Under the pieces are notes generated by a model. The model ran no database searches, was not told the origin of the DNA, and saw only the letters and a list, made by a program, of their open reading frames with translations. Below, in pieces: positions 1 through 64,000 of a stretch of DNA of 64,000 nt (position 1 is the first letter of the stretch; each line of letters opens with the position of its first letter). The DNA comes from Candidatus Uhrbacteria bacterium (lineage in GTDB: Bacteria; Patescibacteriota; Patescibacteriia; UBA9934). Where the stretch lies: the NCBI GenBank assembly GCA_943359525.1, contig CALRHV010000001.1, positions 7,181-71,180 on the forward strand, written 5' to 3'. The position numbers were made by a program, and so were the translations under genes.

Positions 1-615
1 TGTTCGTGTTGATGCAAGTTCAACGGACACGCCAACGACGCCTTCAGTATTGGAGAGAAATGCAATTGCGGCGCTGTACGGGACGTCGTCTGCGAGCAGA
101 ACCGTTTGATCAGTTCCTGCGTTTTGATAACGTTTCTCAAAATCGTCGGCGTTTACCATGAGCAATGTAGCGAGTTCTGTGAATCGTCTGGCGCGATCGG
201 CAGCATCGAGGGGAAGATCAGCACGGCTTGCAACGAGGTGAAATGCTGGGGTATTCCACGCAAGCAACACACCGTTGCGATCCGTCATCACACCGCGATT
301 CGGAAGGACGGTTCGTGTTCGTGTACGATTGTTGTCGGCGATCTGCCGGTATTCTTCTCCGTGCATTACTTGCCACGAACCGATGCGAAAGAGAAATGTT
401 CCGAACGTAACAATGAGAACAGCGATTCCAAATCGCTTCACGCGCCGTGCGGCAAAGTTTCCCACAAAGCTTCCGGTTGAAAGTTCCGCGACGGATCGTC
501 CAGACAGTGCGTCGTCGAACGTTGTATCTGCGTCGGAATCAGAAATGCGTCCGATGGCTTCGTCATCGAGTAGGGAAAAAAGTCGTCGGTCGTTGTGCTT
601 CTTTCGGAAGATCAT
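1..615 (-). CDS. mrdA: Penicillin-binding protein 2 / peptidoglycan transpeptidase MrdA, N-terminal part; gene continues beyond window start. Start uncertain: the ATG at 615 overlaps the mreD stop but is out of frame with the PBP2 body, and an in-frame GTG lies near 466
   Basis: Own translation of the minus strand at 1-560 gives ...FAARRVKRFGIAVLIVTFGTFLFRIGSWQVMHGEEYRQIADNNRTRTRTVLPNRGVMTDRNGVLLAWNTPAFHLVASR..., a typical PBP2 N-terminus with TM helix. It lies downstream of mreBCD. It is absent from the ORF track because its stop lies outside the window. Confidence 0.6.
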   Translation of the reverse strand, partial: MIFRKKHNDRRLFSLLDDEAIGRISDSDADTTFDDALSGRSVAELSTGSFVGNFAARRVKRFGIAVLIVTFGTFLFRIGSWQVMHGEEYRQIADNNRTRTRTVLPNRGVMTDRNGVLLAWNTPAFHLVASRADLPLDAADRARRFTELATLLMVNADDFEKRYQNAGTDQTVLLADDVPYSAAIAFLSNTEGVVGVSVELASTRT

Positions 616-1106
616 GGGAGGGATCTGAACGCGAAATGTGTAAATAGACGGCGCTCAATACTTCGAACAAGAATCACACCAACGAAAAGACTCGGAAGAA
701 GCAGCGCGCCTTCTTGCAACGCATGAACTACTGGGTGTTGTGAAAGAATCGTTGTTCCAAGTGCGTAGTCAAAAAGTTCCCCGAGAAGAATAAACATCAC
801 GCTCGCAACGGTGTACGCGACTGCGCCAAAGCCAAGGAGTGCATATATTGAGCGTGTCGTGAAAATCTGAAGAATGAGCATCGGACCAATAGTCGCAAGA
901 AGGAGCGCGATTCCGTCGCCTCGTACCATTGCAACAGCAAGGAACCATGCAACACCTTCTTCAATCCCAATGCGCTGCATGATGATCATTCCCGCGACGA
1001 TCATCACGGGAATGTGTGCAATGCTTCCCGCAAATGCATGAAAGAACGAGATCTCGATTAAGAGAAGGAAGAAAAATGTCAGAGCAAGAAGCCCGCCAGT
1101 TTTCAT
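612..1106 (-). CDS. mreD: Rod shape-determining protein MreD (polytopic membrane protein); true start at internal Met of ORF 612..1625
   Basis: Hydrophobic about 165 aa segment MKTGGLLALTFFFLLLIEISFF... directly downstream of mreC with a 4-nt ATGA-type overlap. The long N-terminal extension of the ORF overlaps mreC and is Arg-rich junk. Confidence 0.6.
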   Translation of the reverse strand: MKTGGLLALTFFFLLLIEISFFHAFAGSIAHIPVMIVAGMIIMQRIGIEEGVAWFLAVAMVRGDGIALLLATIGPMLILQIFTTRSIYALLGFGAVAYTVASVMFILLGELFDYALGTTILSQHPVVHALQEGALLLPSLFVGVILVRSIERRLFTHFAFRSLP

Positions 1107-1921
1107 AGTATTTCCTCCGGATATGGCAGCACAAATACCGTTGTCCATTCGCGAGGATCGTGAACGGTACTGATGGTTGCAGAAATAAATGGTGCACTTG
1201 GTGTGGCGAGAATGTTCGTCACCGTACCAATCACAATCCCTTGTGTGAGAGAACCGCTGAGTCCGCTTGTAACGACAATATCGTGGAGAGCGAGCAACGT
1301 GTCTTGCGGAATGTACTCCATTGAAAGAAGTGCACCCCCCTGCCCCGTCACGAGTCCGATGGTTTTTTGTTTTCCAAGAATTGCGCCAGGAATGGCACTC
1401 TTCGGATCCTCGGTAAGACGCACGGTTGCTGATGTTGTATTCACCGAATTGACGATGCCAAAGAGTGTGCCGTCGCCAATAACGACTGCGGCGCCAACGC
1501 GAACGCCAGCAACCTCTCCACGGTCGATCGTCACGACAGATTCTTCTGGAGTGTCGCGGGCGATGATTCGTGCAGCGACGCCTTTCACGTTCGTTCGCGC
1601 GACGTATCCCATGAGCGTTCGCCATTCTTGGACCTCGCGTGCATCAGCCTCAGACGACGCTGCGAGAACGGTTGAAGCGGTAAGACGATCGGTGCACACG
1701 TTCAGCTGGGCAGAAAGCGAGTCTTCATTTGCAAACAATCGCGACGTTGCACGGCCAAGGAGCGATCCCGCCTGATATGTACCACCTTCAATGGCATGAA
1801 AGAATGAGGAAAGAATTGGAACGAATGAACTGATCCAGAACGCAAAGATAACAAGGAAAAAAATGCCAATACGTTTAGCTGTTGATCTTGCTCTGTCGGT
1901 GTTATACCAGGCGCGTGGCAT
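1103..1921 (-). CDS. mreC: Rod shape-determining protein MreC
   Basis: N-terminal TM segment plus beta-rich periplasmic domain (…RGEVAGVRVGAAVVIGDGTLFGIVNSVNTTSATVRLTEDPKSAIP…) immediately downstream of mreB. Confidence 0.75.
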   Translation of the reverse strand: MPRAWYNTDRARSTAKRIGIFFLVIFAFWISSFVPILSSFFHAIEGGTYQAGSLLGRATSRLFANEDSLSAQLNVCTDRLTASTVLAASSEADAREVQEWRTLMGYVARTNVKGVAARIIARDTPEESVVTIDRGEVAGVRVGAAVVIGDGTLFGIVNSVNTTSATVRLTEDPKSAIPGAILGKQKTIGLVTGQGGALLSMEYIPQDTLLALHDIVVTSGLSGSLTQGIVIGTVTNILATPSAPFISATISTVHDPREWTTVFVLPYPEEIL

Positions 1922-1932
1922 AGGTCGAAGAA

Positions 1933-2985
1933 TTATCGATGACGATCAATGCCGGTAGTTGGAAGCGCGATGTCGCGAAGCAGGCGTTCGTCGCCAAGTA
2001 ACGCCCCACAACCACGAACCACGGCAGCATCAGGATTTTCGGCAAGGCGAACAGGAATATCGGTTTCTTTTGAAATGGATCGTTCTAAGCCGCGGAGCAT
2101 GCTTCCGGCGCCAACGAGAATAATTCCGCGTTCGTAAATATCTGCAACAAGTTCTGGGGGTGTGAGTTCGATGGTTGCTTTGATATTGTCGATAATCGAT
2201 CGAACGGATTTGTTGAGCGCTTCGCGGATCTGTCCGTCGTTCACTGTCACCTCTTTTGGAAGACCGGTAATGAGGTCGCGACCGCGCATCGTCATTCGCA
2301 ACGCCTCGCCGGTATCCAGACTGCTACCAATATGGCACTTCACGTCTTCCGCAACACGTTCGCCAAGCAGAAGATTAAACACATCGCGAGCATACTGCAG
2401 AATATGCTTCGTCATTTCGTCGCCAGCAACGGTGAGGGATTTCCATGTAACGATTCCGGAAAGTGAAATGACGGCAATTTCCGTGGTTCCTCCGCCAATG
2501 TCCACGATCATGTTGCCGAGGGATTCTTCGATTGGCAGTCCTGCACCAATTGCCGCAGCAATCGGAGCCTCTACAAGAAGTGCCTGACGAGCACCAGCAG
2601 CAAGTGCGGCATCTTCTACGGCTTTGCGCTCAACTTCAGTGATTTCCATCGGAACGGACATGACGATGCGAGGACGTGGAACGAGCGTGAATGCGTCGTC
2701 GTGGATTTTATCAATGAAATATTTCAACATTTTTTCCGTCACTTCAAAGTCGGAAATGACACCCTTCGTGAGTGGTCGAGTAATCTGAATATGCGGCGGG
2801 GTCTTCCCCACCATATCTTTTGCGGTTTTTCCAACGGCGAGAATGTGGTTTGTGCGTGTGTTGATTGCCACAATAGAAGGCTCGTTCATGACGATCCCTT
2901 TCTCCTTCACGAATACGCGAGTATTTGATGTTCCGAGGTCGATGCCGATATCCTCAGAAAATCGACCAAAAAAGCGGTTGAACAT
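1933..2985 (-). CDS. mreB: Actin-like rod-shape protein MreB (ORF begins with TTG at 2991; ATG two codons later is more likely)
   Basis: MFNRFFGRFSEDIGIDLGTSNTRVFVKEKGIVMNEPSIVA… is canonical MreB/Hsp70-actin fold N-terminus. Confidence 0.9.
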   Translation of the reverse strand: MFNRFFGRFSEDIGIDLGTSNTRVFVKEKGIVMNEPSIVAINTRTNHILAVGKTAKDMVGKTPPHIQITRPLTKGVISDFEVTEKMLKYFIDKIHDDAFTLVPRPRIVMSVPMEITEVERKAVEDAALAAGARQALLVEAPIAAAIGAGLPIEESLGNMIVDIGGGTTEIAVISLSGIVTWKSLTVAGDEMTKHILQYARDVFNLLLGERVAEDVKCHIGSSLDTGEALRMTMRGRDLITGLPKEVTVNDGQIREALNKSVRSIIDNIKATIELTPPELVADIYERGIILVGAGSMLRGLERSISKETDIPVRLAENPDAAVVRGCGALLGDERLLRDIALPTTGIDRHR

Positions 2986-3139
2986 AGGCAACCTTGATGT
3001 TGCCAGGGATTGGGAATCTTCGGAATGACTCTATCCACACCTGACGCAAACTGGCCCTGTGTTGGCCTTGGATGGATGTGATGGATCTGCGGCTGATTCT
3101 TTGAATGGGTTGTGACGAGGTGACGACGAAATATGCATC

Positions 3140-3350
3140 ATTGGCGATCCTCGAGTTCCGACCGGAGGGACTGATTTTCGATTTCACCGATGTTGTGTCG
3201 ACACGACATTTCATTTGCAAAAACACCAATGATTTTCACAATCAGATGTTGTGTCGACACAACATCCTTGATTTCGCAAAACGCACATACCAGGTCAGCC
3301 GACCACGTCAGTTGTTTGTATTTCCCGTCCATCCCGATCCACCCCTCCAA
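3140..3350. repeat. Repeat family copy 1 (approximate bounds): palindromic box tgttgtgtcgacacaaca x2 flanking a conserved 40-nt core, plus shared flanks
   Basis: Near-identical to 17745-17990; related to 49160-49370 and 61400-61640 (shared gatg-box-core-box architecture and 3' tail ccctccaaga.tcagttca). Confidence 0.8.
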
Positions 3351-3368
3351 GAATCAGTTCAGACCACT

Positions 3369-3749
3369 TCAAGCCTCCTTCCGTATACTCATCATAAGGA
3401 ATTCGATCAGTCCCACCAAAACCACTAGTAAAATCATGGTTCCGGAGGAGAACAGGTCGCGGGAAAGTAAGTAGAGACAGGCAAGGAAAAGAACAGAAAG
3501 CATCACGCCTTGTCGGAAAGAACGTGCAACGGCAGCATGAATAGCTTCTTCCGCGTATTTCTTTGACCGAATCATGGTTCCACCAATGGTAAAGACGCCG
3601 GCAATTCCCGCACCAAGCGTGAGATAGAAGATGAAAAAGGCTAATGTTCCTGCCGTTGCTGGATCAATTGAAATCATCACAATACACCATGCCGAAATAC
3701 TGATGGCGGTGCCAAGGGCGAGAGCGATGAGGTACTGATGGAGGGACAT
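3369..3749 (-). CDS. Hypothetical small integral membrane protein (3-4 TM helices)
   Basis: Hydrophobic segments; compact spacing with downstream operon. Confidence 0.5.
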   Translation of the reverse strand: MSLHQYLIALALGTAISISAWCIVMISIDPATAGTLAFFIFYLTLGAGIAGVFTIGGTMIRSKKYAEEAIHAAVARSFRQGVMLSVLFLACLYLLSRDLFSSGTMILLVVLVGLIEFLMMSIRKEA

Positions 3750-3761
3750 GAGAAGAGTATA

Positions 3762-4109
3762 TCAGAAATTTCCCTTCTCTTTCTGCACTCGTGCGATGAT
3801 TTTTGTGATATCTGCTTCTGGAATTTCCGACTGGATCCTCGCAAGGATTGTTGGAATCATCCCGTCGATGTCGAACGTGGCCGGTGCGTTGTCGCAGCCA
3901 AGAATGAGAATACCGGCGGCATAACTCGAGACACGAACGTCGTCTGCAAGCGGAGATCCCTCCAGCATTTCAGCGAGGATTTCTTTTGCGCTGTTGACGA
4001 TGATTGCCGCAGTTACCTGTTTTGTAATGCCATGTCGCATCAACGTGCCTTCGAGCATTTTGCTGATTTGTGTCAGCGAAGTCCGGCGGCGCTTAGGCTG
4101 GTCTTGCAT
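3762..4109 (-). CDS. DUF721 / DciA-like protein (true start at internal Met, so that the overlap with uvrD-like gene is only about 15 nt)
   Basis: C-terminal …DVRVSSYAAGILILGCDNAPATFDIDGMIPTILARIQ… resembles DUF721 core; located right after a helicase gene. Confidence 0.45.
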   Translation of the reverse strand: MQDQPKRRRTSLTQISKMLEGTLMRHGITKQVTAAIIVNSAKEILAEMLEGSPLADDVRVSSYAAGILILGCDNAPATFDIDGMIPTILARIQSEIPEADITKIIARVQKEKGNF

Positions 4110-7029
4110 ACGGGCAAATATCTTTAAAATCGCAGTACTGACAATGCGGGCCCGGGGTTGCCTGGAATGTGCTCGTGCGAATCTTTTCCATGCTGTCGCG
4201 AATCTGGAGCTTGAGCTTTTCCTTGTCCTTATCCGTTGGCTCAAAACTTACCGCCGTGTTCGATTCTAGGTAATAGTACGTCATCTTCTTCACGACGAGT
4301 GGCGGCACAAAACTTTCTTCTGCGGCAATAGCGTACAGCACCAACTGACGGCGGTCGTCCCAATCGAGTTTGGTTTTCGGCTGACCGGTTTTGTAGTCGA
4401 TAATCTCGATCCCACCATCGATGTCATCAATCCGGTCGATTCTACCTTTGACGAGAATTCCGTCGATCTTGAGCGTGAATCCTTTTTCGATGAATGTTGG
4501 CGACGGTGGATTTTCGGTGACCACGCGATAGTATTCCTTCATGATCTCGCCGCCGCGAGCCTGATACTCATCGCGAGTTTTGTCGTCTGGGTACCATTCA
4601 TCGATCCATGCCCGATCGTACATATCGAGCAAATCTTTCATTGTTGGCAGCGCGACGGCATCGTTTGAACCGTTGAATAGACTTGCTTGATGCGCAGCCT
4701 TCGACGCAATAATGCGTTCCATGAATGCCTGAAGTGCGTTGTGCATGGACTTTCCAAAGCTCATCTGGTGCTTGCCATACGACGGTACGCCAATAATGTG
4801 CGCGTATTTGTACTGCAACGGACACGTACTGAATGCAGCGATCTGCGAGAAACTGATCTTGTCCGGAATGTGAATGTTCGCGTCGCCCGTTGGTTTCTTG
4901 CCGACTTCGAGTGCGAGGCTGTCGGCGATATTCTCCGGTCGAGCAACAGTGATCGCGTTTGTGAATCCGAGTTCATCAAGAAACCGTGAGACTTTTCTCT
5001 TCCGAGCTCCTCCGTAATCCTCCGCACTCATCAGATACAATCCTTCCTTTGCGCGAGTCATCGCCACGTAAAACAGCCGACGCTCTTCTGCGACGTGATC
5101 ATTCCCCTCAACTTCATCCTTCATCAAACCCGCCGGAAAATCGATCGCCTGTGATCTGCTCACCGACGGGAAGCGTTGCTCGACCAAGTTGATCACGAAA
5201 ACGTATCGGAACTCGAGACCCTTCGATCCGTGCACGGTCATCACCGATACCACGTCTGGTCCTTCCTCAGGATCTTGAGCAACCGCGCCGTCTTCCCCCG
5301 CTGCACGCTCGGCATCGAACTCCTCAATGAATCTTGGGAGCGTCGCGTCGTCATTCATCGCAACAAAGCGCTTCAGGCGATTGAAAAAGCGTTCAAGAAA
5401 TCTATAGAGCTCTTGCTGCTCCATCTCGGAAGCGTGCTGACAGTCGCCGAGCAATCCTGTTTTCTTCATCATCGTCACGAACAATTCCGTGATCGGCAGT
5501 CGTTTTGCTGTATTTCGAAGTTCAGCAAGTTTCTGTTGGAGGTCGATAATCGTGTTTCGGCCGTGCATTGAAATGCGTGCCGCATCGGCGTACGTGAGCA
5601 AATCGAAGAGAGACATTCCCTTTCGTCGAGCATAGAACATCAGTGCCGTCAGATCTTCCTGCGATAACCCTAGTCGAGGATGCGAGAGGATCCGATATAA
5701 CGATGGTGAATCGTGCGGCGCGTTGATGACACGAAGGTAGCTGACTGCATCAAGAATAATCGGCATGGTGTACAGACCGGAGAGCGCCATGAATCGGTAC
5801 GGAATACCGGCACGTTCAAGGGCCTCGAGGAATGGATCAACGTGGTCGTTTCCACGCGCAAGCAGCGCGAAATCCTTCCAGCTTGCGCCAGACTCGTCGT
5901 GTAATTTCGTGATCGTCTCAACAACGGTAGCAACCTCGTCTTCGAGCGTTGCGGCATGAATGTGATGAACATTTCCCGCGTGTTCGATGTTCGAGATCAG
6001 TTGTTTCGATAAACCCTCGGAGACCTCGAGCCGATGGGGATTGTTCTTGGTGATCGATGAATATGCAATATCGAGAATCCCCCTGCCGCTGCGATAGTTG
6101 TGCACGAGCACGATCTTCTTTGTATCTGGAAAATCCGATCGGAACGTGAGAATATTCGCAAGCGCCGCACCGCGAAACTTATAGATCGCCTGATCATCGT
6201 CGCCAACGATTGTAAGGTTATTCCTCGGCGCCGCCAAAAGTTTGACGAGCTCGTACTGCACGCTGTTCGTGTCCTGAAACTCGTCCACCACGATGTATGT
6301 GAACCGTTTTTGATACTCGGCAAGAATGTTCGGACGAGTCTTGAAGAGTTCTACGGTGTACGCGAGTAAGTCGCCGAAATCGAGCGCGTCTTCGTTGATG
6401 AGAATGTCTTGATATGTTTTGTACGCACGAGCAACTTCACGGTGTTTTCTCCATTCAAGTCGTTCCTCTTCCGGCAACGCATCGAACGCTTCTTCCGATC
6501 CCGAAGTGATCGATGCGATCTGTGATTCGACTTGATCGATGTACTGATCTGGCGTTATTCCCTCGTCCTTCGCTCGCGAAAAGTGTGAAAGCAAAAGTTT
6601 GAAAAACTTCGTCGGCGTCCCCCGTGGCTTGTAGTAGTCGAGCGTGAAATCGGCAAGATGACGTCGCATGAACAGCCAGCCGTCCACTTCGGACGCGACC
6701 GTGAAATCTTGCGGGATGCCGATATCAACTCCGTGTTCGCGCAGCACTTTTTCGCAAAATGCGTGAAAGGTTGAGATGGAAAGATCGACGTATCCCATTG
6801 GCAGCAGCACGTCTACGCGTTCCTCCATTTCATTCGCGGCCTTGTCCGTAAACGTGAGTGCAAGAATATTTTCCGGCATCGCCTTACCTTGCTCAATAAG
6901 CCACGCAATGCGCTTGGTGATTACCGTCGTCTTCCCCGTCCCAGCCCCAGCAATAATCATGAGCGGCCCATCGCCATGGGTAACCGCTTGCTGTTGCTCA
7001 GCATTGAGATTATCGAGAAGCGAAGTCAT
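4093..7029 (-). CDS. UvrD/PcrA-family superfamily-1 helicase fused to a C-terminal PD-(D/E)XK, Cas4/AddB-like nuclease domain
   Basis: Walker A GAGTGKTT, UvrD motifs (LALTFTDKAANEM, VVDEFQDTN, the N-terminal part of the protein). C-terminal IDYKTGQPK nuclease motif and four Cys (…STCPLQYKY…CQYCDFKDICPY) typical of Fe-S RecB-family nucleases. Confidence 0.85.
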   Translation of the reverse strand: MTSLLDNLNAEQQQAVTHGDGPLMIIAGAGTGKTTVITKRIAWLIEQGKAMPENILALTFTDKAANEMEERVDVLLPMGYVDLSISTFHAFCEKVLREHGVDIGIPQDFTVASEVDGWLFMRRHLADFTLDYYKPRGTPTKFFKLLLSHFSRAKDEGITPDQYIDQVESQIASITSGSEEAFDALPEEERLEWRKHREVARAYKTYQDILINEDALDFGDLLAYTVELFKTRPNILAEYQKRFTYIVVDEFQDTNSVQYELVKLLAAPRNNLTIVGDDDQAIYKFRGAALANILTFRSDFPDTKKIVLVHNYRSGRGILDIAYSSITKNNPHRLEVSEGLSKQLISNIEHAGNVHHIHAATLEDEVATVVETITKLHDESGASWKDFALLARGNDHVDPFLEALERAGIPYRFMALSGLYTMPIILDAVSYLRVINAPHDSPSLYRILSHPRLGLSQEDLTALMFYARRKGMSLFDLLTYADAARISMHGRNTIIDLQQKLAELRNTAKRLPITELFVTMMKKTGLLGDCQHASEMEQQELYRFLERFFNRLKRFVAMNDDATLPRFIEEFDAERAAGEDGAVAQDPEEGPDVVSVMTVHGSKGLEFRYVFVINLVEQRFPSVSRSQAIDFPAGLMKDEVEGNDHVAEERRLFYVAMTRAKEGLYLMSAEDYGGARKRKVSRFLDELGFTNAITVARPENIADSLALEVGKKPTGDANIHIPDKISFSQIAAFSTCPLQYKYAHIIGVPSYGKHQMSFGKSMHNALQAFMERIIASKAAHQASLFNGSNDAVALPTMKDLLDMYDRAWIDEWYPDDKTRDEYQARGGEIMKEYYRVVTENPPSPTFIEKGFTLKIDGILVKGRIDRIDDIDGGIEIIDYKTGQPKTKLDWDDRRQLVLYAIAAEESFVPPLVVKKMTYYYLESNTAVSFEPTDKDKEKLKLQIRDSMEKIRTSTFQATPGPHCQYCDFKDICPYARPA

Positions 7030-7032
7030 GGC

Positions 7033-8163
7033 TTAAAGCGATGCGATATTTTCTGCGGCGGTAACAGCGAACTGAATTCCTTGTTGAGTGAGAAGATATG
7101 TTCCGGCGCCAAACATGATTGCAACGTGAACAGCGAGAACACCTGCGAGAATTTTCTGGTGCCTCGTCATTGGTGTTGATTCCGATGGTTCTGATCCCGC
7201 GGTGAGCGTTATAACGCCGCGAATCAAATACACGTTAATGATCGCGAGTGCAAAGAAGACAAGAAGTGCAAGGATAAGGTGTGCTTGAAGTGCATAACCA
7301 ACGCCAATAAGTTCGCTTACAAAAAGCACAGAAAATGGAGCGCCAAGAAGTGACGCGAAGAGCGCGCCAGAAAGATATTTCAGTGTGGTGTTTGATTGAA
7401 CCACTGCAGAGCTTTGTGTGGAGTACCACAGCCCAGAATGCGCAACGGCCTGACCAACAAGATGAATAATTGCAGGGATGGTCCCTGCTGGACCAGCGCC
7501 GATCATGAACGCAACAAGGCCAATGTGCTGAACGCTGGAAATTGATAGAAGCTGTCGTTTCTTTTTAAACACCAATTTCACCACCGCCATCAGTATAATG
7601 AGCGCACCAAAGCCAAGAAAAAAATTGTTCGTCCATACTCCGTCGTCTGCCATCGCTCCGTCGGTAATCTGTTTTACGCGGAGAAGCGCAATGAAGAACA
7701 CCACTGGCGCTGCGCCGCCAACAAAGCTTGTGAAACGCGTTTTCATGAAAAAGATCCCGAATGACGAGAGCGTTGCGACCGCCACCACAATAAATGCCCA
7801 TTGGATATATTGTGACGTGAAGAGCAATGCAGCTCCAATAGTGAAGAGACCAACCGAACCAATGCACAACGCGAGAATTGCCTTCCGTGCTTTTTCGTCT
7901 GCCGCACGCTGGGCGTGAAGCGCGAGGCACGTTGCCGCAAGAACGGCTAGCGCAAATGTCAGTGCAAGAACAGCGATGTTATTAGTGAACGCGGCCGCGA
8001 CAACCGCGACAAGTCCGGCGAAGGTGACGGAAAGTTCAGAACGATGTGCTCGTGCTCCATTGATGGTGAGCGCAAGCGTCCCAACCGCGAGTATTCCAAT
8101 CAACACCAACTGGCACCACACAAGGATGTCAACGTGCCACACAGAAAGGAATGCGTTCAACAT
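7033..8163 (-). CDS. Proton-conducting membrane transporter family (PF00361-like; NuoN/MnhD-like) polytopic membrane protein
   Basis: About 12 TM helices; …SSVQHIGLVAFMIGAG…IIHLVGQAVAHSGLWY… resembles NuoL/M/N core. Confidence 0.5.
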   Translation of the reverse strand: MLNAFLSVWHVDILVWCQLVLIGILAVGTLALTINGARAHRSELSVTFAGLVAVVAAAFTNNIAVLALTFALAVLAATCLALHAQRAADEKARKAILALCIGSVGLFTIGAALLFTSQYIQWAFIVVAVATLSSFGIFFMKTRFTSFVGGAAPVVFFIALLRVKQITDGAMADDGVWTNNFFLGFGALIILMAVVKLVFKKKRQLLSISSVQHIGLVAFMIGAGPAGTIPAIIHLVGQAVAHSGLWYSTQSSAVVQSNTTLKYLSGALFASLLGAPFSVLFVSELIGVGYALQAHLILALLVFFALAIINVYLIRGVITLTAGSEPSESTPMTRHQKILAGVLAVHVAIMFGAGTYLLTQQGIQFAVTAAENIASL

Positions 8164-8172
8164 ATGAGGCGA

Positions 8173-9900
8173 TTAGCGACGAAGTTTTTCAAGCGCACAG
8201 TTCCACAGCGTTTTGCATCGATTCCCCACCGTCAGTCGTGCGACGATTTTTTCGCGACATGCTTCGATTGCTTCAAATGTGGGGACGCGATCCAGCCACG
8301 ATGCACGGAAATACCATGCGATGAGTGCAATTGCGCCAGTAAGGATACCGATGATTCCCATGCGCAACGTCCCCATTGCAGTGACGATGCCTCCGTTAAA
8401 CGTTCCCGCAGCGCTGGTAAGTGGATCAGCACCGATAGCAGCGAAAAGTTGCGGCAGCGCGAATCCGCTCACGAGTGCGAGGAATGCGAGCAGCACAATG
8501 GGAGTGAGTTGCGAATCGGTTGCCTCGGTGATGACCTTCTCCGATTCTGCTCGCGATGAACCAAGGAATACGCCGATGATCACGCGACCAACACTCACAA
8601 TCGACAACAGCACACAAAGATCAAAGATAACGAGGATAGCACCAGAGATAATTGCCAGCGGAAGCGCTATGTCGGGAAAAGCCCCCCAAAGTGTTGTGGC
8701 AAACATCCAGGCGCTCGTGAACGTTGCAAACGGCGGAAAGCCAATGGCACAGAGGAGAAGAATGAACGCAGCAATCGTTAGCTTGGGCATTTTTTCTGCA
8801 AGGCCTCCGGTATGGTTGATGTTCGATCCCACAATATCGCCGACGAGGAAGAGGCCCGATCCTGCGATAGCACTAACCGTAATCTGTACGAATGCCGCAA
8901 ACAGCATCACATTCATTGCCTCATAGATTGCGACAGCTTGGAACGCCATTGCACCGGCAACCATCGTTATTGCAACACCCATGCTCTGTAAACTGATATT
9001 ACTGAAGATGCGTTGAATGTTCTTTTCATTCAGCGCACAAATTGCGCCGCACACAATCGTCAATACACCAAGCAAAGCCACAGGAAGAGCGAACCAGATG
9101 GACAACGGCGGAAGAATGAACAGAATACACCTTACGAATCCGTAAAAGGCCACGCCAGAAAGCACTCCTCGGAATAACGCGCTGATATGTGCAGGAACGG
9201 TTGCGTGGACGTTGCGGAGCCAGCGATGCATCGGGAACAGGCCAATGGTGCTCGCGAAGCCAAAGAGCAACAGACCGTAGCCAACAGTGAGCTGAATTGG
9301 ATCGATTTGGCCAGCGAGATATGCGAGCGTGCCGAAGTCGCTAAACAACGCGCCGGAAGAAAGAATAAAGAAACCAGCAGTGAGTGCCGCGATACCGAGT
9401 TGCGAGATGGTCAGAAATTGCAGCGCGACCGACTTTTCCGATCGCGAAAAAACGAGAAAGAACACGGAGAACATCATTACGGCCCAGGAGGCAATGAAAC
9501 CGATAATGTTTCCGGAGATGAACACCCACTGTGCACCAATGACGAAAAGCGCGCTGAGGATTCCGACGTGACGAAGATGCGCGAGATTGTTTTGGTGCTT
9601 TGCTCCATACACCAACGCGTAGAGACCAGCCGCTGCGATCACAATCGATATCCCAACAAAAAAGATCGCACTGAAGCGATCCAACGCGATCGTCATCCCA
9701 TAGAACATCGGAACGGACATAGTGAACGGTGCTTCGGCGACGGCGCCGTATGCACCAGCGATTGCTCCTCCAATTCCTGAAAGGGCAAGGAGAAGCGAGT
9801 TCCATTTGAACGACATCGCCGGCTTAAGGAACGCCGACACCACAAGGGCAAGCACCGGAGCAACCATGGCAATATAGAGTGTATTCTCAAAAGGTGTCAT
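8173..9900 (-). CDS. NADH-quinone oxidoreductase subunit L/M or Mrp antiporter MnhA/D-like membrane protein (PF00361)
   Basis: 575 aa, more than 14 TM helices; …FPMHRWLRNVHATVPAHISALFRGVLSGVAF… matches the WLPDA..GPTPVSAL region of complex-I antiporter-like subunits. Confidence 0.65.
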   Translation of the reverse strand: MTPFENTLYIAMVAPVLALVVSAFLKPAMSFKWNSLLLALSGIGGAIAGAYGAVAEAPFTMSVPMFYGMTIALDRFSAIFFVGISIVIAAAGLYALVYGAKHQNNLAHLRHVGILSALFVIGAQWVFISGNIIGFIASWAVMMFSVFFLVFSRSEKSVALQFLTISQLGIAALTAGFFILSSGALFSDFGTLAYLAGQIDPIQLTVGYGLLLFGFASTIGLFPMHRWLRNVHATVPAHISALFRGVLSGVAFYGFVRCILFILPPLSIWFALPVALLGVLTIVCGAICALNEKNIQRIFSNISLQSMGVAITMVAGAMAFQAVAIYEAMNVMLFAAFVQITVSAIAGSGLFLVGDIVGSNINHTGGLAEKMPKLTIAAFILLLCAIGFPPFATFTSAWMFATTLWGAFPDIALPLAIISGAILVIFDLCVLLSIVSVGRVIIGVFLGSSRAESEKVITEATDSQLTPIVLLAFLALVSGFALPQLFAAIGADPLTSAAGTFNGGIVTAMGTLRMGIIGILTGAIALIAWYFRASWLDRVPTFEAIEACREKIVARLTVGNRCKTLWNCALEKLRR

Positions 9901-9974
9901 AGCCTGGAAATATTACGGAATAAGTCCCTGTATATCAGCCGAAGTGTATGGTTTATAGGGTTCCCGATCAAGCA

Positions 9975-10015
9975 GGTTGTCCACTGCAAAAATGACCCTT
10001 CCCGGCCTTATGGCT
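9975..10015 (-). terminator. Rho-independent terminator of the atp operon
   Basis: About 15-bp GC-rich stem (aatgacccttcccggcc / ggctggggagggtcatt) followed on the minus strand by TTTTTGC. Confidence 0.7.
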
Positions 10016-10036
10016 GGGGAGGGTCATTGATCGCGT

Positions 10037-10477
10037 TTATCCCTCGGAACGGTGCTGTCTCGACTTCCCTTTTTTCATCGCTACACGATATCTCGCTAAT
10101 TCGCGTTCCAAGTGGGCCGCGGCGTCGGCGAACCCAACGTCGTTTTTGTCTCGGAGTTCTCGCAAATTGTCTTCCGCGAGTTTCTTTGCGGCTTCGATTG
10201 CGGCGATTTCGAGCTCTTCACTACGCTCTGCCGTGTCGGCGAGAACAACGATCGACGAACCGTCGCGAACCTCGAAAAGCCCGGTGGACGTTGCGAGGAG
10301 CGTTTCCTGTTTGTCGTTCATAATCCGCATCTCGCCAGCCTTCATGAGCGCCAAAAGCGGAATGTGATTCGGCAGAACAGTGATCTCGCCCATACTCGTC
10401 ATAACCGAAATTGAATCCGCCTCGCCTTCTTGGACGATGCGTTCTGGCGTAACGATTTGGTATTTGAGTTTTGGCAT
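10037..10477 (-). CDS. atpC: F0F1 ATP synthase subunit epsilon
   Basis: MPKLKYQIVTPERIVQEGEADSISVMTSMGEITVLPNHIPLL…; last gene of atp operon. Confidence 0.9.
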   Translation of the reverse strand: MPKLKYQIVTPERIVQEGEADSISVMTSMGEITVLPNHIPLLALMKAGEMRIMNDKQETLLATSTGLFEVRDGSSIVVLADTAERSEELEIAAIEAAKKLAEDNLRELRDKNDVGFADAAAHLERELARYRVAMKKGKSRQHRSEG

Positions 10478-10637
10478 AGAGTGGTGGATGCGAGCGATTC
10501 AACGGGTGGCACCGAGGGAGGCCCCCGTACGGAGCGCAACGAGCGCCGTAGTAACGTGATGATCGCCGATGAAGTGACGCGCGCGGTGAGCACCGTAACG
10601 GGGTCCGAGGTGACAGGACCCGTTGATGAGCTCGCAA

Positions 10638-12895
<2,258 letters not shown>

Positions 12896-12897
12896 AG

Positions 12898-14406
12898 TTA
12901 GGCCGTGAACGTTGAAAGGAATTTCTTCAGCTCCGCTTCGAGATTTGTTTTGATGTCGCCAGAAACGTCGCGAGCATCCACGATCGATTTCAACACCGAC
13001 GCACCGCTCGATTCAAAGTAGCGCAAACACTCTTCCTCGAACTTCTGCATGGCGGTGACTGGCAATGCGTCGAGCATGCCGGTGTTGAGTGCGAAGATGA
13101 CGATTGCCTGTTTCGCAAACGATATTGGCGAGTACTGTTTCTGTTTCATCAACTCCATCGCACGACGACCGCGTTCGATTTGTTTCTTCGTTGCCTCGTC
13201 GAGGTCGGAAGCGAACTGTGCGAACGCTTCGAGTTCGCGAAACTGCGCAAGGTCAACCTTGAGTGTCTTTGCAACGTTCTTCATTGCCTTGGTCTGTGCA
13301 GATGATCCAACACGCGACACGGAAAGACCAACGTTCAGCGCTGGGCGCTGTCCGCGGTAGAAGAGATCGGACTCCAGATAAATTTGTCCGTCAGTGATCG
13401 AGATAACGTTTGTTGGAATGTATGCTGACACGTCGCCACCTTGGGTTTCGATGATCGGCAATGCAGTGATCGATCCTCCGCCATGTTCTTCGTTCAAGCG
13501 CGCAGAACGCTCGAGCAAACGAGAATGCAGGTAGAAGACGTCGCCAGGATATGCCTCGCGGCCTGGTGGACGGCGGAGCAACAAGGAGATTTCGCGATAT
13601 GCCCACGCGTGCTTACTCAAATCATCGTACACAATAAGCACGTCTTCGCCCTTTGCCATGAAGTATTCAGCGATTGCACAGCCTGCGTACGGAGCAAGGT
13701 ACTGCATTGCGGCTGGATCCGATGCTCCAGCAAGAACGATGGTGGTGTAGTCCATTGCGCCAGCAGCTTCGAATCGCGCCATGATCTGCGCAACCTTCGA
13801 TTCTTTCTGTCCAATAGCAACGTAAATACACTTCACGTTCTCGCCCTTCTGGTTGAGAATCGTATCAATAGCGATTGCGGTCTTTCCCGTCTGACGATCG
13901 CCGATGATGAGTTCGCGCTGACCACGACCCACTGGAATAAGCGCATCGATTGCTTTGATTCCCGTATGCATTGGAACGGAAACAGATTTACGTGTCATGA
14001 CGCCTGGAGCAACCTTCTCCACTGGAGCAAGATTCTTTGTGGAGATCGCGCCCTTTCCGTCGAGTGCATTTCCCAATGGATCAAGAATACGTCCAACAGT
14101 TTCTTCACCGACAGGAATAGAAAGAATACGACCAGTGCTTCGCGCAGTGTCGCCGGCCTTCACACCACGTGCGTCACCGAGAATAATGACGCCGATCGTT
14201 TCTTCTTCAAGGTTGAGCGCGACGCCGAACACGCCGTTGCCGAAGTCGATCATTTCTTGGCTCATCGCATTGCCGAGGCCGGACAAGCGAGCAACGCCGT
14301 CGGACACGCTCATGACGGTTCCCACTCGCTCTTCGTGCGCTTCGACTTTAAACTCGTCGATGCGTTCGCGGAGTACTGCAATGATGTCTGCTTTTTTGGT
14401 TGCCAT
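12898..14406 (-). CDS. atpA: F0F1 ATP synthase subunit alpha (ORF begins with TTG at 14436; ATG at 14406 avoids overlap with atpH)
   Basis: GDRQTGKTA P-loop, full-length alpha subunit. Confidence 0.95.
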   Translation of the reverse strand: MATKKADIIAVLRERIDEFKVEAHEERVGTVMSVSDGVARLSGLGNAMSQEMIDFGNGVFGVALNLEEETIGVIILGDARGVKAGDTARSTGRILSIPVGEETVGRILDPLGNALDGKGAISTKNLAPVEKVAPGVMTRKSVSVPMHTGIKAIDALIPVGRGQRELIIGDRQTGKTAIAIDTILNQKGENVKCIYVAIGQKESKVAQIMARFEAAGAMDYTTIVLAGASDPAAMQYLAPYAGCAIAEYFMAKGEDVLIVYDDLSKHAWAYREISLLLRRPPGREAYPGDVFYLHSRLLERSARLNEEHGGGSITALPIIETQGGDVSAYIPTNVISITDGQIYLESDLFYRGQRPALNVGLSVSRVGSSAQTKAMKNVAKTLKVDLAQFRELEAFAQFASDLDEATKKQIERGRRAMELMKQKQYSPISFAKQAIVIFALNTGMLDALPVTAMQKFEEECLRYFESSGASVLKSIVDARDVSGDIKTNLEAELKKFLSTFTA

Positions 14407-14416
14407 AGATTGGGGT

Positions 14417-14812
14417 TCAAGATGCTGCGCTATCAAGGGACTGTTTCAATCGCTGAAGGATCCCTGCCACACTTGCGTCGATACGCCGGTCGTCGATGCG
14501 GATCACTGCGCCACCCATTAAGCGTTCATCGATACGTTCAGTAATATCTGCGCCAGGAGCATTTGCCTCGATCGCCTTTCGCATGGCAACGGTGAGTGGA
14601 TGTGCCGAGACGACGGTAACGTTCGCTGCGCCGAACTTTCGTTTCCAGGCGCCGTGAATTTCTCGTTCAACATCGCGCCATTTGTGCATCATGCCTCGTG
14701 TGGCAAGCTCGCCCACAAAGGCGTCGATAATTTTCACCAGCTCGGCGCGAGTGACATCGACACATTCATCGACGAGCACTGTGGCAAGATGACGTGGAGT
14801 AAGCTTTGGCAT
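14417..14812 (-). CDS. atpH: F0F1 ATP synthase subunit delta (OSCP), short form
   Basis: Position between atpF and atpA, helical 131 aa. Confidence 0.7.
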   Translation of the reverse strand: MPKLTPRHLATVLVDECVDVTRAELVKIIDAFVGELATRGMMHKWRDVEREIHGAWKRKFGAANVTVVSAHPLTVAMRKAIEANAPGADITERIDERLMGGAVIRIDDRRIDASVAGILQRLKQSLDSAAS

Positions 14813-14813
14813 A

Positions 14814-15365
14814 TTACGTCATCTTTCGCACAACCTCTTCTGCGAGTGATTGCGACTTCTTTTCCGTCAGCCCTTCCGTCACAATCTTCGCTGCTGCGCG
14901 AACCGCGATGTCAACAACATCCTTGCGCAACGCCGTAAGCGACGCCTCGCGTTCTGCTACGAGCTGTTCCTTGCCCTTTGCAATCACGCGCTCTACTTCA
15001 CGTTTCGCGGCCTCGAGCATTTCGTTCTTGCGGGCATCTGTTTCCTTCATTGCCCCTTCAATGATTGCTTGCGATTCTTTCAGCACAGATGCAAGCATTG
15101 CACTGCGCTCTGCTTCTGCTGCCTTCATACGCGCAGAAATGTCTTCCACGTCTTTCATGCTCTTCGCGATCGCTGCCTCGCGTTTATCGAGGATAGCGAG
15201 GATTGGTTTGTAAACAAAGCGCCACAACACAATAAGTACGAGAAGGAAGTTTACCAGTTGCGCAGCGAATAAATCGCCGCGAATACCAAAGGTTCCAAGA
15301 ACGCCGGTGTCGGACGCTGGCTGTTCGGATGCTGTTGCCGTAGGTGATTCGATTGCTAATGACAT
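14814..15365 (-). CDS. atpF: F0F1 ATP synthase subunit b
   Basis: Single N-terminal TM helix followed by long charged coiled coil. Confidence 0.8.
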   Translation of the reverse strand: MSLAIESPTATASEQPASDTGVLGTFGIRGDLFAAQLVNFLLVLIVLWRFVYKPILAILDKREAAIAKSMKDVEDISARMKAAEAERSAMLASVLKESQAIIEGAMKETDARKNEMLEAAKREVERVIAKGKEQLVAEREASLTALRKDVVDIAVRAAAKIVTEGLTEKKSQSLAEEVVRKMT

Positions 15366-15439
15366 AGAAGTTCGCTATTTCGATCTCATGACACGCAGAG
15401 GTTCGATGAATCGAATCCCCTGACGTGTAACGACATCGT

Positions 15440-15718
<279 letters not shown>

Positions 15719-16564
15719 TTATGCATGATGCTCTTCCTCGTGTCCGCCGTGTGGAGTACTTGCAATGACTAAGTATACCAACGTCAGCATAGAGAAGACG
15801 GTTGCCTGCACAATGCCGACGAGAATTTCAAGGAACATGAATGGGATTGGCAGAACATACGAAATAAGTCCGAGCATGACCGTCATTAAGATTTCTCCCG
15901 CAAATACGTTACCGAATAATCGAAGCGAAAGCGAGAGGACTTTCGCAATCTCGCCGATGATCTCCAGGAGGCCGACGCCGAATTCAATGACGGCAGTAAT
16001 GATGGCCATCGGACCGTGCTTCAGCGACTTCCAGATTCCCTTCACGTTCACGAACTTACTGAAATAGTTGAACACGCCAAATGCGCGAACGCCAATAAAG
16101 TGCGAAAAGAACACGGCCGTGAGCGCAATCGCCAACGTGAAGTTCAGGTCGCTCCCAGCGGATCGCAACAAGGGAACAAGTTCCACCTCGCCGTGCATAA
16201 TTTCGTAAATACCAATAGTGCCTGTGCCCGGAATCAATCCTAACCAGTTGTTTGCGAGTACGACCAAGAAGATCGTTGCGATCAGCGGCAAGAATTGACG
16301 GGCAAGCTTTCGGCTACCAGCAACTTTTTCAATTTCGTTTGAAAGTGTTTCGACAATAGCCTCGATGACATTTTGAATCCCCCGAGGAACAAGGCCTTGC
16401 CGACGGGTCGCAATACAAGCGACGACGACGAAAAAAGCTGTCACAATCCATGCGTTCACCATGGTGTTGGTGACGGGGAATGCGCCAATATGCGCGATTG
16501 GTTCCGCAGCAAGCGGAATAATTGCGTAATTAAGGAGCGATGAGTTTTTGATACTCTTTTGCAT
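15719..16564 (-). CDS. atpB: F0F1 ATP synthase subunit a
   Basis: Polytopic; conserved …LSLRLFGNVFAGEIL… Arg motif. Confidence 0.92.
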   Translation of the reverse strand: MQKSIKNSSLLNYAIIPLAAEPIAHIGAFPVTNTMVNAWIVTAFFVVVACIATRRQGLVPRGIQNVIEAIVETLSNEIEKVAGSRKLARQFLPLIATIFLVVLANNWLGLIPGTGTIGIYEIMHGEVELVPLLRSAGSDLNFTLAIALTAVFFSHFIGVRAFGVFNYFSKFVNVKGIWKSLKHGPMAIITAVIEFGVGLLEIIGEIAKVLSLSLRLFGNVFAGEILMTVMLGLISYVLPIPFMFLEILVGIVQATVFSMLTLVYLVIASTPHGGHEEEHHA

Positions 16565-16769
16565 ACTGCCGAACTTTTTTCACAAGAATGAACGCGGTGC
16601 CCAAGAATGTTGCCGTAAGCAGCACCACGAACAGGACTCGGCCTGTGCCATAGCGAGCATCCAGGAACTTTCCCACGATTGCCGCAACGAATGCTGGCAC
16701 AAGGATTGTTCCGGTGATGTCTACCATCGCCTTCAATGCAAACCGCATTGATTCCCGATAATCGTCCAT
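16530..16769 (-). CDS. ATP synthase protein I-like small membrane protein
   Basis: 79 aa, two TM helices, first gene of atp operon, overlaps atpB start. Confidence 0.5.
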   Translation of the reverse strand: MDDYRESMRFALKAMVDITGTILVPAFVAAIVGKFLDARYGTGRVLFVVLLTATFLGTAFILVKKVRQYAKEYQKLIAP

Positions 16770-16839
16770 AAAGCGGCATGAGTATACCGTACGCGCAAGA
16801 GAATTGAAAGATTACTGGTGGGAAAAGAAGATACAATGG

Positions 16840-17700
16840 CTAGGATAAGCGGAAAAGCTGGCGGGCGTTTTCCGTGGTAACGCGGGCAACCTCGGCAAGT
16901 GAAACGCCTTTTACGTCGGCGATGGCTTGGGCGACGAGGACGACGTTGGCGGGTTCGTTCCGTTTTCCTCGGAGTGGCACGGGGGAGAGATACGGGCAGT
17001 CTGTTTCGATCATCATCTGCTCCAAAGGGATCTCTCTTACTGCAGCAGCAAGGGATTTCCCGAAGGTTACGATCCCGGTGATTGAGATCAAAAAACCGAG
17101 ATCGGCATACTTCGCCGCATCGTCGATCGTGCCCGTAAAGCAATGAATCACTCCCCTACGCTCAATTCCCCCTCGGCCAATCTCCTCGGCAATGAGTGTT
17201 CGCATATCATCGTGCGCTCCGGTTACGTCGGCCGTTGCGCCACCACGACAATGAATCACGACAGGCTTGTTGTGTTTGGTGGCGAACTGAAGCTGTTGAC
17301 GGGCGACGTTGCGTTGATCGTTTTTGAACACTTCAACGTCCATTCCGTTCGGAATGCGAGAATAGTCGAGACCGAATTCGCCGATCGCGACAACCTTCGG
17401 ATGAGAGACGAGCGATTTGTAGCGTGCTTCATCGAATTCGCGCTCCGGCATCGGCTTATCGTGCGTCTCTTCGTTCTCGTCGACGAAGTTGTGATCGTGC
17501 ACATGTCCTGGATGCAAACCAATCGTGCACCACACACCGTCGTGCTGTTCGGCGAAGTCGATTCCAGACATACTCGTCGCGAATTTCGTTCCAACGGTAA
17601 TCAAAGAAATCCCGTTATCGCGAGCACGTTGCAACACCTCGGCACCATCGGCGCTGAAGGCTGGGAAATGAAGGTGGGCATGAGAGTCGATAAAGTCCAT
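16840..17700 (-). CDS. tatD: TatD-family metal-dependent hydrolase / DNase
   Basis: MDFIDSHAHLHF…, IGEFGLDY, HCFTG, ETDCPYL motifs. Confidence 0.85.
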   Translation of the reverse strand: MDFIDSHAHLHFPAFSADGAEVLQRARDNGISLITVGTKFATSMSGIDFAEQHDGVWCTIGLHPGHVHDHNFVDENEETHDKPMPEREFDEARYKSLVSHPKVVAIGEFGLDYSRIPNGMDVEVFKNDQRNVARQQLQFATKHNKPVVIHCRGGATADVTGAHDDMRTLIAEEIGRGGIERRGVIHCFTGTIDDAAKYADLGFLISITGIVTFGKSLAAAVREIPLEQMMIETDCPYLSPVPLRGKRNEPANVVLVAQAIADVKGVSLAEVARVTTENARQLFRLS

Positions 17701-17744
17701 AGAAGAAATAATCTGAAACTGATTCTTTGGATGGTGGTGAGAAT

Positions 17745-17990
17745 GATAAAAAAGTGCATTGTTGGCGATCCTTATGCTCCGACCGGCAGTTCAATTTCCA
17801 ATTTTGGCGATGTTGTGTTGACACAACATTTCGTGTGCAGAAATGCCAATGATTTTCACAATCAGATGTCGTGTCGACACAACATCCTCAATTTCGCAAA
17901 ACACACATGCCTGTCGCCGACGATGTCTGTCATTCGTTCGCCTCCGTCACCACGTCCCAACCCCCTCCAAAGATCAGTTTCAGAGCAGCC
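17745..17990. repeat. Repeat family copy 2 (approximate bounds)
   Basis: Aligns along about 240 bp with copy 1, including both tgt(c/t)gtgt(c/t)gacacaacat boxes. Confidence 0.8.
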
Positions 17991-18453
17991 CTGCATTGCT
18001 TTCAATATCGACCGCGCGGCTGACGACTGATGATGAGAGAAGCGAGATTCGTACATCGCCGATTGGAACAAGCGTTACAGCAACGTAGGCGAGAACAAGA
18101 ATCGCTACAGCAGATTGTGCTACGCCGAATGCAGCGCCGAGAAGATTGTTGATGAAGTTTACAAACGGAATAATTGCGATGATTTTTCGAACCAAATCGA
18201 GTGCGTCAACAATGTATTGCGCGAGGCGACTGACGATGAGGGTAAGAATCAAAAACGCAACAATCGTAATCCACGGATGCTCCGCAAACGACAGTCCGTA
18301 TGCTTCATCTAACCAATTCATGGCGTAGAACGACGCGACGACACTGGCGACGAGCGCAACCAAACTTCCGAACGACCGCACAAAACCACTTCGCCATCCA
18401 GCAAATGCCATGACAATAACGAAAATGATGATGAGAATGTCGACGATACCCAT
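17980..18453 (-). CDS. cvpA: CvpA-family membrane protein
   Basis: Four TM helices, MGIVDILIIIFVIVMAFAGWRSGFVRSFGSLVALV… pattern. Confidence 0.7.
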   Translation of the reverse strand: MGIVDILIIIFVIVMAFAGWRSGFVRSFGSLVALVASVVASFYAMNWLDEAYGLSFAEHPWITIVAFLILTLIVSRLAQYIVDALDLVRKIIAIIPFVNFINNLLGAAFGVAQSAVAILVLAYVAVTLVPIGDVRISLLSSSVVSRAVDIESNAGLL

Positions 18454-18454
18454 A

Positions 18455-19885
18455 TTATCGATCTCTTCGTGGGAACAACGGCTCTCCAGCTACAAGAATA
18501 TCACTTTCGTATCGGCGGAGAATTTCCGCAGCAGTTGTAGGAATAACTGGCTCAAGCGCAACGCCAATCCATCGAATCATCGCCGCAAGTTCGGACAGTG
18601 ACTTCTTTGCAGCAGCCGGGTCAACTTTGACGAGTTTGAAAGGTTCCTCGGTCCCGATTTTTACGTTCGCGACATCGACCACACTCCAAACGAGGTCAAC
18701 GTACTTTCGGAAATCGTATTCTCTGAGCGCTTCATCAAGTTCAGCACTAACTCCATCGTACACAACACGATCGATTCCCTCCGGAAAACTCTTCGCACAC
18801 ATCGCCGCGACACGACTTACCAAGTTACCGAGGCCGTTCGCAAGTTTCGTCGCGAAAAGAATTTCGAATTGTTCCTTTGAGTAGTCGCCATCTTGCCACG
18901 ACGGCATTCCGCCAAGGAGGTACAAACGTGTAGCGTCTGTTCCGTATTCCGCAACAAGATCGTACGGATTAATCACGTTCCCGATGGACTTACTCATCTT
19001 CTGTCCATCAGCCGTGACGTAACCATGAATGAATACTTGCTTCGATGGCTCGATCCCAACCGACATCACCATCGCTTGCCACATCGCGGTTTGCTGACGA
19101 AGATTGTCCTTCCCTGCCACCTGCACGCTTGGCCACGCAGAATCAAAAAGCGATCCAGACTTTGGCCAGCCGAGTGTTGAGATGTAGTTTACGAGCGCAT
19201 CGAACCACACATACATCACCTGCTCTTCATCGCCGGGTACAGAAACACCCCACGGCATTTTCGATTTCAGGCGCGAGATACTGAAATCGTTCAGTCCTCC
19301 CTCCACGAACGCTCGAATCTCATTCATGCGTGCCTGTGGCATCACGAAGTCTGGACGGTCACGATACAGATCGAGAAGCTTTTGCTGATATTTTGAAAAT
19401 GCGAAGAAATAATTTTCTTCCTCGATCAGGTCGAGATCACGATTCGGATGAATCGGGCAGCGGCCTTCAACGAGCTCAGAGTCTGTTTTTTCGAGTTCGC
19501 ACCCAACGCAATACTTAATCGAATACTGTTTCTTATAGATGTCGCCGTTCGCATCGCATCGCTTCCAGAATTCTTGCGCGGCCGCAATATGATGTTCGTT
19601 GGTTGTGCGAATGAAATGCGTGTAACTCAAATTCAACGACGACTTCAAACCATCAAACTTCGCCGCGTATTCGTCGCAATACGCCTTTGGATCGAGTCCG
19701 GCCTCAATAGCCTTCTGATAAATCTTCTGACCGTGTTCGTCTGTTCCTGTATTAAAAACAACATCTTCGCCCTTCGATCGATGATATCTCGCCAACATGT
19801 CGGCCTGCACAATCTCCAATGCAAACCCAATATGCGGATCAGCGTTAACGTACGGAAGCGTTGTGGTGATGGAATATGTCGACAT
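18455..19885 (-). CDS. metG: Methionine--tRNA ligase (start at internal Met; longer ORF would overlap rsmI)
   Basis: Class I HIGH-like (PHIGFAL) and KMSKS motifs, Zn knuckle CVGCELEK…CPIH. Confidence 0.93.
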   Translation of the reverse strand: MSTYSITTTLPYVNADPHIGFALEIVQADMLARYHRSKGEDVVFNTGTDEHGQKIYQKAIEAGLDPKAYCDEYAAKFDGLKSSLNLSYTHFIRTTNEHHIAAAQEFWKRCDANGDIYKKQYSIKYCVGCELEKTDSELVEGRCPIHPNRDLDLIEEENYFFAFSKYQQKLLDLYRDRPDFVMPQARMNEIRAFVEGGLNDFSISRLKSKMPWGVSVPGDEEQVMYVWFDALVNYISTLGWPKSGSLFDSAWPSVQVAGKDNLRQQTAMWQAMVMSVGIEPSKQVFIHGYVTADGQKMSKSIGNVINPYDLVAEYGTDATRLYLLGGMPSWQDGDYSKEQFEILFATKLANGLGNLVSRVAAMCAKSFPEGIDRVVYDGVSAELDEALREYDFRKYVDLVWSVVDVANVKIGTEEPFKLVKVDPAAAKKSLSELAAMIRWIGVALEPVIPTTAAEILRRYESDILVAGEPLFPRRDR

Positions 19886-19889
19886 ATGG

Positions 19890-20543
19890 TTATTCGCGAT
19901 CAACGACGATAACAAACTCCCCTCGCGTGCTCGTCTTTTCAAGATCGACCAGAATCGACTCTACGGTGCCACGATATATTGTCTCATGGATTTTTGTGAG
20001 CTCGCGGCAAACAATCAACTTTCGGTTCAATTCCTTCATCGCCTCGAGCGTTTTAACGATTCGATGCGTCGATTCATACATGACGACCGCATGATCGATC
20101 TCGCCAATTTCGCGGAAGAACCTCTCACGACCCTTCTTGTTCGGCGGAAAACCAACAAAGGTGAATCGATCGAGCGCAATTCCGGCAATCGAGAGTGCCG
20201 CGATTGCTGCGCTCGCACCAGGAATCGGCGACACTTTTACGCCGGCTATAACAGCATCGGCAACAAGGAATCCACCGGGATCCGAAATACACGGCGTTCC
20301 TGCATCCGTAATAATCGCCATGTCGATTCCAGAAACGAGTTGGTCAACAATCTTTTTTCGCGCCAACTGATCGGTATGCTCATGAAATGCCATGAGTGTT
20401 GGGCGTACTTGAAGATGCGCCATCAACTTGCTCGACACTCGCGTGTCCTCGCACAACACAATTTCAACACTCGCAAAAATTGCCTTTGCTCGTTCGGTTA
20501 CATCGCCAAGATTTCCGATCGGAGTCGCGACGACGTACAGCAT
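19890..20543 (-). CDS. rsmI: 16S rRNA (cytidine1402-2'-O)-methyltransferase RsmI
   Basis: MLYVVATPIGNLGDVTERA…, tetrapyrrole-methylase fold. Confidence 0.88.
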   Translation of the reverse strand: MLYVVATPIGNLGDVTERAKAIFASVEIVLCEDTRVSSKLMAHLQVRPTLMAFHEHTDQLARKKIVDQLVSGIDMAIITDAGTPCISDPGGFLVADAVIAGVKVSPIPGASAAIAALSIAGIALDRFTFVGFPPNKKGRERFFREIGEIDHAVVMYESTHRIVKTLEAMKELNRKLIVCRELTKIHETIYRGTVESILVDLEKTSTRGEFVIVVDRE

Positions 20544-20549
20544 AAATTC

Positions 20550-21692
20550 TTAATTCGTTTCACTCGTCGTTACCGCTTTCCACGTTGGATGCATTGCTGC
20601 CAAGCAGAACCAGTAGCCGCGAACTGCTGGAATCTCGATCAGTGCGTGCTCTTCGTCGTTATTCTTCACATTCCATCCATCGGCGTACCATGCGCTTCCC
20701 GTTTCGTTATCCGTCAACCGCTTCTTCGCAAAATCGAACGAAAATGTGTGAACGTCACCATTCCTCGATTTCGTTTCGAATACGCGCACTGTGTCTGTTT
20801 CAAAATTATAGATGGCAATCACCGGAACTTCGCCGAGTTTTGCAGTCATGATTCCCGTTCCAGAAAGTGCGATTGTCGCAAACGCAAGACCATTCGTTCC
20901 ATCGGTGACGCCGTACGTAATCCACTTCGATGTGAAATCGGGGCTCGTGTGGTTAATTGGGAAATACAGTCCTTTGCTCGTATCGTAATTTCCGTATGGG
21001 TGACGAGTGTAGTCACGGGCAATACCCGTGTTTGTGGAAAGGACCAAGCCAGATGGATACAAATTTTTCCACACACTCCACGTCATCATCTGTGAAGGAA
21101 TGACCGCGAGGGATTCACCGATCCATGATCCTTGAATCGACTGTCCAGTCGCCTGGATCCAAAGCGATCCCGACTCCTCATCCTTTAACACGGTGTTGTT
21201 GTTATATACCTGTCCGGTTGCAGACAATGTTGCTGTGCCCATGTTGATGTGACGGTCATACACAACTCCCGTTCCGCAAAGCGGACAATATGTCACTGCA
21301 AAGCTCTGGCCACCGACCGAATCATTTACTACTTCATGCCAGTTCATGATTTGTACCGGGTAGAAACGATGCTGTCCTTCGATCTCGAGATCAATTCCCA
21401 TCAGTGAATCGGCAATCACCGAATCTGACGCAAGAACGGAATCGTATGTTGGATTCGTCAGTGCGGGAATGCCGCCTTCAACAACGCCGCTGTCGTACAA
21501 CTGATCACCCGGAACCAGCGATGTTACGCCGTCGCGAGTCACTGCCGATGTATACACACCGCCATCCAACACCGGCCACGCTGAAGCGTTCGCTTTACTC
21601 GACTGATACGCACTGAAGGCCAACGAAATGCCAGAAATAACCACGATCGCCCCAACGAACAGTCCAATATTTTGCTTTTGTGCTTGGGTCAT
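20550..21692 (-). CDS. DUF3179-family secreted/membrane-anchored protein
   Basis: N-terminal TM anchor, …YPVQIMNWHEVVND…VTYCPLCGTGVVYDRH…LWIQATGQ… signature. Confidence 0.6.
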   Translation of the reverse strand: MTQAQKQNIGLFVGAIVVISGISLAFSAYQSSKANASAWPVLDGGVYTSAVTRDGVTSLVPGDQLYDSGVVEGGIPALTNPTYDSVLASDSVIADSLMGIDLEIEGQHRFYPVQIMNWHEVVNDSVGGQSFAVTYCPLCGTGVVYDRHINMGTATLSATGQVYNNNTVLKDEESGSLWIQATGQSIQGSWIGESLAVIPSQMMTWSVWKNLYPSGLVLSTNTGIARDYTRHPYGNYDTSKGLYFPINHTSPDFTSKWITYGVTDGTNGLAFATIALSGTGIMTAKLGEVPVIAIYNFETDTVRVFETKSRNGDVHTFSFDFAKKRLTDNETGSAWYADGWNVKNNDEEHALIEIPAVRGYWFCLAAMHPTWKAVTTSETN

Positions 21693-21805
21693 AGATGGAA
21701 GGAGTGTAGCGGATAACCGGTTGATTGTAAAAGTTTTTCGCGGTATCTTTGGGTCTGATCAGGGAGCAAAACGTAAAAAAATTTATCTATTAGTGTCGTA
21801 AAACT

Positions 21806-22330
21806 ATGATCTCGATCAACAAGCCAGCACCAAGCTTTGAAAACATCACGTCGTACACCAAGGGCGAGTTTACGAAAACAAGCCTCAGCTCGTACAAAGG
21901 AGGCTGGGTGGTGCTGTTCTTCTACCCTCGCGACTTCACCTTCATCTGTCCAACCGAAATTAAGGGCTTCCAAAAGCACGAAGCGGACTTTGCCGCCCTC
22001 AACGCAAAAGTCATCGGCGCATCCACAGACAGCGAATGGAGCCACAAAGCATGGTTTGAAAAGGATCTCCCTGAAGTGGCCTACCCTATCCTTGCCGACA
22101 CAACGCAAAAAGTTTCCCGCGACTACGGCGTGCTCAACGAAGACGACGGCAGTTCCGATCGCGGCTTGTTTATTATCGATCCAGAAGGTGTAGTGAAATA
22201 CGCCCTAGTCTCTGCCGGCTCCGTCGGCCGATCAGTCAAAGAAGTGCTCCGCGTTCTCACAGCACTTCAATCCGGCGAACTCTGCCCAATGGAATGGGAG
22301 CCGGGCGAGAAAACATTGGGAAAGGCGTAA
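21806..22330 (+). CDS. Typical 2-Cys peroxiredoxin (AhpC/Tsa family)
   Basis: FTFICPTE peroxidatic Cys motif and resolving Cys near C-terminus (GELCPMEW). Confidence 0.92.
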   Translation: MISINKPAPSFENITSYTKGEFTKTSLSSYKGGWVVLFFYPRDFTFICPTEIKGFQKHEADFAALNAKVIGASTDSEWSHKAWFEKDLPEVAYPILADTTQKVSRDYGVLNEDDGSSDRGLFIIDPEGVVKYALVSAGSVGRSVKEVLRVLTALQSGELCPMEWEPGEKTLGKA

Positions 22331-22344
22331 ACGTCACATATCAT

Positions 22345-22383
22345 CAGTAAAAAACTGGAGCCACAACAGGCTCCAGTTTTTTA
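22345..22383. terminator. Bidirectional Rho-independent terminator (prx / relE convergent)
   Basis: aaaaaactggagcc-acaaca-ggctccagtttttt. Confidence 0.8.
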
Positions 22384-22641
22384 CACCGACCGATAGATAT
22401 CGTGATCACCAACAGCAAGAAGGATTATTCCGTCAGTCGATCGTTCAAAAACAATTCTGGTTTTATAGTTTACCGAAAAACTCCACAAGTCATGAAGATT
22501 CCCTTTTAATTTATGTACTTTTAACGTGCTGTGATGTTCGGGGTTGCGAAACATCTCAACCTTCTCATAGACATCTTGTCGAAGATCTTCCGGCAAAGAA
22601 CTCGTCATTTTTATAAATTGCTTCGTAAACTGAATTCGCAT
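22381..22641 (-). CDS. Type II toxin, RelE/ParE superfamily
   Basis: 86 aa; …KVHKLKGNLHDLWSFSVNYKTRIVFERSTDGIILLAVGDHDIY… is the RelE/ParE fold signature. Confidence 0.8.
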   Translation of the reverse strand: MRIQFTKQFIKMTSSLPEDLRQDVYEKVEMFRNPEHHSTLKVHKLKGNLHDLWSFSVNYKTRIVFERSTDGIILLAVGDHDIYRSV

Positions 22642-22644
22642 ACG

Positions 22645-22866
22645 TTATGAAACCGCTTCAACGAGGGCCTTCAGATCTCCTTCGTAAAGCTCACCATTCC
22701 GGGCTTGTCGTTGCGAAATCAACACTGCGTTTAAAGCCTCTTCCTCAGAAAGCCGAATAATCGCTTTTCGCACAACTTCGGCTTTTGTTTCTGCAAAACC
22801 CATCTTTACCAAGCGCTCAATGATATTCTCCAGTGTTGGAGTAAGTGGTACAGAAAGTGTAGACAT
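22645..22866 (-). CDS. Type II antitoxin (RHH/ParD-like), cognate of downstream toxin
   Basis: 73 aa, gene immediately upstream of and 4 nt from toxin; N-terminal beta-strand plus helices. Confidence 0.65.
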   Translation of the reverse strand: MSTLSVPLTPTLENIIERLVKMGFAETKAEVVRKAIIRLSEEEALNAVLISQRQARNGELYEGDLKALVEAVS

Positions 22867-22965
22867 ATAGTAATGTTATGTCATCATATTACATTGCTAA
22901 CACGGTGAAGTCAAACGTGCTCCTCATTTACCTCATCTCCGCCGGCAGGGAGTGCCGATCGGTAA

Positions 22966-23060
22966 AGAAAGCGATGCGTGTACTGACGGCACTTCAATCC
23001 GGCGAACTCTGCCCAATGGAATGAGAACCAGGAGAGAAGACATTAGGAAAGGCGTAAACG
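22966..23060 (+). pseudogene. Diverged duplicate (about 85% identity) of the last about 95 nt of the peroxiredoxin gene, with its stop codon
   Basis: Direct repeat of 22239-22333; translates …VLTALQSGELCPME* vs native …VLRVLTALQSGELCPMEWEPGEKTLGKA*. Confidence 0.8.
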
Positions 23061-23073
23061 AAAACACGGTCAC

Positions 23074-23170
23074 CCCAATTGTTCAGGATGACCGTGCGAG
23101 TGGTCACCCCTATCTTTCGGGATGACGTTGTAAGTGTCACTCCTATTGCGTTGGAGTGACCGTGTTTGCT
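23074..23170. repeat. Array of three consecutive related hairpins (stems cacggtcacc/ggtgaccgtg-like)
   Basis: acacggtcacccc…ggatgaccgtg / gtggtcacccc…gggatgacg / gtgtcactcc…ggagtgaccgtgt; lies in the 3' region of gene 23179..23895. Confidence 0.6.
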
Positions 23171-23178
23171 GCCTTGGC

Positions 23179-23895
23179 CTAGGACTTTTTGGCGTCGATG
23201 GCCTTCTGCAGGGCGGCCAGCCCCTCAAACTTCATAGCCTTGGGTGCCTTCTTCGCTTCGGCCTTTTTGGCGACCGCCTTCTCCTTTTCCTTCGCCATCT
23301 TGATTGCGCGGGCCTCATCGGTGATCTTCTTGGCCTGACCGGCTTCGAGGAACCCGTGACGCACCATGCTTTCGCGGTAGCTCCGGTAGGATCCGGCCAG
23401 CTCGTCATTCTTGGCCATGCAGATCGAGCGCAGGTGCCGCTCGGCCGCTTCGGCATAGGTCTCGACACGCACCCGGTTCTGGGACTGGGACCACCGGACG
23501 ATGAGCACCGGTCGCTTCGTCATCTGGGAATAGTCGAGGAGCTTGCGCGCCTGATTCTCCCCGGAGTCCGAACGCCGTTTCATCTCGTGGTAGGCCTCGG
23601 TCGCGGCGTCGTCCGGCTTGCCGTACTGGCTCAGGATGGCAAATGCCACATCCCAGGCCTCCTTCTCCTTCCCGCCGTCAAGCAGGTCGTAGAAGTGGAA
23701 CGCGAGGTTCCACACGGTGTTGCGGCTGATCGACATACGACGACCGAACTCTGCGCCGAGCTTCTTCTCCGGACAGCAGATGAACCCACGCACAAAGTCG
23801 AAACGGCCGTGATCCTTCCCTTCGCGGGCCTTGAGGTTGGGGTGAATGAGGACGCCGAGCTTGCCGGCGTTGAGGGAGGGCTTATTGTCGGACAT
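23179..23895 (-). CDS. Hypothetical protein with C-terminal Lys/Ala-rich histone-H1-like tail; gene is about 60% GC vs about 50% for the surrounding genes
   Basis: Tail …MAKEKEKAVAKKAEAKKAPKAMKFEGLAALQKAIDAKKS; marked local GC elevation. Confidence 0.55.
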   Translation of the reverse strand: MSDNKPSLNAGKLGVLIHPNLKAREGKDHGRFDFVRGFICCPEKKLGAEFGRRMSISRNTVWNLAFHFYDLLDGGKEKEAWDVAFAILSQYGKPDDAATEAYHEMKRRSDSGENQARKLLDYSQMTKRPVLIVRWSQSQNRVRVETYAEAAERHLRSICMAKNDELAGSYRSYRESMVRHGFLEAGQAKKITDEARAIKMAKEKEKAVAKKAEAKKAPKAMKFEGLAALQKAIDAKKS

Positions 23896-23976
23896 GGTGA
23901 ACTCCGTATCTCTACTGATGAATGGAACGTGACAGGCGGGATATGACCGATTGCCGTTGGAACGGCTTTCAGATCA

Positions 23977-24020
23977 ACAAACTACTATACCACAAAATCA
24001 GCTCCTCGTCAAGTGACGAT
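23977..24020 (-). terminator. Rho-independent terminator downstream of the 841-aa gene
   Basis: 9-bp stem aatcagctc/gagctgatt followed on minus strand by TTTTGTGG. Confidence 0.55.
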
Positions 24021-24076
24021 GAGCTGATTCTTGGCTAATATTAGCTAAAAGTAATGTTAATATATCCTTCAGTTCA

Positions 24077-26602
24077 CTATCGTGCTCGCACCAAACCATC
24101 CAAAAGACGACGATCAAGAGAATCTGCTTTATTACTTTTCCTGAACCAGTCTGCGAATTGATGAATCACAGCCTGCTTCGTCGGACCACGCTGAAGCTGG
24201 ATTTGACGTTGGTATACGCTTAAGGAATCCATAATCCCCTTCAATGCAATCTTCTTGAGAATACGGTGGTTCGCAATAAACTCAAGTCCAGGAATTACAT
24301 CCGGTCTTCCTTCGACATAATTATGTAATTCCATCGTTGAACCCGTCCAATTTTTTGGACGTACCTGTCCTTCCTTATGACGAACCAGGGGTTCAGCAGA
24401 AGCAAAAATTCCATTCCAAATATCTTCGTGACCATGAACAGCGTCACTCGAAAATAATGAAAGCGCATCTGTTTTATTCACATCCGTCCGTATACCAATC
24501 CTATCCCACATCTCCATAAACGAACCGTCCTTCTGTTTTTTTAATAACGGCATCCCCGTATCCGGATCAATACGTAATTTGCATTCTTCTTCCAGAATAA
24601 ACCCATGCTTCTGATTGCGGTTTACATCATGAGAAAGTTTTCGCGCAAAAAGATATTCCCCAATAAACTCTTTCTCCGGGTAAAGTTCTGCAAATCGATT
24701 TTGAATCGTTCCCGAAATACCGTTATCAATCAAAATGATTCGCTGTGCGTTTTCTACACCGAGCCCTCTCAATTGTTCTCGCACAAGATCGTCGCTTGAT
24801 TTCACTGCGGACGCTCGAGATACTGGAATGTATTGAATCCTGTCCGCAGTGAGTCCAGGAAATCGTTCCGGAAAAAGTTTAAGTAATTGTCGTTGAATAA
24901 GAAACATCGCAATAGCGTCTCGACCAAGGCAAAGACTCATAGTTCCCTTTGGGCTCTCAGCCAAGCGTTGCAATGTATGTTCGGCAAACTGAATGACTAA
25001 AGGACCATATTTGTCTCGACTCATTTCATACACTCGCTCGGCAAATGGCCGAAGGGCCTCCGGAGTGATAGTTTTTTTCACGCGATCGAAATATTCATTT
25101 GCACCGCCAGTGAGGTATTCTCGCTGAGTTTGCAGTGCGATATCTGCATACTTCTCAGAATGAATGTCCATTGATTGGAACGCTTTGTTTTGAATCAGCG
25201 CGTTTGGGCGTTTCAGAACTACGCCTTTTGCCCCAATACGCTGCGGAGCCTTTTGGTCGTTTTCTGAATGATCACCAACGTGAACCAGCGCTTCCGGAGC
25301 CACACCAAGTCTCCGGCAGGCTTCTCGAAAAATTGTACCATTTGGATCCTTTGGGGATTTCAACATGCCGTGTTCAGATGACACGATAACCTCATCAAAA
25401 TAGTCAAAAAGTCCAAAGCGTTTCAACAAACGCTCAACAGATTCTTGACTATATGAAAAGTTTGAAATGACCGCGAGCTTTTTTCCACGTGATCGCAAAT
25501 CCTCAAGCGTCGATTTTGCGCCTGGCATTACCACAGCTGTCGCCCCATCCGCTAAGCAGTACACACCTTCAAGCTCTTGAGCCAATGCCCGAATCTGTAC
25601 TGGGTCGATAGGACGCCTTTCGTTCAGCGCAATTTTTTGAATAACAAGCTCGAGAGCATCCACTTGCTTATAGTCTCGCAACGTCTGTTCCCTTCGCAGT
25701 CGAAAATCGTGTAGCACACTATCTCGAAGCTTCCGAAGGTCCTTCTCAGAAATTCCAAAACCCTTTTCACGTAAAAAAGCAGTTGCATCACTATTCATTC
25801 GTTCTTGACGCTCAGCCGAATTGGAGGAGAATTGTACAAGCGTATCGAACATGTCATACGTTACCGCCTTTACTCGCTCACCTGCACGGGCAACATACGG
25901 AAGGATATCTGCGTGCTCCTGAATATTCTGAGGAAACTTTGCTTCACGCAATTCCTGCAGCACTTCGTCACGATCTGTTCTCACTCGCGCCGCGTATCCA
26001 GAAACGGATCGCGCAATATTCATCATTTCTGCGCGATCAATAAACGATCTACGTGGCTGACCATCAGCGCGCATCGGCCATTCAAGACCTTTCATTCCTA
26101 CCGCCTCAAGCTGATGATACGACTCAAGGATATCCCGAATTCGCTCCTTATGATGCTGTACGTGCGCTGGAGTGATGCCATCCAATGTAATAACTCGTTC
26201 ATACGCAACCTTTTTTCGCGCATGAAATGCCTGAAGATCCTCCTCTCGTCCGCGTGCGGGAAAGCACAGCGCAATAATTTCAATGTGCTTTTGTGGCGAT
26301 CCTCTCATTTCCTGAACAACTGCAATAGCTGCTTCGCGCCCAATCGATCCACGCTCTACTGCCACGGACAACGGAACAGAAAATACCGCGAGACTCGTTC
26401 TCTCCTGCAAAAAGCGGGCAACAACAGCTTGCTCACCTTCCATGAGAAACGTATCCATTGATTTTTTCAAACACCGCCGTGATTCCTGCTCAAAGCCACC
26501 TTCCTGCACAACACACTGAACATCCTGAATATGCCGTTCCTTTCGAACAGTTTCACCCTTATTCACTGTCACGATTTTTGAATCAGCAAATCCAATAGCC
26601 AT
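24077..26602 (-). CDS. Large multidomain protein with central HAD-superfamily hydrolase domain flanked by unknown N- (about 230 aa) and C-terminal (about 370 aa) regions
   Basis: HAD motif I VTYDMFDTLV, motif II ISNFS, motif III/IV K…GDHSENDQ. Confidence 0.7.
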   Translation of the reverse strand: MAIGFADSKIVTVNKGETVRKERHIQDVQCVVQEGGFEQESRRCLKKSMDTFLMEGEQAVVARFLQERTSLAVFSVPLSVAVERGSIGREAAIAVVQEMRGSPQKHIEIIALCFPARGREEDLQAFHARKKVAYERVITLDGITPAHVQHHKERIRDILESYHQLEAVGMKGLEWPMRADGQPRRSFIDRAEMMNIARSVSGYAARVRTDRDEVLQELREAKFPQNIQEHADILPYVARAGERVKAVTYDMFDTLVQFSSNSAERQERMNSDATAFLREKGFGISEKDLRKLRDSVLHDFRLRREQTLRDYKQVDALELVIQKIALNERRPIDPVQIRALAQELEGVYCLADGATAVVMPGAKSTLEDLRSRGKKLAVISNFSYSQESVERLLKRFGLFDYFDEVIVSSEHGMLKSPKDPNGTIFREACRRLGVAPEALVHVGDHSENDQKAPQRIGAKGVVLKRPNALIQNKAFQSMDIHSEKYADIALQTQREYLTGGANEYFDRVKKTITPEALRPFAERVYEMSRDKYGPLVIQFAEHTLQRLAESPKGTMSLCLGRDAIAMFLIQRQLLKLFPERFPGLTADRIQYIPVSRASAVKSSDDLVREQLRGLGVENAQRIILIDNGISGTIQNRFAELYPEKEFIGEYLFARKLSHDVNRNQKHGFILEEECKLRIDPDTGMPLLKKQKDGSFMEMWDRIGIRTDVNKTDALSLFSSDAVHGHEDIWNGIFASAEPLVRHKEGQVRPKNWTGSTMELHNYVEGRPDVIPGLEFIANHRILKKIALKGIMDSLSVYQRQIQLQRGPTKQAVIHQFADWFRKSNKADSLDRRLLDGLVRAR

Positions 26603-26604
26603 AC

Positions 26605-29600
26605 CTACACATCGAGAGTCAAAATTTGAGCAATCTCAACTGCGCGATCGATGTCCTCTTGCCTCGTCATATCCGGATGCTCAGAGAGGTACAGAGACAC
26701 GATATCAACGATTTCGTCACGTTCAGTGTCAGTTGCTAACAAGGAAACTCTTTCATTTACAGCGGCGCCGTGCATGGTTCGCGCAACGTCGTACTCAACG
26801 TGGCCAAAGTGCCGCATACGTTCAACTTCTCCAACCATCTTCATGAATGCCTTTTGCTCAGATGCCGGAGTTTTCTGGAAAAGTACCTGCAGTAATTCAA
26901 CCATCATTTCCTGAACTTCTACGGGCTCATCGCCAAACTTTTCCGACACAAATGTGCGAATGGATTTCGCGTTCTTTTCCCTTGATTTCGAACGTCCAAC
27001 TTCAGCCCCCGAAATTGGACTCTCATCTCCAGATTCTGTTCCGCTTTCAACACCAGAAATCACTGGCTCAAATTCAGATCCTCCCGGCGGCAGATCGTCC
27101 CCACCCGGTGGCGGCATGCGAGGTGTCCTTCTCTTCCTTGGCTCCATTGGTGTGCGAACGTTGCCCGGAAGGAACCATGGAACCGCGACTGGTGGGACGT
27201 TCGGGCCGGTTGCAAAGTCAATTTGAGTGACGTGCTGGTTAACACTTTCGCTGATATCGGTGGAGGTGATTCCGGAATGCACTCCTTCGCCCTGTGCTGT
27301 TGCAAGAATATTAAAGTGGTTCACGCCGTGCGCGTCGAAGCCCTTTGAGATTCCGATCTCAGCGTGGTGATACAGCGGAACAACCTTACCGTGTTCAATA
27401 CGGAAGAAGGTCTTGCCGATATCGGAATCCGGATCAATGTGGAACTGACCATGCTGATCACACAGAACCTCAATGACACTATTCTGCGAACCACTGTTCA
27501 TTGTGAGCAAAAGGCGAAGTTTGCGCTCCACAATTTCCTTAGGTGCGTCTTCACTGAGCGCGTCGTGGAAGGAACCATCCGACGTCATATAGCCCGCGGA
27601 CATCACAATCTGGCCGTTTGCATCCAATCCGGTTTCGTTTACTCCACCCCATTCTAATTTCAGCTCGTTCCAATCTGCCCCAAGCCACTTTTGCAGCGCA
27701 TCAGAAAAATGCATTGGTGTGTCATTGTCCATCCAATGGTCGCGATACACTTTTTGCATTGCATGATGACGCAACCAATCCCACGTGCTTTCGGTGCTCG
27801 TCACCGTTGATGACGAATTCACCCACTGATCGGACTCAACAATATTTGCGCTAGCACCTCGCAACGTTGCCTCCGATGCAGCGTCGAGATGACCGAATTC
27901 GTTGATGTGCAATCCCGAAGCAATTGTACGATGATCGGCAACCGACTCAAGAACGTAGCTTCCGTCGGCTTGAGGAACGAGATCGGTTCCCGCTGGGGTG
28001 GTGAACATTCCCCCGCCAATCGTCTCCACATTCGCTGGTCCGACCGCCGCAACAGGCGCATTGTCAAAGTACGCCATAAGTGCTCGTCCAGCACTTGCAA
28101 TAGTCGTGTCTGCTCCCGAAACAAAATGGCTCCAAAGATCATGAACAACCGTTCCAACGACGGCACCAATCACCATCGTCGTTGCGCCACGCTTCAACGC
28201 GACACGATTCGACCACGAAGCAAAAGCGCTATGTTGCTTCTGAACAGCGCTTTCTTTTCCGTACAACGCACCTTCGCTCATCGCGAGTCTTTCATTGAAC
28301 ACCTCAGTGAAATTCCCCATCGCTTCAGCATATCTCGATCGAAGTGCAGCCTTCAGTTGTGCTCGAGCAAGATCGAGATCCATTCGCTCAACCTCGGCTT
28401 CGGCAACGTTTGTATATTTCAGCAAATCAACCTTTTCGCGATCGCTGATGCGAATCCTTGCCTCGATGTCCGCAAGCGCAGACATCGCGTCTCTGTCGTC
28501 AACATCACCACGTAATTCGCGACCGCTCAGGAATCCACGGGCACTTTCCGCGAGCCCCTTTGCACTTTCACGAGCAAGTTCAAACTGCTCCATCTCGGCA
28601 CGCCGAGGCTGAACCGCGCGACCGCTATCCAATTCCTTAATCTCATTCTCAATCGCGTGTCGCTCCATGACATTCCACCACTTGAGGTTTCCCATCTGAT
28701 TGAGCAACTCCGATTTCCTCGCGAGGAGGTCGTCATTCCGCGTTTCCCCACCAAGCGCCATCTGACGCTCATGGAGCGATCGTTCGCGACCCAGTCGGCT
28801 CTTTTCTTTATACGCGCTGTACGCACCAGTCACAACCAAGGACGATCCAGATGATGCGAGCGCAGCAGCACCAGCTTTCACACGTCCGTAAATTCCACCA
28901 ACTACCCAGGCCGTGCCAAGCGCCACAGAAATCTCATTGTGAAACACGTTCAAAACGCCAGAACCAACTCGTGTTGTTGAGCCGTATCGTTGTAATCCGT
29001 CGAGCGCCTTATCGAGAAGATTCCTGTCTCGTTCCGTTCGTGCACCAAGTTTTGCTTTACCGATAACAATTTCAAGATCGATATCGAGATTCGCAATACC
29101 ACCAGCGTGCGCTGCGTGTTGACGAACTTGTTCGGCGAGCTTTTCCAAATTGTCGGCGTACATCACGCCACGGCCCTTTGCGTCGCCAGCGAGTTTGTTG
29201 GCTGCTGCGAAAATCTCATCTTTTCTTGCGTTGAGTTCACCCGCATCCATTTCTGGATTCGTCGCGTACTCACGAACGAGTGCCTCAAGATCCTTTTTGA
29301 CCGCCTTCTCTGCAGCACTGTCGCCAAAGACCTTCTTCTTTTCCGCAGTCTTCCCTTCTCCATGAAGGAATCCATCGTACTCGGTAACAAACCGATCAAC
29401 AACAGCACCGGTTGCTCGGCGATGCGCGTCGCGGTCGAAATTATCGGACGCGTACAGGTTCTTCTCGTTAAGAATCTTGGCGCGCGATCGCGAGATGGCG
29501 ATTTGACGATAGATTTCGTAGCAAATGTTGTGTTTGAAAATCTTTGCAAAAAATCCCGCATCTATTTTTTCAGCGTGCAACGACTCTTCCGCAGTGTCGC

Positions 29601-30099
29601 GAGCCCTATCCTCGACAGCTTCCGAAACATCCACAGCGCCGTATCGTAATTTCAATGGCACCTTTGGAGCCTCGTCATCCTCAAGCTCGGCGACCACTGG
29701 CGTTGGCGGCACTCGTGTTGTACCCGTTGGCACAACCTCGGGACCTTCTGGAACCGGATCCCCGTCAACCGATCCAATCAACCGCGCGGCAATCTCCACG
29801 CGCTCAAGATCAAGCGAGGCAATGGAACGGTGAAGTTTTCCGTTCTCAATGAGCACCGGAGCTTCGTCGTCGCCCTTGCTGACAGCAACAATTTTCCAGT
29901 CTTCGCCGTCGAGATGAATAATGTCGTTCTTTCCAATGCGCCGCGCAAAACGTGCCTGTGCCTCCGCGCTGGCTTCTGCAGATTGATTGTAGTCTGTCCA
30001 TCCTGCGTGGACCGCCTTCAAGACGCGATCCAACATACTCATCGTTGGTCGCGATTCTCTGGACGATTCTGGCGAATGAGATCGTGCTGGTGCAACCAT
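26605..30099 (-). CDS. Giant hypothetical protein (1164 aa), coiled-coil-rich N-terminal half, one predicted TM segment mid-protein, Pro/Gly/Ser-rich linker near C-terminus
   Basis: Long uninterrupted ORF, 2 nt from downstream gene; no recognisable catalytic motifs. Confidence 0.6.
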   Translation of the reverse strand: MVAPARSHSPESSRESRPTMSMLDRVLKAVHAGWTDYNQSAEASAEAQARFARRIGKNDIIHLDGEDWKIVAVSKGDDEAPVLIENGKLHRSIASLDLERVEIAARLIGSVDGDPVPEGPEVVPTGTTRVPPTPVVAELEDDEAPKVPLKLRYGAVDVSEAVEDRARDTAEESLHAEKIDAGFFAKIFKHNICYEIYRQIAISRSRAKILNEKNLYASDNFDRDAHRRATGAVVDRFVTEYDGFLHGEGKTAEKKKVFGDSAAEKAVKKDLEALVREYATNPEMDAGELNARKDEIFAAANKLAGDAKGRGVMYADNLEKLAEQVRQHAAHAGGIANLDIDLEIVIGKAKLGARTERDRNLLDKALDGLQRYGSTTRVGSGVLNVFHNEISVALGTAWVVGGIYGRVKAGAAALASSGSSLVVTGAYSAYKEKSRLGRERSLHERQMALGGETRNDDLLARKSELLNQMGNLKWWNVMERHAIENEIKELDSGRAVQPRRAEMEQFELARESAKGLAESARGFLSGRELRGDVDDRDAMSALADIEARIRISDREKVDLLKYTNVAEAEVERMDLDLARAQLKAALRSRYAEAMGNFTEVFNERLAMSEGALYGKESAVQKQHSAFASWSNRVALKRGATTMVIGAVVGTVVHDLWSHFVSGADTTIASAGRALMAYFDNAPVAAVGPANVETIGGGMFTTPAGTDLVPQADGSYVLESVADHRTIASGLHINEFGHLDAASEATLRGASANIVESDQWVNSSSTVTSTESTWDWLRHHAMQKVYRDHWMDNDTPMHFSDALQKWLGADWNELKLEWGGVNETGLDANGQIVMSAGYMTSDGSFHDALSEDAPKEIVERKLRLLLTMNSGSQNSVIEVLCDQHGQFHIDPDSDIGKTFFRIEHGKVVPLYHHAEIGISKGFDAHGVNHFNILATAQGEGVHSGITSTDISESVNQHVTQIDFATGPNVPPVAVPWFLPGNVRTPMEPRKRRTPRMPPPGGDDLPPGGSEFEPVISGVESGTESGDESPISGAEVGRSKSREKNAKSIRTFVSEKFGDEPVEVQEMMVELLQVLFQKTPASEQKAFMKMVGEVERMRHFGHVEYDVARTMHGAAVNERVSLLATDTERDEIVDIVSLYLSEHPDMTRQEDIDRAVEIAQILTLDV

Positions 30100-30103
30100 A
30101 CGA

Positions 30104-30403
30104 TTAGCTTAAGTATGACGTACGGAAATCCATGAGCGTTCGTGCGAGCACTTCTTGGTAGTTTGGCACATTGCTGACGAAAAACTCGCGAACAATATCC
30201 GGTTCAGCATCCGCATCAAGGAGATCGTTCAGCTCCTCAACCTTGTCTGTTTCGAGCAAGGCAACCATTTCTGCGTTCAAACGTTCGCCGATACGCGTGA
30301 GAAGATCCGCACGAAGCTCGGCAAGAACCGCCTCGTCAACCGATGCAAGCCCACGTTCCACGAGCAAATTTTCTACGAACTGTTCAAGCGTTGGAGCTGC
30401 CAT
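30104..30403 (-). CDS. Small acidic all-helical hypothetical protein, first gene of the giant-protein operon
   Basis: About 100 aa, pI acidic (…LNDLLDADAEPDIVREFF…), 4-nt gap to giant ORF. Confidence 0.45.
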   Translation of the reverse strand: MAAPTLEQFVENLLVERGLASVDEAVLAELRADLLTRIGERLNAEMVALLETDKVEELNDLLDADAEPDIVREFFVSNVPNYQEVLARTLMDFRTSYLS

Positions 30404-30481
30404 AGCAAAAAGCAAAGAGTATTGCTTCAAGTATAACAAATGCACACCTCATCGATGTGATGAGGTGTGCATGGTTCCGGT

Positions 30482-31987
30482 CTACATTCGTTCTACCAGC
30501 TCCACCAAAGTTCGCACGCCGTGACCGGTTCCGCCTTTACCGAGGTAACTCGCCATCGGCTTTTCTGCGAAGGCGGGGCCCGCGATGTCCAAATGAACCC
30601 ACGGCTGACCGTCGACAAATTCTTCGAGGAAAAGACCAGCAGTGAGCGATCCGCCGTATCGCGACGTTGGGATGTTCCGAAGATCTGCGATATCGGATTC
30701 GATGAGTGATCGATACCGTTTCTCCAAAGGCATGCGCCACATTTTCTCGCCAGCGTCGTCGGCAGAATCGAGAACCGACTGTGCGAGCTCGTCATTGTTG
30801 CTCATCAATCCGGTGATCTCCTCACCGAGCGCAACGACACAGGCGCCGGTCAGCGTTGCGAGATCCACCATAGCGGTCGGTTCAAGCTTCTTTGCATACG
30901 TCAGCGCATCGGCCAGCGTAAGGCGACCTTCAGCGTCGGTGTTAAGGATTTCGATCGTTTTTCCGTTGCTTGCTTTTACGATATCGCCTGGTCGAATCGC
31001 TTTACCGGAAGGCATGTTCTCGACGGCCGCAACGATGCCGTGCACTTCGCAGCGAGGTTGAAGCTGGCCGAGAACCGTGAAGAATCCAAGTACTGCCGCA
31101 GCGCCGGCCATGTCGCACTTCATGGTCATCATTCCGTCGCCTGGCTTCAGCGACAATCCACCGGAGTCGAACGTGACGCCTTTACCGATGACGGCTAGGC
31201 GCTTTCGGCTCGATCGTTCTGGAGTGTAGGTAAGATGCAAGAACTTCAACGGTTCATCGGATCCATTCCCTACCGCGACGTACGAACCCATGCCGAGCTC
31301 TTCGCATTCTGCGCGATCGAGAACCTTCAACGAGAAATTCTTTCCCGCTTCCTTCACGATGCGCTCCGCAGCCTCGGCGAGTGCAGACGGCGTCATCACT
31401 TGCGCTGGCATATTCACAAGATCACGCGCAACAGCAACGCCACCAGCAATCGCACAGCCTCGCTCGACGGCTTTCCGAACGCGAAGCACGTCGCGACCCT
31501 CGCGAATCACCAACGTCATTTCCTTCATGCGTTTTGCGCCGTTCTTTTCCTTGTACGTATCGAACGCGTAGTCAGCAAGCTGTGCTGCAACCACCATCGC
31601 TTCCGCAACATCCGCGACATCGCCTTCATCGGACACGGGGATTTCGACCGCGAGCGTCTTGGCTCCAAATCGGCGGGTGCAAGCAATCGCGGTGCCAATC
31701 ATTTCGCGAGCAGATTCGAGCGTGGCGTCTTTCATTAATCCCAGACCGATCACCAAGATGTGGTGGTGCGCAGCATCGTGGACGTCGATCGCAACAGCCT
31801 CTCCAACCTTGCCCACGAACTCTGTTGCTTTCATCGATCGCGCCGCAGTCTTTCGGACCGATTCTGGCAATCGCGCAACGATCGATTCCGTCGAGAATCC
31901 CTCGCCAGCAAACACCGGAAGTACGAGCACCTCGGCTTTTGCGGAAAACAGATCCATTTTTTCTCCAAGGATATTCATAGCATTCAT
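30482..31987 (-). CDS. pepA: Leucyl aminopeptidase (M17 family)
   Basis: NTDAEGRLTLADAL signature, 501 aa. Confidence 0.92.
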   Translation of the reverse strand: MNAMNILGEKMDLFSAKAEVLVLPVFAGEGFSTESIVARLPESVRKTAARSMKATEFVGKVGEAVAIDVHDAAHHHILVIGLGLMKDATLESAREMIGTAIACTRRFGAKTLAVEIPVSDEGDVADVAEAMVVAAQLADYAFDTYKEKNGAKRMKEMTLVIREGRDVLRVRKAVERGCAIAGGVAVARDLVNMPAQVMTPSALAEAAERIVKEAGKNFSLKVLDRAECEELGMGSYVAVGNGSDEPLKFLHLTYTPERSSRKRLAVIGKGVTFDSGGLSLKPGDGMMTMKCDMAGAAAVLGFFTVLGQLQPRCEVHGIVAAVENMPSGKAIRPGDIVKASNGKTIEILNTDAEGRLTLADALTYAKKLEPTAMVDLATLTGACVVALGEEITGLMSNNDELAQSVLDSADDAGEKMWRMPLEKRYRSLIESDIADLRNIPTSRYGGSLTAGLFLEEFVDGQPWVHLDIAGPAFAEKPMASYLGKGGTGHGVRTLVELVERM

Positions 31988-31997
31988 AATCCTCCGA

Positions 31998-32405
31998 TTA
32001 AGAACTCAAGTACTTACGCATCTTAGTCACAAGCTCGGGGATATCGTCAATGTGAACATCCCCAAACATCGCGTCCATTGGCATGAAGGCGACGGTCGGG
32101 CCTTCTTTGCAATGATCCATGCACGAGGTCGATAAGACGCGGACGGGCAATCCGGCAGTTTTCATCGCCTCTTTGATTGCCGCCCGAAGTCCTGGCTCGG
32201 TAACACCACAGGATTCCCGGCCATCATCCCTGCGGTTTTCGCACACCAGAACAAAGGCTTTGTGTAGTTTTTGGCTAATATCATGCATATTTGGTTGACG
32301 ATAATCGAACGATACGGCATACTCTACACCATCATTCGATTCCCATTTCATTATGCCAAGTCGCCACCACCTTTCGAGAAAGTCCCAAAACGCCCTTTTC
32401 GCCAT
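31998..32405 (-). CDS. Thioredoxin-like [2Fe-2S] ferredoxin (start ambiguous: TTG 32462, ATG 32405 or ATG 32351)
   Basis: Four-Cys pattern VLVCENRRDDGRESCG…STSCMDHCKEGPTVAF typical of NuoE/Trx-like ferredoxins. Confidence 0.65.
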   Translation of the reverse strand: MAKRAFWDFLERWWRLGIMKWESNDGVEYAVSFDYRQPNMHDISQKLHKAFVLVCENRRDDGRESCGVTEPGLRAAIKEAMKTAGLPVRVLSTSCMDHCKEGPTVAFMPMDAMFGDVHIDDIPELVTKMRKYLSS

Positions 32406-32487
32406 TAAACGCGTGGTCGGTTTTGCCAAGCGCCGTAAGGCTAAGGCCATCCGTATGCGCAAGCTGGAAGCAAAGGCAGTTGCGAAG

Positions 32488-32525
32488 TAAGAAAAAAGAC
32501 CCTCCGAGCGATCGGAGGGTCTTTT
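32488..32525. terminator. Bidirectional Rho-independent terminator after proS
   Basis: aaaaaagaccctccga-gcga-tcggagggtcttttt. Confidence 0.85.
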
Positions 32526-32543
32526 TGTTTGATGATCGACCGA

Positions 32544-33977
32544 CTAATAGCTCCGCGCAAACACAACGCGTTGATTCGATGGCTTTCCTGAGAATACGCA
32601 GGTTCCCGATGAGGAAGCCTCGGAGAATGGAATACAGCGGATCGTCGCGTTCGTTGCCTCCTTAATCTTCTTTTCATCGTCCGCATCGCCAGACCAATGT
32701 GCGGTCACAAACTTTCCAACCTCGATCGCGGTTACGAATTCGTCCCATGTAGAAACACCCACCGAGTTCGATTCACGGTGCGCGAGCGCACGATCGAAGA
32801 GATTCTTCTGGATCGTGACCATGAGATCGGAGACTATTGCTGCAGCATCGCCGATCGCCACACGAGACTTTTCACTGGTATCACGACGCGCAATGACAAC
32901 CTCGCCAGCCGCGATATCCTTCGGCCCGATCTCAACACGGACAGGAATCCCCTTCTTCTCCCAGTGAAAAATCTTCTCGCCAGGACGACCGTCGCGAGTA
33001 TCAATCTTGCCTCGAACGCCAGCAGCCTGGAGCTCGGCGAGCAATGCGTTCGCCTTTTCCATAACCGGTGCGCGCTCCTCGTCCTTGAACCACAATGGAA
33101 TAATGATCGCCTGAACCGATGCAACCTTCGGCGGAAGAACGAGACCCTGATCATCAGAGTGCGTCATGATCAGTCCACCGATCATGCGTGTTGAAACACC
33201 CCAGCTTGTCTGCCACGCAAGTTGTTCGACATTATTTTCGTCGCTAAATTTTACGTTGAATGCTTTTGCGAAATTCTGTCCAAGGTTGTGCGAGGTGCCG
33301 AATTGCAACGCTTTGCCGTCCTGCATCATCGCTTCGACACAATATGTGCGGAGCGCACCGGCAAATCGCTCGCTGTCAGACTTTTGCCCAGGGATCACCG
33401 GAACCGCCATCACGTTCTCGGCAAAGTCCACGTAGATATCGAGCATCTTTCGCGCAAACGCGTCAGCCTCGTCGTGGGTTGCGTGAACCGTGTGCCCTTC
33501 CTGCCACAAGAATTCTGTCGTCCGAAGGAACAAGCGCGTTCGCATCTCCCAGCGCACCACATTTGCCCACTGGTTGATGAGCAGAGGAAGATCGCGATAC
33601 GAATGGATCCAACCGCTGAACACTTCGTACATGATGGTTTCCGATGTTGGACGGACAACCAACGGTTCGTCGAGCTTCTTTCCGCCAGCATGTGTAACAA
33701 CAGCAACTTCTGGCGCGAATCCTTCGACGTGTTCAGCTTCACGACTCAAAAAACTCTGTGGAATAAATAATGGGAAATAGGCATTCTCAACGCCAATGGC
33801 TTTAAAGCGAGCATCAAGATCCTTTTGGATCATCTCCCAAATGGCATAGCCGTGCGGCTTAATAATCATGCAGCCCTTCACCGGCGAATGCTCGGCCATG
33901 TCTGCGGCAGAGATCACGTCGAGGTACCACTGGCTGTAATCTTCAGCACGAGGAGTGATGCGAGTATTGGAAGCCAT
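32544..33977 (-). CDS. proS: Proline--tRNA ligase, archaeal/eukaryotic-type (class IIa, no editing insertion)
   Basis: 477 aa, class II motifs (…FRTTEFLWQEGHT…, GGLIMTHSDD), C-terminal Zn-binding-like domain …NATIRCIPFSEASSSGTCVFSG…. Confidence 0.9.
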   Translation of the reverse strand: MASNTRITPRAEDYSQWYLDVISAADMAEHSPVKGCMIIKPHGYAIWEMIQKDLDARFKAIGVENAYFPLFIPQSFLSREAEHVEGFAPEVAVVTHAGGKKLDEPLVVRPTSETIMYEVFSGWIHSYRDLPLLINQWANVVRWEMRTRLFLRTTEFLWQEGHTVHATHDEADAFARKMLDIYVDFAENVMAVPVIPGQKSDSERFAGALRTYCVEAMMQDGKALQFGTSHNLGQNFAKAFNVKFSDENNVEQLAWQTSWGVSTRMIGGLIMTHSDDQGLVLPPKVASVQAIIIPLWFKDEERAPVMEKANALLAELQAAGVRGKIDTRDGRPGEKIFHWEKKGIPVRVEIGPKDIAAGEVVIARRDTSEKSRVAIGDAAAIVSDLMVTIQKNLFDRALAHRESNSVGVSTWDEFVTAIEVGKFVTAHWSGDADDEKKIKEATNATIRCIPFSEASSSGTCVFSGKPSNQRVVFARSY

Positions 33978-33999
33978 AAAAAAGAAGGAAAGAATGCCA

Positions 34000-34900
34000 C
34001 GATGGTACCGGAAAACAAAAAACTCTCCAAATGGAGAGAATGATAAAGCCCCATGAGCATTCCGATTTTCACGTCGGCGATCTCATGGGGCATCGTTTGG
34101 TTCACGTGTCACTCGTTGGCCGAAACTGTTTTTTTAGGTTGGGGCCGGTCGTTGTCGGGAAGAAACTCCCCTTAGGCGACCGGCCTTGCCCCAGTGGAGA
34201 TGTTCGCGTCGGCCGACGCTACTTATCTTTGATGCTCCGTTTGCACCCCACACGTTTCTGCCCCGGTTGGAGCGTCCACTTTGTTCAATCCTGCTTGCAA
34301 GGCTAGGACTAAACCGGATGCTCTGCACTCCTCACTCATGTTGACCTCCCGGCCAATGAATGGCTACAGAACTTGGGGAGGGCTTTCTCTGCCGGTATGG
34401 TTTGCGGCCACCCACTGCAAAGTCTTCTCCTCGCCATTGATGAATCTACCGATGGGAAGCAATCTTTTCAGATTACGCCATCGTGTAGTGTCGTTCACCA
34501 ACTTCCAGGCGACAACCTGGGCGGTGATCGGACTATTGGTCCGTCACCTTTCGCGCCGATGGTCCTCAGGCGGACCCACAGGAGCCCAATGGCCCCCACA
34601 CGCCCATTGGCACGTGCAATCCTCATCCCCTTGCGAGGGACTCGCCTGACCGGGATGAGACCCGGCATGAAAAGGCGTGGCCCATCGGGCCGGAGGAGCT
34701 TATTGCTGTTGAAGGTCGATGCTGCTGTCGCATCGCTATGTGACCATCGCCGCGGGGCTCAGGTACGAGAACTAGCATACCACATTTTCCCACTTTGGTC
34801 AAGTGGATTAGCGTATAAAACACAAGAATATCCTTTAAATAGGCACTTTTTGTCTTCTCCGCTCTCTCTCAATCATCCTCGCGTAAGCGGAGATCCAGCG
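34000..34900. other. About 0.9-kb GC-rich (about 58%) region with no ORFs and many hairpins; candidate structured non-coding RNA locus or decayed foreign DNA (identity unresolved)
   Basis: No convincing ORF in six frames. Multiple perfect hairpins (ggggccggtcg…cgaccggcc..cccc; gcgtcggccgacgc; ggcccatcgggcc; ccgggatgagacccgg). It lies between the divergent genes proS and msrB. Confidence 0.3.
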
Positions 34901-35003
34901 TGTTTCTAAGACTACTCAGAACAGTGAATCGATTTCCATGTATCATCGATGCAGCGACAGAATCCGCAAAAATTCTTATCTACAAGTGTCGCAAAATACA
35001 TCT

Positions 35004-35384
35004 ATGATCGAACAACTCAATCCCAATCTCTCAGAAGAACAAAAGAACGTCTGTTTTTTGAAAGGAACCGAGGCGCCGTTTAGTGGAAAGTATTACAAAA
35101 CCACGGATTCTGGGATGTACGTTTGCGCCAATTGTGGCCATGAATTGTTCGGATCGGACACAAAATTTGACTCTGGAACGGGTTGGCCAAGCTTTTGGGA
35201 TACTGCAAATTCGGAGAATGTTGCGACGGAGACGGACCGCGAGCTCGGCATGGCACGAACCGAAATTCTCTGCGCGAACTGTCGTGCACACCTTGGCCAC
35301 GTGTTCCCCGATGGGCCGAAACCGACCGGAAAACGATATTGTGTGAATTCGCTGTCGCTGGATTTTCAGCCGAAGCAGAGTTGA
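35004..35384 (+). CDS. msrB: Peptide-methionine (R)-S-oxide reductase MsrB
   Basis: Two CxxC pairs (CANCGHELF…, CANCRAHLGHVF) and GWPSF catalytic region. Confidence 0.9.
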   Translation: MIEQLNPNLSEEQKNVCFLKGTEAPFSGKYYKTTDSGMYVCANCGHELFGSDTKFDSGTGWPSFWDTANSENVATETDRELGMARTEILCANCRAHLGHVFPDGPKPTGKRYCVNSLSLDFQPKQS

Positions 35385-35569
35385 GCCGACCGAGCGTAGC
35401 GAGCGATTCAACGAGTGGCACCGAGGACATCACAAGCGCCAGTGGCGAGGATACATTCTTCCAACGAGCACGCGCCCCTCAGCTGCAGTCGAGTGTAAAC
35501 GAGACGTCGCAGCGTAGGGGATTCGCGCGGAGTGCAGAAGAATGTATCCGAGCCACCAGCTTGCGATGA

Positions 35570-37381
35570 TTATTTCGCCGCTTTCAACATCTCAATCTCT
35601 TCACACAACACAAGCCATTGATGCTCGAATCGGCTGAGTTCGTCGTCGAGTTCGGAAAGGCGACGATTCTTTTCTGGCGAGTAATCTGTTGGGTTCTCGA
35701 AAAAGTACGCGAGGATTCCACTTTTTTCTTTGTCGAGCTTTTCAATCTGCAGTTGCATCCGTTCTGCGAGGCGTTGTTTTTCTTTGAGGAGTTGTCGGCG
35801 AAGCGATCGTGTTTCTGCGTCGTCAGACATTTCCTTCGGCAACACCGCGACATCATCAGCATCCATGATCGATTCGAGATCGCGAACATAATCCTCGTAC
35901 GTTCCAACGTAGTGACGCAACGTTCCTCCTCGAATCTCGTAGATCCGATCGGCAAGAGCATTCACGAAGGTTCGTGCGTGAGAAACGAAGAGCACCGTTC
36001 CGCCGCATTCCTTCAGCGCCGATGCGAGCGATTCTGCAGTCTCGACGTCCAGGTGGTTTGTTGGTTCGTCGAGGATGAGTACGCTGTGTTCGTGCAGCAG
36101 CATTCCCGCCAAACACAAACGGGCACGCTCTCCCCCAGAAAGCACACTCGTCGTTTTTTCCAAGTCGTCACCACGGAACAGGAAGTTCCCCGCCATCATC
36201 AAAATGCGCTCCCCCGATGCCATTGCCGGTGAAAGGCGCGTAAGGTACTGCAGGATAGTCTCCGATGGGACCAATGTCGCATCCGTCTTCTGGTCGTAAT
36301 ACCCAATGTCGGCGCGATGCCACCATTTTACGCTTCCCTCGAGAGGCTCGAGAATTCCCGCGAGCGTTTTCAGTAACGTCGATTTTCCTTTTCCGTTCTC
36401 CCCAGCAATAACTACCTTTTCTCCGCGATTGAACGTAAACGAGATGTTCGAGGCAATAACTACGGGAGATCCTTCACTCCGTTCAGGATGACTGAAATAT
36501 CCAATCGACAGCTTCTCTACACGAACAGCGATGCCCGGAATAATCACCGGCGTGGGAATGACGATGCGCGTGGTCGACAGGTCTTTTTTAATCTGCACGA
36601 TCGATCGTCGGAGTTTCTCGATATGCTTGATCTTACTCTGTGCTCGCGACGCCTGGCTCGCCTTGTACTGAAACCGATTCACAAATTCCTGGTGATGCGC
36701 CATCTCTCTGGCAACACGCTTATTACTCTTCCGAAGAAACTCCAATTGCTCTGCCTTCCATACAAGATAATCCTCAACAGTTCCCGGGTACGCCGTCATC
36801 GCCGCGCGCTCAATCTCCATGGTGGAAGTACAGGTGTTCTGAAGAAATTCGCGATCGTGCGCAGTCATGATAAAGCTCCCCTCGTAATCAGCGAGGAAAC
36901 GTTCGAGCAAAAGCAACGTCGGCAGATCGAGATAGTTCACTGGTTCGTCGAGGAGAAGCAAATTCGGATCGCACAACAACATTGCAACAATCTTTACGCG
37001 CATTTGGTAACCCCCCGATAGTGCAGTTGGCGGCTTCTCAAGATCGGTGCCATGCAATCCAAACTTCGCGGCAAGCTTGCGGACGTCCCACGTCGGCTTC
37101 CCCGAGATCGATGAGCAGTATTCTTCGGTGGTGACGTCGCCGGGAAGAATGTCGTGTTGCGCAACCATGCCGAGCTTCGTCCATGGCATGAGTTTTACTG
37201 TTCCAGCATCGGGCTCCTCGATTCCCATGAGCATATTCAACAGCGTCGACTTCCCGGCACCGTTGCGGCCGATCAACGCGATATGCTCACCTTCACCCAC
37301 CACAAATCCAATATCGTCACAGACAATTTGCTTGCCGTACGATTTCCGTAAACCTTTTACATCGAGGAGTGGTCGAGACAT
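35570..37381 (-). CDS. ABC-F family ATPase (tandem ABC domains, C-terminal coiled coil; Uup/EttA-like)
   Basis: Two Walker A sites (GRNGAGKST, GENGKGKST), two LSGG signatures, no TM domain. Confidence 0.88.
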   Translation of the reverse strand: MSRPLLDVKGLRKSYGKQIVCDDIGFVVGEGEHIALIGRNGAGKSTLLNMLMGIEEPDAGTVKLMPWTKLGMVAQHDILPGDVTTEEYCSSISGKPTWDVRKLAAKFGLHGTDLEKPPTALSGGYQMRVKIVAMLLCDPNLLLLDEPVNYLDLPTLLLLERFLADYEGSFIMTAHDREFLQNTCTSTMEIERAAMTAYPGTVEDYLVWKAEQLEFLRKSNKRVAREMAHHQEFVNRFQYKASQASRAQSKIKHIEKLRRSIVQIKKDLSTTRIVIPTPVIIPGIAVRVEKLSIGYFSHPERSEGSPVVIASNISFTFNRGEKVVIAGENGKGKSTLLKTLAGILEPLEGSVKWWHRADIGYYDQKTDATLVPSETILQYLTRLSPAMASGERILMMAGNFLFRGDDLEKTTSVLSGGERARLCLAGMLLHEHSVLILDEPTNHLDVETAESLASALKECGGTVLFVSHARTFVNALADRIYEIRGGTLRHYVGTYEDYVRDLESIMDADDVAVLPKEMSDDAETRSLRRQLLKEKQRLAERMQLQIEKLDKEKSGILAYFFENPTDYSPEKNRRLSELDDELSRFEHQWLVLCEEIEMLKAAK

Positions 37382-37528
37382 GGCAGGAAGGGTACACTAG
37401 AATCAACAAAATCGTTAAATAATTCCCTCAGTCTTTGCGAGGAGAATGTAATCGTTCGACGAAGCAATCTAGGTTTAGCCTGGATTGCCACGTCGGGATT
37501 ACCCTCCTCGCAATGACGAATCAATTTC

Positions 37529-38041
37529 ATGAGACTTCCTACCAGAAAGAAAGAACTCGAACGTCAGCAAACCGAGGAGCCTGATTTGCATTTCACTCCG
37601 GAAAAGATTGAGGCGATGAAGCGTGAACTTCAACGGCTCATCGATACTGAACGCGGTGTTGCCGCTGCAGAAGTGGTTCGCACCGGAGAGATGGGCGATT
37701 TTTCGGAGAATGCTGGCTATCAGTGGGCCAAACAAAACCTTCGACGAGTCAACGGACGAATTCTCTCCCTTACCGAAAAGATCAACCACGCGATTCCGAT
37801 CATTCATGAAGTCGGATCCACCCGCGTCCGCATCGGCTCCATCGTCACCGTAAAGCTCGAACCTGGTTCAGCTACCTACACCTACGAAATCCTCGGCTCG
37901 CAGGAAAGCAATCCGATGAAAGGGAAAATCTCCCATCACTCCCCCATCGGTAAAGCGCTTCTTGGCGCAGAGATCGGCGACGCGGCGGATGTCCAGGTCG
38001 GCGACCGGACAACGCGATACACTGTTCTTGCAATCAACTAA
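37529..38041 (+). CDS. greA: Transcription elongation factor GreA
   Basis: N-terminal coiled coil plus C-terminal FKBP-like domain (…VGSTRVRIGSIVTV…YEILGSQESNP…). Confidence 0.85.
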   Translation: MRLPTRKKELERQQTEEPDLHFTPEKIEAMKRELQRLIDTERGVAAAEVVRTGEMGDFSENAGYQWAKQNLRRVNGRILSLTEKINHAIPIIHEVGSTRVRIGSIVTVKLEPGSATYTYEILGSQESNPMKGKISHHSPIGKALLGAEIGDAADVQVGDRTTRYTVLAIN

Positions 38042-38044
38042 CAA

Positions 38045-38080
38045 AAAATCACCCGGCCGAATTGGCCGGGTGATTTTTTA
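38045..38080. terminator. Bidirectional Rho-independent terminator
   Basis: aaaaaatcacccggcc-gaat-tggccgggtgatttttt. Confidence 0.85.
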
Positions 38081-38081
38081 C

Positions 38082-38585
38082 CTATTCACTCTTTCGTTCC
38101 TCTCCGCGATGCATTCCCTCTGGCCCACGACCCTTCGGCCCGTGCCCTGGCGCGAATCGTTTTGGGAGGTTATTTTTCTCTGCCCATGCCTTCTGCGTTT
38201 CCGCATTCGCTTTCACGGCGGCCTGACGTTCTTCCTTCGTCATGTCCTTCAAACTCTCGAAGAAGGTTTTTTGCGAAGCGATATTTGCGGCGATTGCGTC
38301 AGCCTGCGATTGTGTGAGCTTTCCTTTTTCGACGGCCTTCGCAAGATGCTCTGCAGCCTTCTCTTCATGCTTCTCCTGCTTCACTTCGCGCTGTTCATCA
38401 AATACCGCCTGAACCTCGCCGGCATTCAAATGAAACTTCTCTGCGATTGCTGTCACAAGACGATCCATCCGACCGTGAGTATCAGAAGGTGCCGATGCCG
38501 CAAATGCGGACGACGCCCCAAATACTCCCATCCCGAGCGTTGCGACAATTGCTGTTGCAATCACCGATTTCTTTGTCATGCTCAT
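38082..38585 (-). CDS. Secreted helical hypothetical protein (signal peptide; Spy/CpxP-like periplasmic stress protein is a possibility)
   Basis: Signal peptide …GVFGASSAFAASAPS, Lys/Glu/Ala-rich helical repeats, adjacent to two-component system. Confidence 0.45.
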   Translation of the reverse strand: MSMTKKSVIATAIVATLGMGVFGASSAFAASAPSDTHGRMDRLVTAIAEKFHLNAGEVQAVFDEQREVKQEKHEEKAAEHLAKAVEKGKLTQSQADAIAANIASQKTFFESLKDMTKEERQAAVKANAETQKAWAEKNNLPKRFAPGHGPKGRGPEGMHRGEERKSE

Positions 38586-38640
38586 AGAACAATGAGGTTA
38601 AGACTAACGCTGGCACTATAGAAAAGGTGCCATGAAGCAA

Positions 38641-39675
38641 TCATGAAGCCTTGTGGATAGGAAGAGTGATACTCACCGTTGTGCCAACATCTACAGTACT
38701 TTTCATCGAGATCGCCCCACCAAAAGACTCGATGATCGACCGCGCAATCGACAACCCCAATCCACTTCCACCGGTACGTCGCGAACGGCTCTTGTCGGCG
38801 CGATAAAACCGATCGAAGATTTTTTGTACGTCCTTTTCCGCAATCCCAACTCCAGTATCAACGATATCAATCTTCACCGTCTCGTCTTCGCGCTCCATGG
38901 AAACCGTTACCGATCCATGTGGTCGGTTGTACAGAATCGCGTTTTCAATAACGTTCGTCAGCACGCGAATCATCGGTTCCTCGGCGGCAAGAATCGTGAA
39001 TGTTTCCGATGCATCCTCAAGCGTGAGTGTAACGTGATGGCTTACGGCTATCAACGAAAGACGATCAGCAACTTTTTGAAGAACATCATTCACCACCATC
39101 GGAACTCGCAAAGTTTCCGATCCCGCATGTTCAAGCTTCGAGAGCGAAAGCACGTCACTCACCAACACACTCATTCGCTTCACTTCCTCGAGATGACTCT
39201 TTGCAGACGAACGAAGATCGACCGATCCACCGTCACGTTCATTTTCTAAATTCGCCTGAAGAATAGCCAACGGAGTGCGAAGTTCGTGCGATGCGTCGCT
39301 CAAGAACTGTCGTTGGCGCTCATACGCCTCCTCGATCGGCCTCAGAGTTCGTGTGGCAAGCCGATAACTGATGAACACAGAAATACACACAAGAATGCCG
39401 TTCACAATGAGCAACGTCTCAGAAAGTTCTTCAGTCACATCGCGAACATCCACAGGAAATACCACGGGATGAATCCGATCATTCCGATCGATGACCAGCG
39501 CAAATCTCTGACTGAGCCGTTCAGAGAACACGGTACGAGTCACGCCGCTAGAAATCAGCAAAAGAATAACGAGAATCCCCGTATATATTGCTGTCAGCGC
39601 AATGCGTGTTTTAAAATACTGCTCACGAAATGAGCCGGTATCCTTTTCCCCAAACGGTTTGAATACGTTTCGCAT
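38641..39675 (-). CDS. Two-component sensor histidine kinase
   Basis: Two N-terminal TM helices, HisKA H-box SDASHELRTPL, HATPase N/G1/G2 boxes. Confidence 0.9.
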   Translation of the reverse strand: MRNVFKPFGEKDTGSFREQYFKTRIALTAIYTGILVILLLISSGVTRTVFSERLSQRFALVIDRNDRIHPVVFPVDVRDVTEELSETLLIVNGILVCISVFISYRLATRTLRPIEEAYERQRQFLSDASHELRTPLAILQANLENERDGGSVDLRSSAKSHLEEVKRMSVLVSDVLSLSKLEHAGSETLRVPMVVNDVLQKVADRLSLIAVSHHVTLTLEDASETFTILAAEEPMIRVLTNVIENAILYNRPHGSVTVSMEREDETVKIDIVDTGVGIAEKDVQKIFDRFYRADKSRSRRTGGSGLGLSIARSIIESFGGAISMKSTVDVGTTVSITLPIHKAS

Positions 39676-40288
39676 ACTCCTTTGGCAATTTCTTTCGAAG
39701 ATTTTTCAAGTGCACATCAACCACGTTACTCAATGAGTCGAAGAACCTGTCCCACACGTGCGACAAAATGTCTTCTCGAGTGACGACCGCATCCTGGTTC
39801 CGAAGGAAGTATTCAAGCAGGGCGTATTCACGAAGCGTGAGATCGATCACCTTCCCGTTGATGGTAACAATCTGCGATCGGGTATCGAGTGACAGTGCAT
39901 TCAGTGTGAGGACGTCGCCTTGCACTGTTGGCGCACGACGAGTAATTGCACGGATGCGAGCAACAAGCTCATCGAATGAAAATGGTTTCACCATGTAATC
40001 GTCGGCACCAACGTTAAAGCCGGAAACCTTTTCATGCACATCGCTCTTTGCCGTCAAAAAGAGCACTGGAGTTTGTACGCCAACAGCTCGGAGCTTCTTA
40101 CACATCAAGAACCCGTCCATAATGGGCATCATCACATCGAGCACAATACAATCGTAAGAGTGTTCGCGAGCGATTCGTTCGCCCTCCGCACCGTCGAACG
40201 CCGCATCAACCGTGTATCCACGACTTCGCAAGCCCTGAACGATCGCTGCATTTAATTTCTGCTCATCTTCGACAACGAGGATCTTCAT
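39623..40288 (-). CDS. OmpR-family response regulator (start at internal Met MKILVVEDE; ORF begins with TTG at 40360)
   Basis: Receiver domain with conserved Asp pocket (VEDE…ILDVMMP…), winged-helix C-terminus …WGKGYRL. Confidence 0.9.
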   Translation of the reverse strand: MKILVVEDEQKLNAAIVQGLRSRGYTVDAAFDGAEGERIAREHSYDCIVLDVMMPIMDGFLMCKKLRAVGVQTPVLFLTAKSDVHEKVSGFNVGADDYMVKPFSFDELVARIRAITRRAPTVQGDVLTLNALSLDTRSQIVTINGKVIDLTLREYALLEYFLRNQDAVVTREDILSHVWDRFFDSLSNVVDVHLKNLRKKLPKEYAKRIQTVWGKGYRLIS

Positions 40289-40630
40289 ACGCGATAAGTA
40301 TACCGAAGCCACATGAAGCAACAGTGAAGACACAATATCCACAATTGCCTTGCAAAGCAAAAAATGTGTGGTATTCTCAATACATCCTTATGAACGCTCA
40401 GTCGACCACAATGAAGTACGCCGCATGCGCGATGCCGATTCACGGCAAGTGCGATTTTACGCGTTTTCTTCCTTGTGCCAACGACAGATCGATTCATTCT
40501 GCATAACGCATCGTGCAAACGTGCGTGACTGAAGAAAAACGATCTGTCTCCCCGATAGGTCGTTTTTCTTCAGGCGTCACTCACTCCCACCGGCCCGCCT
40601 GAGGCCACAACCCCGCAGAGGTTACTGTCC

Positions 40631-40948
40631 ATGGCACGTTTGACTCCCCAGCAGAAGAAAAACCGCGAAGCGCTCCGCGCTCTCGGCCACAAGACTGTCG
40701 CAAGTGCAATTACCGAGATCCGTTCGGTGATGCCTCGCTTCAACATGCAACAGGGCTACCCGAAGGTGAAGGGTATCTGTCTGCCGCTCGCGGACATCGT
40801 ACTGTTTGTACGTGGTCAGAAGGTGCTCGAGTTCGATCACCAGACCGGCTTCGTCTCCGGAAACGCTCGCGATCGTGCGGCACGACTCTCACTCCCTCGC
40901 GAGGAGCGCTTCCCGAGCTTCACCGCACCCTGGCAGATCAGCAGCTAG
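40631..40948 (+). CDS. Small hypothetical basic protein (105 aa) in a GC-rich intergenic island
   Basis: ATG-initiated ORF followed 25 nt later by a strong terminator hairpin; no homology recognised. Confidence 0.3.
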   Translation: MARLTPQQKKNREALRALGHKTVASAITEIRSVMPRFNMQQGYPKVKGICLPLADIVLFVRGQKVLEFDHQTGFVSGNARDRAARLSLPREERFPSFTAPWQISS

Positions 40949-40974
40949 GGCACTACTCACGACGGATCGGCTTC

Positions 40975-41012
40975 GGTCGATCAACGAAACGGGACGGATC
41001 GCGAAGATCCGT
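40975..41012 (+). terminator. Rho-independent terminator
   Basis: acgggacggatc-gcgaa-gatccgtcccgt followed by tcaacgtttt. Confidence 0.65.
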
Positions 41013-41025
41013 CCCGTTCAACGTT

Positions 41026-42480
41026 TTAACTCAATGTACTCATGTCGAGCGTTTGGGTGAAATGGATTTGCGAAACGAATTCCGGTGCGTGACTCACCAT
41101 GATCACACAGCCTTGGTACTCGTCGATAGCTTTGGCGATAACCGGAAGATGCCGGAAATTGATGTGGTTTGTTGGTTCATCGAGAATCAACAGTCCTGGA
41201 GCTTGCAACACGAATCGCGCGAAGCAGAGCAAACCTTTCTGTCCCTCAGACAACGATCCGACCGTATTCTGGAGTACGGCACCGGTGAGCAAAAACTGCG
41301 ATGCAACCGCACGAAGCGTTTCGTTCGACTTTAACTCCATCACCGATGCAAGCGAGTCGTACGCGGTTTGTTCAAAATCGAGTCCGGAGAAATCTTGCTT
41401 GTAATACCCAACCTTCACACCAGGATCGATCGAAAGCCCTTCTGTCTTTCCCGCAGCCAATGCGCGGAGCAACGTACTCTTGCCGATACCGTTCGTTCCA
41501 GAAACGAGGAGCTTCTGACGGCGACGCAATTTGATGTGTACCTTTGCATCACGTGGTTCGTGATTCTTGATTACTTTCACCGATGACATCGTCACCATTG
41601 TTTCGATAAAATCCTGGGTTGGAATCGTAAAATCTTTAATGGTTCGATCATCGCGACGAACCTCCACCATATTCTCCTCCGCCTCTTCCGCTTGATCCTT
41701 CAACTTACTTGCGAGCTTACGCATTTTTCCACCCTTGTTCGCGAAGAAGTTCACTTTGTCTTTACGGTCTTGAATCTCCTTCAACAGCTGTGCGTTCTTC
41801 GCACGGTCCCGTTCAACACGAGCAGCGATCTCTTCGATCACATCAGAATAGTTTCCAACGTAAATATCCGTTTGATGACGGTAAACGTCCAGGTGCAACA
41901 CGCCTTCAGTAAATGCATTCAAGAAATCCGCATCGTGGGAAATAACGAGAACGGTTTTTGGGTACATCATCAAGAAACCAGTGAGGTGCTCAATACCGTC
42001 GTGGTCAAGGTTGTTTGTTGGCTCGTCAAGCAACAAGATGTCTGGGTTTTGAATCAACGCGTATGCAAGAAGCAATCGCGCCTGCTGACCACCAGAAAAC
42101 TCGCCGATGATCTTTTCGAGCGGCGCAACAAGGTTCACCGCTTCAAGAACTTCCGCGATGCGCCGATCAAGATCGTACGTAATTTCTGGAAACGCGTGAG
42201 CAAAGAAATCGCGTACGGATTCCGTGAGATGCTCGCGACTCATCACCTGACGGCCGATGGCGATCGTGGATCCTTTCTGAATGTGAATCTGCCCAGCGTC
42301 GGGCTTGATCTCCCCCAGAATCATTTTAAAAATCGTGCTCTTCCCAGCACCATTCTGGCCCATCACCGTAATTTTGCTGTTCTCACGAATCGAAAAATTT
42401 GCATCGTCAAGAATAGGATATTCCCCGTCGTAGGCGTATGACGTGTTTTCGAATCGAACAATGACGTTGCCGTGGTCCAT
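41026..42480 (-). CDS. ABC-F family ATPase, second paralogue (start at internal Met MDHGNVIV…)
   Basis: Tandem ABC domains: GQNGAGKST…LSGGQQ and GTNGIGKST…LSEGQK; no TM. Confidence 0.85.
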   Translation of the reverse strand: MDHGNVIVRFENTSYAYDGEYPILDDANFSIRENSKITVMGQNGAGKSTIFKMILGEIKPDAGQIHIQKGSTIAIGRQVMSREHLTESVRDFFAHAFPEITYDLDRRIAEVLEAVNLVAPLEKIIGEFSGGQQARLLLAYALIQNPDILLLDEPTNNLDHDGIEHLTGFLMMYPKTVLVISHDADFLNAFTEGVLHLDVYRHQTDIYVGNYSDVIEEIAARVERDRAKNAQLLKEIQDRKDKVNFFANKGGKMRKLASKLKDQAEEAEENMVEVRRDDRTIKDFTIPTQDFIETMVTMSSVKVIKNHEPRDAKVHIKLRRRQKLLVSGTNGIGKSTLLRALAAGKTEGLSIDPGVKVGYYKQDFSGLDFEQTAYDSLASVMELKSNETLRAVASQFLLTGAVLQNTVGSLSEGQKGLLCFARFVLQAPGLLILDEPTNHINFRHLPVIAKAIDEYQGCVIMVSHAPEFVSQIHFTQTLDMSTLS

Positions 42481-42488
42481 AGAAGAAA

Positions 42489-43385
42489 TTATCGAACCGG
42501 AACTCCACTCGCTGCGCCAACCATACAGTCGTCCGTACACCAGATTCCCTTTGAGTGTTTTGCGCAGTTGAAACAGATGAGCAATTGTTTGTGACAATCG
42601 TTCCATGCGCAGTTTCCGAAACGCTCCGTTTTGGAGGAGCACGATGTACATTCACCAATCACCATATACTTTGTTGTAAATTGCTCCGTCATGCGTCCGT
42701 CAAAGACGTACAGGGATCCTAAAAAGTCTTCGCCGGGAAACTGCTTCATGTACGTGCCGATACCGCCGTTGAGTTGATAGACGTCTTCGAATCCTTCTTG
42801 CTTGAGGAATCCCGACGCTTTCTCACATCGCACGCCGTACGTACACACCGTGAGCACTTTTTTCTTTTTCAATCCTTCAAACTTTGCAGCAATAGTCGGC
42901 AAGTCTCGGAAGTTCCCCATTGTACTATTTTTCGAACCCGCAAAGTGGCCTACAGCGTACTCGTAATCGTTGCGCATGTCGATGATTTCAAAGTCTTCGC
43001 CGTTTGCAATCCACTGTTTCAGCTCGGCAGCATCGATGTGCTTTCCGGTAATGACATTCGGGTCGATATCCTGATCCTTCAATAACCCAGTCGCGACGAT
43101 TTCCGATCGGAGCTTCACAACAAGCTTCTTGAACGCCTCGCCCGTTCCAGGACTCGATTTGAACCAGAGGCCCGCAAATTCTGGCCGAGCGTGCATCCGT
43201 GCCTCGTACTCAGCAATGACTTCCACCGATCCTTCGAGGGTACCGTTGATTCCCTCGGCCGCAATGAGGATTCGACCGAGCAGGCCAAGCTCCTCACACG
43301 TGTTTCGCTGCCACGTCACAAACGCCGCAGGATCCGCAATCCGCGTGTATTTGTAGAAGATTATGATTTCAGTCAGCGATGACAT
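42489..43385 (-). CDS. trhO: Rhodanese-domain protein of the TrhO/YceA (UPF0176) family, tRNA U34 hydroxylase-like (start at internal Met; 120-aa ORF extension rejected)
   Basis: …ILIAAEGINGTLEG… N-domain, rhodanese Cys loop CTYGVRCEKA, C-terminal Cys cluster. Confidence 0.75.
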   Translation of the reverse strand: MSSLTEIIIFYKYTRIADPAAFVTWQRNTCEELGLLGRILIAAEGINGTLEGSVEVIAEYEARMHARPEFAGLWFKSSPGTGEAFKKLVVKLRSEIVATGLLKDQDIDPNVITGKHIDAAELKQWIANGEDFEIIDMRNDYEYAVGHFAGSKNSTMGNFRDLPTIAAKFEGLKKKKVLTVCTYGVRCEKASGFLKQEGFEDVYQLNGGIGTYMKQFPGEDFLGSLYVFDGRMTEQFTTKYMVIGECTSCSSKTERFGNCAWNDCHKQLLICFNCAKHSKGIWCTDDCMVGAASGVPVR

Positions 43386-43464
43386 ATTCGGCAGAAGTGT
43401 ACCGGGAAAGTTGAAAGAAATCAAAAAAACTGCTAGTGTTTGCGAATACTTCTCATCAATCAAT

Positions 43465-44262
43465 ATGTTTATCTCCATCATTACGGACTGCCAGGACGGC
43501 AACGCGCAGGTTAGACAGCAAACGCGGTATAGCGTGCTGTTTCCTGGGGTTCCGTCGAGCTTTACAGGCGCCTTCTCTGATATCGAAGCTGCCGGGAATC
43601 TTATCGACGTCCTCGACGCTTCGGACGATGAGGAAGGCATTATCGCGGTCAACGTAGCCCCACGGCATGGCGCCGCACGAAAATGGCCAAACGGTACACC
43701 ATTTGGGTATCTCTGGGTTGGGAAAATTCTCGTGGTCTGCACCATCGACGGCGAGGTGCTGTCTCTCTTGAAGAAATTTGGTCTTGCAGATCATGTGAAC
43801 GTGACCGACATTCGTACCGTCCTTACATTCGGAGGCTACGCTCAAGAAATCATCGACCGTGCGGCAACGTCGCAGTTCCGTAGCTTTGACTATCTTCCTC
43901 GCCTTGCACGAATCGTGTGGGACAAAAAAGATGCTCCATCGGAGAAGCTTATGTTCACCGATATTCCAAACGCTGCTCTGGACGTATGGCGCATCGATTC
44001 CTTCGGCAACTGCAAAACAACATTGCTCGCTGAAGACATTGCATTCGAAGAAGGTGCAGAACGTGAAATTATCTTGAACGGCCTCGCGATTAAAGCAACG
44101 TGCTACAAGCAGCTTCGCACCGTTCCGAACTATCAAACTGGGTTAACCATGGGAAGCTCGGGCTACGGCGCAAAGCGATTCCTCGAACTCGTCGTTCAAG
44201 GATCGAGCGCGGCAAAGCATTACAACATTACACAGAAAGATACATTTCAGATCGCAAAATAA
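43465..44262 (+). CDS. SAM hydroxide adenosyltransferase family protein (DUF62; fluorinase/chlorinase-related)
   Basis: MFISIITDCQDGNAQ… N-terminus and overall size/beta-rich C-domain typical of DUF62. Confidence 0.6.
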   Translation: MFISIITDCQDGNAQVRQQTRYSVLFPGVPSSFTGAFSDIEAAGNLIDVLDASDDEEGIIAVNVAPRHGAARKWPNGTPFGYLWVGKILVVCTIDGEVLSLLKKFGLADHVNVTDIRTVLTFGGYAQEIIDRAATSQFRSFDYLPRLARIVWDKKDAPSEKLMFTDIPNAALDVWRIDSFGNCKTTLLAEDIAFEEGAEREIILNGLAIKATCYKQLRTVPNYQTGLTMGSSGYGAKRFLELVVQGSSAAKHYNITQKDTFQIAK

Positions 44263-44274
44263 CTCCCCATTTTC

Positions 44275-45210
44275 CTATCTCACTGCCGGGTAGAGATCTG
44301 GATCGATGGTTCGCTCGAAGCACGTTCGGCCAACGCCATGTGTCCAATTCTCATCGAAACGATTGTAGCCATCGTAATACGGTATCGCCTTGATAACGCT
44401 ACTGCCGTTGCTCACCGATTCGGCTTCGAATGTTGCACACAGTTCAAACGTTAATGGAGATTTCACGGTGTATTCGAACGCGGCGCCACCGTTTGGATCT
44501 ACCGGCACGGAATACCCGATCAACGAGTTCGTGAGGTCTTCTAACTTTGCAGGAAGTGCTTGCTTAATGGAGTAATAGTTCGTGATCTGACTTTGGATGG
44601 TCGAGAGCTGCGATACACGCTGATCATCGAACCGCACCTTGCGCTGCTGTGCTGGTGAACCAACAAGGAGGAAACCGAGAACGATCATCGCAGCAACCAC
44701 GATCGATGCGGCGATCGCCGTCTTCTTTGGAACCGTGGACTTCCCGAGAGATTCTGTGCGCAAGTCCCAGAAGTAATACGCGAACACGGCAGCGGCCGTT
44801 GCGAGGACGACAAAAATCTTGAGGATGAATCGTGTCGTGATTTCACCGTTCAAGAAGTAGTTCACCAAGGTGATGAGATCGACGACAATCGTAATTGCCG
44901 TCACGAAAAGTGTGAGATAGAGCAACCACTTGCGAATACCAATCTCGCGCTTCTCGGAATCTGCTTTTGCGTCCTTGTGCATGAACCACGAAATTCCCAC
45001 GAACGCTGGCCACATCACAATGAGGCTTGCCATGCCACCACGAATCGCATCGAGTGCGCCGGTGTAGTAGAAGCTCAACGCATCAGGAAACGTGACGTCG
45101 ATGTACTGAAAACCGAGGATGATGAATGACACAACGGAGACGTACAGCGTCACAATAGCGAACAAATGCGAGAACACGTCTCTTGCCGTTGAGCGTGGAA
45201 GTGCCTTCAT
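44275..45210 (-). CDS. Hypothetical membrane protein (about 5 TM helices in N-terminal half, extracytoplasmic C-terminal domain)
   Basis: Hydropathy pattern; no motif recognised. Confidence 0.5.
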   Translation of the reverse strand: MKALPRSTARDVFSHLFAIVTLYVSVVSFIILGFQYIDVTFPDALSFYYTGALDAIRGGMASLIVMWPAFVGISWFMHKDAKADSEKREIGIRKWLLYLTLFVTAITIVVDLITLVNYFLNGEITTRFILKIFVVLATAAAVFAYYFWDLRTESLGKSTVPKKTAIAASIVVAAMIVLGFLLVGSPAQQRKVRFDDQRVSQLSTIQSQITNYYSIKQALPAKLEDLTNSLIGYSVPVDPNGGAAFEYTVKSPLTFELCATFEAESVSNGSSVIKAIPYYDGYNRFDENWTHGVGRTCFERTIDPDLYPAVR

Positions 45211-45274
45211 ATGGAAAGATTATTATGACTTGAGCATAACACAAAGCCGCCATTTTAGGCGGCTTTGTGGAATT

Positions 45275-45652
45275 TTATCCTTCGTCTGCGTCTAGCAACT
45301 CGAGAATCTGGTCGAGCTTGCGTTCAATAGCGGCAAGACGCGAGCTATCATTACCGGCTGGGCGCTCAGAACGATCTGAATACGAAGGCTTACGGTCGAA
45401 CGCCGGACGACGATCGTCGCGGTCGTTGCCAAAGGATGGGCCGTCGGTACGGAAACAGTCGCGGCACTTTACCGCGCGTCCTTCACTTGGGAAGAACGGT
45501 ACCTGACATGGCTTTCGGCACTCGCTACACACAGCATCGTGAAGCTCACGAGGTGCAGGACGGCCGGCACCGGCACGGTTCCAGGTGCCACGATCATTGG
45601 ACTTTCGGTCGCTTGAACCACCAGAACGCTGACTTTGGTATTTGTTGTACAT
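45275..45652 (-). CDS. Zinc-ribbon hypothetical protein (CxxC…CxxC) with basic N-terminus and C-terminal coiled coil
   Basis: …CSECRKPCQVPFFPSEGRAVKCRDCF…. Confidence 0.5.
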   Translation of the reverse strand: MYNKYQSQRSGGSSDRKSNDRGTWNRAGAGRPAPRELHDAVCSECRKPCQVPFFPSEGRAVKCRDCFRTDGPSFGNDRDDRRPAFDRKPSYSDRSERPAGNDSSRLAAIERKLDQILELLDADEG

Positions 45653-45695
45653 ATGATTCCGCGAATGTTAGCAGAAAAAGTGGGATAGCGCAAGC

Positions 45696-46778
45696 TTATT
45701 CCCCCGTTACCACCGTAAATGTCATTCGCCCGAGGACCTGCCCCGTCGTCGTCTCCACGCTTACACGCCACTTTCCTGCGGCCAAGGAAGAGACCATGGA
45801 GTAGCCACGGTAGCCGTCTGGTCTGCCGCCGCTGATCTGAAATGGAAGCTCGTGCTCCGTTTCCCAGCGATGCGCGTCGGTATCGTATCGTTGCCATACG
45901 TGAACAATTGTGGCCGTGAGATCATCGGGAGCATAAATCGCCGTGTACGCGTAAAGCGCGTCGCCGGGAGTGACGAGAATCGTTTCACCAAAAAAGAGTG
46001 TATCGAGCCAGGATTCTTCCGGTGTAACGAGAACGTAATCCGACGTCACACTGTACGCCATCGTTGCGTCGCGGAGCGCGAGAGGAATCGGCGGAATAAT
46101 GTTCAAGAAGTAACACGTGTTCATGAACACAAACACGCCGGCGATAACAAGCCACATTCGTACACGATCCTTGTACAGATCACCGAGATTGATGAGAAGC
46201 GCCAACAGCAACGTCATCACAATCATGCTCGCCAAACCTCCAGCTAAAAACACCGGCCAGCTCAAGGATGCGAAGAGGTGCGCGAACCAAATTGCGAACA
46301 ACGAGAACAATGCAAAATACAGCATGCCAATCTGTACTAGCGGTCGAAGAACAATGTGCCGAAGTGTTTCGTTCGAGATCATGAGTATCGCCACAAGCGC
46401 GATCAGCGGCCACGTCACGGAAAACGTTCCGCTAAACCAGTAGAACAACAATGCGGTGCTGAGCAGTCCTCCCATCGCAAACTGCTGTGCGAACGGCGCA
46501 ACGAGCTTGATGTAGCGTAACTTTGGCACTTCTTCGGCGCGTTTGTACGCGGTAAGCGCCATTGATCCCATTACCACCGCAACGTACACGCTCATAACAA
46601 TAAACTTCTCACGCAAATCCAACACACGGAACTGCCACACATCAAACGCAGTTCCCATTAAAAGCATCGTCGGCATGAACCATCGTTCATATCGACTCAA
46701 AAATTCACGAACTCGCTTATATGTTTGCAACGCTTGCCGCGACCCCAAAATCATAGAAGTATGCGCTGAGCATACCAT
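45696..46778 (-). CDS. Hypothetical membrane protein (about 7 TM helices plus C-terminal beta-rich soluble domain)
   Basis: Hydropathy; C-terminal domain …TATIVHVWQRYDTDAHRWETEHELPFQISGGRPDGYRGYSMVSSLAAGKWRVSVETTTGQVLGRMTF…. Confidence 0.5.
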   Translation of the reverse strand: MVCSAHTSMILGSRQALQTYKRVREFLSRYERWFMPTMLLMGTAFDVWQFRVLDLREKFIVMSVYVAVVMGSMALTAYKRAEEVPKLRYIKLVAPFAQQFAMGGLLSTALLFYWFSGTFSVTWPLIALVAILMISNETLRHIVLRPLVQIGMLYFALFSLFAIWFAHLFASLSWPVFLAGGLASMIVMTLLLALLINLGDLYKDRVRMWLVIAGVFVFMNTCYFLNIIPPIPLALRDATMAYSVTSDYVLVTPEESWLDTLFFGETILVTPGDALYAYTAIYAPDDLTATIVHVWQRYDTDAHRWETEHELPFQISGGRPDGYRGYSMVSSLAAGKWRVSVETTTGQVLGRMTFTVVTGE

Positions 46779-47008
46779 CGAAAGAAAAACGAAAACACCG
46801 TGATTACATAATCTTCTCTCCGCGAATCACACGGATGAGCACGACAATGATTGCAAGCACAAGGAGCAAGTGAATGAACCCGCCCAACGTATACGACGAC
46901 ACCAGCCCCAAGAACCAAAGCACAAGAAGAATCACAGCGATGGTCCACAACATAGGAATAGTGTTACCTCACAAGATTCCGCATAGACGATCATGCAATC
47001 ACCATGCG

Positions 47009-47605
47009 CTACAACCCACAATAAAGCAACAAGGTGTTAAATTTGTATTTCCACATCTCGACACGAGAAAGATGTTGATCGAACACCGGAAGAAGACTCA
47101 AAGACACAAATGCGTTCAGCAAACAATATCCATTCGGCGCAACCACGCTTGCAATAGCCTTCACCATCGGGTGATCTCCGAGCTGTTTTGGTGTTTCATT
47201 TCCTTTAAAAAGATCGACGATGACAAGATCGAACTTCACTGCCATTGCCGGAACAAGAGCGGTTGCGTCACCTTCGAGGATAGTGATCGGTTCGTTATTC
47301 GGATTGAGCTCGTAATACAGCCCGATCATCGCCGGATCCCATTCGATGACGGTTATCACGCAATCATGAAATCGCTTCTGGAGTTCGCGAACGGCTGACC
47401 CTCCCCCAAGACCGAGCATGAGTACGGTTTTGATTGGAACCGAGCGAGGAACGTGCTTCAGCGCCTTCCGCCACATTCGCTGAATATAGCCCGAGGATTG
47501 ATGGAATCCGCCAACAAACACATCGGATTTCCCAAAAGTTGAGCAGACGACAATCTTCCCATTCTTTTCCGACGTCATCGTCTTTTGGTTGAAGATATTC
47601 CACAT
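47009..47605 (-). CDS. Spermidine/spermine synthase-like class I SAM-dependent methyltransferase-fold protein
   Basis: …VLMLGLGGGSAVRELQKRFHDCVITVIEWDPAMI…IVDLF… pattern of aminopropyltransferases. Confidence 0.55.
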   Translation of the reverse strand: MWNIFNQKTMTSEKNGKIVVCSTFGKSDVFVGGFHQSSGYIQRMWRKALKHVPRSVPIKTVLMLGLGGGSAVRELQKRFHDCVITVIEWDPAMIGLYYELNPNNEPITILEGDATALVPAMAVKFDLVIVDLFKGNETPKQLGDHPMVKAIASVVAPNGYCLLNAFVSLSLLPVFDQHLSRVEMWKYKFNTLLLYCGL

Positions 47606-47648
47606 ACGCGGTACAGAATAACACTTTTATGCTACACTCGCCCCTTCT

Positions 47649-48323
47649 ATGATCTCTGCGTCTTTTTTCACGGCAACCACCAAGCTCTCGGATCTTCCCA
47701 TTGATGCCAAACCGCACATCGCGATGGTTGGGCGTTCCAACGTGGGAAAGTCATCGATGATCAACCATCTTACCGGGCAAAAGAAGCTCGCTCGCGTCAG
47801 CTCTGATCCTGGCCGCACACAAACCATCAACCTCTATACTATTGCCGATCGCTTCTATCTCGTCGATCTTCCCGGCTACGGATACGCACAAACATCAAAA
47901 GAAAAGCGTGTCATGTTTGCGGAAATGATCCACGAATATCTGTTGCTCACGCCGCAGCTTCGGCTCGTCCTGCTCATCATCGACGCACGTATTCCTCCAA
48001 CAGACCTTGATGCCGACATGGCTGCGTGGCTGCAAGACAACGGCATCCCGTTCGTCGTCATCACAAACAAAATGGATAAGCTCTCAACATCGGAAGCTTC
48101 AAAGCTTCATCACGCACTTGAGATGAAATATCCTGGTATCCGTCAGATTGAGCACTCCATCACTTCTGGACGAAATCGTAATGAAGTGTGGGGCGCGATT
48201 GAAGCAGCGACACGAACTCCGCCGCGAGATATGACTATTACTGGAGAACTCTCTTGGACTGCACCGTCGTTCAATGGAGATCTTACAACGCCAGAACCAG
48301 AAACGAACGAACACGTTGAGTAA
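47649..48323 (+). CDS. engB: Ribosome biogenesis GTP-binding protein EngB/YsxC
   Basis: G1 GRSNVGKSS, G3 DLPGYG, G4 TNKMDK. Confidence 0.88.
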   Translation: MISASFFTATTKLSDLPIDAKPHIAMVGRSNVGKSSMINHLTGQKKLARVSSDPGRTQTINLYTIADRFYLVDLPGYGYAQTSKEKRVMFAEMIHEYLLLTPQLRLVLLIIDARIPPTDLDADMAAWLQDNGIPFVVITNKMDKLSTSEASKLHHALEMKYPGIRQIEHSITSGRNRNEVWGAIEAATRTPPRDMTITGELSWTAPSFNGDLTTPEPETNEHVE

Positions 48324-48328
48324 CGCGA

Positions 48329-49084
48329 CTATACAGAAATCCATGTCGGTTCGTACGCTAGCCGTCCATTCTCGATGTCGAAGCGACGAAACGCGCGGAG
48401 CGAGGTGGACGAACCAGCGTTGGAGATTGTGAGCGGTCGTTGGGCGTACGGGAAAATAATTTCCGACGGAACATGACGATGGCCGTGAAGCACAAGGTCG
48501 CAATGGCCTTTTATTTTCTCCAGAAGTCGCGAGCCGTAAGAAAGATTTTCAGCGAACGGAAGAGAGAACCAGGATGAAATGTGTTCAATAAGGAGCTCTG
48601 CAGGAAGCGGCAACGGATGATGATGGAGCGCGACGATGACGAAAGTGTTTTCTGGAATTTGCGTAAGAAGTCGATCTACCTCATTGAGCATCGCCGAGGA
48701 AATGTTTCCGTGACTCGCGAACCTGATACGGTTGTACCAAATCGTTGTATCGATGCGAAGTACCGCGATCTCATCGCGTATAACAAGGCTCACTCGTGCA
48801 CCGTCCATCATGCGATTGGAAATATTCGCTCGAGAACGGTCGTGATTTCCCGGAAGAAGAATGACCGAACGATCTCTGCGGAGATCTGAGGTGATCGAAA
48901 GAAACTCCTCGAACTCTGCAACACTCCCCCGATTCGTGATATCTCCAGTAACGATCACTGTTCCGATATCGCTTGCCAGAATCGCGTCGCAAATCTCTTT
49001 GAATGCCAACGAGCGCTCGGGCAAGGAGTCGATGTGCAGATCGGAAATATGAGCGACGGAATGCAGATGGGGATATTCTAGCAC
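48329..49084 (-). CDS. Calcineurin-like metallophosphoesterase (start probably GTG about 49084 preceded by GGAGGA; ORF's first 54 codons overlap the repeat element)
   Basis: Motifs ISDLHID, GDITNRG, GNHD, ALHHHP, GHRH. Confidence 0.75.
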   Translation of the reverse strand: MLEYPHLHSVAHISDLHIDSLPERSLAFKEICDAILASDIGTVIVTGDITNRGSVAEFEEFLSITSDLRRDRSVILLPGNHDRSRANISNRMMDGARVSLVIRDEIAVLRIDTTIWYNRIRFASHGNISSAMLNEVDRLLTQIPENTFVIVALHHHPLPLPAELLIEHISSWFSLPFAENLSYGSRLLEKIKGHCDLVLHGHRHVPSEIIFPYAQRPLTISNAGSSTSLRAFRRFDIENGRLAYEPTWISV

Positions 49085-49159
49085 TCCTCCGCCTGAACTG
49101 AAGTGAGCTGATCTTGGAGTGGGTTGGGATGGGGGCTCGTCATTGCGAGGAGGGTAATC

Positions 49160-49370
49160 CCGACGCGGCAATCTAGAGAATTTTGCATCATCGGCGTCAT
49201 CGGGGTGGTCGATTTCGTGATATCCTCGATGTGCGGTCCACCGCACATTTCGTTCATCAATTCATTGGGCTTTTTGCAAATAAAATGTGCGGTGGACCGC
49301 ACATGCTCAAAACCGGAAATCGAGCACTCCGATCGCAACACGAGGATTGCCGATTAAGATTCATTTTCTT
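49160..49370. repeat. Repeat family copy 3 (approximate), boxes gtgcggtccaccgcac / gtgcggtggaccgcac, directly upstream of XRE gene
   Basis: Shared upstream flank (ttttgcatcat.ggcg…gatttcgtgatatcctcgatg), core and 3' tail with copies 1, 2, 4. Confidence 0.75.
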
Positions 49371-49374
49371 TTCT

Positions 49375-49590
49375 ATGAAACAACCAAAATTTATTTCGCA
49401 CCTCTATTCCTTTCGGATCGTTGAACCGATCTCACAGTTCGATCTCGCAAAAGAACTCGGAATCCGCAGGCAAACGCTCGCCGCCATCGAAAAAGGTACA
49501 GCTCAGCCTTCGCTACTCACTGCCTTCCGCCTCGCAAAATATTTCAAAACCCCAATTGAAAACCTTTTTTCTTTCAAAGACCGTCCGTAG
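49375..49590 (+). CDS. XRE-family (Cro/C1-type) helix-turn-helix transcriptional regulator, 71 aa
   Basis: …ISQFDLAKELGIRRQTLAAIEKGTAQPSLLTAFRLAKYFKTPIENLFSF…; paralogue of 61642..61857. Confidence 0.8.
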   Translation: MKQPKFISHLYSFRIVEPISQFDLAKELGIRRQTLAAIEKGTAQPSLLTAFRLAKYFKTPIENLFSFKDRP

Positions 49591-49642
49591 CGTTCTGTAC
49601 AATTTCCCATTTTTCTGCTATCCTTCGCGGTTATTTTCTTCT

Positions 49643-50047
49643 ATGGCCTACATGCCCCGCAAAACCGCCTTCACCGTTGTACCGCGCAAAAGCGCTGCGG
49701 GTTTAGGCGTATTTACCAACGTTGCTATTCCCAAGCGTCGGTTCATTATTGAATACTGGGGCGACATCGTGACGGAAGACCAAGCAAACCGCATTGCCGG
49801 AAAGTATCTTTTCGAAATTGGCAACGGCAAAACCATCAACGGCACCACGCGCAAAAACATCGCACGCTATATCAACCACTCTTGTCGTCCAAACTGCGAG
49901 GTGGAGGTAAAGGGCAACAAAGTGTTTGTATTCTCAAAACGCGCTATCAAGCCCGGCGAAGAGTTGTGCTACAACTACGGCCGCGAATATTTCACCCATT
50001 TCATCAAACCACACGGCTGCCGCTGCGCGAAGCACACTTCTGCCTAA
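49643..50047 (+). CDS. SET-domain protein (putative protein lysine methyltransferase), about 134 aa
   Basis: SET motifs: GLGVFT, RYINHSCRPNCEV, GEELCYNYG, post-SET Cys (HGCRCAKH). Confidence 0.8.
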   Translation: MAYMPRKTAFTVVPRKSAAGLGVFTNVAIPKRRFIIEYWGDIVTEDQANRIAGKYLFEIGNGKTINGTTRKNIARYINHSCRPNCEVEVKGNKVFVFSKRAIKPGEELCYNYGREYFTHFIKPHGCRCAKHTSA

Positions 50048-50385
50048 GTTCGCAGATTTCGAAACACGATAAAGGAGATGTCACGGACCAGCTCGCCACG
50101 GTCCTCGGATTCCATTGCATCAAAAAATCCCTGGCGAATCCCGTCACGATGACTGAGGTCCGAAAGAATACGTTTCGCGATTGGCTGTGGCTTGTCGAAA
50201 ATTGTGGAATCGGCAACCACAGTCCCAACAATATGCTCGAGTGACTTTTGAATCGTGACAATCTCCGACGCGCTGATTGCTGAATATTCCTCGTGAAATT
50301 CAGGAAACGTATTCAAGAATTCCAACACAGCACTAATAATCATCTGACTTCGTTCCTGCGGTGATCGTTCGACGGGTTTTGCCAT
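50044..50385 (-). CDS. Hypothetical helical protein (113 aa), convergent with SET gene
   Basis: Clean ORF with 4-nt tail overlap; no motif recognised. Confidence 0.4.
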   Translation of the reverse strand: MAKPVERSPQERSQMIISAVLEFLNTFPEFHEEYSAISASEIVTIQKSLEHIVGTVVADSTIFDKPQPIAKRILSDLSHRDGIRQGFFDAMESEDRGELVRDISFIVFRNLRT

Positions 50386-50462
50386 AGATTATTTCGTGGA
50401 CGGTATCATCTTTTCCTCCGCATCAGCAACAATGGACTCTACATACAAAACCTCAAGTTCGC

Positions 50463-51767
50463 ATGTACACTGTGAATACTATGAGAAACAACCGCGTTGC
50501 AGTCGTTGGAGCAGGGCTCGCGGGACTTACTGCCGCGTATCGGATTCTCAAGGAAGGAAAGCATATCGTCGATATTTATGAATCCCAACCAGATATTGGC
50601 GGACGAGTCCAAAGCCGAACCATCCAAGGTCAGAAGGTGGATTTTGGTGGTTTCCTCATGTATCCGTGGTATGAACATGCGCATCAACTTTTTTCCGATC
50701 TTCAGATTGCCGATATCCTCGTGAGTACCCCTCACAGTGATATCTTCTACTTCTTAGACGATTCCGGTGTTGCATTACGAGAAAATGAGATCCCATTTCC
50801 TGTTGGCGACGGACTGCGGATCTGGACGAAGTCGTTCTTTAAAATTCTTCCAAAGTCCGATCTTGCCGCACCAGACCTTGAACGATTCGAAAACAAAACA
50901 ACTTCTGAATATCTCCGATCCGTCCTTGATACTCAAGGCCATGCAGGACTTTACGAAACATTTTTCGACACGGTAAACCAGGGATACTGTTATGGACCGG
51001 TGAATCAAGGCAAGGCAGCTTTTATGATGCCGATTGTTCGGCAGATCCAGTTTCACGGAGACATTCGTACCACATCATTTTTTCCTCAAGGCGCGGAAAC
51101 GCTCACTGAACATCTCAAAAGAGAAATCTTTTCCCTTGGCGGAAATATTCACTGCAACACCTTGATTACCGGCATCGGAGAGAAAGCACTTACATCTGAA
51201 TCGAAGACATTCGATTTCGATTCCGTTGTTTTTGCGCAAAATGTATCGCACGAAATCTATCAATCGCTTCTTCCAAACATCCAGATCCAATGCACGTACA
51301 CTCGATTTATCGCCGTTGCCGTGCGACTTCCAAAAATACCAATCGTCGGCAATTCCCAAGATTGGGGCGCGGCGTTCTATGTGCCAACTGCGCAACCATC
51401 GTTTCAAACGCTTTCCATCATCAATCTTGGCGCGCTCTACGGCGCCGCTCTCGACGGCTGCGTGCTCATGAACATTGTTCTTCGCGACGACGAAACGACT
51501 ACATATACAATTGCCGACGCTACGCGCATCGCACACGCCGAACTTCACCGACTCTTTGCCGACATCCATTCCGTGGAGACGCTTGATTTCGTTCACTGGA
51601 AAACCACCATGCCTATTGCGCAAGAAGCATTCATTCACGCGGTTCGCGACGCACATGGAAAGAACGGAATCTACTTCGCAGGCGATTTTCTTGGCGCTCC
51701 GTCAATCGAAACCGCCATTGCAACCGGAGACATGGCGGCCGAAAGCGTTATCGCTGCTCTGGATTAG
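50463..51767 (+). CDS. FAD-dependent oxidoreductase, amine oxidase / protoporphyrinogen oxidase-like (alternative start at 50481)
   Basis: N-terminal Rossmann dinucleotide motif VAVVGAGLAGLTAAYRI…IYESQPDIGGR. Confidence 0.8.
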   Translation: MYTVNTMRNNRVAVVGAGLAGLTAAYRILKEGKHIVDIYESQPDIGGRVQSRTIQGQKVDFGGFLMYPWYEHAHQLFSDLQIADILVSTPHSDIFYFLDDSGVALRENEIPFPVGDGLRIWTKSFFKILPKSDLAAPDLERFENKTTSEYLRSVLDTQGHAGLYETFFDTVNQGYCYGPVNQGKAAFMMPIVRQIQFHGDIRTTSFFPQGAETLTEHLKREIFSLGGNIHCNTLITGIGEKALTSESKTFDFDSVVFAQNVSHEIYQSLLPNIQIQCTYTRFIAVAVRLPKIPIVGNSQDWGAAFYVPTAQPSFQTLSIINLGALYGAALDGCVLMNIVLRDDETTTYTIADATRIAHAELHRLFADIHSVETLDFVHWKTTMPIAQEAFIHAVRDAHGKNGIYFAGDFLGAPSIETAIATGDMAAESVIAALD

Positions 51768-52564
51768 GATTTCCGAATGCCAATCTTTCCGTTGATCGGA
51801 AGGGTGTTCATGAATGCATCTGAAACTATTTTCACCTCACTGAAATCTGCATTCCACGAAAGAAAGATTGTTTCTGTTGGGAACAAGTATCGTCCACCGT
51901 CGCGACCACAGAAATACACGTTGGGACTGTTTTGTGTACGAATCATGTCTCCTGGAGCGCACGCATCAGGATCTTTCGTGATCGTTTCGTGAACCGTTGT
52001 TTCTTCTGTTTCCGCAGCACTCGCGGCTAAAGTTTTTGTTTCCGCCTTTTGGGCAGCCTTCAGAATAGAGTACGGATTGATTGGAACATTCTTGGGATTC
52101 AGGATTTCAAAGTGCACATGTGCTCCCGTACGTTCCGCGTTCCCCGAATCACCCACGTACCCAATATGCTGACCGCGCTTCACATGAACGCCTTTCTTGA
52201 TTCCCTCGGCGTACGCGTGTTCTGGTCCGCCCAACCCGTCGTCGGTTCCTGGGGTGTCGTTGTTCAAATGCACGTAGTTGTACTGATAGCCGTCGTCGCC
52301 ACCAAGCATGATCATGAACCCGTAGCTTGGCTGTGCCATTGGAGCAAAGAGAATAACACCGTCGACTGCCGCCACCACGGGCAGCATCTTTGCCGCCATA
52401 ATATCGGTGGCGTGGTGAATGCGGCCACCACTTCGTGCCGCGGTAAAAGTGTCTGTGTACGCTACGTCACCAATCACCGGAAAGGTAATGTCGTGAACTC
52501 CCTCAGCACGCGCCGCCATCGGAAAACCTACGAGCAAAAGCACGCCCCATATCCAATACTTCAT
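51764..52564 (-). CDS. Secreted M23-family (LytM-type) metallopeptidase with C-terminal YF.GxDG.R…F module (ATG two codons inside TTG-initiated ORF)
   Basis: Signal peptide; HxxxD (HHATD) and HVHFE motifs; C-terminal about 60 aa similar to the C-terminal domains of 53576..54685 and 57171..58310. Confidence 0.8.
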   Translation of the reverse strand: MKYWIWGVLLLVGFPMAARAEGVHDITFPVIGDVAYTDTFTAARSGGRIHHATDIMAAKMLPVVAAVDGVILFAPMAQPSYGFMIMLGGDDGYQYNYVHLNNDTPGTDDGLGGPEHAYAEGIKKGVHVKRGQHIGYVGDSGNAERTGAHVHFEILNPKNVPINPYSILKAAQKAETKTLAASAAETEETTVHETITKDPDACAPGDMIRTQNSPNVYFCGRDGGRYLFPTETIFLSWNADFSEVKIVSDAFMNTLPINGKIGIRKS

Positions 52565-52690
52565 AGGCAACTAGTGTATCGCTTTTGTCAACATTTTAAA
52601 AGAAAACATGTGGACACGATGGTGATATTCCCATAGACAGAACGGACGACATCAGCTACACTTCCCCGTCCGATTTCACATGGAGATTCA

Positions 52691-53482
52691 TTGGCAACTC
52701 GCATCATTCCTCTCGACCTCAGCAATGAGGACGTTCTACAAGAATTCGAAACGCAACAGCACGCCTTCTGGCGCGGCAACTGCATCTCCTTCGCGGCCGC
52801 CGTCCATCGCATCACTGGCTGGGAGGTGATCGCCATCGACACCGATCAATACCAATTTTCGCACTGCGGCGTTCGTTCGCCGGAAGGGGTGATCTGGGAT
52901 GGGCGCGGGCCGGTGACGGCGGAACTGTTCATCGAAGGCCACGTGAGCACGGTTCCGGAAGCATTCCGCGTTCCAGCGTGGGACGAGCTGAAAACGGTAT
53001 GGCCGGCGGTCGACCTCCCCGGCACCGAACGCATCGTCTCGCAGATGTTCCCTCACCTCCCCCACCTGCCGTCCAGCGATCGTTCGCGAAACCTCACCTT
53101 CATGGACCGCGTGGAGGCATTAAGCCGACGGTGCAACGTGTGGATTCGTGGAGCACACGCTCCGCACATGAGGCCGGTGATCGGCGAGGCGTTCGGAGAG
53201 GAAGTCGGCTACCGAGCAGCAAAGACTGATGGGCGTATCACGATGGATCGAATGCTTCGGTCGGATGTGGTGCGGGGGCCCAGCCACCTCTCACAACCGT
53301 TCGACCGGTTCCTCGGAGAACTTGCCAATCTCAGCCATCAGCACGGACTGTGGATCCGCGCCGGGCTGCCCACCACGTGGCCAAGAATCGTGCGGCTCGA
53401 TCCGGAGCGCATCAACGCCAACACGCACTACGTGATGCGTCAGACCGACAACGCAGCGGGATTTCTCATCACGCTCCCCTGA
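52691..53482 (+). CDS. Hypothetical protein, strongly GC-rich (about 62%) gene, TTG start
   Basis: 263-aa ORF with own terminator downstream; atypical composition. Confidence 0.45.
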   Translation: MATRIIPLDLSNEDVLQEFETQQHAFWRGNCISFAAAVHRITGWEVIAIDTDQYQFSHCGVRSPEGVIWDGRGPVTAELFIEGHVSTVPEAFRVPAWDELKTVWPAVDLPGTERIVSQMFPHLPHLPSSDRSRNLTFMDRVEALSRRCNVWIRGAHAPHMRPVIGEAFGEEVGYRAAKTDGRITMDRMLRSDVVRGPSHLSQPFDRFLGELANLSHQHGLWIRAGLPTTWPRIVRLDPERINANTHYVMRQTDNAAGFLITLP

Positions 53483-53488
53483 AACGCG

Positions 53489-53525
53489 AAGGCCGCCCTC
53501 ACCGGCGGCCTTCATGCTTTTTCAT
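53489..53525 (+). terminator. Rho-independent terminator
   Basis: aaggccgcc-ctcacc-ggcggcctt then catgcttttt. Confidence 0.7.
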
Positions 53526-53575
53526 CCACAGAAATGCGTTGACAGCTGGGTGGAACAGGCATGAAATGACTGTAT

Positions 53576-54685
53576 ATGACAAATCTTTTCCTCCGTAAGG
53601 TGCTCGGAGTTACAACAATCTTCGCAATGTTCCTTACTTTTGTTCCGCTTTCTGCCAGCGCCTCCTGGCTTGGCGCACCAAGTAACGTCACGCTCGAAGA
53701 TGGCATTTACACAAATGACACCACGCCAACCGCCACCTGGACTCGTCCAGCTAACGCAACGTGGTACCAAGTTCTTGTCGACAACGGCGAGTGGCAAAAC
53801 CTGTCCAACGTTGGTTCGTACACGCTGTTAACGCAAACAAACGGCTGGCATACGTTCTACGTTCGCGCTCGTGGCAATAACAACACCGTGAGCACATCGG
53901 GATCCGTCACCTTCGAAATCGACACCATCGGCCCAACAGTCTCGACGGTATCTCCCTCATCGGCGATCGAGGATGTATCAACCGCGTTCTCAATTTCAAC
54001 CTCTGGCGAAGCTGCAACATCGTTCTGTGATCTGTACGTTAGTGGATCGTTCACTGGATCGATGACGAAAAGTGGGTCAACCTTCAGTAAGTCCTACACG
54101 TTTGCGAATGACGGAAGCTATACCGTATACGCACGCTGCACCGATGGCGACGGCAACTCCACCACGGGAACATCGCGCACCGTAACCGTGAGCAACCAAT
54201 CAACCACATACACCGGCGCAGTTCGCGGATCGCTCATCAAAATTCCTTGCGGCGTGTACGCACGAACGTCGGAAACGTGTAAGGCGGTGTACTACTTCGG
54301 CAACGACGGCAAGCGCCATGTGTTCGCAAACGAAAGCGTGTTCTACACGTGGTACTCCGATTTTGACGACGTGGTGAACGTAAGCCAAGACTTCATGTCG
54401 TCACTGACGATCGGGAAAAATGTCACATATCGCCCAGGAAGCGTCGTCGTAAAATTCGACAGCTCATCCAAGGTGTACGCCATTCAAGCGGATCACACGC
54501 TTCGTCACTACACCACACTCTCGCTCCTGAAATCCGATTACGGTACATACTGGACGAACGTTCTCGCGAAAGTTCCAGATTCCCTCTACAGCAACTACAC
54601 CATCGGCTCCGTGATCGACAACGTCCGAGACTACGACCGCGACGATGCGTACTATTCCGTCGACTCCATCGACGACGTGCTCTAA
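53576..54685 (+). CDS. Secreted Ig-like/fibronectin-like repeat protein, paralogue A
   Basis: Signal peptide MTNLFLRKVLGVTTIFAMFLTFVPLSASA. Beta-rich repeats (…TWTRPANATWYQVLVDNGEWQ…FEIDTIGPTVS…). About 45% identical to 57171..58310. Confidence 0.65.
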   Translation: MTNLFLRKVLGVTTIFAMFLTFVPLSASASWLGAPSNVTLEDGIYTNDTTPTATWTRPANATWYQVLVDNGEWQNLSNVGSYTLLTQTNGWHTFYVRARGNNNTVSTSGSVTFEIDTIGPTVSTVSPSSAIEDVSTAFSISTSGEAATSFCDLYVSGSFTGSMTKSGSTFSKSYTFANDGSYTVYARCTDGDGNSTTGTSRTVTVSNQSTTYTGAVRGSLIKIPCGVYARTSETCKAVYYFGNDGKRHVFANESVFYTWYSDFDDVVNVSQDFMSSLTIGKNVTYRPGSVVVKFDSSSKVYAIQADHTLRHYTTLSLLKSDYGTYWTNVLAKVPDSLYSNYTIGSVIDNVRDYDRDDAYYSVDSIDDVL

Positions 54686-54707
54686 ACGCGATCGATCAGA
54701 TCGGCAA

Positions 54708-54733
54708 GACACCAAAACCGGCTCTGCGCCGGT
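54708..54733 (+). terminator. Rho-independent terminator
   Basis: caaaaccggc-tctgc-gccggttttg. Confidence 0.7.
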
Positions 54734-54764
54734 TTTGTGATTGCAATTTGTTATACTGCTCTGC

Positions 54765-55907
54765 ATGAAGATCGCAACAAATGTTCATCGTGATGCTTTT
54801 GGCGGAATTACCATTTCAAACCTCGCATTATTTGATTGGCTCAAAGACAAGGACACCACGATTGTTGGTATTGAGTACATCAATTCCCGCCATTTTCTTG
54901 GAGCAGTCATTTTTCGTCACTATCTTCCCTCATTTTTTAGTCATCACATCATTAATGGCATCGACATTGTTCCTCGCTATTCATGGGAGACAACATCGAA
55001 CATAAAAAAACGATGGAGAGTACTTATCGAAACAACAAAAAAAGTATTACAGCAAGAGGCGCCGGACGTTGTATTGATTAACGGAACCTATTCTTCCCCG
55101 TGGATTCTGGCTCAAGCGGCTCATGAACTTGGCATTCCTATTGTTTTACGATATGCAGGAGTACTGCAAAAAGAGGTTGTGCATAAAGGATATTTCGTTC
55201 GCAGGCGCCTTTTAGGCTATGAACGATGGATCGTTTCCAGCGCGACGGCGATTATTTTTCCCTCTGCTCTCTGTAAAAAAGTTGTTGAAGAAGACGTTCT
55301 CAAACACGTCGTATCGCAGGGCGTCATTATTCCGAATCCCGTGAGCGCTCTTGGTGCGATGCGGAGAAGAACAAAAAAGAGTCGCTTTACCATTGCCACG
55401 ATTGGACGCTGGACCCCAATTAAAAATTTCCAAGCTTTCATTGCCCTCCACACAAAACTTCTTAAAGACCGATGGCCGCATCGTGCGGTGATGGTCACGT
55501 CGTACTGGGACAATAAATTTGGCATTCCAGAAACCATCGAGCGAAAGGAGCCGATGAGTCAGGAAGATCTTCGGAAATTTTACCAATCCATTGATCTCCT
55601 TGTTGTCCCTTCTCATTTTGAAACATTCTGTAACGTTGCCGCTGAGGCATTGGTTCATGGATCTTCAGTGCTCGTTTCCGAAAATGTCGGCTTTGCGGAA
55701 GTACTGAAACAGGCCGGGCTCGGACGCATGGTTATTCCGTCATTCGAAAATCCCGCAATAGTTGCCACTGCAGTCAAACGCATCGCAAAAACGACTCTCA
55801 CAAAAAAGGAACGAGATGCCGTCGCACGTATTGTGCGTCCTCAAGAAATTCACGAAAATATTATTCGTGTCTTGGAATTGGTTCTTAAGGGCGAATTACT
55901 CAAGTAG
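54765..55907 (+). CDS. Glycosyltransferase family 4 (GT-B)
   Basis: C-terminal …VVPSHFETFCNVAAEALVHGSSVLVSENVG… EX7E-like motif. Confidence 0.8.
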   Translation: MKIATNVHRDAFGGITISNLALFDWLKDKDTTIVGIEYINSRHFLGAVIFRHYLPSFFSHHIINGIDIVPRYSWETTSNIKKRWRVLIETTKKVLQQEAPDVVLINGTYSSPWILAQAAHELGIPIVLRYAGVLQKEVVHKGYFVRRRLLGYERWIVSSATAIIFPSALCKKVVEEDVLKHVVSQGVIIPNPVSALGAMRRRTKKSRFTIATIGRWTPIKNFQAFIALHTKLLKDRWPHRAVMVTSYWDNKFGIPETIERKEPMSQEDLRKFYQSIDLLVVPSHFETFCNVAAEALVHGSSVLVSENVGFAEVLKQAGLGRMVIPSFENPAIVATAVKRIAKTTLTKKERDAVARIVRPQEIHENIIRVLELVLKGELLK

Positions 55908-56043
55908 CACTCCCGGATTTCTCCGGGAGTGCGTGGCACATGTTAGTGCGTTCCTTGGTTGTACAATTTGAGCGCGTAGTCAGACCACCACGCTCCGGCG
56001 CTCGGGCCGCCACTGCAGTTGCCGTCGGAATCGCCTGGTGCTT

Positions 56044-56505
56044 TCACCCATAATCCTGCATCTTGATATCACTGACGGCTTTCATGAATTCGTCGTAATG
56101 TGCTGCGATCATCGAACGATTGATAGTGTAGCCGAGCGTGATGTGCTGACTCAGGACTTTTGTAGCCCATTGACGGAATTTGGTTGCTCGTTGGGAATTC
56201 ACCCGGTATCCAACAGAAATAATCACGTCGAGATTGTAGTACTCAATTTCACGTGTTACTTCGCGTTTGCCTTCCTTTTGAACTGTTGCGATTTTTGCAA
56301 CAGTTGCCTTTTGGCCAAGTTCGCCACTTTCAAAAATATTCTGGATATGACGAGAGACACCGGATTTATCCGTATCAAAAAGATCAGCCATTTGCTGAAG
56401 ACTGGCCCAAAGCGTTTGTTTTTTTGTATCTGTGCGCAGCTCGATAGCTCCGGATTTCGCCTGATAAACAGCGAGCTGATTCGTGATATTCCTCTTGGAT
56501 TTCAT
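56044..56505 (-). CDS. RhuM-family protein (virulence-associated / Fic-DOC neighbourhood family), N-terminal conserved domain only
   Basis: …GAIELRTDTKKQTLWASLQQMADLFDTDKSGVSRHIQNIFESGEL…YYNLDVIISVGYRVNSQRATKFRQWATKVL… matches RhuM core. Confidence 0.75.
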   Translation of the reverse strand: MKSKRNITNQLAVYQAKSGAIELRTDTKKQTLWASLQQMADLFDTDKSGVSRHIQNIFESGELGQKATVAKIATVQKEGKREVTREIEYYNLDVIISVGYRVNSQRATKFRQWATKVLSQHITLGYTINRSMIAAHYDEFMKAVSDIKMQDYG

Positions 56506-56551
56506 ACGGAGGCATTATAACAAAATCCCAGCATTTCTGCTGAGATTTCGT

Positions 56552-56626
56552 TGGCTCCGGGGGTGGGGATCGAACCCACGACCTGAGGATTAACAGTCCT
56601 TCGCTCTGCCGCTGAGCTACCCCGGA
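56552..56626 (-). tRNA. tRNA-Asn (anticodon GTT), CCA encoded (coordinates approximate within 2 nt)
   Basis: Own fold: acceptor TCCGGGG/CCCCGGA, D-arm GCTC…GAGC, anticodon loop CTGTTAA, T-arm GTGGG-TTCGATC-CCCAC, discriminator G, CCA. Confidence 0.85.
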
Positions 56627-56728
56627 ACGAATAATGAACGGGGGCAGAATATCATGATTGGCGCAGAGGATCAAGCGGGTGTGCCCACAGAGCCAGGCCG
56701 TCTTCGTGTTAAAATACGAACATATCCT

Positions 56729-57118
56729 ATGCAAAAATCTACCATATTCGGCATCAAGGTCAGCGTCGGCTCAACACTTCTCCTCTTCGCGCTCGTTGTT
56801 CTCTCCTATTACGTCCTCGGCGAAGGATATCGCGAAGCTATTCACAATAAGGTTTTTATAGGTGCGTACACAACCGTTCTCTCTTTCCTCACCGCGCTAT
56901 TCACCGCAAATACTCTGTTAAAGAATTCAAAGCTCTCAAAACAAGAGGCTATCGATCACCTGAATCGAGGCTGGCGGGTATATGCAGGAATTGCGGCGAT
57001 CTTCTTTTTTATCAACTTCAACCAGGCACTGATGAATGGACCGATCTTCACCTTGTTCTCAATTCTCTCAATCGCCGCTGGTTCTGCAGCGTTCTTTGTT
57101 CTGAGGGCTCGACAGTAA
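56729..57118 (+). CDS. Small hypothetical membrane protein (4 TM helices)
   Basis: Hydropathy. Confidence 0.45.
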   Translation: MQKSTIFGIKVSVGSTLLLFALVVLSYYVLGEGYREAIHNKVFIGAYTTVLSFLTALFTANTLLKNSKLSKQEAIDHLNRGWRVYAGIAAIFFFINFNQALMNGPIFTLFSILSIAAGSAAFFVLRARQ

Positions 57119-57170
57119 ACAAAAAAGACGAAGCATTGCTGCCCCGTCTTTTTCTCATCGTGATCGATGA

Positions 57171-58310
57171 TTAGTCGATAACGACGCCATTGTCCCAGTT
57201 CTGATCAATGGTAGTTGTTCCGTAAAATTCCTTTGTTTTGCTGTAATCGGCAGAGGAATAAATCTTGCTGCCGATGGTGTAGTTGTTCCAATATGCCTGC
57301 GGAAGCGTCACAACGTAACTCGTCCAGCGCGAACCGTAAATGGCCTTTGCTGCAGCTTCATTAACAATGGGACGGAGCACCTGACCATCGGCCACCGCGT
57401 ACACCGTGCTGGAATTTGAGAATTTCACAAGCGACGTGCCAGGACGATACGTCACATTCCGGCCGCTCGGCATATTATTAAGTGTTGCCTTACTCACGAT
57501 GATCACGTTCGAAAACGAACTGTACCAGGTTTTGTACACGCTTTCTGATGGGAAAAGGTGCTTCTTACCGTCCAAACCGTAGTAATACACGATATGACAA
57601 TCGTCAGAAGTTGGCGCGTATGATCCGCACTGGGTCTTCACCACTGTTCCCTTTACGACGTTCGCGACCGGATAGTCGTCATACAAAATGACGCCCTTGC
57701 TCACACCAACAAACGATACCGGGCCGTTGCTCCAATTATTATCAGCATCAACACACGTTGACTGAATAACATTGCGTCCAAGCGCGTTCAAGGTGACGCT
57801 CTGAGACCATCTCGATCCATCGATCGCCATCCGCTCACCGAGCGTGCCGTTCACACGGAGTTTGCAATACTGCACCGGAGCCTCTCCCGATGTTGTCACA
57901 TAAAAACGCGTTAAGACTCCAGCTACTGCAGTGGTCGGAGTAACAACCGACACCACTGGCCCCTGCGTATCGATCTCAAAGGTCAGCCCAGAGGAAACGC
58001 TTACGCCGTTCACGCTGTCGTGGGAACGAACGTAGAAGGTGTGCCATCCGGTTGTGAGGGTGTTGTATGTATACGTAGAAACGTTGCCGATTCCAGCCCA
58101 TTCGCCGTTGTCGAGCAACACTTCGTACCAGGTTGCGCCCGCTGAAGGCGTCCAGGTGAAGGTTGGGGTAACGTCATTGGTGTACTTTCCGCCAACAATC
58201 GCAAGGTTTACTGGAGCTACAGGAGCCGCAAATGCTGGCAACGCTGGGCCGAACACCGAACCAATAATCATCACCGCTACTGCGAAACGTGACACAAGCG
58301 TCTTTTGCAT
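57171..58310 (-). CDS. Secreted Ig-like/fibronectin-like repeat protein, paralogue B (inverted relative to A)
   Basis: Signal peptide …AVMIIGSVFGPALPAFAAP; collinear similarity to paralogue A throughout. Confidence 0.65.
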   Translation of the reverse strand: MQKTLVSRFAVAVMIIGSVFGPALPAFAAPVAPVNLAIVGGKYTNDVTPTFTWTPSAGATWYEVLLDNGEWAGIGNVSTYTYNTLTTGWHTFYVRSHDSVNGVSVSSGLTFEIDTQGPVVSVVTPTTAVAGVLTRFYVTTSGEAPVQYCKLRVNGTLGERMAIDGSRWSQSVTLNALGRNVIQSTCVDADNNWSNGPVSFVGVSKGVILYDDYPVANVVKGTVVKTQCGSYAPTSDDCHIVYYYGLDGKKHLFPSESVYKTWYSSFSNVIIVSKATLNNMPSGRNVTYRPGTSLVKFSNSSTVYAVADGQVLRPIVNEAAAKAIYGSRWTSYVVTLPQAYWNNYTIGSKIYSSADYSKTKEFYGTTTIDQNWDNGVVID

Positions 58311-58405
58311 AGTTGAATGACCCTCCGATTACTTTTCTATTGATATTGCACGTTATTTAGGCACTTCTGTCAATAATTTCAGGGGTAGGCTATCCTTACG
58401 CGACT

Positions 58406-59302
58406 ATGAATCCACTCTCAATCCAACACGTTTCAAAAACGTACAAAACACCCAAAAAAGAAGATTTGTTGGCCGTGGACGACGTTTCGCTCGTTATTGC
58501 CCCTGGAAGCATTCATGGGCTGCTCGGCCCCAATGGCGCCGGAAAATCCACGCTCATCAGCCTTATTGCCGGAATCAATACGCCAACACATGGTTCAATT
58601 ACGCTTTTCGGCCTTGATGTGATCAAAAACCCCGAGGCCGCAAAAGGGCTCATCGGCGTTGTCCCACAGGAGGTGGTGGTGGAAATGGCTTTCACTGTTC
58701 AAGAAGTGCTGTATTACTTTTCTGGAATGTACGGCGTACCACAGGCCCAGCGACAAGCGCGAATCGACCAAGCACTTGACGACCTCCAACTCACAGAAAA
58801 GAAACACGAAAAAGCAAAGAATCTTTCCGGCGGAATGAAACGTAGGCTGATGATCGCAAAGGCGATTCTTCATCAACCAAAATTACTCATCCTCGACGAA
58901 CCAACAGCGGGCGTCGACGTCGCGTTGCGACAAAAGATCTGGGAACTCGTCCGCAGGCTCAACGCATCCGGCACAACGATTCTCTTTACCACGCACTATC
59001 TTGAAGAAGCCGAACAGCTTTGTGATGCGATTACGCTCGTGAATCATGGAAAGGTGATCAAGGAAGGAAAGCTTAAGGATATTCAGCAGGAATTCTCCAA
59101 GAACATCATTCACTTTGAGCTGTTTAATAAATCTGTTTCACATCCAAGCGACGTTGTTGCTACCGGTTCTGAATTCGAATTCCCGATGACGAATCTTGCG
59201 CAAGACATGAACATGATCACCACGCATTACGGCGATAATCTCAAAAATATTCGAAGCGAAGCTGCATCGCTTGAGCAGATCTTCCTGACGCTGACGAAAT
59301 AA
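58406..59302 (+). CDS. ABC transporter ATP-binding protein (ABC-2 exporter type)
   Basis: Walker A GPNGAGKST, LSGGMKRR, Walker B LILDEPT. Confidence 0.9.
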   Translation: MNPLSIQHVSKTYKTPKKEDLLAVDDVSLVIAPGSIHGLLGPNGAGKSTLISLIAGINTPTHGSITLFGLDVIKNPEAAKGLIGVVPQEVVVEMAFTVQEVLYYFSGMYGVPQAQRQARIDQALDDLQLTEKKHEKAKNLSGGMKRRLMIAKAILHQPKLLILDEPTAGVDVALRQKIWELVRRLNASGTTILFTTHYLEEAEQLCDAITLVNHGKVIKEGKLKDIQQEFSKNIIHFELFNKSVSHPSDVVATGSEFEFPMTNLAQDMNMITTHYGDNLKNIRSEAASLEQIFLTLTK

Positions 59303-59308
59303 TTCTCT

Positions 59309-60076
59309 ATGAGTATCTCCCTCCCCCAAACCGGAATGTGGGCGCTGTATGCCCGCGAAGTGAAACGTTTCCAAAAACTTTGGATGGACACCATCTTTAA
59401 CCCGATTGTTTCCATCGGACTGTATCTTGCAGTGTTTGGAGTCGTTGCTGGTGATCGCGTGATTCACGGCGTTCCGTACCTCGCGTTCATCTACATTGGA
59501 CTGCTCAGCATGAATCTGATCAACGCGAGTATTTCAAACCCCGCGTTCGCGCTCATCATCAGCAAAAATCTCGGAACGATCATCGACCTACAGCTTGCGC
59601 CAATTTCCCCATGGCGCGTTGGACTGGCTTACGCCCTTGCTGCTCTCACTCGCGGAGTCATCACGCTCTTCGTTGGAGTCCTGCTCACGGCGTGGTTCAT
59701 TCCGCTTGGAGGCATTGCTCACCCATTCCTGCTCCTCCTTGCGATTGCCTTAACCGGCATTCAATTCGGCATTGTTGGCGTTGCGTTCGGCATGTGGGCG
59801 AAGAATTTTGAGGCCCTCACATTCCTAACAACGTTCGTTCTACAACCGATGATCTTTCTTGCCGGCGTGTTCTACCCTATCGATAGTTTGCCATCGCCGT
59901 GGAACATCATCAGCCAGTTCAATCCCCTGCATCACAACGTAAATCTTCTCCGTTTCGCCGTTACCGATTACGCCGACGGCAATCCATGGAGATCGCTCAT
60001 TATCGTTATCACTCTTCTTGTCGCCGCAACCGTCGCGATGCATTACATCGTGAAGAAAAAACTTCGCGCGGAGTAA
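59309..60076 (+). CDS. ABC-2 family transporter permease
   Basis: Six TM helices, immediately downstream of ATPase. Confidence 0.8.
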   Translation: MSISLPQTGMWALYAREVKRFQKLWMDTIFNPIVSIGLYLAVFGVVAGDRVIHGVPYLAFIYIGLLSMNLINASISNPAFALIISKNLGTIIDLQLAPISPWRVGLAYALAALTRGVITLFVGVLLTAWFIPLGGIAHPFLLLLAIALTGIQFGIVGVAFGMWAKNFEALTFLTTFVLQPMIFLAGVFYPIDSLPSPWNIISQFNPLHHNVNLLRFAVTDYADGNPWRSLIIVITLLVAATVAMHYIVKKKLRAE

Positions 60077-60079
60077 TCT

Positions 60080-61354
60080 ATGCCATACGATATTTGTATT
60101 ATAGGCGCGAGCTTTTCTGGACTGACCCTCGCCCATCATCTTCCAAAAGAACTCAGCGTCCTCATCGTCGACGCGAAGCCGGAAGCAGGATCGACGGTTG
60201 AATCAACGGGACTTATTACCGTCAAAACTCGCGACGAATTCGCGACGTTTTTCCCGATCCATGATTTCATCACGAACCCTATTTCCGCGATTGCTGTCAT
60301 CGCGCCAGGACTCGAGGACATGTTCGTCTCAACTGTGCCCGAACCATGGATTTATCAGACAGATACCAAAGCGCTCGTGAAAGCGCTCGCCGATCGCTTG
60401 CCGCCGAATGTGACACTCCGAACGAAGACGGTATTCCTCGGAGTTAATAATACTGATCAGCCGACCAGGGTTCGTGTGCGATCGCTGGGCTCCGATGAAG
60501 AGGAGATCGATATTGCGTTCCTCGTTGGCGCCGACGGCGGGCATTCGAAAGTTGCGCAATGCGTGAATGGACTATCGAAAAATACGAAGTTTCTCTTCGG
60601 CTACGAACAAGTGTTCTTCGGAGATGTTTTGCGAGGCCCGAAACCGGAGGAAACGATCTTTCACTATTGGTTCGGCGAGTTCTCGCTTGGGTACGGCGGA
60701 TGGCTGTCGCCAACTATTGTTGATGGAAAGAAAGCATTCCGCATCGGGCTCGCAAAGATGATGAAAGATCGCGGGGATGCAAAACAGCTCACGGAAACAT
60801 TCGTCAAGCAGCTTGTTGATCGCGGCGATATTCGGATTGATGGTGATGTTACGAAACCTGGATATGTATTTGGAAGTCATATTCCCATCGGCGGAACGCG
60901 TTCAAAGATTTCGAAAAACAACGTGCTCCTCATTGGTGACGCCGCCGGATTCTGCGGAGCGTTTGCAGCCGACGGTATTAAGGGATCGGTGATTTCGGGA
61001 AAGGAAGCCGCAATTCTCATTCCACAGTTTCTTCGAGGAAAAACTGATGCGCTCGATCAACTTCACACACGAATGAACACCCACGGCGGCATCATGAGCT
61101 ACTACCGCCGGCAAATGCTGTATCGATTCATTTGGAGCGTGATGCAAAGGAACCGAACATTCCGCGCAATGTACGACATTATCGCCGTAGAACACGCAAC
61201 GTTCCTGGATCAATTTTGTGATAGTAAAGACAAGCACCGCAGCCTCGCGTGGACGGTGTTAAAGTGGAGGCATACGGCGAAGCTGATACGGTACTCGGCG
61301 TATTGGGCGTACGATGCGGTGTTATGGTTATTACAGAAGACAAAACTGAACTGA
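60080..61354 (+). CDS. FAD-dependent oxidoreductase, geranylgeranyl reductase-like family
   Basis: N-terminal MPYDICIIGASFSGLTLA Rossmann motif, …LIGDAAGF… motif. Confidence 0.75.
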   Translation: MPYDICIIGASFSGLTLAHHLPKELSVLIVDAKPEAGSTVESTGLITVKTRDEFATFFPIHDFITNPISAIAVIAPGLEDMFVSTVPEPWIYQTDTKALVKALADRLPPNVTLRTKTVFLGVNNTDQPTRVRVRSLGSDEEEIDIAFLVGADGGHSKVAQCVNGLSKNTKFLFGYEQVFFGDVLRGPKPEETIFHYWFGEFSLGYGGWLSPTIVDGKKAFRIGLAKMMKDRGDAKQLTETFVKQLVDRGDIRIDGDVTKPGYVFGSHIPIGGTRSKISKNNVLLIGDAAGFCGAFAADGIKGSVISGKEAAILIPQFLRGKTDALDQLHTRMNTHGGIMSYYRRQMLYRFIWSVMQRNRTFRAMYDIIAVEHATFLDQFCDSKDKHRSLAWTVLKWRHTAKLIRYSAYWAYDAVLWLLQKTKLN

Positions 61355-61399
61355 TCCTTTGAGGATTGGAATGGAGAAATGCAGTGCGATATGTGTGAC

Positions 61400-61640
61400 T
61401 TGCCCAGCTTGGGTGTGCAATTTTGCATTTCTCGAGTGTAAAGACCTCTTTACATTCCTTTTGCAACTTTTATTGGGCTTTTCGATCGAAGAAGTGTAAA
61501 CTCCTCTTTACACTCCTGGATTGTGAAATTGAACACCCCAAGCCACCGATAATACCACCGTCTCGTCGCCACAACCCCATTAAAAGATCAAGATCACTCC
61601 CCTCCCAACCCATTCCAAGATTCAGTTCACTTCATATTCC
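61400..61640. repeat. Repeat family copy 4 (approximate), boxes gtgtaaagacctctttacat / gtgtaaactcctctttacac, directly upstream of second XRE gene
   Basis: Shares aattttgcat…ctcga.gtg head, attgggctttt/tttgcaa core words and ccctccaa…agattcagttca tail with other copies. Confidence 0.7.
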
Positions 61641-61641
61641 T

Positions 61642-61857
61642 ATGCCCCTCCGATATATCTCTCGACTGAACTTCTATCGATCCTCCGATCGGATCTCCCA
61701 GCTCGCTCTCTCAAAGGCGCTCGGAGTCTCCCGTCAAACACTTTCTGCATTGGAATCTGGAAAAACCCAGCCAACATTGCTCATTGCTCATAAAATCGCC
61801 GCATACTTCGCGATTCCGATCGAGGATATCTTCTCCTTTAAGGATCTCAAATCCTAA
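61642..61857 (+). CDS. XRE-family HTH transcriptional regulator, 71 aa (paralogue of 49375..49590)
   Basis: MPLRYISRLNFYRSSDRISQLALSKALGVSRQTLSALESGKTQPTLLIAHKIAAYFAIPIEDIFSFKDLKS aligns gap-free with the other copy. Confidence 0.8.
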   Translation: MPLRYISRLNFYRSSDRISQLALSKALGVSRQTLSALESGKTQPTLLIAHKIAAYFAIPIEDIFSFKDLKS

Positions 61858-61948
61858 ACACTATCCCCGTCATTCCTTGACCCCAATCCCAAAAACTGGC
61901 ATACTTTGGCCAAGTTTTGGGGCATTGCCCCTTTTGATTTTCGCCAGT

Positions 61949-63748
61949 ATGGAATTTCGCAACATCGCAATTATCGCTCACGTTGACCACGGCAAGACCA
62001 CCTTGGTCGACGCCATGCTCAAGCAGTCCGGAACCTTCACGGATCGCGATGTTATCCAGGACTGTGTCATGGATAGCAATGAATTGGAGCGCGAACGCGG
62101 CATCACCATTTATGCCAAGAACACCGCGATCATGGTGGACGGCATCAAAATCAACATCGTGGACACCCCAGGCCACGCCGACTTTGGAAGCGAGGTTGAG
62201 CGCGTGCTCCGCATGGTGGACTCGGTGCTTATTCTCGTCGATGCGTACGAAGGCCCAATGCCACAAACGAAGTTCGTGCTCCGCAAGAGTCTCGCGCTCG
62301 GCTTGAAGCCAATCGTCGTTATTAACAAAATCGACAAACCAACCGCACGCCCAGATCACGTGCTGAACATGATTTTCGACCTTTTCGTGGAACTTGGCGC
62401 AACCGATGCACAGCTCGACTTTAAGCACATCTACACTATTGGTCGTGACGGCGTTGCAAAAATGGAACTTTCCGACGAAAGCAAGGATCTTCGTCCCCTC
62501 TTCGACCTCATTTTGAAGACGGTTCCCCCAGCGCAGAGCAACACCACAGCGCCAATGCGCATGCAGGTTGCAAACTTGAAGTACGACAACTACGTCGGTC
62601 GTATCGGTGTAGGTCGTATTGTTGAAGGAATCATCAAAAGCGGAATGAGTGTCACTGTTATTAAACAAGACGGTACCCGCGAAACACAAAAAGTCACCAA
62701 GCTCTACACGCACAAAGGCTTACAGAAAGTAGAGGTTGAGACTGCTGAAGCCGGAGACATTGTGCAGGTTGCTGGTATCCCAAATATCTACGTAGGTGAA
62801 ACCATCGCGGAAAAAGCAGATGCAGAAGCATTGCCAACACTTTCCATTGACGCACCAACGCTTGCCATGAACTTCATGGTGAACGATTCCCCATTCGCTG
62901 GCCGCGAAGGAACGCTTGTGACATCGCGTCAGATTCGTGACCGTTTGGAACGCGAGCTTGAAGTAAACGTTGGCTTGCACGTGGAATTCCCAAGCGCTGG
63001 AGACGATTTCAAAGTCTCTGGTCGTGGTGAAATGCACCTTTCTGTTCTTATCGAACAAATGCGCCGTGAAGGGTTCGAACTGCAGGTTTCCCAGCCAGAA
63101 GTTATTATGCGCGAGGAAAATGGCGTAAAAATGGAACCAATGGAAGCCATCATCGTCGACGTCCCAGATGAATACTCTGGAACCGTCATTGAAAAGCTCG
63201 GCAAGCGCAAAGGCGAAATGACGAATCTCATGAGCGAAAATGGTTCAACACGACTGGAGTACGTCATGCCAACACGTGGATTGCTCGGCTACCGCACAGA
63301 GTTCATGACCGATACGAAAGGCGAAGGAACACTTTCCCACATCTTCTCGCACTACGCCGCACACAAAGGCGAAATCAATCGCCGTTCTACAGGAAGCATC
63401 ATTTCTGGATTCCCTGGAACCACCACTCCATACGCTCTTGCAATGGTTCAGGAACGCGGCCCACTGTTCGTCGCCCCTGGAACGGAAGTGTACGAAGGCA
63501 TGGTGATTGGTGCATCCATGAAAGAGACAATGACCGTGAACCCAGTGCGTGAAAAGAAACTCACCAACATGCGTGCATCGAGCGCCGACCACATCGTCGT
63601 TATGGTTCCGCCAATCGACATGAACCTTGAACGCTCCCTGGAATACATCGACCGCGACGAATACGTTGAAGTCACCCCAAAGAACGTCCGCATCCGCAAA
63701 CAACACCTCACCGAACACGGCCGAAAGAAAGCTGGAAACACGGCGTAA
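61949..63748 (+). CDS. typA: Translational GTPase TypA/BipA
   Basis: [24 protein letters not shown]…, [13 protein letters not shown]; about 599 aa. Confidence 0.95.
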
Positions 63749-63756
63749 TTCACACA

Positions 63757-63792
63757 AAAAAACCGGACTCATCATGAGTCCGGTTTTTTTAC
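63757..63792. terminator. Bidirectional Rho-independent terminator (typA / sigma convergent)
   Basis: aaaaaaaccggactcat-catg-agtccggttttttt. Confidence 0.85.
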
Positions 63793-63802
63793 TTATCGAT
63801 CG

Positions 63803-64000
63803 TTAGTAATCCCTCAACTTCTGAATAATATCCTTCTGCTGAATTTTTTCGAGTGCCTTTGCTTCAATCTGACGAATGCGTTCGCGGGTGACGTCGAATT
63901 CGCGACCAACTTCTTCCAAGGTGTGTGAGACGCCGTCTTCAAGGCCGAAACGCATTTCGAGAATCTTCTGTTCGCGAGGGGTGAGATCACGCATTGCCTC
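63803..64000 (-). CDS. RNA polymerase sigma-70 family factor (RpoD/SigA-like), C-terminal region 4 only; gene continues beyond window end
   Basis: …[48 protein letters not shown]… is the region 4.2 HTH. Confidence 0.85.

Follow-up and report, generated by a model that had tools for sequence, protein, structure and literature searches.

The interval between the divergent genes proS and msrB in a contig of Candidatus Uhrbacteria, a groundwater bacterium of the candidate phyla radiation (CPR; Patescibacteria), is probably occupied by a stand-alone gene on the minus strand, predicted from sequence comparison to encode a structured non-coding RNA of about 755 nt that belongs to an undescribed family. 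The region has a gene-like anatomy and a definite strand, it lacks coding potential, its helices are kept by compensatory changes and its sequence is constrained within types. Very few of the known non-coding RNAs of bacteria exceed 500 nt, and each of them (RNase P, OLE, GOLLD, ROOL) opened new biology; full-text literature searches returned no description of a large non-coding RNA from CPR/Patescibacteria. The putative family, which we rate as new, is represented by 11 copies (10 distinct sequences), all of one clade, and its structure is only partly resolved. Because the tiny genomes of CPR bacteria make a non-coding gene of 0.8–1 kb costly, such a gene probably serves a purpose.

The proS–msrB interval and its homologues

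The window, that is, the whole stretch of 64,000 nucleotides that was analysed, comes from a contig of 147 kb. It carries proS at 32544–33977 on the minus strand and msrB, the product of which matches Pfam SelR, from an ATG at 35004 on the plus strand. The 1026 bp between these divergent genes form the longest gene-less stretch in the window. A first-pass annotation had set this gap against genes packed a few nucleotides apart, which is right as to the rank of the gap but exaggerates the packing, the usual gaps being 0–300 nt; a second gap of 0.8 kb (22330–23134) is filled by a small toxin-antitoxin pair with a HigB-like toxin. The further claim that no credible ORF lies between proS and msrB is borne out. 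Mechanical translation yields plus-strand ORFs of 178, 122 and 91 aa and minus-strand ORFs of 45–66 aa; the seven interval ORFs searched gave zero Pfam matches at E ≤ 1, a search of 5.8 billion proteins with the 178-aa ORF brought up nothing but the public call of that same ORF, and a six-frame comparison of four homologous regions found no frame that was kept. Public annotation places spurious hypothetical proteins on top of the RNA gene, the 178-aa plus-strand ORF being among the public calls, and 'g190' at one homologous locus (L081) is a spurious gene call overlying the RNA.

The interval had also been described as clearly richer in GC than its flanks. The GC content of the RNA is 0.564, whereas that of the window is 0.508, that of proS 0.529 and that of msrB 0.499, and an excess recurs in all homologues, amounting to +1 to +9 points (+5 to +9 except at L089). 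Only 3.4% of segments of equal length in the window reach 0.564. Nevertheless, the excess is modest (4–6 points), and 'clearly' overstates it.

The window's ProS protein is 95% identical to that of the metagenome-assembled genome (MAG) H41-bin182_1 and 84% identical to that of a Candidatus Uhrbacteria MAG, which places the window in Patescibacteria. A scan with ProS yielded 80 species-level genomic loci, of which a single one (L001) matches the interval by BLAST and motif search; it has the same msrB-gap-proS arrangement. Other copies were taken from contigs encoding close ProS relatives, and the loci with the RNA are L086 (identical to L087), L081, L089, L211, L212 (identical to L213), L214 (identical to L001), L216 and L217. 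L212 and L213 belong to the assemblies GCA_040960315.1 and GCA_040960375.1, and the contigs come from groundwater and lake samples (among them SRR23702460, ERR3858138, SRR22387851 and JGI 3300047305). In all, related Uhrbacteria-like MAGs contribute ten further copies (nine distinct sequences) of 274 to 1016 nt, each at this locus, so that the whole family comprises 11 copies with 10 distinct sequences in one narrow clade. One further contig look-up (P0125) returned just 94 nt of upstream sequence. In 9 of the 11 copies the RNA stands directly before proS and reads in the same direction. On the L217 contig two complete units, each running from promoter to terminator, lie in tandem. At L081 a 131-aa ORF, a terminator and ahpC come between the RNA and proS, an arrangement which argues that the RNA is a separate gene rather than a leader of proS.

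Outside this locus, exact patterns (a CRISPR-like motif, and the promoter with the 5' end) gave 0 matches in viral contigs, and phage and plasmid records showed no similarity to the interval. The promoter pattern CTTGACNAAAG...TGNTATNCT was also searched for in metagenomes, where the matches listed were generic strong promoters, none with the RNA 5' end after it. So far, all finds of the family come from one narrow clade of Uhrbacteria-like Patescibacteria, and always from the proS locus.

Predicted transcription signals and recurring helices

The features of the interval are collected in Table 1. A promoter scan recognizes a near-consensus sigma-70-type promoter on the minus strand, in which TTGACC and TGgTATGCT are separated by 17 nt (34802–34774), and finds its equivalent in L001, in L081 and twice in L217. 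With conserved flanks, the promoter pattern CTTGACNAAAG...TGNTANNCT was recovered by regular expression in 11 of 11 copies, and the window contains one match to CTTGACNAAAG...TGNTATNCT at two mismatches or fewer, which is the RNA promoter itself. The 5' end that follows, (A/C)GUUYUCGUACCU (in DNA form (A/C)GTTYTCGTACCT), is conserved in every copy. At the other end a terminator scan reports CTCTCCATTTGGAGAG and a T-run at 34038–34023 on the minus strand, about 35 nt upstream of the proS ATG. The scan also flags the terminator hairpin at the end of the RNA in L081 and in the upstream unit of L217 (L217A), and in the other copies a stem and T-run were read by eye; the terminator sequence differs among copies while hairpin and T-run are kept. 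Measured from promoter to terminator, the copies are 763 nt (window), 933, 796, 883, 838, 859, 909, 1016, 274 and 349 nt long. The window copy and the ten others thus share a promoter of the form TTGACNAAAG-N-TGNTANNCT, a 5' end YGUA(A)CC, a hairpin that is mostly GNRA-capped and an intrinsic terminator.

Table 1. Features of the proS–msrB interval, in window coordinates
Feature	Position	Strand	Basis or remark
Candidate proS promoter, TTGGAG (34030–34025), 17 nt, TACCAT (34007–34002)	34002–34030	minus	Inside conserved box TTTTCCGGTACCATCG
Predicted transcript, about 755 nt	34013–34767	minus	5' end from promoter spacing, starting at conserved CGUACCU; 3' end in U-tract past the terminator
Predicted intrinsic terminator, CUCUCC-AUUU-GGAGAG and UUUUUUGUUUU	34013–34038	minus	Terminator scan
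3' hairpin, 10-bp perfect stem GCCCCAUGAG / CUCAUGGGGC	34048–34091	minus	Inverted repeat and minimum free energy (MFE) fold
Hairpin A3, GGCCGGUCG...CGACCGGCC	34133–34175	minus	In the MFE fold; main stem-loop of the first-pass annotation
Hairpin A2, GGUGC-AAACGGA-GCAUC	34231–34247	minus	18-nt island conserved with L001
Long-range helix Px, GUUGGUGAA (34502–34494) with UUCAUCAAU (34444–34436), around a variable hairpin arm	34436–34502	minus	Covariance model R1
Hairpin A1, CCAGG-UUGUCG-CCUGG, conserved UUGUC loop	34505–34520	minus	Stem variation; start of the covariance-model match
5' domain, P1 (GUACC / GGUcAC) around P1a (GCC-CCGC-GGC, 34758–34749)	34740–34766	minus	P1a pairing across RNAs
Extended −10 of the predicted RNA promoter, TGgTATGCT	34774–34782	minus	Promoter scan and pattern
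−35 hexamer of the predicted RNA promoter, TTGACC	34797–34802	minus	Promoter scan; inside inverted repeat CCACTT-GACCA-AAGTGG
TATAAA in conserved block TATAAAACACAAGAA, likely msrB −10 element	34814–34819	plus	Block covered by an 88-nt island shared with L001

Two further promoters may flank that of the RNA. The box TTTTCCGGTACCATCG is conserved in the window, L001, L086, L211, L212, L216 and the downstream unit of L217 (L217B), its TACCAT stands 17 nt past a TTGNNN hexamer, and TACCAT precedes proS also in L002 and L210, both of which are without the RNA there; this box is probably the promoter of proS itself. A helix closing the RNA, in which the 5' GUACC would pair with the GGUACC box further downstream, was considered and rejected, since the two do not covary (L001 has GUAACC and an unchanged box); the GGUACC box is better read as the proS promoter. 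On the opposite strand TATAAA is likely the −10 element from which the divergent msrB is transcribed. The suggestion of a regulatory hub made in the first-pass annotation is therefore correct in a trivial sense, three promoters (for msrB, the RNA and proS) being placed in the interval, but most of its length would be the RNA gene. The same annotation named no strand; the predicted RNA gene lies on the minus strand.

The density of hairpins, to which the first-pass annotation had drawn attention, is above chance. Relative to dinucleotide shuffles, the MFE z-score of positions 34040–34800 is −4.1 on the plus strand and −5.6 on the minus strand, and it reaches −6.1 for the RNA as defined here. 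In the sense orientation the four long homologues score −6.1 (the window RNA), −6.7, −3.1 and −8.5, and the short forms L089 and L211 score −5.4 and −4.2; the sense MFE lies below the antisense MFE in four of four homologues, by 20–50 kcal/mol (20 kcal/mol for the window RNA). Pairwise comparison gave a mixed picture. For L086/L217A the alifold z-score is −6.0 sense versus −3.8 antisense, and when MFE structures were transferred between the two RNAs double substitutions kept pairing in 13 of 18 and 10 of 12 cases (p = 0.005 and 0.002), whereas L001/L216 gave no significant result in either the alifold comparison (z = −2.2) or the transfer test. Numerous one-sided changes break MFE-predicted pairs in the transfer test, and hence much of the MFE model is wrong or unconstrained. 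Global covariation is weak, and an anchored MAFFT alignment of seven RNAs analysed with RNAalifold gave almost no consensus. The supported helices span about 100 of the 755 nt. Of the 50 base pairs assigned to the helices of Table 1, 38 are contained in the unconstrained window MFE. Pair counts per helix were made by script, MAFFT having misregistered the short hairpin alignments.

Within the 5' domain, P1a is fully paired in 10 of 10 RNAs and capped by a GNRA loop in eight of them, its second pair being C-G, U-A or G-C. A1 has six distinct stem sequences among eight RNAs, all of which pair. In Px, as read by eye from an alignment, two pairs change on both sides between RNA types, one from G-C to A-U and the other from A-U to C-G. 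A2 is present in eight RNAs, its third pair being U-A or C-G and its fourth G-U, G-C or C-G. P1a, A1 and A2 are thus fully paired in 8–10 RNAs, and each position shows 2–4 types of pair. These elements are collinear, with A1 at about 170–300, Px directly after it and A2 at about 520–560 (330 in L212); in the window copy the long-form arrangement is found complete, A1 and Px being followed in order by A2 with a RAMYGGA loop. G-U wobbles in P1a and A2 fit the minus strand, those in P1a occurring on this strand only. The principal stem-loop of the first-pass annotation, GGCCGGTCG...CGACCGGCC, is real and corresponds to A3, its arm CGACCGGCC being readable by eye at the equivalent position of L001 and of L212; further hairpins listed there exist as well, but their conservation could not be demonstrated.

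An independent test of whether the window copy belongs to the family was provided by a covariance model, R1, which describes A1 and Px and was built from L001, L216, L086 and L217A, with the window left out. Searched against the whole window on both strands (125 kb), R1 gave a single match, at 34431–34520 on the minus strand, full length, with 26.9 bits and E = 0.0011. The match indicates that the interior of the window copy belongs to the family, on the minus strand. At E ≤ 10 the model did not detect L081, L212 or L217B, and the family definition is still loose.

RNA types and constraint

The RNA evolves in an unusual manner relative to its neighbour. Third-codon positions of proS are 0.50–0.57 identical for every pair of strains, the ProS proteins of which are about 95% identical. 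At this equal divergence of proS, identity between RNAs is bimodal: it is 0.73 for L001/L216 and 0.77 for L086/L217A, and 0.39–0.52, mostly 0.42–0.47 and essentially noise, for the other pairs, so that RNA interiors are mostly unalignable between strains with almost the same ProS. The bimodality suggests discrete paralogous RNA types under purifying selection, to which the identity within a type, higher than at synonymous-like sites, also points. Between types nothing but the modules is preserved. The simplest reading is that the types are old paralogues that were differentially retained and exchanged modules. Exchange or loss of modules is supported by L001 and L216, which are fully divergent in their 3' third, and by L211, which lacks about 560 central nt; in L212 that stretch is flanked by AT(T/C)GAAAC direct repeats. 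L089 is also a short form. Central domains can evidently be lost, and the long form is dispensable or redundant, as follows from the loss of the central region in L211 and the shortness of L089.

A scaffold of conserved short modules combined with type-specific arms is uncommon among structured RNAs, as is bimodal divergence at constant divergence of the flank. Together, these features make the family a tractable case for studying how large RNAs evolve.

Alternative readings, possible role and known RNAs

Synthetase genes are classic targets of leader RNAs, which speaks for the reading that the region is a long cis leader or attenuator of proS, in which regulated read-through of the terminator, from the upstream promoter, sets the level of prolyl-tRNA synthetase by a T-box-like or protein-mediated mechanism. 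The RNA is indeed co-directional and immediately upstream of this aminoacyl-tRNA synthetase (aaRS) gene in most copies, and its terminator lies just ahead of the ATG. T-box leaders consist of a Stem I with a specifier loop, a T-box sequence and mutually exclusive terminator and antiterminator, and they always act in cis. The T-box model RF00230 found no match at E ≤ 10 in six loci, nor did any other leader model; the terminators, the sequences of which differ completely, have no conserved antiterminator-like sequence beside them; and cis linkage is broken both at L081, where an ORF, a terminator and ahpC part the RNA from proS, and in L217A, which is followed by a second RNA gene. A T-box was therefore rejected. 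Furthermore, the probable proS promoter with TACCAT lies downstream of the terminator and is present in clades without the RNA, and a type-variable sequence of 0.3–1.0 kb is unlike known leaders, so that we regard a leader, the chief rival reading, as unlikely. We also consider it improbable that the region is a transcribed spacer with weak constraint or no function, such as a decaying mobile or duplicated element of which only the promoter, the ends and a few hairpins survive. Such a spacer would account for interiors that cannot be aligned at 95% ProS identity, for large indels (the loss of some 560 nt in L211, the repeats in L212), for the varying copy number and for a global covariation test that was not significant for one pair (L001/L216). 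Against it, the element is kept in every sampled member of the clade despite the compactness of CPR genomes, within-type identity is 73–77% versus 50–57% at synonymous-like sites, folding z-scores are −3 to −8.5 in independent copies, the order of motifs is collinear with compensatory changes, R1 recovers the window copy, and no similarity to phages, plasmids or viral contigs was found.

A large structured non-coding RNA, known or novel, was among the candidates of the first-pass annotation, and it is the novel form that is supported, by the promoter, 5' end, terminator, covarying hairpins and same-locus homologues. That the region is instead a known housekeeping RNA (RNase P RNA, tmRNA, SRP RNA or 6S) or riboswitch, too divergent in CPR for the Rfam models, is very improbable. 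RNAs of CPR bacteria can be atypical, and two words have invited comparison with RNase P RNA, namely GGCUACAGAAC, which the first-pass annotation likened to P4, and GAAAGGUGAAC...GGUAAACCC in L086, which is reminiscent of J11/12. In RNase P RNA, P4 is formed by CR-I, GAGGAAAGUCC, and CR-V, ACAGAA...CGGCUUA. The P4-like word (GGCTACAGAAC) belongs to the plus strand and the gene to the minus strand, the closest homologue does not keep the word (L001 has GGTGGCTGAGGAG at the aligned position) and neither RNaseP_bact_a nor RNaseP_bact_b matches, and RNase P RNA was rejected. The same holds for likenesses to RNase P, SRP, T-box and 6S seen by eye (CCGGAAGG..AGCAG in L211, GGUAAACCC in L086), which are not conserved across homologues and have no Rfam support. 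Rfam 15 (4227 models) at gathering threshold found in the whole window only a tRNA at 56555–56626; cmscan, the check proposed by the first-pass annotation, gave 0 matches in 33900–35050 at E ≤ 10 and with permissive filters, and five homologous loci yielded nothing relevant. A tmRNA combines a tRNA-like domain with a tag-peptide reading frame, and ARAGORN reported 0 tmRNA genes in 33000–36000. Moreover, no housekeeping RNA would range over 274–1016 nt, do without its centre, occur as a tandem duplicate or defy alignment between strains whose ProS is 95% identical, and the 3' end is an intrinsic terminator with no processed CCA end. As for a degraded protein-coding gene, possibly of foreign origin as the first-pass annotation had it, the mechanical plus-strand ORFs of 178 and 122 aa, and the fact that public annotation lists one ORF as a hypothetical protein, are what speaks for it. 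The Pfam, protein and frame comparisons given above, together with the phage and plasmid searches, contradict it, tblastn with the genes of the L081 interval (g220, g190, g131 and ahpC) found no remnant here, and conservation follows hairpins, not codons; the pseudogene reading is effectively refuted.

For a stand-alone RNA gene, the following course of events is proposed. The sigma-70-type promoter with its extended −10 would start a minus-strand transcript at about 34767, which would end at the intrinsic terminator at roughly 34013, some 35 nt ahead of the proS ATG, leaving proS to its own promoter. The RNA would be built of modules, comprising a 5' helix with the GNRA hairpin, the UUGUC-loop hairpin with the long-range helix, the AACGGA-loop hairpin, a GC-rich long hairpin and the terminator, parted by arms that differ wholly between types. 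These types would be old paralogues, of which two persist in tandem in one genome and different ones were kept elsewhere. The RNA would then act in trans, as a stable structural RNA, an RNP scaffold or an RNA-only assembly, rather than by control of proS in cis; a trans-acting structural or scaffold RNA is our best inference, though the constant position beside proS would also fit a cis role. Since length, copy number and type all vary, its role would appear to be accessory rather than core. More tentatively, we speculate that Uhrbacteria-like CPR bacteria, with genomes of about 1 Mb, might keep a lineage-specific RNA family of 0.3–1.0 kb, the types of which arise at one fixed locus by duplication, module swapping and differential loss, a pattern typical of conflict or recognition systems and not of housekeeping RNAs. 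This could be a new class of large bacterial non-coding RNA, which might form RNA-only assemblies or scaffold an RNP and present surfaces specific to the strain, some members of which may carry a processing hairpin resembling a CRISPR repeat.

The resemblance to CRISPR repeats is confined to two family members, in which a hairpin followed by AUUGAARC matches the Rfam family CRISPR-DR10 below threshold (L212:2049–2085, 35.4 bits, E = 5.5e-5, against a gathering score of 39; L089:389–426, 18.9 bits). Unlike CRISPR repeats, the RNA has no repeat-spacer periodicity, and no cas genes were seen in the window or the loci. A CRISPR- or TIGR-type array in the window was rejected, TRF having reported 0 arrays at a score of 30 or more and the repeats present being two-copy families of 10–15 nt; so was the idea of a solitary CRISPR repeat, which fits L212 and L089 only, since the window copy and most of the other copies lack the motif. 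With RNase P RNA of type A or B the family shares a structured, GC-rich character and a variable periphery, but it lacks the conserved P4 (CR-I/CR-V) and any Rfam match at E ≤ 10, and it is hypervariable and partly deletable. T-box and other synthetase leaders are likewise found directly upstream of an aaRS gene, co-directional with it and with an intrinsic terminator; the RNA upstream of proS differs in having no T-box sequence, specifier, antiterminator architecture or Rfam match, in being three to four times longer, in standing apart from proS at L081, in being present twice in L217, and in leaving proS apparently with its own promoter.

The large 'ornate' bacterial non-coding RNAs OLE, GOLLD and ROOL are Rfam families and have been studied by cryo-EM (PMC12286853). 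The window RNA has no sequence or structure match to them. Compared with these RNAs, the family described here is far less conserved, few short modules being shared between types, varies four-fold in length, and is limited to one CPR clade and one chromosomal locus rather than being found in prophages or near tRNAs. What it has in common with them is a size in the 0.6–0.8 kb class, a stand-alone gene, many helices, loops of the GNRA type, an excess of GC and of folding stability, and the lack of an assigned function at discovery.

Protein calls over the RNA gene

Public annotation places hypothetical proteins over the RNA gene in the window and in three related loci. The 170-aa call of the window has no Pfam hit, its only match in the protein database is itself and it lacks conservation among homologues; the 190-, 93- and 75-aa calls are without Pfam annotation, and all four are probably spurious.

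Features at the RNA locus and in its neighbourhood (L-handles denote related loci; L214 and L001 are the same locus)
Feature	Location	Strand	Remark
Hypothetical protein, 170 aa	window 34373-34909	plus	overlies RNA gene
Hypothetical protein, 190 aa	L081:2050-2622		overlies RNA gene
Hypothetical protein, 93 aa	L214:2342-2623		overlies RNA gene
Hypothetical protein, 75 aa	L216:1259-1486		overlies RNA gene
Inverted repeat CCACTT-GACCA-AAGTGG	window 34791-34807		overlaps -35 element of RNA promoter
RNA-promoter inverted repeat, relatives	L001:3008-3028; L081:1813-1831
AACTAAGTTAGT...ACTAACTTAGTT repeats	L211:2935-3000; L216:2090-2145; L217:2130-2200; L088:140-190
Tandem RNA genes	L217:218-2115		upstream of proS
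Putative toxin-antitoxin pair	window 22381-22866	minus	between AhpC-family gene and next gene
AhpC-family gene	window 21806-22330		adjoins toxin-antitoxin pair
CRISPR-repeat-like hairpin	L212:2049-2085; L089:389-426

Inverted repeats at the RNA promoter and before proS

The inverted repeat at the predicted RNA promoter is retained in relatives by compensatory changes (CCGCTT/AAGCGG, CTGCTT/AAGCAG), and in L211 and L217 it takes the form TTGAC-GAAA-GTCAA; a dimeric regulator could use this repeat as its operator. In several relatives, the stretch from the TACCAT box to the start codon of proS holds two or three copies of another inverted repeat, AACTAAGTTAGT...ACTAACTTAGTT; these copies, which are absent from that interval in the window, may be operator sites in proS regulation.

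Gene order and a possible insertion

L217 has a tandem of two RNA genes, both complete but differing in type, each with its own upstream TTGATTTYATT motif, promoter, 5' domain and terminator. The gene order of L081 (1-4000) is msrA-msrB-(220-aa ORF)-RNA-(131-aa ORF)-ahpC-proS, and the RNA is therefore placed there among oxidative-damage repair genes, unlike the window, where the AhpC gene lies 12 kb from the RNA gene. In the small toxin-antitoxin pair beside this AhpC gene, the toxin is 86 aa long and its partner 73 aa; the toxin's HigB-like Pfam match is weak and sub-threshold, at 20.8 bits where the cut-off is 27. The AhpC gene's final ~80 nt (22250-22330) recur beyond the pair at ~22975-23055, as if the module had inserted with target duplication.

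A CRISPR-repeat-like hairpin

Two related RNAs, in L212 and L089, contain the hairpin GCYCCGCUACA(A)GAGGRGAUUGAARC, which the window copy lacks. Its position differs between the two, and its stem shows a C-G to U-A exchange. Compared with Rfam CRISPR-DR10, the L089 hairpin scores 18.9 bits and that of L212 35.4 bits (E = 5.5e-5), just below the gathering score of 39.
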